Part shown: positions 1 to 64,000 of the stretch, piece by piece
Layout: each line of letters begins with the position of its first letter
Position numbering within the stretch: the stretch's first letter is position 1
Assembly: GCF_009914755.1 (NCBI RefSeq)
Contig: NC_060930.1
Direction: 5' to 3' (one strand)
DNA: 64,000 nt
Origin: the human T2T-CHM13v2.0 reference genome, Homo sapiens
Made by a program: the position numbers and the translations under genes
The notes under the pieces: model-generated
What the model was told of the DNA's origin: nothing
What the model saw: the letters and a program-made list of their open reading frames with translations, nothing else
The model's database searches: none

Positions 1-1063
1 TTCCTCTTCACTTTCTTTCCTAGCTCGTTGAAGTTCTTCATTTCACTGGGTTCTGGGTGACATCTGTAGCATCCATTTCAGCGCAGGCTGCAGCAGGCTT
101 TTGACTCCACAGCATGTAACTGTCCTCAGACCACCGTGTTCAAAGTCGAGATTCCAAATGGACCTTCCTGACTCTTCACAGAGAAGATGCCATATAAATC
201 ATTTCCATTAAAACAAACCTTTGATACCACCAGCGAATTGTGGAATTTTGATAATGATGCTTGTGAATGAAGTGCTGACAAATGGTCTTGCTTTAGATGG
301 TGTTTGTGGGTGGGGCTTGGGTTAGAGCCAGGATCAACCTTGATTTTGGCCACTGATCCATTTCCTCTCTCCCCACCACCCACCTCATATGTTGAGATGA
401 AAGTTACAGCAGAAAGCCTCTTTTGAACCATTATGAACAATTCTATTCAAAGCAGCATCTGTGAATTTGTATAAGACTGGCCAAGATTGGCTCAATTATT
501 TCTCCATTCTCTCCAGGGGATAGAAAGTTTCCAATCAAGGGTTACAATGGAAGCAAAAATGTTATGTTCATGGGAGGTAGAATGCATTGCTAAATAGATG
601 GAAGACAAAATAAAGTTCCTCAGTATACATAATAGCTCAAGGATGAACTTGGTTGAACAGATTAGAGGAACAGATGCAGATAAAATAAACTTCTCTCTCT
701 TTGGTTTAACTTGGGAGACTGAGGATTTTCTATATGGTACAAACCTTGATGAATGTTGAGGATATAGGGGTTCTCATATATCTTATAATATACTAGTGAG
801 TCATCTGGTGAGATGGCTGGAAGTTTTTTTTTTAAGTAGATATAATCTCATAAGTGAGGAGAAAATAAATCATTGTCTCAGCTAGAGAGAGTGATCCTTT
901 TGAACCCTTATATGGTTCAATCTCATTTTAACATTTTTGAAGCAGGTAGGTTTGGGATTTCTGGTTCCTGTAAAGCAAAGCCCATGATGGTTCTTTGATT
1001 CAGTTGTCTCCTGGGGAAAATGAGGGAAGAAGGTTTAAGTGGTTTGTTATCAGTGGCTACTGA

Positions 1064-1313
<250 letters not shown>

Positions 1314-2381
1314 TGAGGTATGAAATATGGGTTGGGGGTGATTAGAAGAGAGAGATGGAAAAGCTGGGATATCAAGAATAAAGCTTGTAGGATTAGAAAA
1401 AACAGAAGGAGGAAAGATGAGATAAGGTAAACTCAGAGCAAAGCATGAAATAGGAATTATGTTGGGCTACTCAGTGGGAGAAGTGACACGTGTCTCTTAA
1501 ACATATGCTGGCCTGACCTTACTGGGGTCAAAGGGACAGTCAAGGAACCTGCCCTGAAAATGCCAAGAGGAGGCTGAGAGCCAAAGAAAGCAAGGGTCAG
1601 CCTCCTAGGAGGCCGCCTATCTACACAAATGAGTTTCCCAAGAAAGTCTCATTTATTTTAGGTCTCTTCTGTGGAATAAAACAATTCCCTCTTTGATGGG
1701 ATTATATTTGTGGGAGGGAAAGGAGCAGGAGAAAATTCAGTGTCAAGGGCAAAAGTCCACTAAGATGATTCACCTGGGAGATATTTTTTGGAAGGCCTGA
1801 TACCCTTAGGAGCTAGAAATCAATATTCAAAGATCTCCCATTCCAATGTCATTTAGGCTGCAAGTATGCAGATTTCAGGGCCTGTAGGGGGAATTTATCC
1901 GGTAGTGGAATCCTAACACATCTTTTCACTTTGTGAAGCTTGTTCTATGGGTAAATTTCATACCGCCTTGACTTGTACGAGTACAGAATAGGGGAAAGAG
2001 CAGTGGAATAAAACCTCAACATCCCAGAAATAGTTTAATTACAGTTTCATTTAGAGGAGAAAAGGAACAGACACTTTTTTATTTTCTATTTTATTTTTCT
2101 TCATTCTTTGAGAAAGCATGTCATTCATTTGGTTTTGTCTACTTCAGTATTCAAAATTCCCCTCTGGCCAGTACTGGGAGGCTTCTCTTCCAAGGAGAGG
2201 GCTCTCCCACTTCCTGGGAACAGGCTTTGTGCGCAGAAGCCCTGGAGAGTTCAGCAGCTGGTGCTGGGAAAGTTGGGGATTCAGGAACCCTGGAGCATCA
2301 GCAGTAAGTTCAACAAATAAGGTGTACCAAGGGTTTAAAATGTGCTCACCTTCACTTCCAAGCATAAGAAGAGGAGGCATA

Positions 2382-2712
<331 letters not shown>

Positions 2713-4532
2713 TTAGAATAAAGAGATGCTAGAAGAAGCTATCTCTTCTTTCCATTTTGTAGATGCCATCAACCTGTTCTTGAATTGCATTCTTTTTGTC
2801 TTTGGGTCATTTCTTTCTCCCTTTATCCCAGCATGAAAGGGAGAAAGGGTGGTGGGTTTTAAGAACTAAAGTTTCTTTTGTAGGTATCTCTAGTCTCCCT
2901 CCAGCCTTGTGAATCTCTCAGCAATCCTGAGATGCTACTTAGGACCCGCCCCCAATGCCCCCTTCTGAAGAATGGCCTGATTTATAGACACTCCCTAACA
3001 TAGTCAGAGGCTATTAGCAACTCTTCAGTTGCCCCACCTTCTAGATTATCTGTCTGCAGTTGGGAAATTCCACTAGCCACTTCCTGAAAACAAACTTTCT
3101 ACTCTTAAGTCTGTAGATGACAGCTATTGAGTGCCTGGACAACTTGTCTGCCCCATATGCAGTTGTAGAGAAACACCTGAGCCTTTTGGGCCAGCAAAAT
3201 CCCTCATTCCTTCTCTGCCCTTACCTAGTCCCGGTCTGTTTCATGGATTTTTCAGCACTTCCCCTATCAACTTGGCTATTCCCTGTTATTTGTAAAAGCC
3301 AAGTTGATAATCCCTCAAATTTTGCTAGTAAATTGATGCAAAATAAAAAAGTGAATCATTATGGATATACAGTTCAAGTTTTGCTAATCTATCCACAGTA
3401 TTTATGGAGTGACCAATGTGTCCAGGAAGGGCCTGGTAGAAGAGGTTTTTTGGAGGCTATAAAACAACAACAACAACAACCAACAGATTAGATGCCTGTT
3501 GCAAAATTCAAGACAATCAGGAATCAACTAATACAACATCTATATGGCATAAGAAGTCTTCAAAACACCTCATTAATATATTAACTCACCACAAGTCAGT
3601 TTATATTCCAGAGTATAGTTTAATCAAATATTGTTTTGATGTAGCTACACACATATCAAATTTAAAAAATATACATTATGACTTGGTATTCATTTATTTG
3701 CCACCAAAACTAAGCTCTTGAAAACTCGGTATACTAAATATGTGTATTTTAAAAACATGTTGCTTCTCCATCACATTAATAGAAATAATTACACTTGAAG
3801 AGACATAAATTATATTAGTTTTTTATATTGATGTTTCCGAATCAGAAAAAAAGAGTAATTGAATTAAATCTAATGTAAGGGAACAGCCTTAAACTCTTGG
3901 ACTGGGGGGTAAAACCAGCAGGCAGATCCAGAAGGAAGGTTTGCAGAGTGTTGCTCAGGCAAACAAGATACAAAGGAAAGAAAGTCCTGGATGTTGTTAG
4001 GTAGAGCAGGATATTAATACCTAAGAACATTAGGTCTGAGGAAAGAGTCTTTTTCAAACACAACTACCTTGGAGAAAATTTGAACTGCCATCTCTCAGTG
4101 ATTCCTTTTAGGATAATTTCCTGTTTGCATGTTTACCATGTGCAATAAAGAAATAGTTCTGTCAGACTTATAAGAAAAGGGGCTACACAGCTGACTACTG
4201 AGACCTACCAGCCCTTCCTAGTCTTGAAACCAAACCTGGCCTGACTCAGAAAGAACTCAGTATTAAGGCATCCCTAAAACTAATCTGGCCAAGATCTCAA
4301 CTTCTTGATTTATGGGTTTCTGCCTTGTAAGACCTGGCCCCTACCCAGGGATGCCTGAGTCACTCCCAGTAACCTGCCTGTTCCCAGGATTCCTCCTGGC
4401 CACTTGGTTGTCCTCCCGGTGAGTGGAGAACCGCCTCCCTCTGTTTCTCATGCCTAGTACTTTGTGTTGGGTTGTGTGCCACTGTCTGCCTCCCTAAACC
4501 TCTACCTATCCCCTGGATGCTCTTTCTGCATC

Positions 4533-4750
4533 TAATAATCATAATTCCAACTTATTGAACATTCAGTGTGTATAGCAGGCACCTTGCTGGGCATTTCACG
4601 TATATTGTCTGAACTAAACCTCCAAACAAGGCCATGAGTCATATTATGATTCCCATTTTATAGAAGTGGAATCTGAGGCTTTGCAGGATTAACATGCTAG
4701 AAAATGTTGAAACTGGGACTCAAACCCAGATCTGTGTATTCCAGAGGTAG
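4533..4750 (-). mobile_element. MIR SINE
   Basis: CCCATTTTATAGAAGTGGAATCTGAGGC and GGGACTCAAACCCAGATCTG, the reverse-complement MIR core. Confidence 0.75.
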
Positions 4751-5277
4751 TGCTCTTGGTGGCTTTGCTATCTGCTCTGTCTTCAGTTAGGTGGAAATCT
4801 GCAGTGGGTCTCTCTCCCCTCAGCAGTGGGCAAGCTTATTCTGGGTCTTTCTCACTGCATCTGTGTTCTGATATATTACAGGCTCCTTCTGACTCGTCCA
4901 TGTATTTTATAAATAAATGTGCTTTTGTTCATCACAACAGTCCCTCAAAAGACGTCATAAAAGGAAAAGAATGGAAAATTTTGGAAAGGAAGTTTTCTGA
5001 GACCATTTACGTGACAAAGAAGTCAGGAAAATGTGGCATTGTTGTGATTATCTTCATCATTTCAGGATCTGAAGTGGTTTAGAAAGAAAGACACTCTGAA
5101 AGGAAGATGGGCTTCCAAGGGATGTGACTCATGAGGAGGAATATAAAAGACAGGAGAAAAGTGACTTGTCAGATGGACAATGGGCTTTTATTTGAAGCAT
5201 ATGAAGCCATATGGAAGAATACACCAAGGTGGAAGTTAGGAAGGGAACAAAGAAGATATAAGAAGATGTTGCCAGCT

Positions 5278-5309
5278 GGGGCCGGGTGAGGGGGTGGGGA
5301 GGGGTGGGG
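5278..5309 (+). other. Putative G-quadruplex
   Basis: GGGGCCGGGTGAGGGGGTGGGGAGGGGTGGGG: six G-tracts with 1-3 nt loops. Confidence 0.7.
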
Positions 5310-6469
5310 AGACAGAGCAAAGGAAATGAGTGAGGAAAGACACAAAGACAGGAGACCTTTGTGTACAAAGTAGAGAAACAAATGCCCTACTTTTAGCATC
5401 TTGAAAAGATGAATGAAAACATGAATGAAAATAAACTTCTCTTAATGCTATTTTCCAAAAAACTCAAAGAGCTTCAGAAACTTTCTGTAATGCTGTATAT
5501 TACCCAGGAGAAAATCTTAATCTTCTCTTCTTTGATAGGCAAAAGATAGCAGAAAAGAGTTTCCAGTCTCATAAAGGGATGATTTCTGGAAAAAGACATG
5601 AAAAATGGGTTTCCTAAAAGAGATACCAAAAGTTTATCTCTTTGAGCTTGTATATTACCTCAGTAAGCCTCAAGTAGGCCAAAGAAAACAAATCTAGGCA
5701 GAAGAAGGGAATTGGCTTCCTTTTCTGGTTCATTTCACCACATCTCTACAAGGACATGGTCATTTGTGTGTAGCCTTCTTTGGTGCCACTTATCAGCCCT
5801 CACATAAAAATCTGCGGGTGACTTTTCCTCTGTCTCTGAGGAAATGCCTATATCAAAAATCTCTGTTTATAATACCAAGTACCTCAGAAAATGCCATCTG
5901 GTGCTCTTGGACTTAACGTTCTTATACAAATTTATCCTGATGAAATCCTTGGCATTTTCCCGAGGCTTTTCTTGCCTTCCTGCCAAATGTTAATTGGTAC
6001 CTGTTCCTGTAAGTCTTGAATTCTCCTTTTCCAGCTGCAGAGATCAGCCTTAAGGGCTTTTTTCCTTTACTTCTAAACCTTTTCCCCAAAACTGCATCCT
6101 GGTTCCCAGCCCTGACTCAAGCCTTTTCTCTAGGCTCTGCATGTTTGGGGTTCTTTCATTGAAGCCCTTACACTGTATTCTTAGTTTGGAAACTTGCTTA
6201 GTTTCCAATTTCTCTGAAGTGACTTCCAGTTAACAGAGCTGACCTGCCACGCTGGTTTTTTAAAGGTTTGCAAAATACCTTCAGTAGGTCCTGCTGTCAG
6301 TCACCATATGTGCCTGAACCTCCTACAGTATTGCCATCCAGCTCCTCCTAGATTAAAAACCCACACATATTCTTCCTTTAACATCATTCATTTTCATTTC
6401 TATTGCTTTTTATGTAACAACTTAGGCCTGTGAAATAGCAAAATGGAGGGGAAAAATCATTGATTTTGT

Positions 6470-6680
6470 TGTAGAGAGATCTAATTTAAAAAATTCAAGT
6501 CCTGGTTTCCTTCCTTATTTTTTATTTTTATTTTTGGCTCATGGAACTTTGGCAAGTGACCTAACTTCTTATTTCTTTCTCTTTAAAATGAGAGTTTTAA
6601 AGATGAAATGAGATCATATATTTAGGTGGCTAGCACACAGTCAAGTGTACCAAAAACACTTGTTGGATAAAAGAATGAAT
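6470..6680 (+). mobile_element. MIR-like SINE, degenerate
   Basis: AATTCAAGTCCTGG...GGCAAGTGACCTAACTTCT...TAAAATGAG...AGATGAAATGAGATCAT. Confidence 0.55.
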
Positions 6681-7649
6681 AAATTAATGACAGGAGCAGC
6701 CAAAAGAGATTTTATGGTTTTTGCGTATCCACAGTGAGCTAGCTCTATGGCAACATTCTCTCTGTTTAGTAAGGGGTAACAGATACTTACGCACAAAATG
6801 ACCAAGCAATGCAGTAGATGTAAATGATGAAGGAATGTGCAGGAGCTCTGGCGTACAGAAAAAAGGCACCTAACCCAGTCTTAAGATGGAGAAGAACCAG
6901 GAAGGAATTCATGACTCACATCTCCTATTAGATCTGTGTCTTTTGGACAATAGCTTTGCCTGCCTATTGTATACTTACCAATGTATTAATATTTGCAGAA
7001 CAAAATTTTATGTAAGATAGGGTACGATGATTCCATGTTGTATATCACACCACAGAAATTCAACCACCTTGGGTGGTGATGTGTGTGGTGAGGTGACAGC
7101 TGGGGAATATTAAGTGTGTCTTAGGAAAGATCGACTTTCTTTCCAGGGCCCACAAAAGGTGTATTTTGAAGACTTGATATGAAATATCAAGTGTGGGGAT
7201 TTGCATACAATTATGGAACACAGGAAAACAGAACTTGCTCCTTGTTTTATTTCCTATGCTGTGTAGCATCTATTAAGGCAAAGCCCTAATTTCCACATTA
7301 CTTAGTTTTGCAGGAACCAGAATTGCTAGTGTCATATGAGACAGTGTTAATGATGTGAGGTACAAATACTCTTGGAAATGTCTCCAAAGTTAGCCATTTT
7401 CTATAGATAGATAGATTCCTAATCCTGACAGTTATGTGTTACTTCAATACCGCAAAAAGCATGCTTTTCTTTTCTATGAATTTTTAAATGATACATTTTT
7501 ATATTAAAATAAAGACTTTTCTCCTAAATGAAAGTGCCAAAAATGCTAGAACTGACTCCACAAATATTTCGCCCCCAACATAAAATATTTTGATTTAATA
7601 ATATAGTATCACTTTCTACTGGTAAACATTTTCTTCCTAAAGATAGAGA

Positions 7650-7810
7650 AAGGCCCTGTGTTGTAGATCAGTACTGTTCCTCTATTTCACAGATGGGAAC
7701 ATTGAGGTATGGGTGTAGCATATCATTTGCCTCAACTTTCACAGCATCTCAGGGGAAGACAGGAAATCTGGTCCACAATGCCTGTATATTTAAGTCTGCT
7801 GCTTAGTCAT
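7650..7810 (-). mobile_element. MIR SINE fragment
   Basis: CTATTTCACAGATGGGAACATTGAGG core on the reverse strand. Confidence 0.55.
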
Positions 7811-8710
7811 GAGACATAAAGCATCTCAAAAACTACCAATATCATTAAAAATGTCAGTGGAGATCAGTGGTTCCATTCTCAGGATGTGAAATGTGATAAA
7901 CTGCAGGGAGGAAGATAGATCAACTCAGAACAAAAAAACTACATTTGAAAGCAGCGGAATCTCAACCTCAACTTTGAATATTGTTATTCAAGAACTGGAA
8001 ATTGATATGAGATTACTGCACTACATTTGGCCACCTTTCAGTAATGCCTATGCTATTCAAATATACTTGTGCAAACTCAGTTTCCAAAAGTTATGAGGGG
8101 ACTTTTTGTTTAGCAAATTGTTCTTGTAAAACTTGTCTGCTGTTAAACTGTAGACACAGCTCCAAGGAATCTCTTACTAGAAAGCACTGCATTATTCCAA
8201 CATGAATCACAGATGAAATTGACTATTTTCCCAGGATGTTATAACTGACTGTGGTTCTCAGCTGAGAACTAGGATACTTTACTATGTCTGTGATTGAAAT
8301 GCCCATTGAATAACAGTTTAACAAAGCTGGATTTAGTATGAGTTTGTTGTATGTGACGGGTACTCAGTGGAATGTGGTTAGGGCAACTTCCAATTCAACA
8401 GACTATGAATTAGAATGTGCGTAGGGGACATTGAATACCACACACTTAAAATCACATTTAAAGTAAATCTATCAAACACTTCTAGGACATTCTGCCTTTT
8501 GCCATCTGGATGGCACGTGCAATTAAAATTCCAACGTGGAAACAGGAAGTCCCTCTAGGATAAAGACTTATGAGAATGAATTTTTTGTGTGTAGGAAAGT
8601 GGATTATGAGCATCATATAAGACTCATTAAGTTCCCAGGTGGCCATTGCACTATAATTGGCAGTGTGTAGATCAGGAATACACTTGAAAAATATTATTGT
8701 GTATATTTAA

Positions 8711-9053
<343 letters not shown>

Positions 9054-9762
9054 TCTATATATTTTGATATACATATAAACTGGAATGATAACTACAAGTC
9101 GAGCCAATTAACATGTCTATCACCTCACATATTACTTGTGTATGTGTGTGTGTGGTAAAAGCACCTAAAATCTACTCTTTTAGCAAATTTTCAGTATACA
9201 ATGCAATATTATTAGCTATAGTCCTCATGCTGTACATTTGATCTCTAGACTTCCTCATGTAACTGCAACTTCATACCCTCTGACCAACATCTCCCCATTC
9301 CACCCCCTTTCCCACAACCCTTGCCACCTCTAGTAATCACTGTTCTATTCTGTCTTCTATGTATTTGACTTTTTTTATTTTTTAAGATTCTACATGTAAG
9401 AAAGATTATGCCATATTTTTCTATGTCTGGTTTCTTTCACTTAGTATAATGTCTTCCAGTTTCACACATGTTGCAAATGGCAGGATCTCCTTTTTAAAGG
9501 AATTCCTTTCAAAAATAATATTCTATTACATCTATATATCTATATACCTATCTATCTATCTATACCTATATCCATCTCTATCTATATGCCACATTTTCTT
9601 TATCCATTCATTTGTCAAGGGACACTCAGGTTGTTTCCATATTGTGCCTATTGTAAATAACACTGCAAAGAACATAGGAGTGCAGATATCTCTACAAGGT
9701 GCTGGTTTCATTTACTTTGGGCATGTACTCAGAAGAGGGATTCCTGGGTCATATGGTAGTTT

Positions 9763-10062
9763 GGTTTCTTTGTTTTTGAGACGGGGTTTTGCTTTGTTGC
9801 CTAGGCTACAGTACAGTGGCATGACCGCAGCTTACTGCAGCCTCCTCTGCTCAAGTAGTCCTCCTGCCTCAGCCTCCTGAGTAGTTGGGACTACAGGTAC
9901 ATGCCACCACACCCAGTTAGTTTTTTTGTTTTGTTTTGTTTTTGTAGAGACTGTGTCTTGCTATGTTATACAGGCTGATCATGCACTCCTGACCTCAAGC
10001 AATCCTGCCACCTTGGCCTCCCAAAGTGTTGGGAATAAAGGTGTAAACCACTCTGCCCAGCC
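9763..10062 (-). mobile_element. AluJ
   Basis: Diverged Alu with J-type sequence (CTCAAGCAATCCT); TSD TATGGTAGTTT at 9752-9762 and 10065-10075. Confidence 0.92.
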
Positions 10063-10479
10063 TTTATGGTAGTTTTATTTTTAATTTTTTGAGGGGCCTC
10101 CACACTGGTTTCCACCACGGCTATACCAATCTACATTTCCACCAACAGGATACAAAGGTTCTTCTTTCTCCCCATCCTCCCCAACACTTGTTATCTCTCG
10201 TCTTTTTCATAGTAGCCATCCCAACAGGTATGAGGTGACAGGTCCTTGTGGTTTTGATTTGCATTTCTCTGATGATTAGTGCTGTTGAGCACCTTTGCAA
10301 ACACCTGTTGACCATTTTTATGTCTTCTTGCAAATGTACTTTTACTTCCAATCTTACCCTCATTTTTATTGATAGCAAATGTGAGAGAAGGAAATCCGAA
10401 GTAAGTGCCATATTTTTTCATGAAACTACCTAGCATTCAAACAGTGCTTTGTTCTTTGAAGATAGTTTTACACATCCCA

Positions 10480-10635
10480 TTTTCCTCTCACAAAAACTGA
10501 GTGCAGTAGTTAAAAGGCATTATCATCTCCACTTTTAAAATAAGGTAACTGAGACCCAGAGGAAGCATGCAAGACATTTGCCTAAGATCAGATAATAAGT
10601 TGGCAGCAGAACTTAGACTAAAACCCAGATTTCCT
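10480..10635 (-). mobile_element. MIR SINE fragment
   Basis: CATCTCCACTTTTAAAATAAGGTAACTGAGACCCAGAG...GACTAAAACCCAGAT. Confidence 0.65.
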
Positions 10636-11736
10636 TTTTTTTCATTTTAGTAGTTATTTGATTTTTTAAATCCTATTGTACAATTTTTCTTTAGGTACTT
10701 TTAAATAGACTTGATTATTTTATGATCAAGACTTGATTTTATTCAAACAGCAAATATTTGGCAGTCACTCCACATGAATAACTTCTGTCTTGGTTCTAGG
10801 AATGGAATACTCATGGCAAACTTTTTATTATGGAGAAACAATACAATGATCTTTATTTCATGGATCCATGAAGTGAAATAGCATTTTTTTCTACAGAAAC
10901 GTGAAGCTCCCTTTATTGATTTGTCTTTGTTTTAAAAGTTAAAAGATATAGAAAGGTGTAGTAGATAATATAACAAATATGAGTGTACATCCCACACAAT
11001 TGACCAGTATGGACACATTCTATTTTTGCATTATATATATTAATAAATATGAAGCTGATATATCTCTTCATTTATTCATCTTTTGTGTACTTTAATAACA
11101 TAAAATTCAGATCTTTTGATCCAGAAGCCAGAGATTGTGAGGTCACACAGACCACATGGGAACAGAAAGCTTAAAGGTCTGACAGGAAAAGTTTACCTTA
11201 CCAAGCTCCTTCCCCAAGTAAAACAGAACCAGCAGACCCCCAAAATAATGCTGCTGGGCGTTCCCTGAGGCAACTGTTGGGTCATTATGTGCTGTGTTTT
11301 TCTAGAAGCTTTCTTCTAAAGTTTTAGGCAGCACCTTGGCCCACACCTGGCTCTCTAAGAGGCTTTGAGTCATTATTTCTTAAAATGTATTTATTTATTT
11401 ACTAGCTCCCAGTGAAAGGGAAAGGGGAAAGGGCCTCGGGCAAGGGGAGCAACTGTAGCTGTTATTTGTGTAAAGCAGAAATACAATTGGCTGTTTTTTC
11501 TTGTCTATTCAAGTTCCCCAGATCAGCTATTAGAAAGGGAGAGAGCTGACTTAGTACATTTAGACACGTAAAGGAAAACTGAGGTAATGTGAGACCTCAG
11601 GGGCTTTTCGTTGTTGTTGAAAGATAAATACTATTTTACACTCAAGTCCTGTAATACATGTGGCATAGGAACTGATGAATGACTCATTTGTTGTTGGAAA
11701 GTGAACAAACTTGCCTAATGATATAGTTTTCTTTTC

Positions 11737-11738
<2 letters not shown>

Positions 11739-11778
<40 letters not shown>
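11739..11778. repeat. (TG)20 microsatellite
   Basis: Twenty uninterrupted TG units. Confidence 0.98.
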
Positions 11779-11780
<2 letters not shown>

Positions 11781-14358
11781 GCATATGTGTGTCTGTTCTT
11801 TCTGGGCAATGCCTCCCTTTGACTCATCTCATATTTTGAATTATGGCATTTTTTAAAAATTGGCAAATTCATTTCATTCACTGGTTGCTTCTAATTTTAA
11901 ATATGTGTCTAAAGCAACAGAACTACAAATGAAACCCCAGTCTTTGATTGTTAGGGACTTTGGGGTAGAGAAGGCAAATCAGAACAATGCCAAAGGGATA
12001 TTTCTGAAAATCCATACTTCAGAGTAGATTGATTTTTCAAAGAATCATGTGCCAAAAAAAAATTAAGGGATATTGATAAAATTGCTATGCTTTATCTCTT
12101 TGGTTATAAAAATTAAATACACAGACACACGCTATAAAATTATATCAAATTTATTGTGATGATTCTTTGTATGATTCCTTTGTACTGATAGAACTATTTA
12201 TTTTTCTTCTATTTGGGCTCCACCTTTTTTCCTGTTTGTGTAATTCACGTCAATGCTTTGCTCGAGATTAAGTCAGAGATGAATTATGGGTTCTGGAATG
12301 TGAAATCCTCTGTTTCAGTACATACGTATTCAACCGGGGACAGCACCTTCTTGACTGGTAGATGGGAAAGAGCAACCCAGTCACTAAGCACTGGGCTACT
12401 TTTTGTGGGTGTTCTTATGCTTGTATGCATTCCTTTTCATCAGTCTTCTCTCAGAATAACTTGGATTTCCAGGTCTCCCAAAGCGTTTTGGAATTCCATT
12501 CTGTGTTCTCCTTTGTCATGTGTATTCCAATCCCTATCTGTGCTTCTTTCTACCTTTTTGAGGTGCTATCTATCGACTCCTCATCAGGTGAAGTAATGTG
12601 AGATGACAAACTGTGAAAAGCTTTAAGAACACCCTCTTAAATTGTAGCTCTTGAGTCCCAGAGTTCAGAAGGAGTGGGAAAACCATTCTATAAATAAAAA
12701 TATCTGGAGATACTCAGGAGAAGACTGGCTGTTCTAAAAGCGAATGCTAGTTAACATGGCCAGACAGTTTTTTTGCATCTTTACTTGGAAAAGAGAATCT
12801 ATGACACCCTCTAAAATATCAAGCAGTCTTAAGTGGATAATGTTGCTCTAGTTGGTTTCACTGTCAAAGCCATTTAAAACTTCAGCAACTTATGAGATAA
12901 CGTATCCTAAGGGTCTGATTTCTGAACATGAATTTAAGGGTCCCTCTGATGCCTGTGCTCTAAATACTTCATTAATAACATAAATGATGTCCTCAGTACA
13001 ATTAAAACAATACTTTAGCTATTGATATTTGTCCCTTTAGGGATTCTTGATTTTATGTGCATGCTTATTATTTGCCCTCATATAAGCACTCACATGATAT
13101 TGTCAGTAACTGAGAGTTGGATAACCGGCTTGTTTTTCAGGGTACCAATTACTCTTCCCGGCTTACATCTTGTGTGGGCTTTTGGCAGACATCAGCTTCT
13201 AGCACCTAGAAGGCACTTCCTTCTCCAGAGTAACTTTATGGAAACAAGGACTTTGTTGCAACTGGCTGAGGTTGAAATGAACACCTCCTCTCTCTGCTTT
13301 ACAAAATAAGTGGAGACTAACTAACTGGCCTAGGCAAGTTTTCTGTATTCTTGGATTGATTAGTCCTTGCATTCTCTTTGCCTCTTCTCAGACTGTCTCT
13401 AAATTTAGCAATGCGATATGGTACAAACAGTCTTTCACATATGCTGTGTCACCAAGGGGATTTCAGGATTGTTTCATTGGTCTGCCTTGGCAAAGCTGAC
13501 GCAATCTCCCATTGGTCTGTGCTCAGGAATCTGGGTGGGAAGTGAAAGTACAGACAAGCCTGCCAAGGCGAACTCCATCATGCAAGAGCTTGCTGCTGTG
13601 TGTGGGACTGAGACCCAGATTCGGGCCAATTCAAAATGAAAACCTTCAAATGAGTGCTCTGAGAGTAAAATGAAACTGAATCTGCTTGCTACATGTCGAT
13701 GAGGTTCAAAAGATGGCAACAGTTTTGGGGTGCAAGGTCAAGCTGAAGAGTTAAAAACAGAAAGGAACCTTCTTTCCTCAGCCTAAATATCCTTTCCTAG
13801 AGGTATCACTGGGAAGGTGGCACAGAGGAAGGTCAAGTGATCCCCTCTCTGGGGTCCACATGCCCGCTGCTGGGCCACACCTCACCCAGGCCCTTCCCTT
13901 GTGAACACCTCACAGAGGGACTGGCTCCAAACTGACCCTGAAGAATTATGTGAAATCCTTCTCGTTTAGAGCTTTAAAGGGTGTAAGAGAATCATGAGGA
14001 TTTGGAAAAACTAGGACTGGGTCCATGTTTATGCTTGCAGCCTTTTACCAACAAATACATATGTACATATATGTACATATATATATATATTTTCTCTTTA
14101 ATGTTTCATAAGATATTTTTATCACCTAAATGAAGATAAATTAGCTGAGCTTGTTTGGCATAGAACATATCGCAATATTTTTTATTTTTAAAAATTTGTT
14201 TTTTTCTGATTATCAATTCATACTCATTGAAAAAATAGTCAAATGTTACAGAAATGTGTAATAGAAAACAAGAGGGTTTCCCTTTCATCACAACCCCAGG
14301 AATAACTTTCATTAGCAATTTGCTTTATATCCTCAGTTTTCTCCCCACAGATGCTCGC

Positions 14359-14360
<2 letters not shown>

Positions 14361-14407
<47 letters not shown>

Positions 14408-14414
14408 GTATCTA
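14361..14414. repeat. (TATC)11 tetranucleotide STR with a TATG TATC TA tail
   Basis: Eleven perfect TATC units at 14361-14404. Confidence 0.97.
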
Positions 14415-16849
14415 TTTTTTATGAGAATAGAATCTCCTTGATATACTAATAAATTGCTTTTTTATTCTACTCAACTACTTTTCCATGTTTGTTTATAAAG
14501 ATATCATGTTTAGTTTTTAAAACTAGACTTTAAAAATTATATAGGTTTACACAGAATAAAGAACACAGAGAACTCTTTATTAAAAATAAAAGTGCTTTCC
14601 TTCTGTCCTCCACCCCACAGTAACACTGTGGTCTTTGGAATCTTGCAAAAACATACACAAGGGTACGCATATGTACTTGTTTACTTCTGTGTATTTTTTT
14701 TTTTTTACATAAATGGAATTGCACTATATAGTTCTGTAGCTCAGTTTTTAAAATTTGGTATTAAAATGTTCTTTCAGTTAGGGCCAAAGGGCATTTAACT
14801 TCAAGGTAAGACCCATTCCAGGACGGCAGAGATCATGTCTGTCTTGCGTATCCCTGTGTGAATTTTGCCTGACATGTTGCAAACACTCCGTATGGAAGTC
14901 TTGAGGGTCTTCTTCCCCAGTCAGAAAACCTCTGGGAGAACAGTTATCCCCAGACCTCAGACGCTCGACGGATACATGAGAAGCTTTCTTTGATGGATTC
15001 GATGTCAGGATCTCCATGTGAACTTCCACTTAGAGGTGTCATGCTATGGTGAGTCCCATTCCTAAGCATGGTAACAATTTGGTGCCCCAAAGTCTATAGG
15101 GGAGTGCACGTACATGGCTGGGGAGGGAATAAAGAGGCCAAAGAGGTCAGCAGCCCTTGGTGCTGCTGAAATTCTCCCTAAACCAGCAATCAATAAAATA
15201 CATCTTATCTTCTTTGGATTAGAAAATTCAACTTTGATAGCAGAACAATATTCTTAGTAATTAGTAAGATTATTAATAAAGAATCTTAGATTCTTAGGGG
15301 ATTCTTTTAGTGAATTACAAAACTAGTTGTGTGCATGCATGTGTAAGCTGAAATATATCAGTAACAATATTAAATAATGTGTGTATTTGAGTTCTAATAT
15401 ATCAAATTACAATTTATTTAAGATATGCATCCTATAATACTCTTCCTCACCAAACAGTTTCTAATGTGATAGTTGGTTTTTAATTCTCTAGTGCTAGAAA
15501 AAGAAAGTGATTCATGTCACTGAATTTGAGCATCATTTCAGGGCATTAAAAAACCCAAATAACATTTCAGAAGACTTTTGATCATAATTTTGGGGTTAAT
15601 AGAAATTAAAATCAATATATGGTAGCCTTGAGTAAGAGACAAAACCTATCTACTGGAGAGACTTCAAAGGTCAACGGATCCCAGAAAGGCTCTAACTTAT
15701 TAGAGACATTTATCATGCATTGCCTTTGGGACATTAAAATGTCACCCTCAGGATTTATGGTTTTTGCAAAATGTGTACAATTTCTGTGGGGAATTTTTCT
15801 TATCCCAAAGGACAGGGATAATAGAAAGGAAGCCTTTTATTAGGGCTTACTTTTAAAATGTTCTGAAAGCACTAAAGAGTCAGGATGACTGTTGTCCAGC
15901 TGGCTACAGGCAGTTGGCACATAAATCACAAGGAATTGGCCATAGTGAGACTCTGCACAGAACAGCTTGCACAAATTGGCAACTGATCATTCCCTCTCCT
16001 TTATTTCTGTATAAACTGTTTACAGAAAACTATGCGGCAGAGTGTCTGAGAATAGTGACTTTCTAATCCCTAGTAATTCCTAGGAAATGTAATTGTAGGA
16101 ACAAATTTCATAAAGTATCTTCAGTCTTACATAAATCTGTGTAAATCACAGATCCCTTTAAATGCCGTTTGGATAGCAGAGCTCTAGCTGGAACTGCAAC
16201 CTGACTTCCCTCTGGAGCTTCCTGAAGGCAGCTTGCTGATTCCCTGGTGGAACCCTTGCCTTCCCAGACTGACCAACCCTTGCCAACAGCCATCAGTTCT
16301 TTCCAGATAATTCGGGACAATGTCACCCCCTTTGCTGTGTCAAGAACTTGCCCCTTGAATTTTAAAAGCATCTGCCTTTCATAAGAAAACTCAATTTTCT
16401 GCTGCTGACTTATTTACCCACAGAGTTGCAGATGCCTAAATTGAAGTGACTTGTTGCTATTCTTGGCTGTGAACAGGCTCTCTCTGTTGAAAACTGAAAA
16501 CCTGTGTGGTGGATGGCACGAGTCCTGTTGAATGGTGCAAACGTCCCCTGCACAAAAGCACTATTAGGATGAATGAGAAATGACAAAGTGAGAACTGGAC
16601 ATAATTTGTTAACAGCTTCCGAAGTTGATGAGGATCAATGAAGATCCTCTTGGAATGCAGGGTATCCATGTTCTTCTTTCAACTTGCACATCATAATAAA
16701 ATAATAGTTTGTGTTTGTACAAATGTATAAAATAAGTAAGTATCATGTTAAAGACATAGATCTGTGAACACAGAGCTGGTAAAGTTTTCTTTCTGCTGTT
16801 CACATGGGGAAAATCAGATGGCCCAATGTAGAAATGGACACTGAATTTG

Positions 16850-17935
16850 GTTGTCATCCAAATGGGTCCATGTCACTCTTCAAAATGTATCTCCAGTCCT
16901 GCCCCCTTCTCCATTTGTGCTGTCACTGACCCACCCTAGGCCTCTAGGATCTCTCACCTGGATGATGTCTGTACCCTGCTAAATTGTCCCTCTCATTGGC
17001 TTCCATTAATTTATCTTTTTGGACCATTGTCAAATTGTGATCCATATATTACCCATACCTATTATGTCATTCCCGTTTATAACCTTTTGGAGTTTTTTCT
17101 CACCTTACAGAATGAAGTCCAACTAAGACTCTCAGTGTCACCTCTGCCTGTTGCTCCAGGCTCAGTCCCACGCTTCTGTGGGCATCCTATGCTAATAGGT
17201 TTGCATTCCTCATGCTAAATGATCTCTGTCACCTCTGTGCCTTCGTTTCTGTTGCCCTCTCTACCTGAGACATTTTCCCCTTTCTCTTGGCTGGCCTAAC
17301 TATTGATTATCCATTAAAATTCAACTCCTATACTGCCTTCTCCAAACATCCTTCCCTGGCACACTGTCCATCAGGGTAGGTAAGCTGCCCAGCCCCTTGT
17401 GGGCCCCCTAGTCCTGCAGGCTTTGCTCTCACTGCACTTGAATATTGGAGCATAGTAACTGCAATGTTTGGAGTGTTTTTCTCCCCTGCAAAGTTCACAT
17501 CTAACCCCCAAATTGATGATATTAAGAGGTAAGGCCTTTGAGAGGTGATTAGGTCATGAAGCCTCCAACCTCATTAATGGAATTAGTGTCTTTATAAAAG
17601 AGGCCCAAGGGGACTTGTTCACCCCTTCGGCCATCTGTGAGTTGGAGAGCTAGCCCTCACGAGACACTGAATCTGGTGACAACTTGATTTTGGACTTCCC
17701 AGCCTCCAGAACTGTGGAGATAAATTTCTGTTGTTTATGAATTATCTGACCTAAGATACTTTGTTATAGCAATCTCAATGAACTAAGACAGTAATCTAAT
17801 TATGCATCCTCTGGTCTATGACATGCTTGAACACATAAACTGTAACTTATTCATTGTTGTGTTCTCACCCAAATACAGCACCACATCTGACATATAGTTG
17901 GTACCTCATAAATGTCTGATGAATGAATAAATGAG
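16850..17935 (+). mobile_element. L2 LINE 3' fragment interrupted by an MLT1 LTR
   Basis: Pyrimidine-rich L2-like text (ATCTCTCACCTGGAT...) and L2-type 3' end CATAAATGTCTGATGAATGAATAAATGA. Confidence 0.65.
17460..17790 (+). mobile_element. MaLR solo LTR (MLT1A-like)
   Basis: TG...CTAAGACA termini, GGCCTTTGAGAGGTGATTAGGTCATGA and GGACTTCCCAGCCTCCAGAACTGTG; 5-bp TSD-like GTAAC/GTAAT. Confidence 0.88.
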
Positions 17936-19079
17936 GCTGGATAGGCAACATGAGGTAAAAGAAGAGTTTATATTTTCATACTAGGTTTATGGGGTTTATA
18001 GTAGGTTTTAGATAAGATTTATGGTAGGTTTTACATAAGTTTATATAAGGCTTATAAGAAATATATGCTTATTTATAAATAAGTAGAATAATTAAAAATA
18101 ATTTATAGAGCTTAAAAACACATTAGAGAGCATCTAGTCCTATGCTTTTCTTTTACAAATGGGCAACCAGAAGCCCAGAGAAGTTATGACCTGTCCAAGG
18201 CCCCACAGTAAGGTAATAACCTCTGAACAGATCCACATATAGTATTTGTGGGGCCCACTGTATGAATTGAGGTCTGTACAATATATGCTTTAATATTTAT
18301 GTTCAAGTAAAGAATATCACGATTCCCTAATGGCACATTTAACCATACATATGTACAAATTAAAGAACACAAAGTGCTTAATATTGTAAACTGTTCCTCA
18401 GCCGCCATGTGAAACTAAGGTAAATACCACACTAACTCTTAAATATTTCTGGAACCACCAATTCAAAGTTGAAGAGGAGCAAGAAAATTGCAGCTTAGCA
18501 CTACTGGGAAGTGATACTTGGTTTTGCGATTTGAAAGGACTTGACAAATTAATTAATTTGTCTTTTTCTTTACCAAAGTGCTCCTGCGACCTAATACTCC
18601 CCATATCCCAAAGCATCGCCCATCTCAGCTGTCAGCAGTGGCACAGCCTGCAAGACTTCATGGCATTTGGTCACAGTCCTTCTGTCCTGATGACATCAGG
18701 CGAAAGAAGTGCCACAGTGTTTCCCTGGGGCCTGAAGAGTATTAATCACACAGTCAGATGTTGGGCTGTGTGATACCAGGACTGAGTATCCATTTGTTGG
18801 TTAATAAGTGTGTGTGCTTATGATATGGGAAGTCCTCTAAAGCCAAGGGCCCAGGGCAAGAGTTCCTCTTGCCTCACTCTATGAGCAATATTAAATGGGA
18901 AAGAAATTCATACACAGTAACTATCAAGCTCGCCATTAAAATGCCCTATTAAGGTATTATCTGAGAATTTAGAAGAAGGTAATAGTGCCTTAGGGTACCT
19001 AATACAGGTTTTTTTACATTCTTATGGCATTGCATTTAGGATCATCTAAAGTATAAAGGCCTAAGGGGAAAGAACAAGA

Positions 19080-19270
19080 AACTGGGAATTTGCAGTCCTG
19101 GATTGTTTTCTTAAATCTACTAATTACCTACTGGGTAACTTTGAGAAAACACAACCTGTTAATGGTTAGCCATTTCAGTTTCTCTACCCATAAAATAAGC
19201 CATAAATTATCTACACCCATGCAAAAGTGCTGGGAGAAGAAATGTTCAAATGAAAGGTATTGTAAAATTA
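19080..19270 (+). mobile_element. MIR-like SINE, degenerate
   Basis: CTACTGGGTAACTTTGAGAAA...TTTCAGTTTCTCTACCCATAAAATAAG. Confidence 0.5.
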
Positions 19271-21905
19271 TAACATGGTTTTACAAAGTTTAAAAGCTGC
19301 TCTGACCTCCACTTAAATTTACATGATGTCAGACTTCCACAGAGAGGGTCTCCAATAGAACTAGTCTTAGATGCAGTCGTGTGTTTTCTTTTAGCTACTC
19401 AAAATGAGTAACTAAGAAAGGTGTTTTATAAATCCAATCTATTTTCTTGAGAAAATGAATGGTTTACGTGTAACATATACCTATCATGTTAAAAGACTTT
19501 ATTGTGAAGATAAGAATGTTGACTGAGAGCCTCTTCCTTTCTATTTATATCCCATCTCTTGTCAGCATGGTGCCTGTCCCCTTCTGGGCTGCCAGAGACT
19601 CCCTACTTCTCCTTGACTGGTTATAAAACTGCCAGTCTTTTGCCTTCCCGGGCCACATTTAAGCTGTTCTGAGTTCTTGAATCTGCCAGAACAACCTGTG
19701 ATTTGGATTAAGGTTGTATCAAGAAACTCAAAGACCCTGAGACAAATGTGGTTAAAAGCAGATATTTTCTTGATGTAGGATTGGGGACCAACATCACAAG
19801 CTTTATTGAGGAGGCATTCCAAGAGAGCTGACCACACCAAAACAGTCTCATGTGTTCTGAAGGGCTATGGTTTCCCTGCTGCATGGCTGGAGTCATTCTT
19901 CCCTCACAAAGCACATTGTGCTTTATAGATGCAGAGAGAATACACTTTGACCTCTAATTCAGGCATGGAAACAAGCAGTGCTGAGCTGGTCTCTGGTGAC
20001 TCCCAGGGTCTGGAACCACTGGACAGAGCAAGGTTGGGGTGGGCTTTGATGACCTCTTTCTGAGGTTCTAGGCTAACAAACTAATCACAAGGAATGGGCG
20101 ACTCGTAGTGCTGCCTGGGAGGCAGATGATACACTTGCATTTTCCTTTTTCCATGGTGAGGCAGTTCCTCACTTTGAGAGAACCATGATTCTCATGGCAT
20201 GTATTTCTTATTTTCTTTAGCTCCCTGTGCCAAACTCTCTCCTCAGAACCTGTCACAGCCTTAGCCACTATAGATGCTCAACAAATATTTGTTGAATAAA
20301 CAAATAAAACATCGCTTCCTTATTCTTCTGTTGGTATTCCATTAAAAAATGGATACCCCACTTACAAGAACTTCAGAAGAACTTTCCCATTCTAAAGTTC
20401 CCAGAAATCCAAATGGACAAAATATTTCCATTTTAATTTTTAAAGATCAGAAGAATGCAGTGACCACAGTTTATATTTTCCCTCCTATTCTCCTCAGGGC
20501 CTGTGTTGCTCATTTAAATGCAATTTGACGTATGTTTGGGTCAGTGGCCTCAGTCCGGAGGCTCTTACAGTAACTTGGCACTGTGGAAATCCCAGAACTT
20601 CGGCCAGGGTCTGGAGGAGACGCGTGGGGTTGGGGGCACTGAGGGCCACTCTCATTAAGCCTCAGGCAGTGGTCCGGCCTGCCTTGGGCAGGAGATCTCT
20701 GGACTAGTTAGCTTGGTTTAGCATGGAAACAGTCAGCAATGCCTGAGAAAGCCACGAGGCTGGTCAAGATGACTAGGAAGATTATAAACCAGAAAACTTC
20801 CGCCTTGGTATTTGAAAACCACATGGAATTTTACAACATTCTTGCCTATTAACTGCTGGGAAGGGCACTACCTTATTGCCTTGTGCATAATGGAACCAAT
20901 CTTTCCCCTCAGAGGCCCCCGTGTTGCTTTGATCAAGTTCAAAAGATGAGGGGAATGATGACTAAGGGCCTTGGGAACCAGACTGAAGAATCTCACAGAC
21001 ATACTCCAGGGTTTTTTGGGGATTGTTTGTTTTCTTTTCTGACGCATCATTTTGGTAAACAATTCCTATAGTCTGTGCACTTATCAAATTCCTTACCCAA
21101 ATATTTGCTATTTATAAAATAATCAAGGAAACAGACTTGTGTTTATTATTCCTAAATCAGCCACAGTTTGATGAATTAAAAACAGTCTTACTTTTTCCTC
21201 CTTCCTCTCCCTTTACCAGCCTCTTGTAAAAGTGCCAGCATTATACACCCAACTCTCTCTTTAGACAGTAAAAATGAAAAATAAAAGTGACCTTCGTGAA
21301 CTGTGCATTGCCTCTGCATAGTCTGTTAGACTTCGGGCCAGCAGCCAACCCCCCTTAGCACCAGAGGTAGATCTTTGGAAGCGATTGAGTTGGAAAGGGA
21401 TACAGTAAATGTCTGTTTCCGGTTCACAGGGGCCTCAGCGTCACCACATCGTTTGGACGTCTGACCAGTTTCCTGACTTTGAGAGTCTCTTACTTTAAAC
21501 ATGAGGGATCAGCCCTAGAAAGGAAAGGAAAGACACACGCAAGAGTCTGCCTCTGACTCCACCGGCGGCCACTCTCAGGATGGGTCCTCCAGACGGGATT
21601 TAAACAGAACTGTTTTGATAGGGACAGTGCTTTCTGTTGCTGTCCTGGGGCAGGGTGATGGCGAGGACACAGGGTGCTTTCAGATCCTCTGCGTGGACAA
21701 GACCAGCTCTGGGCCAGCTTCCAGGAAGCCCCACTGGTAGCGACAGAACATGTCCAATTCAGAAAGCCCTTCAGGGCTGGTTCAACTGGATATCGTATTT
21801 AAATGGATCTATTTATATTTCATATGTGTGAAAGAAAGGCTTTGTTGGATGAACACATTTACACTTTTCTTTTTTTTTTTTTTTTTACTGATTAAAATTT
21901 TATTA

Positions 21906-22197
<292 letters not shown>

Positions 22198-22224
22198 TTA
22201 TTTTTTCTAATTTGCAAATTGTAA

Positions 22225-22482
22225 TGTTTTATTTTTTATTTTTTGTAGGTACATAGTAGGTGTATATATTTATGGGATACGTGAGATGTTTTGATACAGG
22301 CATGCAATGTGAAATAAGCACATCATGGAGAATGAGGTATCCATCCCCTTGAGCATTTATCCAATCACACTCTTTAAGTTATGTTAAAATGTACAATTAA
22401 GTTATTATTGACTATAGTCACCCTCTTGTGCTATCAAATAGGTCTCACTCATTCTTTCTATTCTTTTGTACCCATTAACCCC
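22225..22482 (-). mobile_element. L1MA 3' end fragment
   Basis: GGTACATAGTAGGTGTATATATTTATGGGATACGTGAGATGTTTTGATACAGGCATGCAATG, the typical reverse-strand L1MA 3'UTR. Confidence 0.85.
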
Positions 22483-22823
22483 ACTTAAACTTTTCTTTCT
22501 GAAAGAGACAAACTTGCTAAATTATCATGAGGAGAGAACCAAAGAATTCTAATGAATCATTTTATTTAAAAAATAACTACAGTTATCCTTTACCAAACTA
22601 AAATTCCAGGTCTGCAACAACTTCGATTTGGCACAGAGTTGCTGCAAAGCTTAATGTGTATATTTACACACTTCAGCCCTCTTAAAAGCCATCCTACTAT
22701 TGATGTCCCCATCGAGTCCTTAGTTTCCTATGTTTCTATGTTTCTAAGTGGAACAGCAAGTCTCACCTACCTTTAGAGTCCACGCTCTAATTGCTTTCAT
22801 TCCTTTATAATATGCTGAGCTCA

Positions 22824-23186
<363 letters not shown>

Positions 23187-25416
23187 CTAACTTTTGAGGA
23201 GAATGGGCTCTGTTTGGCATGATTTGGCTGAGAGAGGCAAAAGCATGCAGCCTCCCACAGGAAACGATGGGAGAAACACCAGCAGCAGATGTAGGCAGAT
23301 GTTTATGGAAAATGGTGCACAACATATTCAGAAGTAAAAATTTCATATTTGTGAATACAAATTTCATTTACCATTATGAAAATAAACATTTCAGTAAATC
23401 ATTTCATAACTAGAGGGATCCCAGAGGCAGGAGTCATCTCACCTTCCAAAATAATAGCAGCCAGCCAGGGTATGGCAGTGGCAGCAATGACACTTCTACC
23501 TCTAGCTGCCAGTCATAGGCATCCTAGCAACCTCTGTCAGGAGAAGAGTGGGAGGGAAAATGTTTTTTTTTCCTCCAAGCATTATGAAACAACTAGGGAG
23601 GCTAGTCTCTGAGGATTTGATCTAAGGCTTGCCCAAATTACTTTCTCTCAGGAACTTTTGCCTTGAACCAATTTTAGGCACCAAACTAGTTCTCTCTTGC
23701 TGGAAGAACGTGATTGTATTGTCTGAAATTGTGCATGCTTCCTTGTAGGATGCCAGTGGAAAACCCCAACCATGCCCTTTCCCACTAAATTATTAGGATT
23801 TCACTTTCCAGTAAATGCAAAAAGAACATGCAAGCATGGCTAAGAGGTTTTTTTCTAATTAAAAAGCTACACTTTTTATCTTAACATTTCTACTTCTGTA
23901 AGCTTTATGTGGGCATGAGACCATACCATTTGTCTTTACATCCCCACAATACCCAGTAATATTTATGTACATAATTGGAGATGAATAATGATTCTCTTAG
24001 ATAAAGAAACTTGTCCACCCACCTCTACCACAAATGAAAATCCTTTTTCTTATAGAACTTTTTGGCCAAGCAAAGGCTCATGATATCTGTAATATCTGTG
24101 ATAGAGAAGCAGTGAGGATAGTTCTTATTCCACAGTCCAGCATGAAATTCTAGAATGATGATTGGCCTTTTCTGTTCACTTTCACTCTCTTGGAGGGAAG
24201 GAGGAATGTGAATAATTGAAAAACGAGTTACAACTCAAACAAAACACATATGAATTTGGCTTTGCTCTGTGGTGAATCCCACAACTCGATAGTGCCCTCC
24301 ACTCTTTTCTGTCTATCCTTAACTCAAACCTCTGTCTAGTTGACCAAGACCCAGCTGGGAGGAGGATCCAGGAAAAGGTTCCAGAGTGGGGATGGGAGAA
24401 GGTGCTGGAATGAAGGACTCAAGAGACGCATATGAAGCTCATTTTGACGCTTTATCACTTTGTATTGTTGAGAAATGCTTGTTCTGTCTTCACGCCTGAG
24501 GTTTCTTCTTGTCAACTTGGATGAATGGACTATAGAATGTACACATTTCCTGCTTGCACTGTGATTGAAAGTCCCATATAAATAAAAATTAGTTGACCTT
24601 TGCATTGTTGCGGTATTATGCCAAATGCAGAAAAGCTTAAGGGTATAATAATAAAAGCTAAAATGGATAAACTAAGTCTGACTTAGAGAATTATCAAAAT
24701 CTCAAAGCATTTCAGGGACAAAAAATGATTTTTAAAAAGTAAACATTTATATACTTTTAACTCTATATTTTATCACTGTTTCCTCCTACAGCTTATTTAA
24801 ATGCACATTCCAGTTATAATAATTTTGAGTAAATCCCCCAGTTGACTTGAATGTGTACAAACTTGCTCCTGGCCATTTGAATCTGATGCAATTCAGCAAA
24901 TTTTGAAATTTGTATTCCAGTTATTCAAGTAAATGAATAGTGTCATTTGATTATTTGACGTGATTTTTTTTTAAAAGCAGTTTTGAAAAACTGCTTCTGG
25001 GTATCAATACTAAAATGAAAACACTGGCTAAAATCATAAAAGCAGGAAAATTAATTTCAGGGCATTTTAAGCCTCCTCTGCTTCCTGGGCTCACAGGGCT
25101 TCAGAAGTGGAGAATCATTCTCTGATGTCACTGTTCTCTGAAAGCTGATCCATTCAAACCCATATGGTGGACATCTTTGAATCACACACTGGTTACATTT
25201 TTCAGTGCCTCAGAAAGCAGAATTTCCCCCCTTTTAATTCTCAAAAGCAAATTTGAATGAACTGTTTTACCCACCTGCAGCTTCCTCTGAGGAATATAAC
25301 TCTTTAATTCAATTCATAATGTCCTCATATTCTACAACCTCCAAATTATCCTAAATTATTAAATCTTAATTATTTGGGTTTAAAATTAAAATAAACAGTT
25401 TTAGTTTTAAATCTAA

Positions 25417-25829
<413 letters not shown>

Positions 25830-25889
25830 AACTTCCCATTTCTTTAATTCTCTACTGCAATCTACATCTTTGCTAATCAATAGAAAGTC

Positions 25890-26322
25890 AACATGGTTCC
25901 ACAGATTTTGGAAATGCAAAAACTTTTGGCTTTTAAAAGCCCCCTTCAAGCAGAAAAATCTATCTGCTGAACAATAAAGACCACATAAGAGAAAATGGAG
26001 TGTGGGCCCTCCCTACTGGTTTATGCCTCACATAGAGGTCCCTGGTGGTAGGGGCCTAGATAGAGAGACAGTGTAATAGAATTGCATTAACACAGTGTCC
26101 AAGAGTGCAGAATCCACAAATGGTTGATGGGCAGGCCTCTCCTGGTCTTTGTCTCCACCCTGTCTGGCTCACAACTCTACATTTCTATGGTTGCTTCGCT
26201 CCAATTAAACTTCAAGCTCAGCTTCCATCCTATGCAAACACCCTTTAATGTTTCTAGATCTCTTTCCTACCTGCACACATCCTTGTTTTGCATCTTTGTC
26301 TTGGAAGGACAAATAGCATGGT
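25890..26322 (+). repeat. Left copy of a 433-bp direct duplication of host DNA flanking the HERV stub
   Basis: Base-by-base comparison with 27916-28349 gives 5 substitutions and a 1-bp C-run indel; ORFs 26124-26330 and 28151-28351 are near-identical. Confidence 0.98.
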
Positions 26323-26694
26323 TCAGATAATGAAGGTTGTGCAGGAGAGGAAGGTTGAGGAAAAGGTGGAGGATCGTCAGATTCAGAAAATTGTGGTAAC
26401 TGTAGGGGCTGTCTCGGGATTGGTATGTCATCAGGACAGCACGTACTAAGGCCCAGTCACCCCAAATAGTTACGGGAACATAATTTCCTGTGGAGACCAG
26501 TTCCCTGAATGTTGTACCAACAAGATCCCATAGTTCTACATCTAAGGTTCCTTTTTCAGGAAACCAAGGACAGTATTTTTCTACTGACCTGAATAGAGTG
26601 AGCATATTTTCCATAGGCACTTAACACCACCCTGTTTTAACAGGAGTTTAATATAGCAGAGATAAGCATGATGCTTACACTCTGCATGATCCAT
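26323..26694 (-). pseudogene. gag: Frameshifted, truncated betaretroviral gag (matrix domain plus proline-rich region)
   Basis: MDHAECKHHAYLCYIKLLLKQGGVK / PMENMLTLFRSVEKYCPWFPEKGTLDVELWDLVG...VPVTIWGDWALVRAVL resembles the HERV-K Gag matrix (YLSFIKILLKRGGVKV...FCPWFPEQGTLD...WNDWAIIKAAL); frameshift near 26620 and probably near 26410 (alternative frame LQLPQFSESDDPPPFPQPSSPAQPS). Confidence 0.92.
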
Positions 26695-26832
26695 AGTTAA
26701 CCCAGACCTTACACAGACTACTGACCACTCGTCGGGGAGTCGAACACGCGTATCTGTGGACCAAGCCGATTGACGTTTCACTGCACGTACCAAAGGGAAT
26801 CGGGTTCCCTCATGCATTTAGGAAAAAAGAAA

Positions 26833-26848
26833 GACCACGTGGGTGCCA
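26833..26848 (-). other. Primer-binding site, degenerate tRNA-Lys type
   Basis: TGGCACCCACGTGGTC two bases after the LTR end; compare the Lys1,2 PBS TGGCGCCCAACGTGGGGC. Confidence 0.75.
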
Positions 26849-26850
26849 GA

Positions 26851-27915
26851 TATCGGGGAACCTGCCCCGATATTCATGTAGGTTCTTTTCTATTTTCCTT
26901 AAGCGTCGGCCGGCTTAAGAAATAAAGGGACAGAGTACAAAAGAGCAATTTTAAAGCTGGGCATCCAGGGGAGACAACACATGTCGGTGGGTTCCATGAT
27001 GCCCCATAAGCTGCAAAACCCACCAAGTTTTTATTAGGGAGTTTCAAAAGGGGAGGAAGTGTGCAAATAGGTGTGGGTCACAGACATCAAGTACTTTACA
27101 AGGTAATAGAATATCACAAGGCAAATGGAGGCAGGGCGAGATCACAGGACCACAGGACCGGGGCAAAATTAAAATTGCTAATGAAGTTTCGGGCACCATA
27201 GTCATTGATAACATCTTATCAGGAGACAGCGTTTTGAGATCAACCGGTCTGACGAAAATTTATTAGGCGGGAATTTCCTCTTCCTAATAAGCCTGGGAGC
27301 GCTATGGGAGACTGGAGTCTATTTCACCCCCGCAGTCTCAACCATAAGAGATGGCCATGCCCAGGGGAGCCAGTTCAGAGACCCACCCCTAGGTGCGCAT
27401 TCTCTTTCTCAGGGATGTTCCTTGCTGAGAAAAAGAATTCAGCGATATTTCTCCCATTTGCTTTTGAAAGAAGAGAAATATGGCTCTGTTCCGCCAGGCT
27501 CACCAGTGGTCAGTTTAAGGTTATCTCTCTTGTTTCCTAAACATTGCTGTTATCCCATTCTTTTTTCAAGGTGCCCAAATTTCATATTGCTCAAACACAC
27601 ATGCTGTACAATTTGTGCAGTTAATGCAATTATTACAGGGTCCTGAGTCGATATACATCCTCCTCAGCTGACAGGATTAAGAGATTAAAGTAAAGACAGG
27701 CATAGGAAATCACAAGGGTATTGATTGGGGAAGTGATAAGTGTCCATGAAATCTTTACAATTTATGTTTAGAGATTGCAGTAAAGACAGGCATAAGAAAT
27801 TATAAAATTATTAATTTGGGGAACTAATAAATGTCCATGAAATCTTCACAATCCATGTTCTTCTGCCATGGCTTCAGCCGGTCCATCCATTTGGGGTCCC
27901 TGACTTCCCGCAACA
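26851..27915 (-). mobile_element. MER11 LTR (subfamily A/B/C not resolved), ~1065 bp
   Basis: MER11-type 5' end; internal 90-bp-period U3 repeat (AGTAAAGACAGGCATA at 27689 and 27779); minus-strand AATAAA at 27030-27035; ends GGGGCAGGTTCCCCGATA. Confidence 0.9.
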
Positions 27916-28349
27916 AACATGGTTCCACAGATTTTGGAAATGCAAAAACTTTTGGCTTTTAAAAGCCCCCCTTCAAGCAGAAAAATCTATCTGCTGAACA
28001 ATAAAGACCACATAAGAGAAAATGGAGTGTGGGCCCTCCCTACTGGTTTATGCCTCACATAGAGGTCCCTGGTGGTAGGGGCCTAGATGGAGAGACAGTG
28101 TAATAGAATTGCATTAACACAGTGTCCAAGAGTGCAGAATCCACAAATGGTTGATGGGCAGGCCTCTCCTGGTCTTTGTCTCTACCCTGTCTGGCTTACA
28201 ACCCTATATTTCTATGGTTGCTTCGCTCCAATTAAACTTCAAGCTCAGCTTCCATCCTATGCAAACACCCTTTAATGTTTCTAGATCTCTTTCCTACCTG
28301 CACACATCCTTGTTTTGCATCTTTGTCTTGGAAGGACAAATAGCATGGT
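27916..28349 (+). repeat. Right copy (434 bp) of the direct duplication, abutting the LTR's terminal TG
   Basis: Begins exactly at the base after the LTR terminus (CAACA|AACATGG); matches 25890-26322. Confidence 0.98.
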
Positions 28350-28592
28350 AGAATTTTTGGACTGAAATTAAGATGTGGTTCTAAAAGTACATAATGTCAC
28401 CATGTACTCATGAGCTTTTGATTCATGCCTCATTCCATCTGTGGGGACAGCCCACTGTTTGCACCAGGCTAATTGCTACATATCCTGTAAGACCTGGTGA
28501 TGCCTCATATGCCCTGTGGAGCCTTTCCAACTCTCCCTTCCTCTGGGCTTCCCACATATCCTGGGCAACTTCCACCATAGCTTTTGATAGAC

Positions 28593-29317
<725 letters not shown>

Positions 29318-31109
29318 TGTATTGTGAATACTCTTAAAAGGCATTTCTCTATTTACAAAACTTAGCAGAATGCCTGGCACATGTCAAGAAACGTTTGTTG
29401 AATGAATAAATAAAGAAGCATCTTCCTGACTCTGATCAGCATCTAATCACTTGCTCCCTTATTTTCCTCCCTACTTGTATCTATTCTTTACCATCCTAAT
29501 ATTAACAGTTTGAACACTTGTCTGTATCTCACACCTAAGTCCTTAATGCTGTTGGGTTTATTCCTAGCCTTCAGAGGTGTCACAGGAGACATCAGTGGTA
29601 TCTGGAGCCACTCTCCAGACACGGGACATCCACACAGAACTTGGGCTCTGTGGTTTCACATCATGGCAATATACTGAGCCAACAGATTCCAATGAGTACA
29701 ACCAGCAAAATCATGGTCCATATGCCCCTTTCCTAGAAGCCAAGCTAGCAACTCAACCTTGAGGCAGCTGAAACTGCTCCTAAGAAGAGCCTCTTGTGGC
29801 TGCTAGTTCTCAAGTAGGTGATTAAAATGAGAGAGGAGGTAGCCTGGTTACTGACCAAGTAAATATCAAAAAAAGGGTTGAAAGTCAGCTCTGCAGAAAA
29901 TTGGGAGCTGCCTCACATTCTGAAGTCATTACTCCAAGAAAGTCCTCTTACATCCAGAGTTTTCTTTCTTCTCAAATTATGGGATACCTACATATAACCA
30001 CTCAGAAAGATCACATTTGTGAGAATAAAACATGATTATACCTCAAAAACATTTCCTTTCAGGATCACTCTGCTCAAGTCTCCTGGGCCCCAGTGAATTC
30101 TGATTGAAGAAGAGCCCTGGAGTAGTTACACATCCATAAAGGCTCTATTTGTTTTTATATGTACTTACCCTCTGCCTGACTCTGCCATTCTTGCTTAAGA
30201 AACATTATGTTGAAATGGAATGATATTTTATGTGAGCGAGGGTGTGGGGTGAGTCCTCTTGTAAAAGGGTGGCCTTGTCTTGATACAAGTAGACTCAGGA
30301 TGACCCAGGCTCTGGATCTTGGTTAGCAAAGTTTGCAGTGGACAGTGTTTGAATCCAGTGTTTGAAGGAATATTTCCTCCTGTAACATGGTTTTGTAATG
30401 GAAAGTCATTTTATTTTCAGGTCCCATTTTGTTTTGTAGGTTTTTTTTTTTTTTTTAATCCCAGCTTAAATAGTAAGTCTAACAATCACAAATTCTTTTC
30501 CATGGATGTTTAAGAGTAGAGTTCTTTTAATGTTCCAATGATACTGAAATACTTTGTACCAGTTTCTTTTGCATTCCCAAGAAGTGTTATAATGCAGACT
30601 GCACGCTTAAAAGAAGGAATGTTCTAAGTTTTAGTCCAAGATGCCCTGAGGTGAGAAATCAAGAACAAGGATCTCGTCTATGACTTGAGATAATAATGAG
30701 GATCCTTCAATAAATTCCTAGGGCTGTCTCTTATAGGGACTCAATCAAGTCAACTCCATATTAAATGTCTGTTGTTGTGCAAGGCATAATATGAGTGCCT
30801 TGAGAGCCATAAAGAACAAAAATCTTTGAAATGTTTCTAACCCTCAGGAGTTTACAGCAAAGTTAGGAACAAAAATTTGAATCACGATCAAGCTTTTAAT
30901 AAATCTAAATAAAAATAAAATATTTCAATAGCAGCTCAAAATAAAAAGAGACAACAGCTTTCACAAGGCTGTCCATGGTTAATTGCCAAGTGAATTCTAC
31001 AAGCAGAAAGTGCCCAGACCTCAAAGAGGGCAGGCCCAGGAAGGCATCTTTCAGGACAGGCAGAATGTAGGTAGGCTGGCAGGAGGCAAAACAAACCCAC
31101 CTGCTTCTT

Positions 31110-31596
<487 letters not shown>

Positions 31597-31619
31597 ACAC
31601 ATTACATCTTATGATACCA

Positions 31620-31805
31620 GACATCATATTATGTATTGATTATGTCTTTTAGTTTATTGTCTGTTTTTCCTACTCCAAAATAAACTCATGGAGGGTAGGT
31701 ATTTAGTATTGTTCCACTCTTGGATCCATACTGTCTATGTTACTAGCTGGCACACAATAAATACCTAGTACATATCTGTTGAATGAATAAAATCAATGAA
31801 TAATT
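31620..31805 (+). mobile_element. L2 3' end
   Basis: CTGGCACACAATAAATACC...TGTTGAATGAATAAA terminal motif. Confidence 0.6.
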
Positions 31806-33177
31806 AATTTAAACCAAAAAAAAAACAGCAAAGCTCATATAATTGTCCAACCATATCTTTTTCATATTTTTTTCTCATCTCTGTCCATTTTCTTCAACTT
31901 CGTGAGCAATAAGAGATGTTGCAAGCAACAGGCTAAGTTCCAAAAGGAGCAAGATCATTTGGAAGTTGTCCCTATGAGTTAATGGCTACTAAAACTCGGA
32001 TTATTTGCCTTGAGAAGAGTAGATAATGCAATGGGAAAATAGTTTGTCTTCCCATTTCCTCCTCCTGCATTTGCTCCTCCCCATTGGCTCCTGATCATAC
32101 CTGTGCCCCATAGGCCCCTCTTACCATCAATGTCTAAAAATAAGGGACAGAGACAAATTGTGGGGAGAAAACAAATGGTTTCCCATGTAGACCTTCTAAG
32201 TCCCACGGAGAGAGGGTTGGAATGTTACTTCCTTTTTCTCTAACGTACCTCAATGCCCTATTTTTAAGCCTGAGGATGAGTGAGTTAGCCAAGCCATGCC
32301 AAATGAAGCATGACGGTTACAAAATGTTATGTTTTCCGTGACATTAGGTCAAGCAGCAGTGACGTTCTGCTGGAGATCACTTGGCTGTACGTAAAAGTCC
32401 CTGTCACCATCACTGGAGACAGACTTATTTTGACCTAATTTTTTGTCCCATTATAATTTTGTAAGCTTAATTAAATTTGGTATGTTTCAAGAACATGGAC
32501 TATCACTAGCGCTGGGGGGAGGAGATGAACAATCAACTTTTTATTATCTCACGTTGGTGTGTGACCAGCTAAAGAATCTCATTAAAATCTTATTTGCAGG
32601 AAATGGACTCATTTATAGCTCCCCACTTGGTAGTATGTTTGTTACTAGAGCAGAGGGGAGGTAAAGTGAGTCACAAAATGTCAATGCTGGATCGTGTGAG
32701 CATCCTCCCAGACTGCACATTGCTGACACCTCATTGTGTTCTGTGTGTGTGACACAAAGCTCTGATCCATGTACACTCTAACCCCTCAGATAAAATCCTG
32801 TCCCCAGACCTGCAAAACCCATTATTGCCTAAGAAAAGCCAGAATTACTGAATGTTTTCCTTTCTTCTGACTTAAAATGCACGTCATCAACCACGTAAAG
32901 GAAAAGAACAATGCATGAAGTATCCTCTGGGGTTTCTCACCCTTTCTAAGATATTTTCATAATGAGTTTCTGCTTAAAAATTGTTTCATCAGAGGATATT
33001 GATGCTCCTGTGTGAGACCTTCTAGAGCTTCAAAGAAATAAAATCCAAACATCTCTGGGACATCTTGTGGGGAGATTGATTAAAAAACTTGGGTGTTTTT
33101 GTTTTTCATGTGAAAAATATCTTAGAGTCTACATGAGGATCTTTCTGGACTTTATGTAAATATTTTATAATATTATA

Positions 33178-33610
33178 TATTAGTCAGGATCCTGGCAAGA
33201 ACAAAATCCACCCCAGAAGTTTCCATAAAGACAGTTTGATAAATGCCTACTTACAGGTTACAAGCAGGTTAAAGAAACAAACAAGGGATGTTGAGGCACC
33301 CAGAGACTAGCGACAGTGGGAAGCTGTTCTTGTACTTCGGCCTAAAGAACAAGAGGAGGAAATAGTGCTGCTTGAATCCAGTGTAAGCTAGTAGAGGCTA
33401 CAGCCACTGTCAGAGACCCACCCAGGGAAGGTAGGAGCCCTGGAAGAAATACTCTGATTGCTATCTCCTTCCACCCCGATCTCCTGCTGGTGCTGCTCAT
33501 TGGACAAATTTCAATGTAAGCCAGTGTCACGGGACCCTGGGTAACAAAGCCTATAGGGTTCAGCTTCCCAGGACAGACCAGCAGGGAGAAAGGCCAAATA
33601 TTAATCTGTT
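33178..33610. mobile_element. Ancient ERVL/MaLR-class LTR
   Basis: TATTAGTCAGGATCCTGGCAAGAA start, GAGGCACCCAGAGACTAGC, CTGCTCATTGGACAAA; family not resolved. Confidence 0.55.
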
Positions 33611-36449
33611 TAGCATAGTACTCTTTATACTCAATGATCTTGTTCAAAATTATGTCATTATTTGCCAGGGCTTATGATAAATTTGCAGCCCATTATCCTG
33701 GCGCTTTCTCTTTATCCTGACCTCCTTTGTGACTCTGTGATCTGCACATATATTCTCGGTCCTGAACAGAGTTTTCTCTGTGCAATGCTAACTCTTCTCT
33801 GTTGAGATTAATCCCGATCTCCATATCAACTAAATAAATTTTAAAGTTATGAAAACTGTGAAAGTCCTTCTTCACTCTCATGAAATTTTAAATTCATAAT
33901 CTCTTGGCTTGGCATAGTTTCATTACTTCAAGGACATTAAAACATTTTACTTTCATTATCTCATAGATTTTTTTACCATATCTCTCTTGGGTAGGCATCT
34001 TGGTATAGTACCTAGTACAGTGATACATGAAAATAGACGTTTAATAAATGCTTGCTAAAGGGATGATCACCATCAAATGCCCCTTATGCAGATACGGGAG
34101 CTCATGCTGAAAAGTTAAGCAACCTGGCCAATATCTCGTGATGTGCCAATAGGGATATAAACCAAGTCAGAGGGCTTACCCTGAATATGCTCTCTCCAAA
34201 CTGAGATTTTGCTAAGCAGGGCAGGAATTTGAAGAAGGGTTCATTTTCTTCCTGTACTTTGACCCAATGTTAACAACAGTTGAGATAGACAGGGCATGGT
34301 TTTTCAACTGATTTGTTTACTAGATTGTCAAAGAAATATATGCCCATTACTTTTTCTTAATCATTAGACATGAAATGTCATCAACAGGAACAAAAAGTTG
34401 AGCTATACACGTATAGGAATTGAACTGAACTGTGATGGTTTTTTATTTCCGGGATGAGTAAAAGGAAAAATAAAGTGGGGATTTAAACCTAAGATTTACC
34501 TGGAAATCAGTTACAGACAGCTTTTTCTTATCAATGGAAATAAAGGACAGGAAGGAGCTGAAAAAGTAAATGTTTACAGTTTTATCTCCACAGCTGTTAT
34601 AAACTCATCTTCAACCAAACCTCCCACTGTGTTCCAAAGTTCTCAATGATGATTTTTCTTGCATGTCACTGTCTTACTAAATATCTGGTGGAGGATTCAT
34701 ATAGAGAAGGAAAAGCTGAGGGACCTGGATTCACTGCCCGCCAGATCAAATCTTTGTGGAATAATACCAATCAGGTAGATTAAGTTTTGTAAATAGGGTA
34801 AGTCATCCATTGCCATGAAAACATTTGCAGATGAGGTGGGTCTGTATTTTTGGAAGCACCCTCGGTGCCTTCCTTTGGAGAGTGTGCTACCAGCCGACAT
34901 AATTTGTAGATGGTGTCTTGTGTGCACAGCTTCGTGGTGGGTGTGATATTATAAGAGAAACCAACTGAGACCACCGTTTTCAGAATCACATTGATTTTAA
35001 ATCAGTTATACCCAGTTTCTAAATAACTTATGTTCTTTGACTGGGTATTATCTTTATTTTCTTCCTCTTTCTCTTCATACTCAGAATCACATGGAATCCT
35101 ATTTCCTACATAGGAAATATTCCTGTCTCTTGAATGTGACCTTTTTCCTCACCATCTCCTTTGCTTAAACCGGGTTACTATCTACCAGTTCTCATGTGGG
35201 CCATCACAGGCCATATTCTTAATTAGCCTCTCTCTCTCCACATTCCCACCTCAACCTCCTTCACAAGGCAAACATCTTTGTTGTTTAAAAATACAAATAT
35301 ATTCAAGTCCACCATTGCTAGCTTAAAATGCTTCAGAGGTTTCCCATGGCCTTGAAATTCAAACCTTAACATCATTCTCTTCATGCTTTTTAGCTTTCCC
35401 TCACACTATTCTGTACCTCAAATTCCCTTTTGTCCGCAAAATAAAGCCCAAAACTCAAGGCCTGTCATAATCTGATCACAGCCTGTTTCTTCAGCTTCAT
35501 TTTGTACTACTCTCTTCTTTACCATCTATATCCAGGGGTGAAATCATTGAGGCTCCAGGGAAATATCTTTGTGGCATGTGAGTAAGAGGAAATTATAGAA
35601 GACATTAGTTACAACTGAGCTACCAAACTAGATAATACACTTCCTAAAACTGATGATATTGAAAGGGCCAAAGCTAAACATTCTTTCTAGGAAGATGTTA
35701 TTTACCAAATTAATGATGAATTTCCTTAAAGCCTTATTTGAATCTTCCAATATTCTTTGTTTTTCCAAAACACAAAAACTAATCTACAAACTACTCTAGA
35801 TGGGTTGAGAATGAAGTGAAATAAAACCCGAGTCAGATAGCAAACTTAATTGTGGGGCTACATTCCATCCAGAGAAGAATAATAAAAACTAGCAACAAAA
35901 TTTCTTGGAACTAACATTTCAGGTCTCTGCCACTTCAGATGACCCCTTTATCTTTCATAGACAGATAAGACATTATTGCAAAAAGGAGGACGCTTTGTCT
36001 TCCAGATGGAACCCTAAGAACTAAGGTCCTGCTTGCCAAAGAATCATGGCTCAACATGTTGAGTAACCAAGACTTCTTATCTCTTATCTCTTCTCCAAAG
36101 ATAGTACTTTTATTGCTACAATTTATGCAAAAACTTTCAGGCTAAAATATATATGTGCATATACTTATATGCGTGCATATGTATATATGTATAAAGATAG
36201 AGACTCAAGGGAAAATATTGATAGAGAAAGAGATAGATAGATAGATAGATATAAATGGAAATTTAATATGGAAGGTCAACTATTAAATGACTTGTCTATA
36301 CCCAGCCTTTGCCACATTATTCTAAGCATAGGGAATAAAGGACAAGGTTCTGTTCCTAGGAAAGTTTACAATATTTGATGGAAGTTGGGCCTGAGGGAAG
36401 GAGAAGCATTATGGGCAAATGTTGGAGGGGGTGAGGTGGGGAGGTGGCT

Positions 36450-36590
36450 CAGATTTGCCAACTGCCTACTATGAACAGATGCTGTGATTAGATCTGTTAT
36501 ATGAGGGTATCTCATTTAATTCTTACCAAATCAGTGCATGAAAGTGATATCTCTGTTTTCCAGATGAGGAAACTGAGGGTTGGAGGAAGA
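36450..36590 (-). mobile_element. MIR SINE fragment
   Basis: ATCTCATTTAATTCTTAC...TTTTCCAGATGAGGAAACTGAGG. Confidence 0.75.
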
Positions 36591-37083
36591 GCCCAATGAA
36601 AGGGCAGTCCCATTGAGTAGCTGTCAGAGAATCGTTTAAAAGAGACTTAAGACATTTTGCAATTAATCAGGAATGTGGTGTTTGTTAACTTAAAATAATT
36701 TTATTGCATGGTTGCTTACATAACTGGTAAAGTGTAAATTGGTCCCCTTCTGCTCAGCACATGTATTACTCTCTTACGTGAATTTAACCATACAACAGAA
36801 AGAAGTTTACACGTATATTTTAACAATTTCCTCACTGCCTTTTAAGGAAGATAGAGTCTGGTACTGAGCGTTGGTTCTTTGATTTGTTGAGTTCAACAAA
36901 ATTGATATTCTCAGGAAAATGGTCTTTGACATAGCTGAAGGTTTATATCATTCTGCGAAGGAGATTCCAAGCTTAGAGAGAGAGGCTGAGGTAAGATTAA
37001 GTTGCTCTGCCAAGAAAGGGAGAGAGATTTCAGGAGGTGTAAGACCTGAGAATACGGTGTCAGAGTTGGGAAGGTTGAGGCCT

Positions 37084-37137
37084 GAAAGAGAAAAGGGAAG
37101 GGGGGGGGGGGGGGAAAGAGAGAGAGAGAGAGAGAGA
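37084..37137 (+). repeat. 54-bp pure purine tract with G15 and (GA)n
   Basis: GAAAGAGAAAAGGGAA-G15-AAAGAGAGAG... Confidence 0.95.
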
Positions 37138-37188
37138 CTTGGGCAAGGGGTCTATTCAAAGGGGCTTCTCAAGTTGCAGGCTGTGTGG

Positions 37189-37350
37189 GAGGGCTGGTTC
37201 AGGGTTTTCTTCTCTTGTGTCTCCCACGGGGCCAATGCAGTGCCGAAAAATATATAATGTCAATAAACGCTGAATTGGATTGAATCAAGATTGCCAAAGA
37301 AGAGGAAATAAAAGAGAAAAATCAAAGTGACCAATGAGAAGCAGGGTATT
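37189..37350 (+). repeat. Copy 1 of a ~160-bp diverged local duplication
   Basis: Aligns with 39267-39428 at the same offset (2078) at both ends; shared ATGTCAATAAA, GGATTGAATCAAGA and AAATCAAAGTGAC. Confidence 0.88.
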
Positions 37351-37749
37351 TGCAGTGTGATCATCCTCCATACTTCTGGAAGCAGTAGATTTTGTTAAAG
37401 TCTTCACCAAATATATGAGTCTACAGGGGTCATTAATGTTTTTGACTTGGGGAAACTGGAGTCATAGGACAAGAAGGTGGACATACTGTTCAAAACAAAG
37501 GAATGTGGAATTTTTGTTATTAGAAAGTCAGTCTCTCCAATTCTCACTAAATAAAGATAAGTATCTAAAACCTATCCATTTGAAGGGGAAGCTGGTCATC
37601 ATCCTGCCCGATGCACTGATGTCTCTGTCAGGTCTTATCTCTGGCAAAACAACCAAGCCAGGCAGGCAACCATTGGCAGAGAGGCCTCATACCCAGCCCT
37701 GATTTCTTTCACCACACACGACCTCTTGTACCATGGGAACAATTCAGAA

Positions 37750-37960
37750 CTTGGAGAGGGGAAACTTAGTTTTAAATCTCAGCTCTACTACTTACTAGGG
37801 TTTAAATTAGTATAACTGAATCTAAATTAGGCTCTCTGGGTCTGCTGCCCCTATCTGTGAACTGTGAATAATCAAACATTTCAGTCTATCTCACAGGTCA
37901 CTTTCAAGACTCATATGAAATAACAAATGAGAAAGTATTTTGTAGACCATACAGAACTTT
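37750..37960 (+). mobile_element. MIR SINE
   Basis: TTTAAATCTCAGCTCTACTACTTACTAG...CTCTCTGGGTCTG...CTATCTGTGAA. Confidence 0.6.
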
Positions 37961-39266
37961 AAGCGACTGGGCCAGCTAATCCTGCAGAAATACCTGAACA
38001 ATCATGAACATACTTGCTCTGAAAGGAGAGATCCTGGGTCCGCATAAACTGATGTTACCGAAGAGTATTAGTCACTTGGCAAATGCCGAAATTACCACTA
38101 TGAAAATAAAACAAAAAAATCCAAAGCAAAACAACCAAAAACAAACAAACAAAAAAGCAAGACAAAAACCAAACATACACATCCAAGAGATTAGGCCTCT
38201 TGTTTTTACAGTTAGCATTAAAGTTTAGTTTAGTCATGTGACTTGGTAAATAGTTCAGTATTCTCTTTTTGACTCAGTTTGGTTCCTGGAACTGTGGCAG
38301 GAAGAAACAAAATGGGATTCAATAGAGTGTTTAGCATGAAGTTCATTAGGTAGTACCTTTCTCCTAATAATGCTGGGCATTCTGGAAGTCATTTTGAACA
38401 ACCTGAATGGCAAGTATTGCTGTGAAAGCCTTCCTGGTTTCTTGTGTGTCTGAAGTAAGAAGGATTGAGTTTGGTGCTTTGAGCCAGTGACAAGAAGTCC
38501 TCAGTCTTATCATTACTCCCATCTTGGTACCTGCAGACCCAATGTAAACTCTCTTGACCTTGACTGAGATGGCATGATCTTTTTCCTTCTATTTCAGAAG
38601 ACTTTTTTAGGTGTAAAAATACAAGTACTCTATGAAATCTGATTTCTATTCCTCAAGATAGAGAGGAACAGTGAGTCTCACTACAAATTTGTTTCAAGGC
38701 TCTTCCCACTCATATCGCTTTTTTTTTCAGACATGAGAGACTGCTGAGTCAAACCAATAACTAGGTTAGCATTTCTCTTCTTTAACCAGCCAATAAAATA
38801 AAAGCAATTAAGCAATAGAAGGTATGGAGAAACTTCAGGCAACATAGCAGGTTTTTAAAGTTATATCTTGTGGATTTCTTATCCCTAGAGCACAGGAAAT
38901 ATTAGTGCCAGGAAAATCTACATTTATGTCTCCCTTAGGCATGTATTCCTATAATAGCCAATTTAAGATTTTCGAAAAATTGTGCTTTTCCTAAAACATA
39001 TGAAAAATGAATCAGCTGTGGTACCACTCCTGGGGATTGTGTTTGTCATAAGAAAGGATTTGTATTACACCATCAGACACTTTAATTTCCATGCCTAATA
39101 TATTTTGTCACATTTTCACTACCTCCTAATTGAAATGAGGCTGAGCAACTGTCAATTTGGATGGCTTTTAAAGGCTGGAGGATAATCATCAACCTGTTTC
39201 CAAAGCACTTCAATGAGTGAGTGCATGTAGACCATGTCAACACAAGCCTTGGAGAACACACTCTCA

Positions 39267-39428
39267 GAGGGCTGAGACAGGGTTTTCCTTCTCTTATATT
39301 TCCCATAGGGTTGACGCAGCACCAAAAATATAAGATGTCAATAAATGCTGAACTGGATTGAATCAAGACTGCAAAAGGAGACAAAATACAAGAGACAAAT
39401 CAAAGTGACAAATGGGAAACAGGGCATT
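39267..39428 (+). repeat. Copy 2 of a ~160-bp diverged local duplication
   Basis: Aligns with 37189-37350. Confidence 0.88.
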
Positions 39429-39589
39429 GAGGAAACAAAAAGACAGAAGCCAAACCATTCTTTAAATAGGAAGTACAAAGGGTACCAATCAAAAGTCAAC
39501 CCCATTGAGGCCTTTTGGATAAGTTCCTTTTCCTTTTCCTATTGACCTCCCTATGGATCTGTTCTTCCACTGATATCATTGACCTTGAT

Positions 39590-39920
39590 CAACTATCAAA
39601 TTCCAACCCATCCTTTAAAACCTATCTCAAAATCACCTTCCCTGGGAAGGCTTTCTTGATGTCCCCAGAAAAAGTGAGTTGCTTCCTTTCCTGTGAAGTT
39701 TCTACCTTCCTAGGACTTTGTCCTTGATTTTGTCTCAGGACTTATATGTTTACAGTTTCTTTACACATCTGTCTCTTCCATCCTCTTTGCCTCCAGACTC
39801 AGGTTATAACTTTACTGAAGATCTAACTTTCTTTTTCCTATCTGCATCAACTATCTATGTAACCAATCCCTAACCCAGTCTCTGGCCCACAGGAAGTGCT
39901 CCATAAATGTTTACTGAACA
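39590..39920 (+). mobile_element. L2 3' fragment
   Basis: CTCAAAATCACCTTCCCTGGGAAGGC...CTGGCCCACAGGAAGTGCTCCATAAATGTTTACTGAA. Confidence 0.65.
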
Positions 39921-41499
39921 ATGCACAAGGTAGCTTCCATTTGTAGGCTCTATTAGATGTATCAAAATGCAAAAGGAGCTTTTTGAGTGTCTGCTTGAAC
40001 CCCAAGAAGGCTACAGCTCTTTCTCAACAGGCAAGAAGAGAAACATGTTAGACGCAGAAGAGTGACCTACATAGGCTTCATTCTTATCTCAATGTGTGAG
40101 CCACAACCCAGCACACCAAATGGTTCACATCCCTGTAGAACAAATGAAACCAATAGACACTCGTGATAGGGAAGTTCTTTCAAAAGACTCACTGTCCTGC
40201 TTACATCAAGATGCAATATGGGATCACTCTCTACACTGCTTTCTCAAGGGCCTGGTTTAATTTGGTTTTAAAATAACCACTACAGAGAGGGTTCCATGAA
40301 TTCCCTAAGATGGCTGTCTCCTAAATTAGTGGACTTCTAGGGATCTCTTGTATAAATAAACAGTTTGTGACACTGAAACAGGGCTAGGCCACTTTGGTAT
40401 TTGTCTGTGCGCAGCTTAACTGAAACATAGCTGGACTTGGAACGTGTTTATACAAACTAGCTAATCCTACTAGGTCATCATGACCTGCAATCACCCTGCT
40501 CTTCCCAGCCCATATTCGTCGTGTGCCCACCAAGGCAGTAGCTTCATAATGAGGAGGAGTTTCCATTACAGAGGCAGGTAGGACCCCTGCACTGCTTTCC
40601 TTTCACTCAAGCAACCCACGCCTCCCTGTATCTAAAACTCCCACTCTCCTTGATAAAGAAAAAACACAAAGAGCACCAACTTCCGAAGGGCTGCTGTGCT
40701 GAACTTGAGAGAAATCTTCTCTTTGTTACCAGTTGGGTCAGACTTAGAAACTCTTAAACCGGAGGTCTACTGCACTGTGTGGTGGCAGTCACTTTGCTTA
40801 AGTAGAGCTTTGTGGCCACTCATGATAATTCCAGTTACTAAATAGTTCACTTATACAAATGTCAATGATACTCCAATATTGTGATACTCCAATAGGCTTG
40901 CAAAGTCATACTTTGAAATCACGGCATATCTTAAAATATTCTGCATTTAGAATCTGACAGAACCTAAACTATATTTTCTTCAAATGTCTCTTGTAAATTT
41001 TTGAACAGCCTGAGGATTCTGAGGGGATATTAATGCATGTGTTTTTGATTCATTTACTCTCATACCATTAAAATCCTGTATTATAAGAACTAGCTGATGT
41101 TCAAGAAACTAGTTAAAATTTTAAATAATCTTTGTAAAGGCTTTCTTCTTAACAACAGGAAGATGTGTTTGCCAAAAGAAAATGAACTCAAACACTAGAA
41201 AATCTGGGTTTGATTCAAAACTAACCCGGGAGGTTTAAAAGGGCCATAAATTTGGTGAGTGAGATGAGTTGAGTTTCCATATACTACATATCCATATGCC
41301 GTGTTGATACTCGGTGTGCACATGCTATCTCACACGTGCTGATGTATAGTGTTAACATTTGAAAGGTCAGAGACAGTTGGCAGGTTAGGTTGGAACAGGG
41401 TTCTAATGAGGTCAAGATTCCAGACCTGAGCATGGAGTGCCACTTCTCTTAAACCAACCACTTGCCATTAATGAGCTCAGCAGCCTTGGGCTACTCTGA

Positions 41500-43040
41500 T
41501 TCAGTCCAATCTAAGTTTATTGAGGCCTACAAAGCGCTGGCACTGTACTTGGCACTGGGGCTACTACAAGGGCTACAACCTAATCCCTACACTCAAAGAG
41601 CTCACAGTCCGCCAAGAGAAACAAACAAGTAAATGCACAAAGGCAGCACATAAGAAAGAGGGAGGACTTACCAATCCTTGAGGGTCGATGAAGGCTTCAT
41701 GGAGCCAGTGTTTCCTCCTCTTTCAAGCCTCAGCACAAGCATTTCCCTCTTCTGTATGGATTTCTCTAGGCAGATGTAGCTGTTCCTTTCTCTACAGTCC
41801 TAATGTACATGAAATAGACCTCCCTTATGAGCAATCAAGAAAATCTGGTGAATAGATAGCAAGGATTATACAGAATTATAGAGTTTGGAGAGGAGAAAAG
41901 CATACCAAAGGAATTGGGAGAGGACATTGGAAGGAAGGACTAGTGGATGAAGAAATAGCAGGAAATAAGGCCAGGTAGGTAGAACACTAGAATGTAACTC
42001 TTGAAGATTTTACTATGGGAAAAGTTTGGATTTCATTTGGTAGCCCGTGGGGACTTGTTGAGGCTTTTAAGAACTGGACCTGTGTTTTAGCGAGACCCAC
42101 TTGATGGGCTGTTTGGATGGGAAAGAAATGAATCTAGAGGCCATGAGACCAATTGGAAATCTAGTGCCACTATCTAGGCAGAAGCCAAGGATAGCCTGAA
42201 CTTAAGGAATAGCGGGAAGGATGGAGAGGAGAGAGTGGATCCAAGAGACGGCTAAAGGGCACAACCAGTGAGGTTTGAAGGATGATTGGATGTGGGGTGA
42301 GGGAAGAAGGAGTCCTCCTTCTCCTTTGGGACACTAGGTGAATGGTGGGATTACCAGTCAGCACAGGCAGTGTGGAAGAAATTGCAAAACTGAGTGGGAG
42401 GAAATGTAAGAAGTTCAATTTCAGAAGTAATGAATTTCAGTTTGTAATGGACATTCATTGAAGACAATGTCCATTGTGTAATAAGAGATAAGGTGCTTCT
42501 TCAGGAGCTTGGGGAACTGAGATATGAGATTAGAGATGGAGATGGAGAGGAAGATGGACATGGAGGTGGACAACGGTGTCTAGCTAGAGCAGAGAGAGTG
42601 AGAAGAGAATAGGAATGCAGCAGGAAAACACTCAAGCATCCCAACATTTAAGAGGTGGACAGAGAAATTGATTCAGTGAGGATTCTGAGAGAGAATGTTC
42701 AGAGAGGTAGAAGATGAACCAAGAGAAGGTACTGCTAGAGGAGATAAAGAAGGAGGGAGGGAGTGGTCAGTCATGTCAAATGTGACCTAGGAAGGTCAAG
42801 AAGGGAAGGGACTGAGAGGAGTCCACCGAATTTTGTATGGGGGGTAATCAACAACTTTACTGAGAGCAGGTGTCAGAAGCAAAGACATGTTTTCAGAGGA
42901 ATGAGAAAGAAGAGAGAACTGTGCCTTTCGTTGAGAAGTTTGAAGACAATAGAATGGAGAGTGATGAGGGGTCAAAACTTGGAGGGTTTTTCCTTCATGT
43001 AGAATGGGTAAGATCTAGAAATGTTTAGAGGCTGAAGAAA
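41500..43040 (-). mobile_element. L2 LINE, fragmented
   Basis: TTTATTGAGGCCTAC...GGCACTGTACTTGGCACTGGGG (reverse 3' end) and purine-rich L2 body GGATGTGGGGTGAGGGAAGAAGGAGTC. Confidence 0.75.
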
Positions 43041-43309
43041 GAAAGAGTAAACACAATGTCTCCAGGATGGAGAGAATGAGCACAGCAGAGGGGCTGGTCT
43101 ACCCAGGAGCCTGACACCTCAGCCACCCAGGAGAAATTTCTTCCTCAGCTTTTGGAGTAATGAATTATGGTGTTTTCATGCCAAACATTTTATTCCATTA
43201 TTCATCTAAAGTCTTCCCATTTCCCCACTTAAAAACATCTTTAACTTTGTTTTTAGATGTGATGCCAACTCTCTGTGAAATGATGTGGAATTGGGGGCAT
43301 GGTCATGGT

Positions 43310-43500
43310 GCAGTTAAATGAGTCTTTGGGGAGGACTTGGGTAGAGTCCCAGCTCTATCACCTATATATTACCTGGCCTCCCTGGGTCTCATTTCCTCCT
43401 GTTTACTCAACCTATCCAACAGGGTTACTAAAGGATCAGATGAGACAAGGTCTATGAAATCCCTTGGTAAACTAGTGCAAGACAGTGTTAGCAATTGCAT
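43310..43500 (+). mobile_element. MIR SINE
   Basis: AGTCCCAGCTCTATCAC...CCTGGGTCTCATTTCCTCCTGT...GGATCAGATGAGA. Confidence 0.6.
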
Positions 43501-44248
43501 TCCATTTTGTGGCACATGGTCTGTCTTCTCCTGTCTTACTGCCAGGGCTGGTTTAAGTAAGGTAATACATTTGCATAAAGCCCTTGAACAAGGCTTGGCA
43601 CAAATAAGTTCAAAATAAAACTGAAAGATCATCAAGCCCTCTCCCCTATTTCCACCATGCCTCAGAAGCCATCCAGATGCCATGCTGCCTTCTGTAGTGA
43701 TCCATGCGACACATCTTCTGCACTTTTGCCCTGCCCAGAATGAATACTCATTGGTCTCGTGTCACATTTCCTCAGACCCACCCTTCTTAGCAGTTATTAC
43801 CGTGAAACACAACGATTTAGCTAATTCTCACTACAGCAGAGATGACTGATAATAATATAAGTGATTACTCCTCCAAAGAATATTTACAGTTTAGAATGGC
43901 ACAAACCTTTAGCCAAGAGAGAAACCCGCTAATGGTAAAATATCAGGTAATATGTTAGGCACACTGCAAATTAAATGGAATTCAAGCGTGGTATATTTGA
44001 GATGACTAGCATTTTCCAGCATAGATGGAAAATCAAAGCTGAATGTTGCTTGGGAGTATTCTATGTTAGAATTCTCATTATTCGTAGTCACATTAACCAT
44101 TTGTTTATATCACAGCCCTTCCTGAAAAGGACTTGAGTCATCTTACAATAAAATACAAGTATACAAAGAGTTTAATAAAATCAAAATAGAAAATCAAGAC
44201 TATGGAAAGGGAAAAATATATAGAAAATATTTTAAATGTAGAAACATA

Positions 44249-45547
<1,299 letters not shown>

Positions 45548-45664
45548 TTCTTGACAGCATTATTCCCAAGCACGAATGTGTACATATATGTACATGAATG
45601 AAACAAATTTGACTTTGAGCTTCCTGACTTCCCAGGACAAAAGAAAAACAAGATTATTTGATTC

Positions 45665-47400
45665 TATAGTGGAAATTGCAGCTGCTCACCAAGGCCTACT
45701 TCTTTCTAAAAATGATGTTTCAAATTTTCCTTACAGCTAAGCCTAGTCATGCAGTTAACCTCTGGCCAACAGGATATGAGTAGAATTGATAGGTGCAACT
45801 CACAGGCCATACCTTTTAGTGTAATGGATGTGCTGAGATGCAGGTGTGATGGTAGGAGCTGGGGCAGGTATTTGGAACCCAGAGAGGCTGTGTGGTAAGG
45901 ATGGCAGAATCTGTCTACTGGCCCTGGACTGCTGACCTTTGGGCTATTCCTTTGCTGAAGCTACTGTAGTTTGGGATATTTTGTTTTATCAGCTTAGACT
46001 GTACTCTACCAATATAAAAGCTGGTGTCTAGAAGTGGAATCCTATAGGAAAAACAGAAACCCTAAAATAGACAACAGTGCCTTAATATCAGGCAACAGGC
46101 ATTGAGGACAAAGATACTGAAATTTGTAAAGATATTGATAGTTGTCATGTCATGGTAAACATTTGGTAAAACTACTACCAGTGATAGATGACTGGTAATT
46201 GCCAATTTTAGCAAAAACTTATGAGAGTGGTGAACTCGGGTGATAGAAGTTTGCAAGCAGACCTCTGCTCAGAAAGGCTCTCTCTTGCCTGAAGCCTGCA
46301 TGTAAATTTAATGAAAATCTGGTAATTCGTAGGTTTGAAAAAAAGTACTGCTTTTGTACCACTAAATACACTGAAAGATGAAACTGTAACCTCAAGTCTT
46401 CTTCAGACCTAATACTATGTGCTCTCTACTAGACAATAGGCCACTCCTAAGGTAAAGATTAAGTGTGTTGCCTTCTCACTCAAATCTATTGTTTCTGATG
46501 ACCTCTAGGGAGTCTCTGGCAATATGAAAGAAAGAGGTATGTTGAGCATGGAGACCAGGAAATGAAAGAACAGAATCTTGTGGCTGATGATTTATTGATA
46601 GATGAGAACTTCAGCAGTGGTTACTGGCATCTGGAACTGACGGAAAGCAACTGGATTTTAAGTCTATTAGGTTTTAAGGGAATTGTATTGCCAAAGAAAC
46701 CATAAGCCTGGCCTGCAAAACTTTGTAGCTATCTGAACCCTAAACTAATCCCCAGCCTTCTAAACCTTCACCAGCAGGCAATAGGTTATGCCCACTTCAT
46801 GTGTGGCCATGAAGAATAAAAGACAAGGAAAATCCTTCTAAAGGGCCAGGGAGAACAATAGATGCCCAAGGGAGTTGTTCCCAGAGTCGGGATCTAACCA
46901 AGGAGCCTGCACTGCCAGAGCATAGGGTCTGCAATTCCTGCCCAGTGGGGTTTGACAGCTTCTCTGCACCAGTGGCTGCTGTCTGTTCATCATTTTTCAC
47001 TTTTTTGAATAGTTTTTATTGTGGTTATCCACAATAAAATGATCATAAAGCTTTGTTTATTGTGGTATTTTGGGTGGAAAGTGGGGTTGAAGATAACTTG
47101 TCTCTTATTTTCTAGGTCACCAGATCATAGGAGTTAGATGTAGACTTAATGAAGAGGATTGTACATTGTGTGGATTTTGGACTTTAAGCCTGATGGAGAA
47201 TGTCCTACATGTGGGAAGAAGGGTGCATGTGGATACTTACATGGCCAGAGGGGAAGATTCCAGCAGAGACTCTAGCTATCCTCCAATATCTATTCTCCTT
47301 TTCTCCTTTAAATCAAGCATTTCTCATCCTCCTGTGTAGACAGGATGGCCATGAGGCTAACATCTGGCTAGTAGGAAGTAAATGGAAACAAGTCCCTTCC
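45665..47400 (+). mobile_element. Ancient MaLR (MLT1-type): 5' LTR (~45665-46015), internal region, partial 3' LTR (from ~47259)
   Basis: LTR-end-like CTACCAATATA followed by MaLR-int-like CTGGTGTCTAGAAGTGG; PPT-like GGCCAGAGGGGAAGA before a second LTR-like segment. Confidence 0.55.
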
Positions 47401-47967
47401 AGTTTCCTTTGCTCCTTGCCTTGGACCAATCACTTTGAATGCACAGAAGCCTTTTTATTTATCCTGGCTCTCAAACCAAAATGAAGATGTTCAAGTAGAA
47501 CCTTATACTCTGTGTCCTGTAGACAATATCCTTGACAACATTACAACAAATCCACAGCAGTTTGCTATCCTCTACTTTTCCCTTCTTCAAGTGCTAAAAT
47601 CAAAGGCACAACTTTGCAGAGCAGCAGTGAGCAGCTCTTTATAGGCCTCCCCACTACTGGAGTACTTCAGACAGAGTCTTCCAGGGGAAAACCAAAACTT
47701 GATTCAAGGATAGATCTTAAGACCTATGGAGTAGCAGAATACATAGAGTGTTTCTCACTCTAAGCAATCTAAAATCTCTCCAGTTAACTCCAGCAATGGC
47801 AAGGAGGGCTGAGAGGGTATGCGTTGAATGTCACTTTGGAGATCCGCAGAGCGGGTGGAGTGGTTGACGTTCTATCAGAAAGCCAGAGAAGGATGACCAA
47901 TGTTCTTTTGTGCATTGAATCCAACCCTTCCTCGCTTGAAGGGGACCAAAAAGCTTCCCCTGAACCA

Positions 47968-48077
47968 TGAGTCAGGGATTTCCTCACAATGGGCTCAAGC
48001 ACAAGTACCAAAGCTTCACTGGAGACTTGTATCCATGAAGAGGCATCGCACCACACTATGGGACCACAAGCACCACA
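47968..48077. promoter_or_regulatory. AP-1 / NF-kB-like / 3x RUNX composite motif
   Basis: TGAGTCA at 47968-47974 directly followed by GGGATTTCC at 47975-47983; ACCACA at 48050, 48063 and 48072. Confidence 0.4.
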
Positions 48078-48293
48078 AAAAGTGGGCCCCGCGCTTTTTC
48101 CATCTTCTCAAAATAAATCTCAGTGGCCAGGGAAAACACACAGAAAACAGAACAGTTCATTTTTGCAGCACTGGTGCTTGGCATGTGGCTTCCAAATATA
48201 CATGCAAAAGCCAATAATGTCTGTCATTGTCATGAGAAATCACTTTACATTTTATAGTAAAGCAACATAAAATGCATTTAAGTCTATCTTCTT

Positions 48294-48606
48294 CTTCTTC
48301 TTTTTTTTTTTTTTTTTTTTTTTTTTGAGACGGAGTCTTGCTCTGTCACCCAGGCTGGAATGCAGTGGCGCGATCTTGGCTCACTGCAACCTCCATCTCC
48401 CAGTTCAAGCAATTCTCCTGCCTCAGCCTCCCAAGTAGCTGGGACTATAGGCACGTGCCACCATGCCCAACTAATTTTTTGTATTTTTAGTAGAGACAAG
48501 TTTTCACCATGTTAGCCAGGATGGTCTCAATCTCCTGACCATGTGATCTGCCCACTTCGGCCTCCCAAAGTGCTGGAATTACAGATGTGAGCCACCACGC
48601 TCGGTC
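48294..48606 (-). mobile_element. Full-length AluS (Sc-like)
   Basis: (CTT)n/T tail, complete dimer; TSD TAA(G/A)TCTATCTTCTT at 48279-48293 and 48607-48621. Confidence 0.95.
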
Positions 48607-49229
48607 TAAATCTATCTTCTTAATTGGTCTATGGAATTATTAATTTGCAAGATAAATTAACATGAGTTAAGAAAAATCCTCTAGAGGATCTGGAGAGACT
48701 TCTTCTTATGGGCGCAGAGAAGCCTACAGTTCTACAACCACAGCAGGACACAGCTGATTCAGGCCTGGAATATTTTCAAGACAGATGTTACTAGGACATT
48801 GGCTTTACCCACAGAAATCTTCTGCAGTATGTCTATGGATTCTCAATTCCATGGCCAAACAATGACCCTCTGGGTGTCTGAACATGTTGGCTTGCGGTAT
48901 GGGGTTATTTGGTTTCCTGCAATTTAAATATACAGATTATCTGTCAGCGTCACTGACTTTGGTTTCAGCATAATATTGAGCTACGTTTTTTTGGTTCTAT
49001 ATTTGATATCCATATTGCTTAGCTTCTTTGGGCCACTGCTACCTCATGATCATAAAACCATTGCCAAGGAGGTTATTTGTTTCCTGTTTGTTGCATAGCA
49101 CGAGTGCATCTAAACAGGTCATGAGTTGAAGCTAACTGAAAAAAGTTGACTATGAAACTGCACATTGTGCGTAAACATTTGGAAGGTGGAAGTGTGGATA
49201 ATTTTCAGTTTTTTCATAGTACATATTTT

Positions 49230-49600
49230 TATTCTTGAAATAAACACACATTACTTACATATTCAGAAAAAAATACTTTAAAAAATATTCCCCTCTAATC
49301 TTCCAGGATTTTATAAAAGAGGAATTGGGCTGATAGTTATCTAAACCCACTGGCCTGGCCAGTATTAGTATCTTTAAAAGTATGCCAGCCAGACAGTACA
49401 TGTTTCTTGATACAAGGCAAAAGGACACACACAGCATCTAGCCATAAAGTATTCCTGCTCTCTTCCTGCCTAAAGGAAACCCTCAGACCTCAATATCTAA
49501 TTGCTACTTTGCAGATAAAGCAACTATAAAGACATTTTTGAGTAACTGGAGAAATCTGAATATCAAGTGGGAATTGGATCTATATTAAGAAATTAATATG
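49230..49600 (+). mobile_element. Ancient L1 (L1MC/ME-type) 3' fragment
   Basis: AAAGACATTTTTGAGTAACTGGAGAAATCTGAATAT...TATATTAAGAAATTA. Confidence 0.5.
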
Positions 49601-51092
49601 AAATGTTGACTGAGAAAGTAAAGTGCCAAGGAAAATAAATATCAACCTAATTAAACTGTCCTTTGAGAGGAAAGATAAAATAAAGATATTTTTAGTCAAA
49701 TAACTTTCCCTCTTCCCAAATGCATGGCATTAGGGTGAAAATTAAGAGTATAAGCAGATTAAATTTAGTTTTTTTTTTATATGTAATGAGTCTGTCATAT
49801 AATCTTGCAACTTCTGTTTTGCTGTAATTCTTGCAGAGGGATTAAAATCCAAGTTTCATAGCAGCTATCGCCAATAATCAATGTAAAGTAGAAAAGACAT
49901 GGTTCCCACAATGACGGCTAATGTCCAAAACAACCATAGGAAATAGCACAGATAAATACTATAATAAAATGATAAAACTGAAAACCAACTCCTGTTATCA
50001 TGGACACAGTTTCCTTAAGGTGGAAGAGAATGTAATTTAGTTAATATATCAATATGCCTGAATTCCAACTATTCCTCAATTACGATTTTGGACTGAGAGA
50101 TAAAACCTGCATTTGTTAGAAGAACACTAATTTGAAGCTTAGAATTCCTCAACCTGTTCCCTATGGAGGGGCAGAGACTACCGAGAAGCAGCTAGAAGGT
50201 CAGCCCCACAATGGTAAGGAATTTTGTGTTGTTTGATGATGTGCCCTAAGTATCCAGAGCAGAGCCTGGCATACAGTAGGTGCTCAATATATTTTGGTCA
50301 ATGTTTAAAATGTTTAAAATGTGCACCATAATGGAACACAGAAAAGAGAGACCATGAAAGTCATCCTGGGCCTTCCAGACCTCACTTAGCAAAAAGGAGA
50401 CTGGAGGAAGAATCACTGAGGGCTCCACACTAAGGCAGGCAGGTCTACTCTGGAGATAAGAAACATGGGAATAAGTTGGAGGGAAGTAATGTAAAGATGA
50501 GGGCTTTGGGTATTAGTTGACTTTCTGGGTAGAGACTTTAGGCCACCATAACAGATTCTTACTCTTCCTTCCGGAGATGAGGTCAAGGATTACAGGAAAA
50601 GGTCCTCAACTTACTCCATTTTATGGATTGATTGATTGATGATTGATTGATTTTAGGAGGTTGAGGTTCATGGTCAGTAAGTGGAGTGGTAAGATTCCTA
50701 TTTTGATGGAAATACAGGGATTCAGAGCAGCCCAAGGTGGATAATGAGTATTTTTTATTTTGTGCCAATAGCCCCAGTAGGAATACTTCTCTCTGTCCTA
50801 AAAACTATCTATGTCCTAGCCAGTATTGTACCCATGGTGATAAAGGAAAGGCATATTTACAGACATGTTTTGATTACCATCATATGTACATTCAACCTGC
50901 ATCTGCAGACCCTTAGACCACATGTGTATTCCATCCAAGCCCATTTATTTATACTGAGATTAGCATATTTCACAGGGAAATCCACAGATAGGTAGATCTC
51001 TTCTTAAACAGTACCATCCTACCCAATCAATTCAACTTGGGAAGCTTAGCACAAAAACTCCTAGGGACTTAGGAGATATTCTGACTCCGGCC

Positions 51093-51103
51093 ATGACTCA
51101 GCA
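51093..51103 (+). promoter_or_regulatory. Perfect NRF2/NF-E2/BACH (ARE/MARE) motif
   Basis: ATGACTCAGCA. Confidence 0.4.
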
Positions 51104-52270
51104 CCCCAACAGTCCCATTGTCAGCTTATCGCTGATACTTTAGCAATTTATGAAGGATTTCAAAGATGTTGGAAAACAGCTAGCATGGACTTGTTAATCA
51201 TAAAAACTCTCTTCTCCATTAATGAGAAAGCTTTTGTACAAACACCATGGTCATAACAATGGCTATTAAATTAAATACCATTAATTTTCATATGTATTTA
51301 GTAGTTCAGTTTGTACTAACTTAAAGGGGGGGAAATCCTTTATAGCCCGGTACATTCAAACTAATCATTCTACCTTGATTCTCCCTAGCGTGTGCCAAAG
51401 GAGATTTTGTTCTAATGGGTATAGAATGAAAAGATGAGGGGAGTGCTCCTCTGCAGTTCTTGGAATGTTTTTGTCATTAAGTTTCCGTCAATGTCTTGAT
51501 TGTACTTTCATGTTAATAGTCTGCTCTGAATTAGGAGGAAATTTTATTTCATAACACTTGTCACCAAAGACAAGCACATCTCATAGGCCATCCATAACAT
51601 GTATAAACATATGAAAAATCAAAGACAGGTGTGCAGTTAAACCTGAGATCCTAAGATGGAACAGGTTAAACTGGAAGGAAATTTTGTAGGGCTTTGATAT
51701 TCCTATTTCACAAAGTTTAAGTAAGGGCCTGTTTCCTCGATATTCCAGTAAAGAAAAAATTACATATAAATTTGCAAGTATAGTTAAGCAATTTTTAAAA
51801 AATCAGAATAACATTGGGCGAGGAGAAAACACATCTTATCAGTGAGGTGAAAACACATCCTATCAGATAGCATGACATTATAAGGCCATAGTAACTAAAT
51901 ACACATAAGTGTTTAAGGACAAAAAGATAAATGAATTGAATGGAGAGTTCAGAAGTATATGGAGAAAATGTAAAGTTTGAGAGAAAGTGAGAAAATGAAT
52001 GAGTCAGATATGTAAAATATGACCCCCAAAGAAGTAGATTATCAAAAATCTACAATCATTCATTGATTTAGCTGACCCCATTCATTCTTTTCTTCACATT
52101 CAGGTGTCATTCAAGGATGGGGATGAGCTTGTTGAAAATGTGTGTTTATTGATAATGATACTAGGAGCACTAATAATAGTAGCAGAGTTACTGACTGGAG
52201 CCAATGTAGATTCTTTTGATTAGTGACTTCCGCTTGGAGGCTTAGAGCTTCCAACTACTACCCAGTGGCA

Positions 52271-52402
52271 TTGAAAACCATATAATGTGTCACTCAAACT
52301 GTGATACTTTGGAGAACAAAAGAGGCATCATTAATAATTGTGCTTAGATAACACACATAAACCGGCACCATACTGGGAAAATCAGGATATATAGTCACTC
52401 TA
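52271..52402 (+). mobile_element. MER94-like hAT-Blackjack DNA transposon (MITE)
   Basis: ACCATATAAT...ATTAATAATT...TAAACCGGCAC...GGATATATAGTCACTCTA is colinear with the MER94 consensus as I recall it. Confidence 0.7.
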
Positions 52403-52859
52403 TCCACAGACGTATAATACCAGAGACTCCATATTAATTCTAAAGACCTCAGGAGCACTGTAATTTTCAAAGTTGCCCTCACAGATCCAGACCTGGCTTA
52501 GCGTGAATTGGTACATTCTGTCTTGGCCCAGGTAGTATAGACGTATTTGTCCCAGAATCACATCATTCTTTTCCTTCCCACCATGCTCCAACATCTTTAA
52601 GTTCTTTCAGTTTGGGGTTCTGACCTATGGAAAGGAACTGGAGTGCATTTCTCAGGTAGAAAGATGTGTTTTTGATCTCCTTGTAGCCTTCACAATGCCA
52701 ACACTTTCCAGAACAACCCATTCTACTGTGACTTGAGCTAACCTCGTGACAAGATAGCTATAAACTACATTTCCTACGTATGTTACTTGGTTCTATCATT
52801 TTGAGGCCAAGATGTTTCAAATCTGGGAAGACACCTGGAAGTATAATGAAAAAGTGAAG

Positions 52860-53060
52860 GGAGTGGGTGGGAAATTCACATTTTCTGAGTACCTAGGAAT
52901 GTACCTCATGGTACTAGAGGTACTAGACCTCATGGTAACTCTATAAGATCGGTATTATATACACATTTTTAAGATGGAAAAATTAAGCCTCAAAGATAAG
53001 TAATTTACCTAATGTCACAGAGCTAGTAAGAGCTAGTTAAAGGAATGCTTGTTACCCTAT
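52860..53060 (-). mobile_element. MIR SINE
   Basis: CATTTTTAAGATGGAAAAATTAAGCCTCAAAG...TTTACCTAATGTCACAGAGCTAGTAAG. Confidence 0.65.
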
Positions 53061-53592
53061 GCTTTTCCATTTCCATCTGAGCCTCTTGGTGATAGTGATG
53101 AAAACTTTAAGATACAGCCAATGGAGACAGATCCAATGGAGAGGAAGGTGGGCTCTCTCAGCAGTGGGAAGGCAGAAACACCATCACATGGTCATGTAAA
53201 AGAAACAAATGACTTAAAGAAAGATTCATAAAATTTAGCTTTATTTCCCAGAGGTCAATTGGACCTAAATGGGCGTTTTCTACACTGACAATATACTTTT
53301 CTCTACCGTGGCTATAGCATATGTTCTGAGTGCTCAGAAACCATCATTTTTCTGTTCACTCTTTAGGGTCTCTGTCACTCTTGGGGGTGAGTCCTGTGCT
53401 TAGAAAGCTGATGCTTCCCCAGCATCAGATGTGCTGTGTACATGTGACCACATTGGTCTCTTTGATTCTCAGTTTCCTGTACATCTGGATGAAGAATGGC
53501 CAGCTGGGGAGTTGTAGGCATACAGTTGTGCATCATGTCATAGCACACAGTAGCATGCTGGGTTATATATACTGAGCTTTTAGATTACAGTT

Positions 53593-53654
53593 TAAGAATC
53601 ACTTCACATTTGGTATCAGCTCATTTGGTAAGAATCACTTCACATTTGGTATCA
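53593..53654 (+). repeat. 26-bp perfect direct repeat with a 10-bp spacer
   Basis: TAAGAATCACTTCACATTTGGTATCA at 53593-53618 and 53629-53654. Confidence 0.97.
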
Positions 53655-55484
53655 CCTATGTTGTATTTGGGTACCCCTGAGTCAGGCAAGTAAGTTCCTG
53701 TCCTTTTTTTTCCTGGTAGTACATCATCTCGTCTTTCAGTCCATACCTTTTCTCTCTCTCCCTCTGTCTCTCTCTCAGGCTTGATCTCATAAAAAATCAT
53801 AAACTTCCAACATGCTTATGGTTAAAAAAAAATTCTAGAAAAGGATACACATGGTTCATCCAGATTTTTAGCACAACTCCTCCTCCAACAAACACTGAAA
53901 AATTAGAAAGCAATTTGAGAAAAATTGTTTTGAAAGGTATGTAGGTTTGACTTTTCGGTGTGGGCATACCCATATTTAAATTACAGGGTTATCCGTTGTG
54001 CTCAGAAATTACAATAAACAGGATACCTGACAAACAAGGATAGTGGAATCATAGAATTGCATCATTGTTCATTAGAAAAAACAAGTACCCTTATGATACT
54101 GTGACTGTACAGAATTACATTATCATCTATTCCACACACAAGCACAAATATGGAACAGAAGATCTAATGAGTCGAGATGTCATCTGAATTTCCATGTGTT
54201 ACATTTACAGCTTAGAGTTGTAGCTTTATTGAATGGCGCCAAAACATTCTTACTTCATAATAGCATTAGTGACATTTCACTTGGATAATCCTATTTGTTT
54301 TCATTTATTTTAATGAGGTAGTTTGGGATGGTAACCTGCAGCAGAAAGCTTGGCAACAGGTGACAGCATGACTTGAAATGCCTATTGAACTGAAAGGTAG
54401 TTAAAAGCTAAATGAAATGCTTAGATGCACAGTGGTTTCCCAGCACCATATATTTTACTCTAAAAACAGTAAGGCTAAAGTGCCAATTGTAAGAACCTAA
54501 GACTTTATTACCTTTTAAAACTTTCCTGCGTGGATGAGTGGATAATAAGGACTAATTTGCTGCATTTTTGTGGCCTGTTTCCACATGTTTGCATTTCCCA
54601 ATGACGCTTTCTTTATGGAAAAGAGTGCTGGGCACAACACATTTTTTTCCATGCAGCGATCATATGTCTATGATTCATTTAATCCTTCAATACAGATACA
54701 CAGTCAGTAGTGATGCAGACGGCTAACAGACATGCATATTTGCCAAGCCTTAAGTGTCCCAGCTTACAAAAGGAGTTTCTAATGTTGAGAACTTCAATTA
54801 TGTCACTTAAACCCATCAATCTTTTTCCCTTGCCTCATGCTACAAATCTTTCAGATCTATTATTTTCATAACATCTGATGCCTGGAGTGACAAGTGCCCT
54901 CTGACATTTTAGTTTTCCATGGAGACTTAGAATGAGAAAATGGCGCCTCATTAAGTCTTTCTTATCAATTAAAAAGGAAACACCTTTTCCTGTTCCATCT
55001 TATGCAACAGCTAACTCAGGTATTAAGTAAGCTGCCAACATCTTTCTAGAACCCAGAGTAAGAATTCATAATCGACCCTGGTCTTTTAGGCCCAGGGAAT
55101 AAATAGGAACAAGAAATTCCCATCCAAAGAACACCATGTTGACTTCAGCTATATCTTGTAAGATCTAGTCAATGTCCATCTGAAAGCTGTGAGATTAAGG
55201 AAAGGACTCCTATTTTATCAATCCAGGTCCAGACAAGAGACAAATTACACCAATGGAGATAATTTAATATAAACAATATAAAGAAGTACTTACTAGGTAC
55301 TGAATGATTGAATATGCAAAAAGAGAACAATAAGTTATCATGGAAATAGGACACATTTACCACTTGCAGGGCTGGGGAACAAAGGGATGAGATGGGAACC
55401 ATCAAAATAGATCCCAATGAATGCTACACTCAGATGTCTGAGGAGAGGGCACTGCTCTGAAGTTGCTGGTGCTTCAGACCTTGG

Positions 55485-55609
55485 GTAGGGGGGTAGACTC
55501 AGATCTCCCAGGGAGGTGGCAGCTGGCTGGTGCTGGTGTACCTAAGTAGGGAGTAGACTCAGATCCCCCAGGGGAAGTGGCAGCTGGTGGCCTGTGCTGA
55601 TGTACCTAA
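55485..55609 (+). repeat. Two-copy ~62-bp tandem repeat
   Basis: GTAGGG..GTAGACTCAGATC.CCCAGGG..GTGGCAGCTGG...TGTACCTAA at 55485-55545 and 55546-55609. Confidence 0.9.
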
Positions 55610-55713
55610 TGCCAGTGTGGGGCCACAGGGTTGGCCCAAACTTCCAAAAAGGTGATACTGCCAGCTAAGACAGTGCATCTGAGGGGTGTACCATGAGACT
55701 GGTTCTGCAACTA

Positions 55714-56000
<287 letters not shown>

Positions 56001-59000
56001 TGCAAACTAGTATAAACAGCTGTTACTGAAGTAAAATGCCACTGTTTGGGTGAAGAAGTGTTGCTGGGTGACACTGAAAGAAATAGGAAGCAAAACTGGA
56101 GTCAGAGGTAGCAGAGAGGAAAATAAACTTTCTCCTTTCCCAGACTTGCAGTCTTTCTCTAGCATCCCCTGTTGGCAGAGCCTAACAGGGAATTATCAGC
56201 AACACAGAAATAAATGTGTATTGCAGAGGTCCAGCATCACACAGCAGAGTGTAGGAGGATGGGCTTGATGCCGCGAGACAATAGCTTAATGATGGGCCCA
56301 ACCCACTGACATGTAAAAAATATATTCACCAAGCATGAGGGAAAACCAAAAATTCTAAGTGGTATTCTTGTAACTGATCTTGCACTTGACTTTCTACTTC
56401 CTTTCCATTCACCCCCACGTCAGCTCCTCTGGCTAAGAATATTTGCTGTTGAAACTTGAGCAAGATTTTTCTAACTTTGATGCACTTTTACATCAGAACC
56501 AATATGGAATCAAGCAGAGAATGTCTTTTGTAAAGGTTATCTAGATGATGCCTACTTCAGAGAGTTGTTTACTACTCTGAGAAAGGATTTTTTTTTTTAA
56601 AGACTACTCTTACTTAAGGAGGAAGAGCAAATTCTACCTGGGAAATGATTTACCACAGAGGTCTTATTCATGAGCAGAGGCAGTAGTAAAACTGCACTCA
56701 TCACGCCTTGGTCTTGAGAAATTCCTGGTCGGGGGGTGCTTCCTGAGTATGGGACAGAATCCATAATGCTCATAGTAGCCCCTTTCAAAACCTTTAGGCT
56801 TCACTATGGGCCTTCTTGACGGTTCTGAGTTGATGTAGATAATGAGAAATTGAGGTAATGAAAAATGTCCATTTGTTTTTTCTTTTAAACTGTCGAACCC
56901 AATCCATTATTGACACAAGTTTTTCTCCTGAAGTGTATAGAGATCTATACTCTATAGACAAATAGAAAAGTAGAACACTAGTTGGATTTTGCTGTGGACA
57001 TGGACTTTGGTTGCTGAAACAAGTATCTGTTTTATGTAAAGAATGTTCCATCAGCAGCCACTTTTTTTAAAAAGAGCACTTGGCAAATCTCTGGAAGCCG
57101 GCTTATGTAACTAACTGCCTCTTATGGTAGTATGTGAAGGCAGCACAGAACATATTGTTTCCCACTGTTTCTCTTTGAGAAATTAGTTTGGTGCCTGGCA
57201 AGAGGAGAGATGTGCAAGGGCAATATTCCTAGAAATAACTACCTGTGTACTTGCTGGAATTCCACACTGGATGGAGGCTCCTTTGTGAAAGGCAGGTGTT
57301 GATTTCTAGGCTGAGAGAGTACTAGCAGGGAGCTCCTCAAAGGAACTTGGAAAGAATTACTTAGGTCTCATTTCACACCCTGCATCTGATTTTTTAACTA
57401 AGTCCCTAAGAGAAAAGTGGCTACAGGTGTTGTAAACGACCCTTCCTTCAGTAAACTGATTGAAACTGAACACTGATCACAATTTCTTTGCATGAGAAAG
57501 ATAACTGGGCATGGAAAATTTTGATCTGAGAATATCTGAAAATTACATAAATAACATTAACAAGTGTTAGAGTGACAGAAACAATGAGGCCAGATTTGTT
57601 CTAACTTGAAAATGTAAGGGCTATTTAACGTATTTTAGGATGGAGGGAGTGCTAAGGATCGTTTATTTTTAGCTCCCATAAAAACTCAATTTCCTTCATA
57701 GTGGAATCAGTCCAAATTGAAGATTTGCTCTTGCACAGACACTGGACTCTCCCCAAAATTTTCAGATTAGCAGTCATACCCCAAAGAATAAACCTGGGCT
57801 AAAGCTGCAGGTTCTAGCACTGAGACAGAGATCATCTGCATTCCTGTTACCTAGTCAAGTGTCCTGGATAAATCACAAAAACATCGAAGTCTTAGGTCAC
57901 GTCACCAAGTCTCACGTTCCAAGAACTGTCAAGAGATTGCTTATGTAGCCACGGGCCAGACAGACAGGGGCTTTGTGAGACTATCCCTCAGGGGTGCTGG
58001 GGGTGTTTGCATTGTTAGCCTGGAAAAAGCTAGCCAGACCAACATAGTCACAGCAATTGAAAATCCTGAAGGCCCATCTATGACCAAATGTATTAATAAA
58101 TAAAAAGACCTATAAGAAACCTTCCCACCAGCATTAACCACACCAAAAGCAAGTCAAACCCAGGCTTCTCATAACTGGTTCTTGTTCCAACACAAGAGTG
58201 AGAAGAGCATCTTGCTGCGGCCAACGGTTACTATAGCTCTCCTTTTGTAGAAAGCCACCGTCTTCGAAGAGCTTACTAGGTGTCTCCACTAAAGAACAAA
58301 AAACATGGGTAAGACTGGTTTCCTCTCAAGTTATGACTCAGCTTTGATCACCACACTTCCACTTGAGCCTATTAACGTTCAGTGGACAGAATGTCACTCT
58401 TTTTCAATCAGCTGCTACAGCAAACAATAGCCTTGCTGCATTTCAGTCATATAGAAAGCCACAGAATATTTCCTTTTGACTCTCTTCTCTCCACATCAGA
58501 CCCACAGTCAGGCTCATGCTGAGGTCTATCTTCTCACAATCTACTAGAAAGTGGCCTGCCTCTACATGCTTACCCTGCTAAAATGAGAAGCAAGAAATAA
58601 ACAACTTCATGTTAATTATAAATAGGAGGCACTGGATATTAAACCTGCCCATAGAATAATGGAGAAGGAAAGCATTGCGCTCCCTTTCTCCTTGAGTCGG
58701 GAGCCATATCCCTTGCCAGAACAGTGAACTCTCACTGGGTAGCAGGAGAGGCCACTATGATAAGGACCCAAGCAGAAGCCTGGGGGTGGGGTCCTCACGA
58801 CCACTCACAGACCCCTGAACCTGGGGGGAGTAGCAGAGAACAGCCAAGAGCGACATGGACTGTCTTGCATTTTCCTCATCTCTTTATTCTAGAAAAAAAA
58901 AGAGGAAGGAAGAAAAAATGAAAGAAAAATGCTATAATTTTCTTTTCTCCATCTTTCTTGGAGATCAGAAAACAGTAGGTTCTGAAGATCTCCTCTGTGC

Positions 59001-59079
59001 TCATGGGCGCGTGAAAAATTTCATGATGCTTACTTGGCTTTGAGATTTTATTACCATTATTATTGTTATTTTATATTAA

Positions 59080-59330
59080 TATAAAAATAATAAAGATGTA
59101 TTGAGCTCCTTCTATGTGCCCAACACTATAAGCATAATAAATACTTTATCTCTTAATCCCCACAGCTCCCTATGAATTAGATACTATTGATACTAATATT
59201 ATCCCAAATTAAAAATTAGGAGCCTGAGGCATGAAAACGTGAACTCATTGGAGATCACACCACTCACAAATGGCAGAGCCAGGGTGCAGCCCTAGGTCCA
59301 GTGTCCCCAGAGCCCATTCTGCCATTCACT
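59080..59330 (-). mobile_element. MIR SINE
   Basis: TATTGAGCTCCTTCTATGTGCCAACAC...TAATCCCCACAGCTCCCTATGA...GGAGCCTGAGGC...AAATGGCAGAGCCAGGG. Confidence 0.75.
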
Positions 59331-59579
59331 TCAGGTCATTCTCTTCCCATTTAGAACACTGAACTTTTTATATCCTCAACAGACATAAATGCTCAGCTTC
59401 AAGAGCCAAACAAAAATAATTGTTACAAATTCCACTGTTTGTCTTCCCAGGGGGTGCATCTTAGAGTTATTAAATGTAATCCTCTGTTCCCCTTACTCCA
59501 GTAGTTTCTTTACCCCTTTGGGAGTGTCCTACCATTCTTCCCCATTTCTTCACATTCCCTCCTCCCCCCACCCTTACCC

Positions 59580-59910
59580 AGGCTGTCTGAATTCTATTCC
59601 GCCTTAAAGATGTAACTCAACTTCCACCTCTCCCAAAAAGGGCTTCTTCAACTCCTGTCACCTCCATCTCTGAATTTTTATAGCATTTAATGTTAATGCT
59701 ATTTACTTGGCATTTGTGTTTTTTGTGTTTTACTTTTTACTGTTAGTTCTATTTGAGAATAATTCATCTTGAGGCAGAATTCATTCTATCCCATTTTTTC
59801 ATTGAGATGAAACCCTTGAAGGCAAGGAACAAGTGTTCAAACATGTTTATGTGTTCACACACTCCACGCTCAGCATCTTGGACATAACAGACACTCAATA
59901 AATCACCTTT
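59580..59910 (+). mobile_element. L2 3' fragment
   Basis: CCTTGAAGGCAAGGAAC...CTTGGACATAACAGACACTCAATAAAT. Confidence 0.55.
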
Positions 59911-61469
59911 GAGAGCTAGGTTAGAAAGCCTATTGAAGCCTGTGATTTGAAACAGGCTGGGCTGGTAGAGAAAAAAGCTAGCCTGTCTTCTTAGAGCTCT
60001 AGAAAGTACTGTGGAATACATTTAAGAGTCTACGGAGTCCCTTCACGGGCAGAAAAGAGTCCTCTGACTCCTCGATTCCTAACCTCCCATGTCCCAACTT
60101 ATCTCAGTGGTCCCCTTAAACTCCTAAATTTTGAACCTAAAGTATGCAGAACATCAGATCCTGAAAAACAACGCCAACTTTTACTTGACGGTTTCACTTA
60201 CCCTCACACCTGTGGTTTTGAAGGTGTCAAGTTTCCTCTGAAGTCTTTCTGTGAAGCTTTATCCCCCTCATTTTTCCACCCTGCCAGTCAACCCTGTCAA
60301 CAGTGACAATCTCCTTGTCAAGCAGAAGCCACTCAAGCTATCAGTTTTCATTAGCCGTTTAGTTGGGATAATCCCTTTTTCCTACCAAACTGTTTCCTTC
60401 TAGGAACTGCTGATTCCTTTTATTTGGGGTTTTTCAGACTTCTCTAACTAAAGCCCCTCCACCCAGATGATTTCTCACTTTTCTGAAGATCTCCTTCAGC
60501 TAAAAAGATTTCCTATAACCTCATTTTCTATAGTTTGTATTATGAAAAAATGTGGTATATAACTTTTTTTTTCAAGCAACATATGGCAACTAAGAGTTTA
60601 GTATGCTCTAGAAAGGGGTATTTCCTCTGGGGAAATTTTTTATTATTTTTTGTTTTCAATATGACCTGCTTCTTTACCTCTTCCATTTCCTATTTAGAGC
60701 CCACCCATCCTTTGGTGACTTAAGTAAAAAACAAAACAAAACAAAACAAAAAACCTTTATCAACTTCAAAATTGTGTCATCTATTTTCATTCATATTGTT
60801 AAATTCACTAACCGAGAGGAAAGCTGTAAGATGGTAAATGTAACCATGCACAAGGTCCCCATTCATCAAGCTTGTGGAAGTGTTAATTTTGGAGACAAGT
60901 AAATAAGTAAATGTTCTAAACCTATTTTATCTCTTTCCTCCCATGACCATTTCTCCATTTTCTACCCATCAATTACTTGTCCTTATTGTCAATGTTTTAG
61001 AAAGTTTGAGTTTTAGGAAAGGCTAAGTAGCTCTTCAACTTCCTGTGAAGTTGAACTGTGGCCTGAGCTTAGCATCTCTCCAACACCTGCTCACACTTAC
61101 CATCCACCGCCCATCCCTCCCTTCTTTTCTGTTCCTGTATACTACCATGTTCTGTGAATGAGATATCACTACAAACTTATGTCCACAGAAAGAGAAAGCA
61201 TGAGGTAAGAAATAACAGAATGACTCCCTATAAGTGACTTAAGACATCTGATGAAGGTCTAAAAGCAGGTCCTTCTTCCCTCTCAGGCTAAGTCTTCACC
61301 TGGCCAAAATTCATGCAAAAGAAGCAGGTGACTAGAGTAGTGTGGACCAATGTATTTTTGTCAACCACTTTAAAGCAAACTGCTAGAAATATTGTCTTTC
61401 TTTCTTATCTTCTGATTTCCCTGAAAACAGCCAATAGCAAAGCAGAAGTTCTATCTTCCTTTCTAAAGG

Positions 61470-62063
<594 letters not shown>

Positions 62064-64000
62064 TCAAATCTGCTCTTTCAATATACCAATGATTCTTTCT
62101 GAAATATTGAAAAACTCCTTTTTTGTAGTTTAAACTACATTTCTAATCCTCTGCAAAATAAAATAAAACCAGCTATTTTTTGAACTACTTCTGAATAAAT
62201 ATTCAGAAGTTCTTCTCTTTCAATTTTTTTGAATAGTGAAGGAAATGGTTTTCTTTTGACAATTTTTAAAAGCATTCTAAGCCCACAAGAAAGAGATTGA
62301 GATCTCTTTAAATCTGACTCTGAGAACACAGAAGCTTTCAATAACAATCCAGATTACACTATTATAACATCAACATCTACCTTTCATCTGCAGATCTCAG
62401 GAAACATTATAAACACTGTCGCCTCAACCTTTGCATCAGTATTAATATACTCATTTTTAAAGCTGAAAAAAAATGATTTAGGGAGTTTGTAAAAGCCAAA
62501 CATGAAATTCTACTCTTCTGTTTAAATGTGCAAAATAAATGGATAAATGACAATGTTTTGGCTAAAAAAGAGGCAGGGCCTTTAGCTTGAAGAAGCAAAA
62601 TTGGAGGAGGCAGGACACTGTGACTGAACTCATTACTCTCATTTGATGACATCTGAAAAACATAACTTTTACAGTGCATTTTTCTCACCTCTACTATTGT
62701 ACCAGTTTAGTAGAATAGCGATCCTTGAATCAGCAAGAATAGCATGTTACCACCTCAAACTTATCCTAATTAAACTTTCACAAATATTTAATAAAATGTT
62801 TATTGTTTACTAAGAAAGTGACCTTTGGTCTGTTGGTACAGCCAAGGTAGATATTCTGAAAAACCTTTGCCTTATAAATGTTTGCGGAACCTCATGATAA
62901 AGGTTTCTGAAATGGCATGATAACACCTAGATAAATATTTCAATACATTTGAGGGTGTTTTAAGTAACCATATATTTCCTAAATGATCATTTAACATCTA
63001 AGTAACTTGCTTTTCTGTGAACACTATTCATTTAGGTGTAGATTCTCACATCATCTTTGAGAGGAAGATAAGCATTATTAGTCACTGAGAATTCAGTTAA
63101 CTTCATTGATTCATCTTTCAAAAATAAAATGCTGAATAATTGAAGAGACCAGAGGCCAACAACAGTGTCAAGGTAATTAAAATTACGTAGTTCTTCTTTG
63201 TTTAGAGATAGAAAGGAAGAAACAAATTTGAGTAGAAAGAATACAGAAAAGATGAAGGTCTAGTTAAGAAAAAGACAGGATAAGAAAACAAGAAAAATGA
63301 TAATTCATAAATACTTCAATTTCAGTGGGAAATAAAATCTATAAGCTCTGATGGCATCCTGAATGTTTGTTCTCATTTGCATTTTGGGGTAGTTTTTGAA
63401 GGGAAAACTTTTAGAAGAATTCGGGATATTACCCCAATTCTGATTTTCCAAGCATAAAGAGATTTTCTCTTCTCTTAGAGGCTTAAAATACCTGAAAGTG
63501 CAGAATTATTCATTTCAGAGATTCCTTTGCTTTTTCTAGAAGCCAAAATGTAAGATAAGCATCTGCACAGTGGGCTGGGACCTGTAGTGATCCCTATCCT
63601 TCTCCATACACCAACACCTGAGGGTGTGAACATTCCCATCAGTAACAGAGGTTTCCTGTGGACCAGATTCACAGAGGACCCAGGGCTGAGATGAGTGGCA
63701 GCACTTTGTCCAAATGGTATCTGTGCAGGTAAAAATGAGAAAAAGGTAGCACTCACTCAATTCCCTCCAGGATAGCCAACTGACCAGGCTCAGAAGGGGT
63801 CCCATCCTGCTCCTCAAAAAAGAGGAAATCAGCTCATCACATCAAGAATATTCTCTCTTCTTTTGATCACCACTGTGAGCACACTCATAAGACACTGGCA
63901 CCAGAAAGCAAGAGAGTTGACACAGAAGTGGCTGACCACACACCAAGCCACAAGGGCACAGCCGTGAGTCTTACAGCCCCTCTCAGAGACAGGGAAAAGG

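What the first reader, a model, noticed from the sequence alone, without database searches (positions are those of the whole stretch)
25890..28349. Truncated HML-8/MER11 provirus flanked by a 433-bp host duplication instead of a ~6-bp TSD
Seen: the order is host X (25890-26322), gag fragment, leader, PBS, complete LTR, then host X again (27916-28349). The LTR end joins the first base of X exactly at its terminal TG, as integrase would leave it. The other end breaks in the middle of gag with no second LTR. Known: betaretroviral integrase makes ~6-bp TSDs. Very long TSDs have been reported for a few HERV-K(HML-2) loci, and experimental retroviruses with one defective end give large target duplications. 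Inference: this is either a fossil one-ended integration (integrase joined one end, host repair joined the broken end 433 bp away) or a later template switch between an empty allele and a full provirus that removed pro-pol-env-3'LTR. I do not know of such a case described for HML-8.
Basis: partly seen in the sequence, partly recalled or inferred. Interest (0 to 1): 0.8.

Follow-up and report, generated by a model that had tools for sequence, protein, structure and literature searches.

The report
Truncated HML-8 provirus with 433-bp flanking duplication
An ancient retroviral remnant (one LTR plus the start of gag) sits between two near-identical 433-bp copies of unique human DNA, the signature of an integration in which only one viral end was joined properly; similar cases are already known for a younger HERV-K group.

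Summary
A minus-strand MER11C/HML-8 stub lies between two direct copies of host DNA. The stub is a complete 1065-bp LTR, a PBS-like site, the leader and the first 372 nt of gag. The host copies are X1 (25890-26322) and X2 (27916-28349). They differ by 5 transitions and one 1-bp indel, and occur nowhere else in the genome.

The LTR starts at its normal terminal TG, directly against X2. gag is joined bluntly to X1, with 0 bp microhomology and no filler. Related MER11C copies carry ordinary 6-bp duplications (19 of 29 exact; none longer).

This anatomy matches experimental one-ended (aberrant) integrations. It also matches published HML-2 long-TSD loci, including a truncated provirus with a 111-bp TSD at 6p25.2. 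I rate one-ended integration the best explanation, at about 0.5.

One complication is new. X1 and X2 are 3-4 times more alike (1.16%) than the LTR's age predicts (3.6-4.6%), and 4 of the 5 differences lie within 25 bp. This points to partial gene conversion or, less likely, to a later rearrangement. Primate orthologues would settle it, and I could not reach them.

Published catalogues list this locus as a solitary MER11C LTR. I classify it as a new member of a known kind, of moderate interest.

The parts
25890..26322 (.). X1, left copy of the duplicated unique host DNA (433 bp). It follows the left flank as in an empty site, and its right end is joined to truncated gag.
26323..26694 (-). gag stub: ATG at 26694 and the first 372 nt (matrix, Pfam Gag_p10). 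The N-terminus and the Gag_p10 part lie in different frames, and the first frame ends in a stop at 26583-26581. The stub is broken at 26323 and blunt-joined to X1.
26695..26832 (-). 5' leader between the PBS-like site and the gag start.
   Evidence: homology to leader/gag of HML-8 proviruses over 26323-26860
26833..26848 (-). PBS-like site (TGG...), two bases after the LTR end. The same motif follows the 5' LTRs of proviral copies L051 and L055. The tRNA assignment (Lys) is recalled, not tested.
26851..27915 (-). Complete 5' LTR, 1065 bp, MER11C (published: group G4, cluster c20). It begins with the family's terminal TGTTGCGGG at 27915 and ends ...CCCCGATA at 26851.
   Evidence: PMC12273786 table S3; PMC10194239 supplement
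27677..27859 (-). Tandem repeat of about 91 bp inside U3 of the LTR (80-86% identity between units). Secondary matches show it in other copies too, so it is a family feature.
27916..28349 (.). X2, right copy of the duplicated host DNA (434 bp). Its first base abuts the LTR's terminal TG.
26156..26180 (.). 25-bp patch of X1 (equivalent to 28183-28207 in X2) that holds 4 of the 5 substitutions between the copies.

Best explanation
This is a fossil of an aberrant, one-ended retroviral integration. About 15-30 million years ago, linear DNA of a MER11C-type HERV-K(HML-8) virus entered the germline. Integrase joined the processed U3 end of the 5' LTR to the host top strand between the bases now at 25889 and 25890.

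The other viral end was not joined by integrase. The viral DNA ended or was trimmed 372 nt into gag. Host repair then joined that end to host DNA 433 bp downstream of the first joint. This could happen by priming or copying on nearby host DNA, or by end joining after the second host strand broke there.

Because the two joints were staggered by 433 bp, the stretch between them was copied on both sides of the insert, giving a 433-bp 'TSD'. The result never had pro, pol, env or a 3' LTR. Later, non-allelic gene conversion or unequal exchange between the two copies, which lie only 1.6 kb apart, erased most of their divergence and left a small unconverted patch.

Shown here: the anatomy, the exact LTR terminus, the blunt gag/host joint, the uniqueness of X, the normal 6-bp TSDs of relatives, and the age mismatch. 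Inferred: the order of events, the repair pathway and the gene conversion.
For: (1) The LTR starts at the family's terminal TG, flush against X2. 27 of 29 related LTRs begin TGTT at the same aligned base. This is what integrase processing leaves.

(2) The other end is truncated viral DNA joined straight to host. All 28 HML-8 copies that matched around the break (28 of the 29 loci compared) read on into gag, and 26 of 28 continue TCAG.

(3) The left flank runs into X1 as in an empty site, and X occurs only twice in the genome.

(4) Relatives have ordinary TSDs: an exact 6 bp in 19 of 29, at most 1 mismatch in 24 of 29, and 0 of 29 with a longer flanking repeat. So 433 bp is exceptional for this family.

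(5) Experimental aberrant integrations of HIV and ASLV show one normal end and an often truncated other end. Host DNA is 'most commonly' duplicated, by 'hundreds or thousands of bp' (passages of PMC5041404).

(6) There is a natural precedent in HML-2, including a truncated provirus lacking its 3' LTR with a 111-bp TSD that is shared down to orangutan (PMC5488345).

(7) One event explains every junction.

(8) 4 of the 5 X1/X2 differences fall within 25 bp (simulated P = 0.003 for random placement). That patchiness is expected from partial homogenisation, not from a uniformly young duplicate.
Against: (1) X1 and X2 differ at 5 of 431 non-CpG sites (1.16%). Several measures predict more.
- LTR pairs of the closest sibling proviruses differ at 37 of 1024 (3.61%, 5p13.1) and 19 of 534 (3.56%, 3q22.1, partial) non-CpG sites.
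- This LTR's own CpG-masked terminal branch is 0.023, rank 22 of 34, against 0.018-0.019 for the 5p13.1 LTRs.
- The LTR has lost 19 of 41 family CpG positions.
- If the duplication dates from integration, P(<=5 differences) is 0.002 at an expected 3.6% and 8e-5 at 4.6%. With the most conservative estimate (12 strictly private changes in 1065 bp) it is only 0.08.
The explanation therefore needs gene conversion, which is not shown.

(2) The aberrant joint has 0 bp of microhomology. In the experiments a short homology is 'usually, although not always' present.

(3) Unperturbed wild-type HIV vectors gave 0 of 99 and 0 of 85 aberrant proviruses, so such events are rare.

(4) No pre-integration or orthologous allele was examined.
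Confidence: 0.5

Rival explanations
1. Secondary rearrangement of a normally integrated provirus with a 6-bp AACATG TSD. There are two versions. In the early version, an illegitimate exchange occurred between an empty allele and the filled allele. In the late version, a double template switch occurred during replication: from the left TSD copy to the right one (6-bp microhomology), through X, then back into gag. Either would remove 3' LTR-env-pol-pro-gagC and put a copy of X in their place.
For: At face value, the low X1/X2 divergence (1.16% against 3.6-4.6% expected) dates the duplication to about a quarter to a third of the LTR's age, as a late event would. The 6-bp TSD offers a microhomology for the first switch.
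Against: It needs two non-homologous joints and an exact restoration of the empty-site junction. The gag/X1 joint has 0 bp of microhomology, which is atypical for template switching. A uniformly young duplicate does not predict 4 of 5 differences within 25 bp (P = 0.003). The early version predicts the same high divergence as one-ended integration. A chimpanzee HML-8 catalogue of 76 proviral elements lists only three on chr6 (58.3, 73.9 and 155.8 Mb) and none near the orthologous 6q21. So a human-specific truncation is unlikely; this evidence is weak, because that catalogue has a size floor of about 0.9 kb.
Confidence: 0.13
2. Two-ended integration with a very long TSD (at least 433 bp), as at HML-2 7p21.2 and 21q21.1, followed by an ordinary deletion. 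The deletion would run from inside the left TSD copy through the 3' LTR to gag. The true TSD would then have been longer than what is left of X1.
For: Full proviruses and solo LTRs with TSDs of 206, 250 and 450 bp are reported for HML-2 (Table 2 of PMC5488345). No coincidence of breakpoints is needed. The blunt joint fits a simple deletion.
Against: It needs two rare events instead of one. It gives no explanation for the low X divergence.
Confidence: 0.1
3. Pseudo-TSD. A larger tandem duplication of the region existed first. A normal integration then hit the second copy at the start of X. A later deletion removed everything from the end of X1 to gag.
For: The model was discussed for HML-2 6p25.2 (discussion of PMC5488345). 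The repeat edges would be set by the integration point and by the deletion breakpoint, so no coincidence is needed.
Against: It needs three independent events. It predicts that X1 and X2 are older than the LTR, the opposite of what is seen. No other trace of duplication lies in the flanks: the only flank matches are two Alus at 77-85% identity, and X has just two copies genome-wide.
Confidence: 0.06
4. Assembly artefact, or X being a repeat or a viral sequence.
For: None found.
Against: The copies differ at 5 substitutions and 1 indel. X matches only these two places in the genome. The LTR has the same 1065-bp length in the hg19 and hg38 catalogues.
Confidence: 0.01

Closest known systems
HERV-K(HML-2) 6p25.2 truncated provirus with a 111-bp TSD (Kahyo et al. 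2017, PMC5488345)
   Same: A betaretrovirus-like HERV-K element that lacks its 3' LTR and is flanked by a long direct repeat of host DNA. Its truncation point is shared among apes.
   Different: A different group (HML-2/LTR5 versus HML-8/MER11C) and a younger element. Its repeat is 111 bp against 433 bp here. A pre-integration allele was shown by PCR for 6p25.2; none was examined here.
HML-2 long-TSD loci 7p21.2 (solo LTR, 250 bp), 4q32.1 (provirus, 206 bp), 21q21.1 (provirus, 450 bp)
   Same: Host duplications of hundreds of bp instead of 6 bp. The length here, 433 bp, is near the top of the reported range.
   Different: Those elements have two intact LTR ends or are solo LTRs. Here one end is broken inside gag.
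Experimental aberrant (one-ended) integrations of ASLV and HIV-1 vectors (Hughes laboratory; PMC5041404 and the work it cites)
   Same: One end is joined normally by integrase, the other is often truncated, and the host DNA is duplicated by hundreds to thousands of bp.
   Different: Those arise in cultured cells with a mutated viral end, mutant integrase or inhibitors. They usually show a short homology at the aberrant joint, whereas this joint has 0 bp. This locus is a fixed germline event.
Ordinary MER11C solitary LTR, as this locus is listed in PMC10194239 (supplement) and PMC12273786 (table S3)
   Same: A full-length MER11C LTR of 1065 bp with normal termini.
   Different: 528 bp of PBS, leader and gag remain attached. 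There is no 6-bp TSD pair around the LTR. So it did not arise by LTR-LTR recombination.

Membership tests
HERV-K(HML-8) / HERVK11 with MER11C LTR | LTR homologous over its full length to MER11C copies, with the family termini | tested here: met
   40 scored matches at 90-94% identity over 1-1065; same TGTT start as 27 of 29 copies, and the same ...GATA end. Published label: MER11C, group G4, cluster c20.
HERV-K(HML-8) / HERVK11 with MER11C LTR | Internal sequence homologous to HML-8 leader and gag | tested here: met
   49 matches. The best are the published proviruses 3q22.1 (92%), 19q (89%) and 5p13.1 (88%). Pfam Gag_p10, E = 2e-14.
HERV-K(HML-8) / HERVK11 with MER11C LTR | Complete provirus: two LTRs and gag-pro-pol-env | tested here: not met
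   gag ends at 26323, and the 64-kb window holds no second LTR or further gag. pol and env were not searched for by protein.
HERV-K(HML-8) / HERVK11 with MER11C LTR | Lysine-tRNA primer binding site | not tested
   A PBS-like TGG... motif is present at 26848-26833. Its tRNA match is recalled only.
Long-TSD ERV insertion (Kahyo et al. class) | Direct repeat of host DNA much longer than 6 bp abutting both ends of the ERV sequence | tested here: met
   433/434 bp, flush with the LTR terminus and with the gag break.
Long-TSD ERV insertion (Kahyo et al. class) | Repeat is single-copy in the pre-integration allele | not testable with these tools
   No primate or alternative human alleles were available. 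X is otherwise unique in this genome.
One-ended (aberrant) integration | One viral end normal, as integrase leaves it | tested here: met
One-ended (aberrant) integration | Other end truncated or rearranged, and joined by the host with a large duplication | tested here: met
One-ended (aberrant) integration | Short homology at the aberrant joint (usual, not obligatory) | tested here: not met
   the gag parent reads ...CTGA|TCAG, the host parent reads ...TTCT|ACCA, and the product reads ...CTGA|ACCA. The overlap is 0 bp.
One-ended (aberrant) integration | The structure dates from the integration itself (no full-provirus ancestor) | tested here: inconclusive
   The X1/X2 divergence is 3-4 times lower than the LTR's age predicts. 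That is compatible only with added gene conversion.
Solitary LTR from LTR-LTR recombination | LTR alone, flanked by a 6-bp TSD | tested here: not met
   internal sequence is attached, and there is no 6-bp TSD pair.

The most novel reading that the evidence does not exclude
The 433-bp duplication is much younger than the provirus. It would date to roughly the time of the human-chimpanzee ancestor, more than 10 million years after integration. A replication template switch primed on the 6-bp TSD would have skipped the whole provirus, copied X, and jumped back into gag. That would be an undescribed way of losing most of a provirus that leaves a long pseudo-TSD. It would also mean that some published 'long TSDs' are not integration products at all.
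Probability: 0.1. Interest if true: 0.6.

Novelty: new member of a known kind. Interest (0 to 1): 0.4.

Why it matters
The locus would be a natural germline record that half-site integration followed by host repair also happened to an ancient betaretrovirus-like virus. This process is otherwise known from manipulated HIV and ASLV vectors and from a few HML-2 loci. At 433 bp, its duplication is near the top of the reported range.

There are three practical consequences. First, catalogues that list this locus as a solitary LTR misread its origin. Second, long flanking repeats can recombine and restore an apparently empty site, which weakens presence/absence of ERVs as a homoplasy-free marker. 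Third, such repeats can be homogenised, so flanking-repeat or LTR-pair clocks can mislead; here the repeat looks 3-4 times younger than the LTR.

Tried and rejected

(2) I tried to get primate orthology from the literature.
- Table 1 of PMC10194239, which I read in full, has no 6q21 provirus. Its supplement lists only the LTR, as solitary (I saw 32 of 36 chr6 rows).
- The tables of PMC12273786 give subfamily, group and cluster, plus MPRA rows for the human copy only. No chimpanzee or macaque row names this instance. The stored file is cut, however (S1-S5 only, with S5 partial), so that absence means nothing.

(3) I looked for an ectopic donor for the 25-bp patch of differences. 70-bp queries from each copy matched only X1 and X2.

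(4) I considered late capture of the stub from another genomic provirus. I rejected it because the closest leader/gag copy is 92% identical and the closest LTR 94%.

(5) I considered tandem duplication of the gag-LTR-X unit followed by loss of the first provirus. I rejected it because LTR-LTR recombination would leave a solo LTR left of X1, where there is an Alu and unique DNA.

(6) I counted strictly private substitutions as an age estimate. Taken alone, this does not make the age mismatch significant (P = 0.08).

(7) I fetched the 3' LTR of the 12q21.31 provirus. The stretch (L065) held a plus-strand partial LTR, not the expected one, so I left that pair out of the dating. Of the 3q22.1 3' LTR, only the first 548 positions matched, and only those were used.

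(8) I did not attempt a genome-wide scan of all MER11 loci for long flanking repeats. The search scores only 40 of 2126 candidates per call, so only 29 loci were checked.

(9) A search for LINC02836 found no papers.
Full report
OBSERVATION

The repeat finder and my own alignment confirm two direct copies of host DNA, X1 25890-26322 (433 bp) and X2 27916-28349 (434 bp). They differ by 5 transitions, none at a CpG, and by one 1-bp indel in a C run (1.15%). The bases just outside both ends differ between the copies, so the edges are exact. X matches only these two places in the window's own genome (2 candidates, both scored). The tool warns that very common words are skipped. X is therefore not viral and not a recognisable repeat. 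The six differences speak against an assembly duplicate.

WHAT LIES BETWEEN THE COPIES

The element is on the minus strand. A 1065-bp LTR runs from 27915 to 26851. It aligns end to end with 40 scored MER11 copies at 90-94% identity (2126 first-look candidates, 40 scored). It begins TGTT at the same aligned base as 27 of 29 fetched relatives and ends ...CCCCGATA like them.

Two bases further on lies a PBS-like TGG... motif (26848-26833). The same motif follows the 5' LTRs of two proviral relatives. Its assignment to tRNA-Lys is recalled, not tested.

The leader and gag follow. The gag ATG is at 26694, and gag runs 372 nt to 26323. It matches Pfam Gag_p10 at E = 2e-14, profile positions 24-84 of 85. 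The N-terminus and the matrix core lie in different frames, and the first frame ends in a stop, so the stub is decayed.

A search with 26323-26860 found 49 matches. The best are the published HML-8 proviruses at 3q22.1 (92%), chr19 (89%) and 5p13.1 (88%). No second LTR and no further gag lie in the 64-kb window. The other hits in that call coincide with masked Alu-sized repeats.

JUNCTIONS

At the U3 end, the LTR's terminal TG abuts the first base of X2.

At the other end, all 28 HML-8 copies that matched around the break read on into gag (28 of 29 loci compared; L023 gave no match). 26 of the 28 continue TCAG. Here gag ...CTGA is followed by the reverse complement of X1 (ACCA...). In the undisturbed host, that same X sequence is preceded by ...TTCT. 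The joint is therefore blunt, with 0 bp of microhomology and no filler.

The left flank runs into X1 exactly as an empty site would.

FAMILY CONTROL

Among the 29 related LTR loci, 19 have an exact 6-bp TSD and 24 have at most one mismatch. Of the other five, two are 5' LTRs of proviruses, two are off by one base in my extraction, and one is truncated. None of the 29 has a flanking repeat longer than 6 bp under a suffix/prefix rule at 90% identity or more; this locus scores 434. A 433-bp duplication is therefore exceptional for the family.

PUBLISHED ANNOTATION

The HML-8 census has no 6q21 entry among its 78 proviruses (PMC10194239, Table 1 read in full). Its supplementary list of 504 solitary LTRs contains chr6:105615085-105616149 (-) in hg38. 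That entry is this LTR, because the offset to the hub's T2T coordinates is constant at 1,175,766. The paper does not mention TSDs.

Table S3 of PMC12273786 lists hg19 chr6:106062959-106064024 (-), 1065 bp, as MER11C, group G4, cluster c20. Members of that cluster sit next to this LTR in my tree. Neither paper notes the gag stub or the duplication.

AGE

The closest sibling proviruses (3q22.1, 5p13.1, 12q21.31) are MER11C types. The census reports them as shared with gibbon and dates them at 24.7-28.5 My.

Their LTR pairs differ at 37 of 1024 non-CpG sites (3.61%, 5p13.1) and at 19 of 534 (3.56%, 3q22.1, partial 3' LTR). X1 and X2 differ at 5 of 431 (1.16%).

In a CpG-masked ML tree of 34 LTRs, this LTR's terminal branch is 0.0230 (rank 22 of 34; median 0.0205). 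The two 5p13.1 LTRs, whose branches are purely post-integration, have 0.0191 and 0.0178. With all sites the branch is 0.0305 (rank 12 of 34).

This LTR keeps 18 and has lost 19 of 41 family CpG positions (rank 9 of 34 for CpGs kept). So it has sat in methylated germline DNA about as long as its relatives.

If X had been duplicated at integration, 15.5-19.8 differences would be expected, and 5 are seen. P is 0.002 at 3.6% and 8e-5 at 4.6%. With the most conservative estimate (12 strictly private non-CpG changes in 1065 bp, doubled) the expectation is 9.7 and P is 0.08. The repeat therefore looks 3-4 times too young, with significance that depends on the estimator.

The differences are not spread evenly. 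4 of the 5 fall in 26156-26180 (P = 0.003 by simulation). No third locus could have donated either version of that patch.

MECHANISM

Any model has to explain three things: (i) the exact LTR terminus at X2, (ii) the empty-site junction of the left flank with X1, and (iii) a blunt gag/X1 joint.

One-ended integration explains all three in one event. Integrase joins the 3' OH of the U3 end to the top strand at 25889|25890. The other viral end, broken in gag, is joined by host repair 433 bp downstream. The staggered joints are then filled in, which duplicates X. This geometry is my inference.

This is the pattern described for aberrant HIV and ASLV integrations. There one end is normal and the other is often truncated. 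Host DNA is most commonly duplicated, by hundreds to thousands of bp, with a short junction homology 'usually, although not always' (passages of PMC5041404). Such events are rare for wild-type virus: 0 of 99 and 0 of 85.

Natural counterparts exist in HML-2. Kahyo et al. list 8 LTR5_Hs sites with flanking repeats longer than 10 bp, among 622 sites examined (I read the abstract, the full discussion and Table 2 passages). They include 7p21.2 (250 bp), 21q21.1 (450 bp), 4q32.1 (206 bp) and a truncated provirus lacking its 3' LTR at 6p25.2 (111 bp). The 6p25.2 truncation is shared by human, chimpanzee, gorilla and orangutan.

THE AGE MISMATCH

Under one-ended integration, the mismatch needs homogenisation of X1 and X2. 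That is plausible for 433-bp direct repeats 1.6 kb apart. Gene conversion among LTRs is documented in humans, and its frequency rises as the distance in cis falls (passages of PMC4921805). The patchy distribution of differences is what partial conversion leaves. It is not shown here.

The alternative is that the duplication really is younger. That calls for a late double template switch using the 6-bp TSD. This fits the count of differences. It does not fit their clustering or the blunt second joint, and it requires an exact restoration of the empty-site junction.

A chimpanzee HML-8 catalogue lists three chr6 elements, none near 6q21 (I saw all 10 'chr6' mentions). This is weak evidence that the truncation is not human-specific.

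OTHER RIVALS

A two-ended long-TSD integration followed by a deletion from inside X1 into gag needs no coincidence, but it needs two rare events.

A pre-existing duplication (pseudo-TSD) predicts that X is older than the LTR, the opposite of what is seen.

Late capture of the stub from another provirus is excluded by its 6-8% distance from every other copy.

VERDICT

The best reading is a fossil one-ended integration with later partial homogenisation of the long TSD (about 0.5). The rivals are secondary rearrangement (0.13), long-TSD integration plus deletion (0.10) and pseudo-TSD (0.06); the remainder is unassigned.

It is a new member of a known kind. It is the first such case I could find for HML-8 in the searchable library, with a duplication near the top of the reported range. 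The decisive data are the orthologous loci of other primates, which I could not reach.

Noticed in passing
window 26323 (gag break); loci L004, L006, L017: In the closest intact copies the break falls exactly at the centre of an 8-bp palindrome, CTGA|TCAG. About 1 position in 256 is such a centre by chance. This was noticed after the fact and is unexplained.
   Followed up: no
window 26156-26180 / 28183-28207: Four of the five X1/X2 substitutions (C/T, C/T, T/C, C/T) lie within 25 bp (P = 0.003). No third genomic locus matches either version. This could be an unconverted island or a single clustered mutation.
   Followed up: partly
window 25499-25829: A minus-strand Alu ends about 60 bp left of X1. 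It is bracketed by an imperfect direct repeat of about 15-36 bp (family D7), probably its own TSD. It is not part of the duplication.
   Followed up: no
window 27677-27859: A tandem duplication of about 91 bp in the U3 region of the LTR (80-86% identity between units). The same secondary self-match appears in other MER11C copies, so it is a family trait.
   Followed up: partly
hg38 chr6:105615085-105616149 (= window 26851-27915): Two published catalogues list this locus as a solitary MER11C LTR, although 528 bp of PBS, leader and gag remain attached.
   Followed up: yes
L065 (G000:C12:84079900-84082300): Where I expected the minus-strand 3' LTR of the 12q21.31 provirus, the stretch begins with a plus-strand partial MER11 LTR (positions 426-1065). 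Either my coordinate transfer was off or the locus is rearranged.
   Followed up: no
window 24277-31229: The stub lies in the last intron of the predicted lncRNA LINC02836 and in the same orientation (hub annotation). No paper in the library mentions that gene.
   Followed up: no
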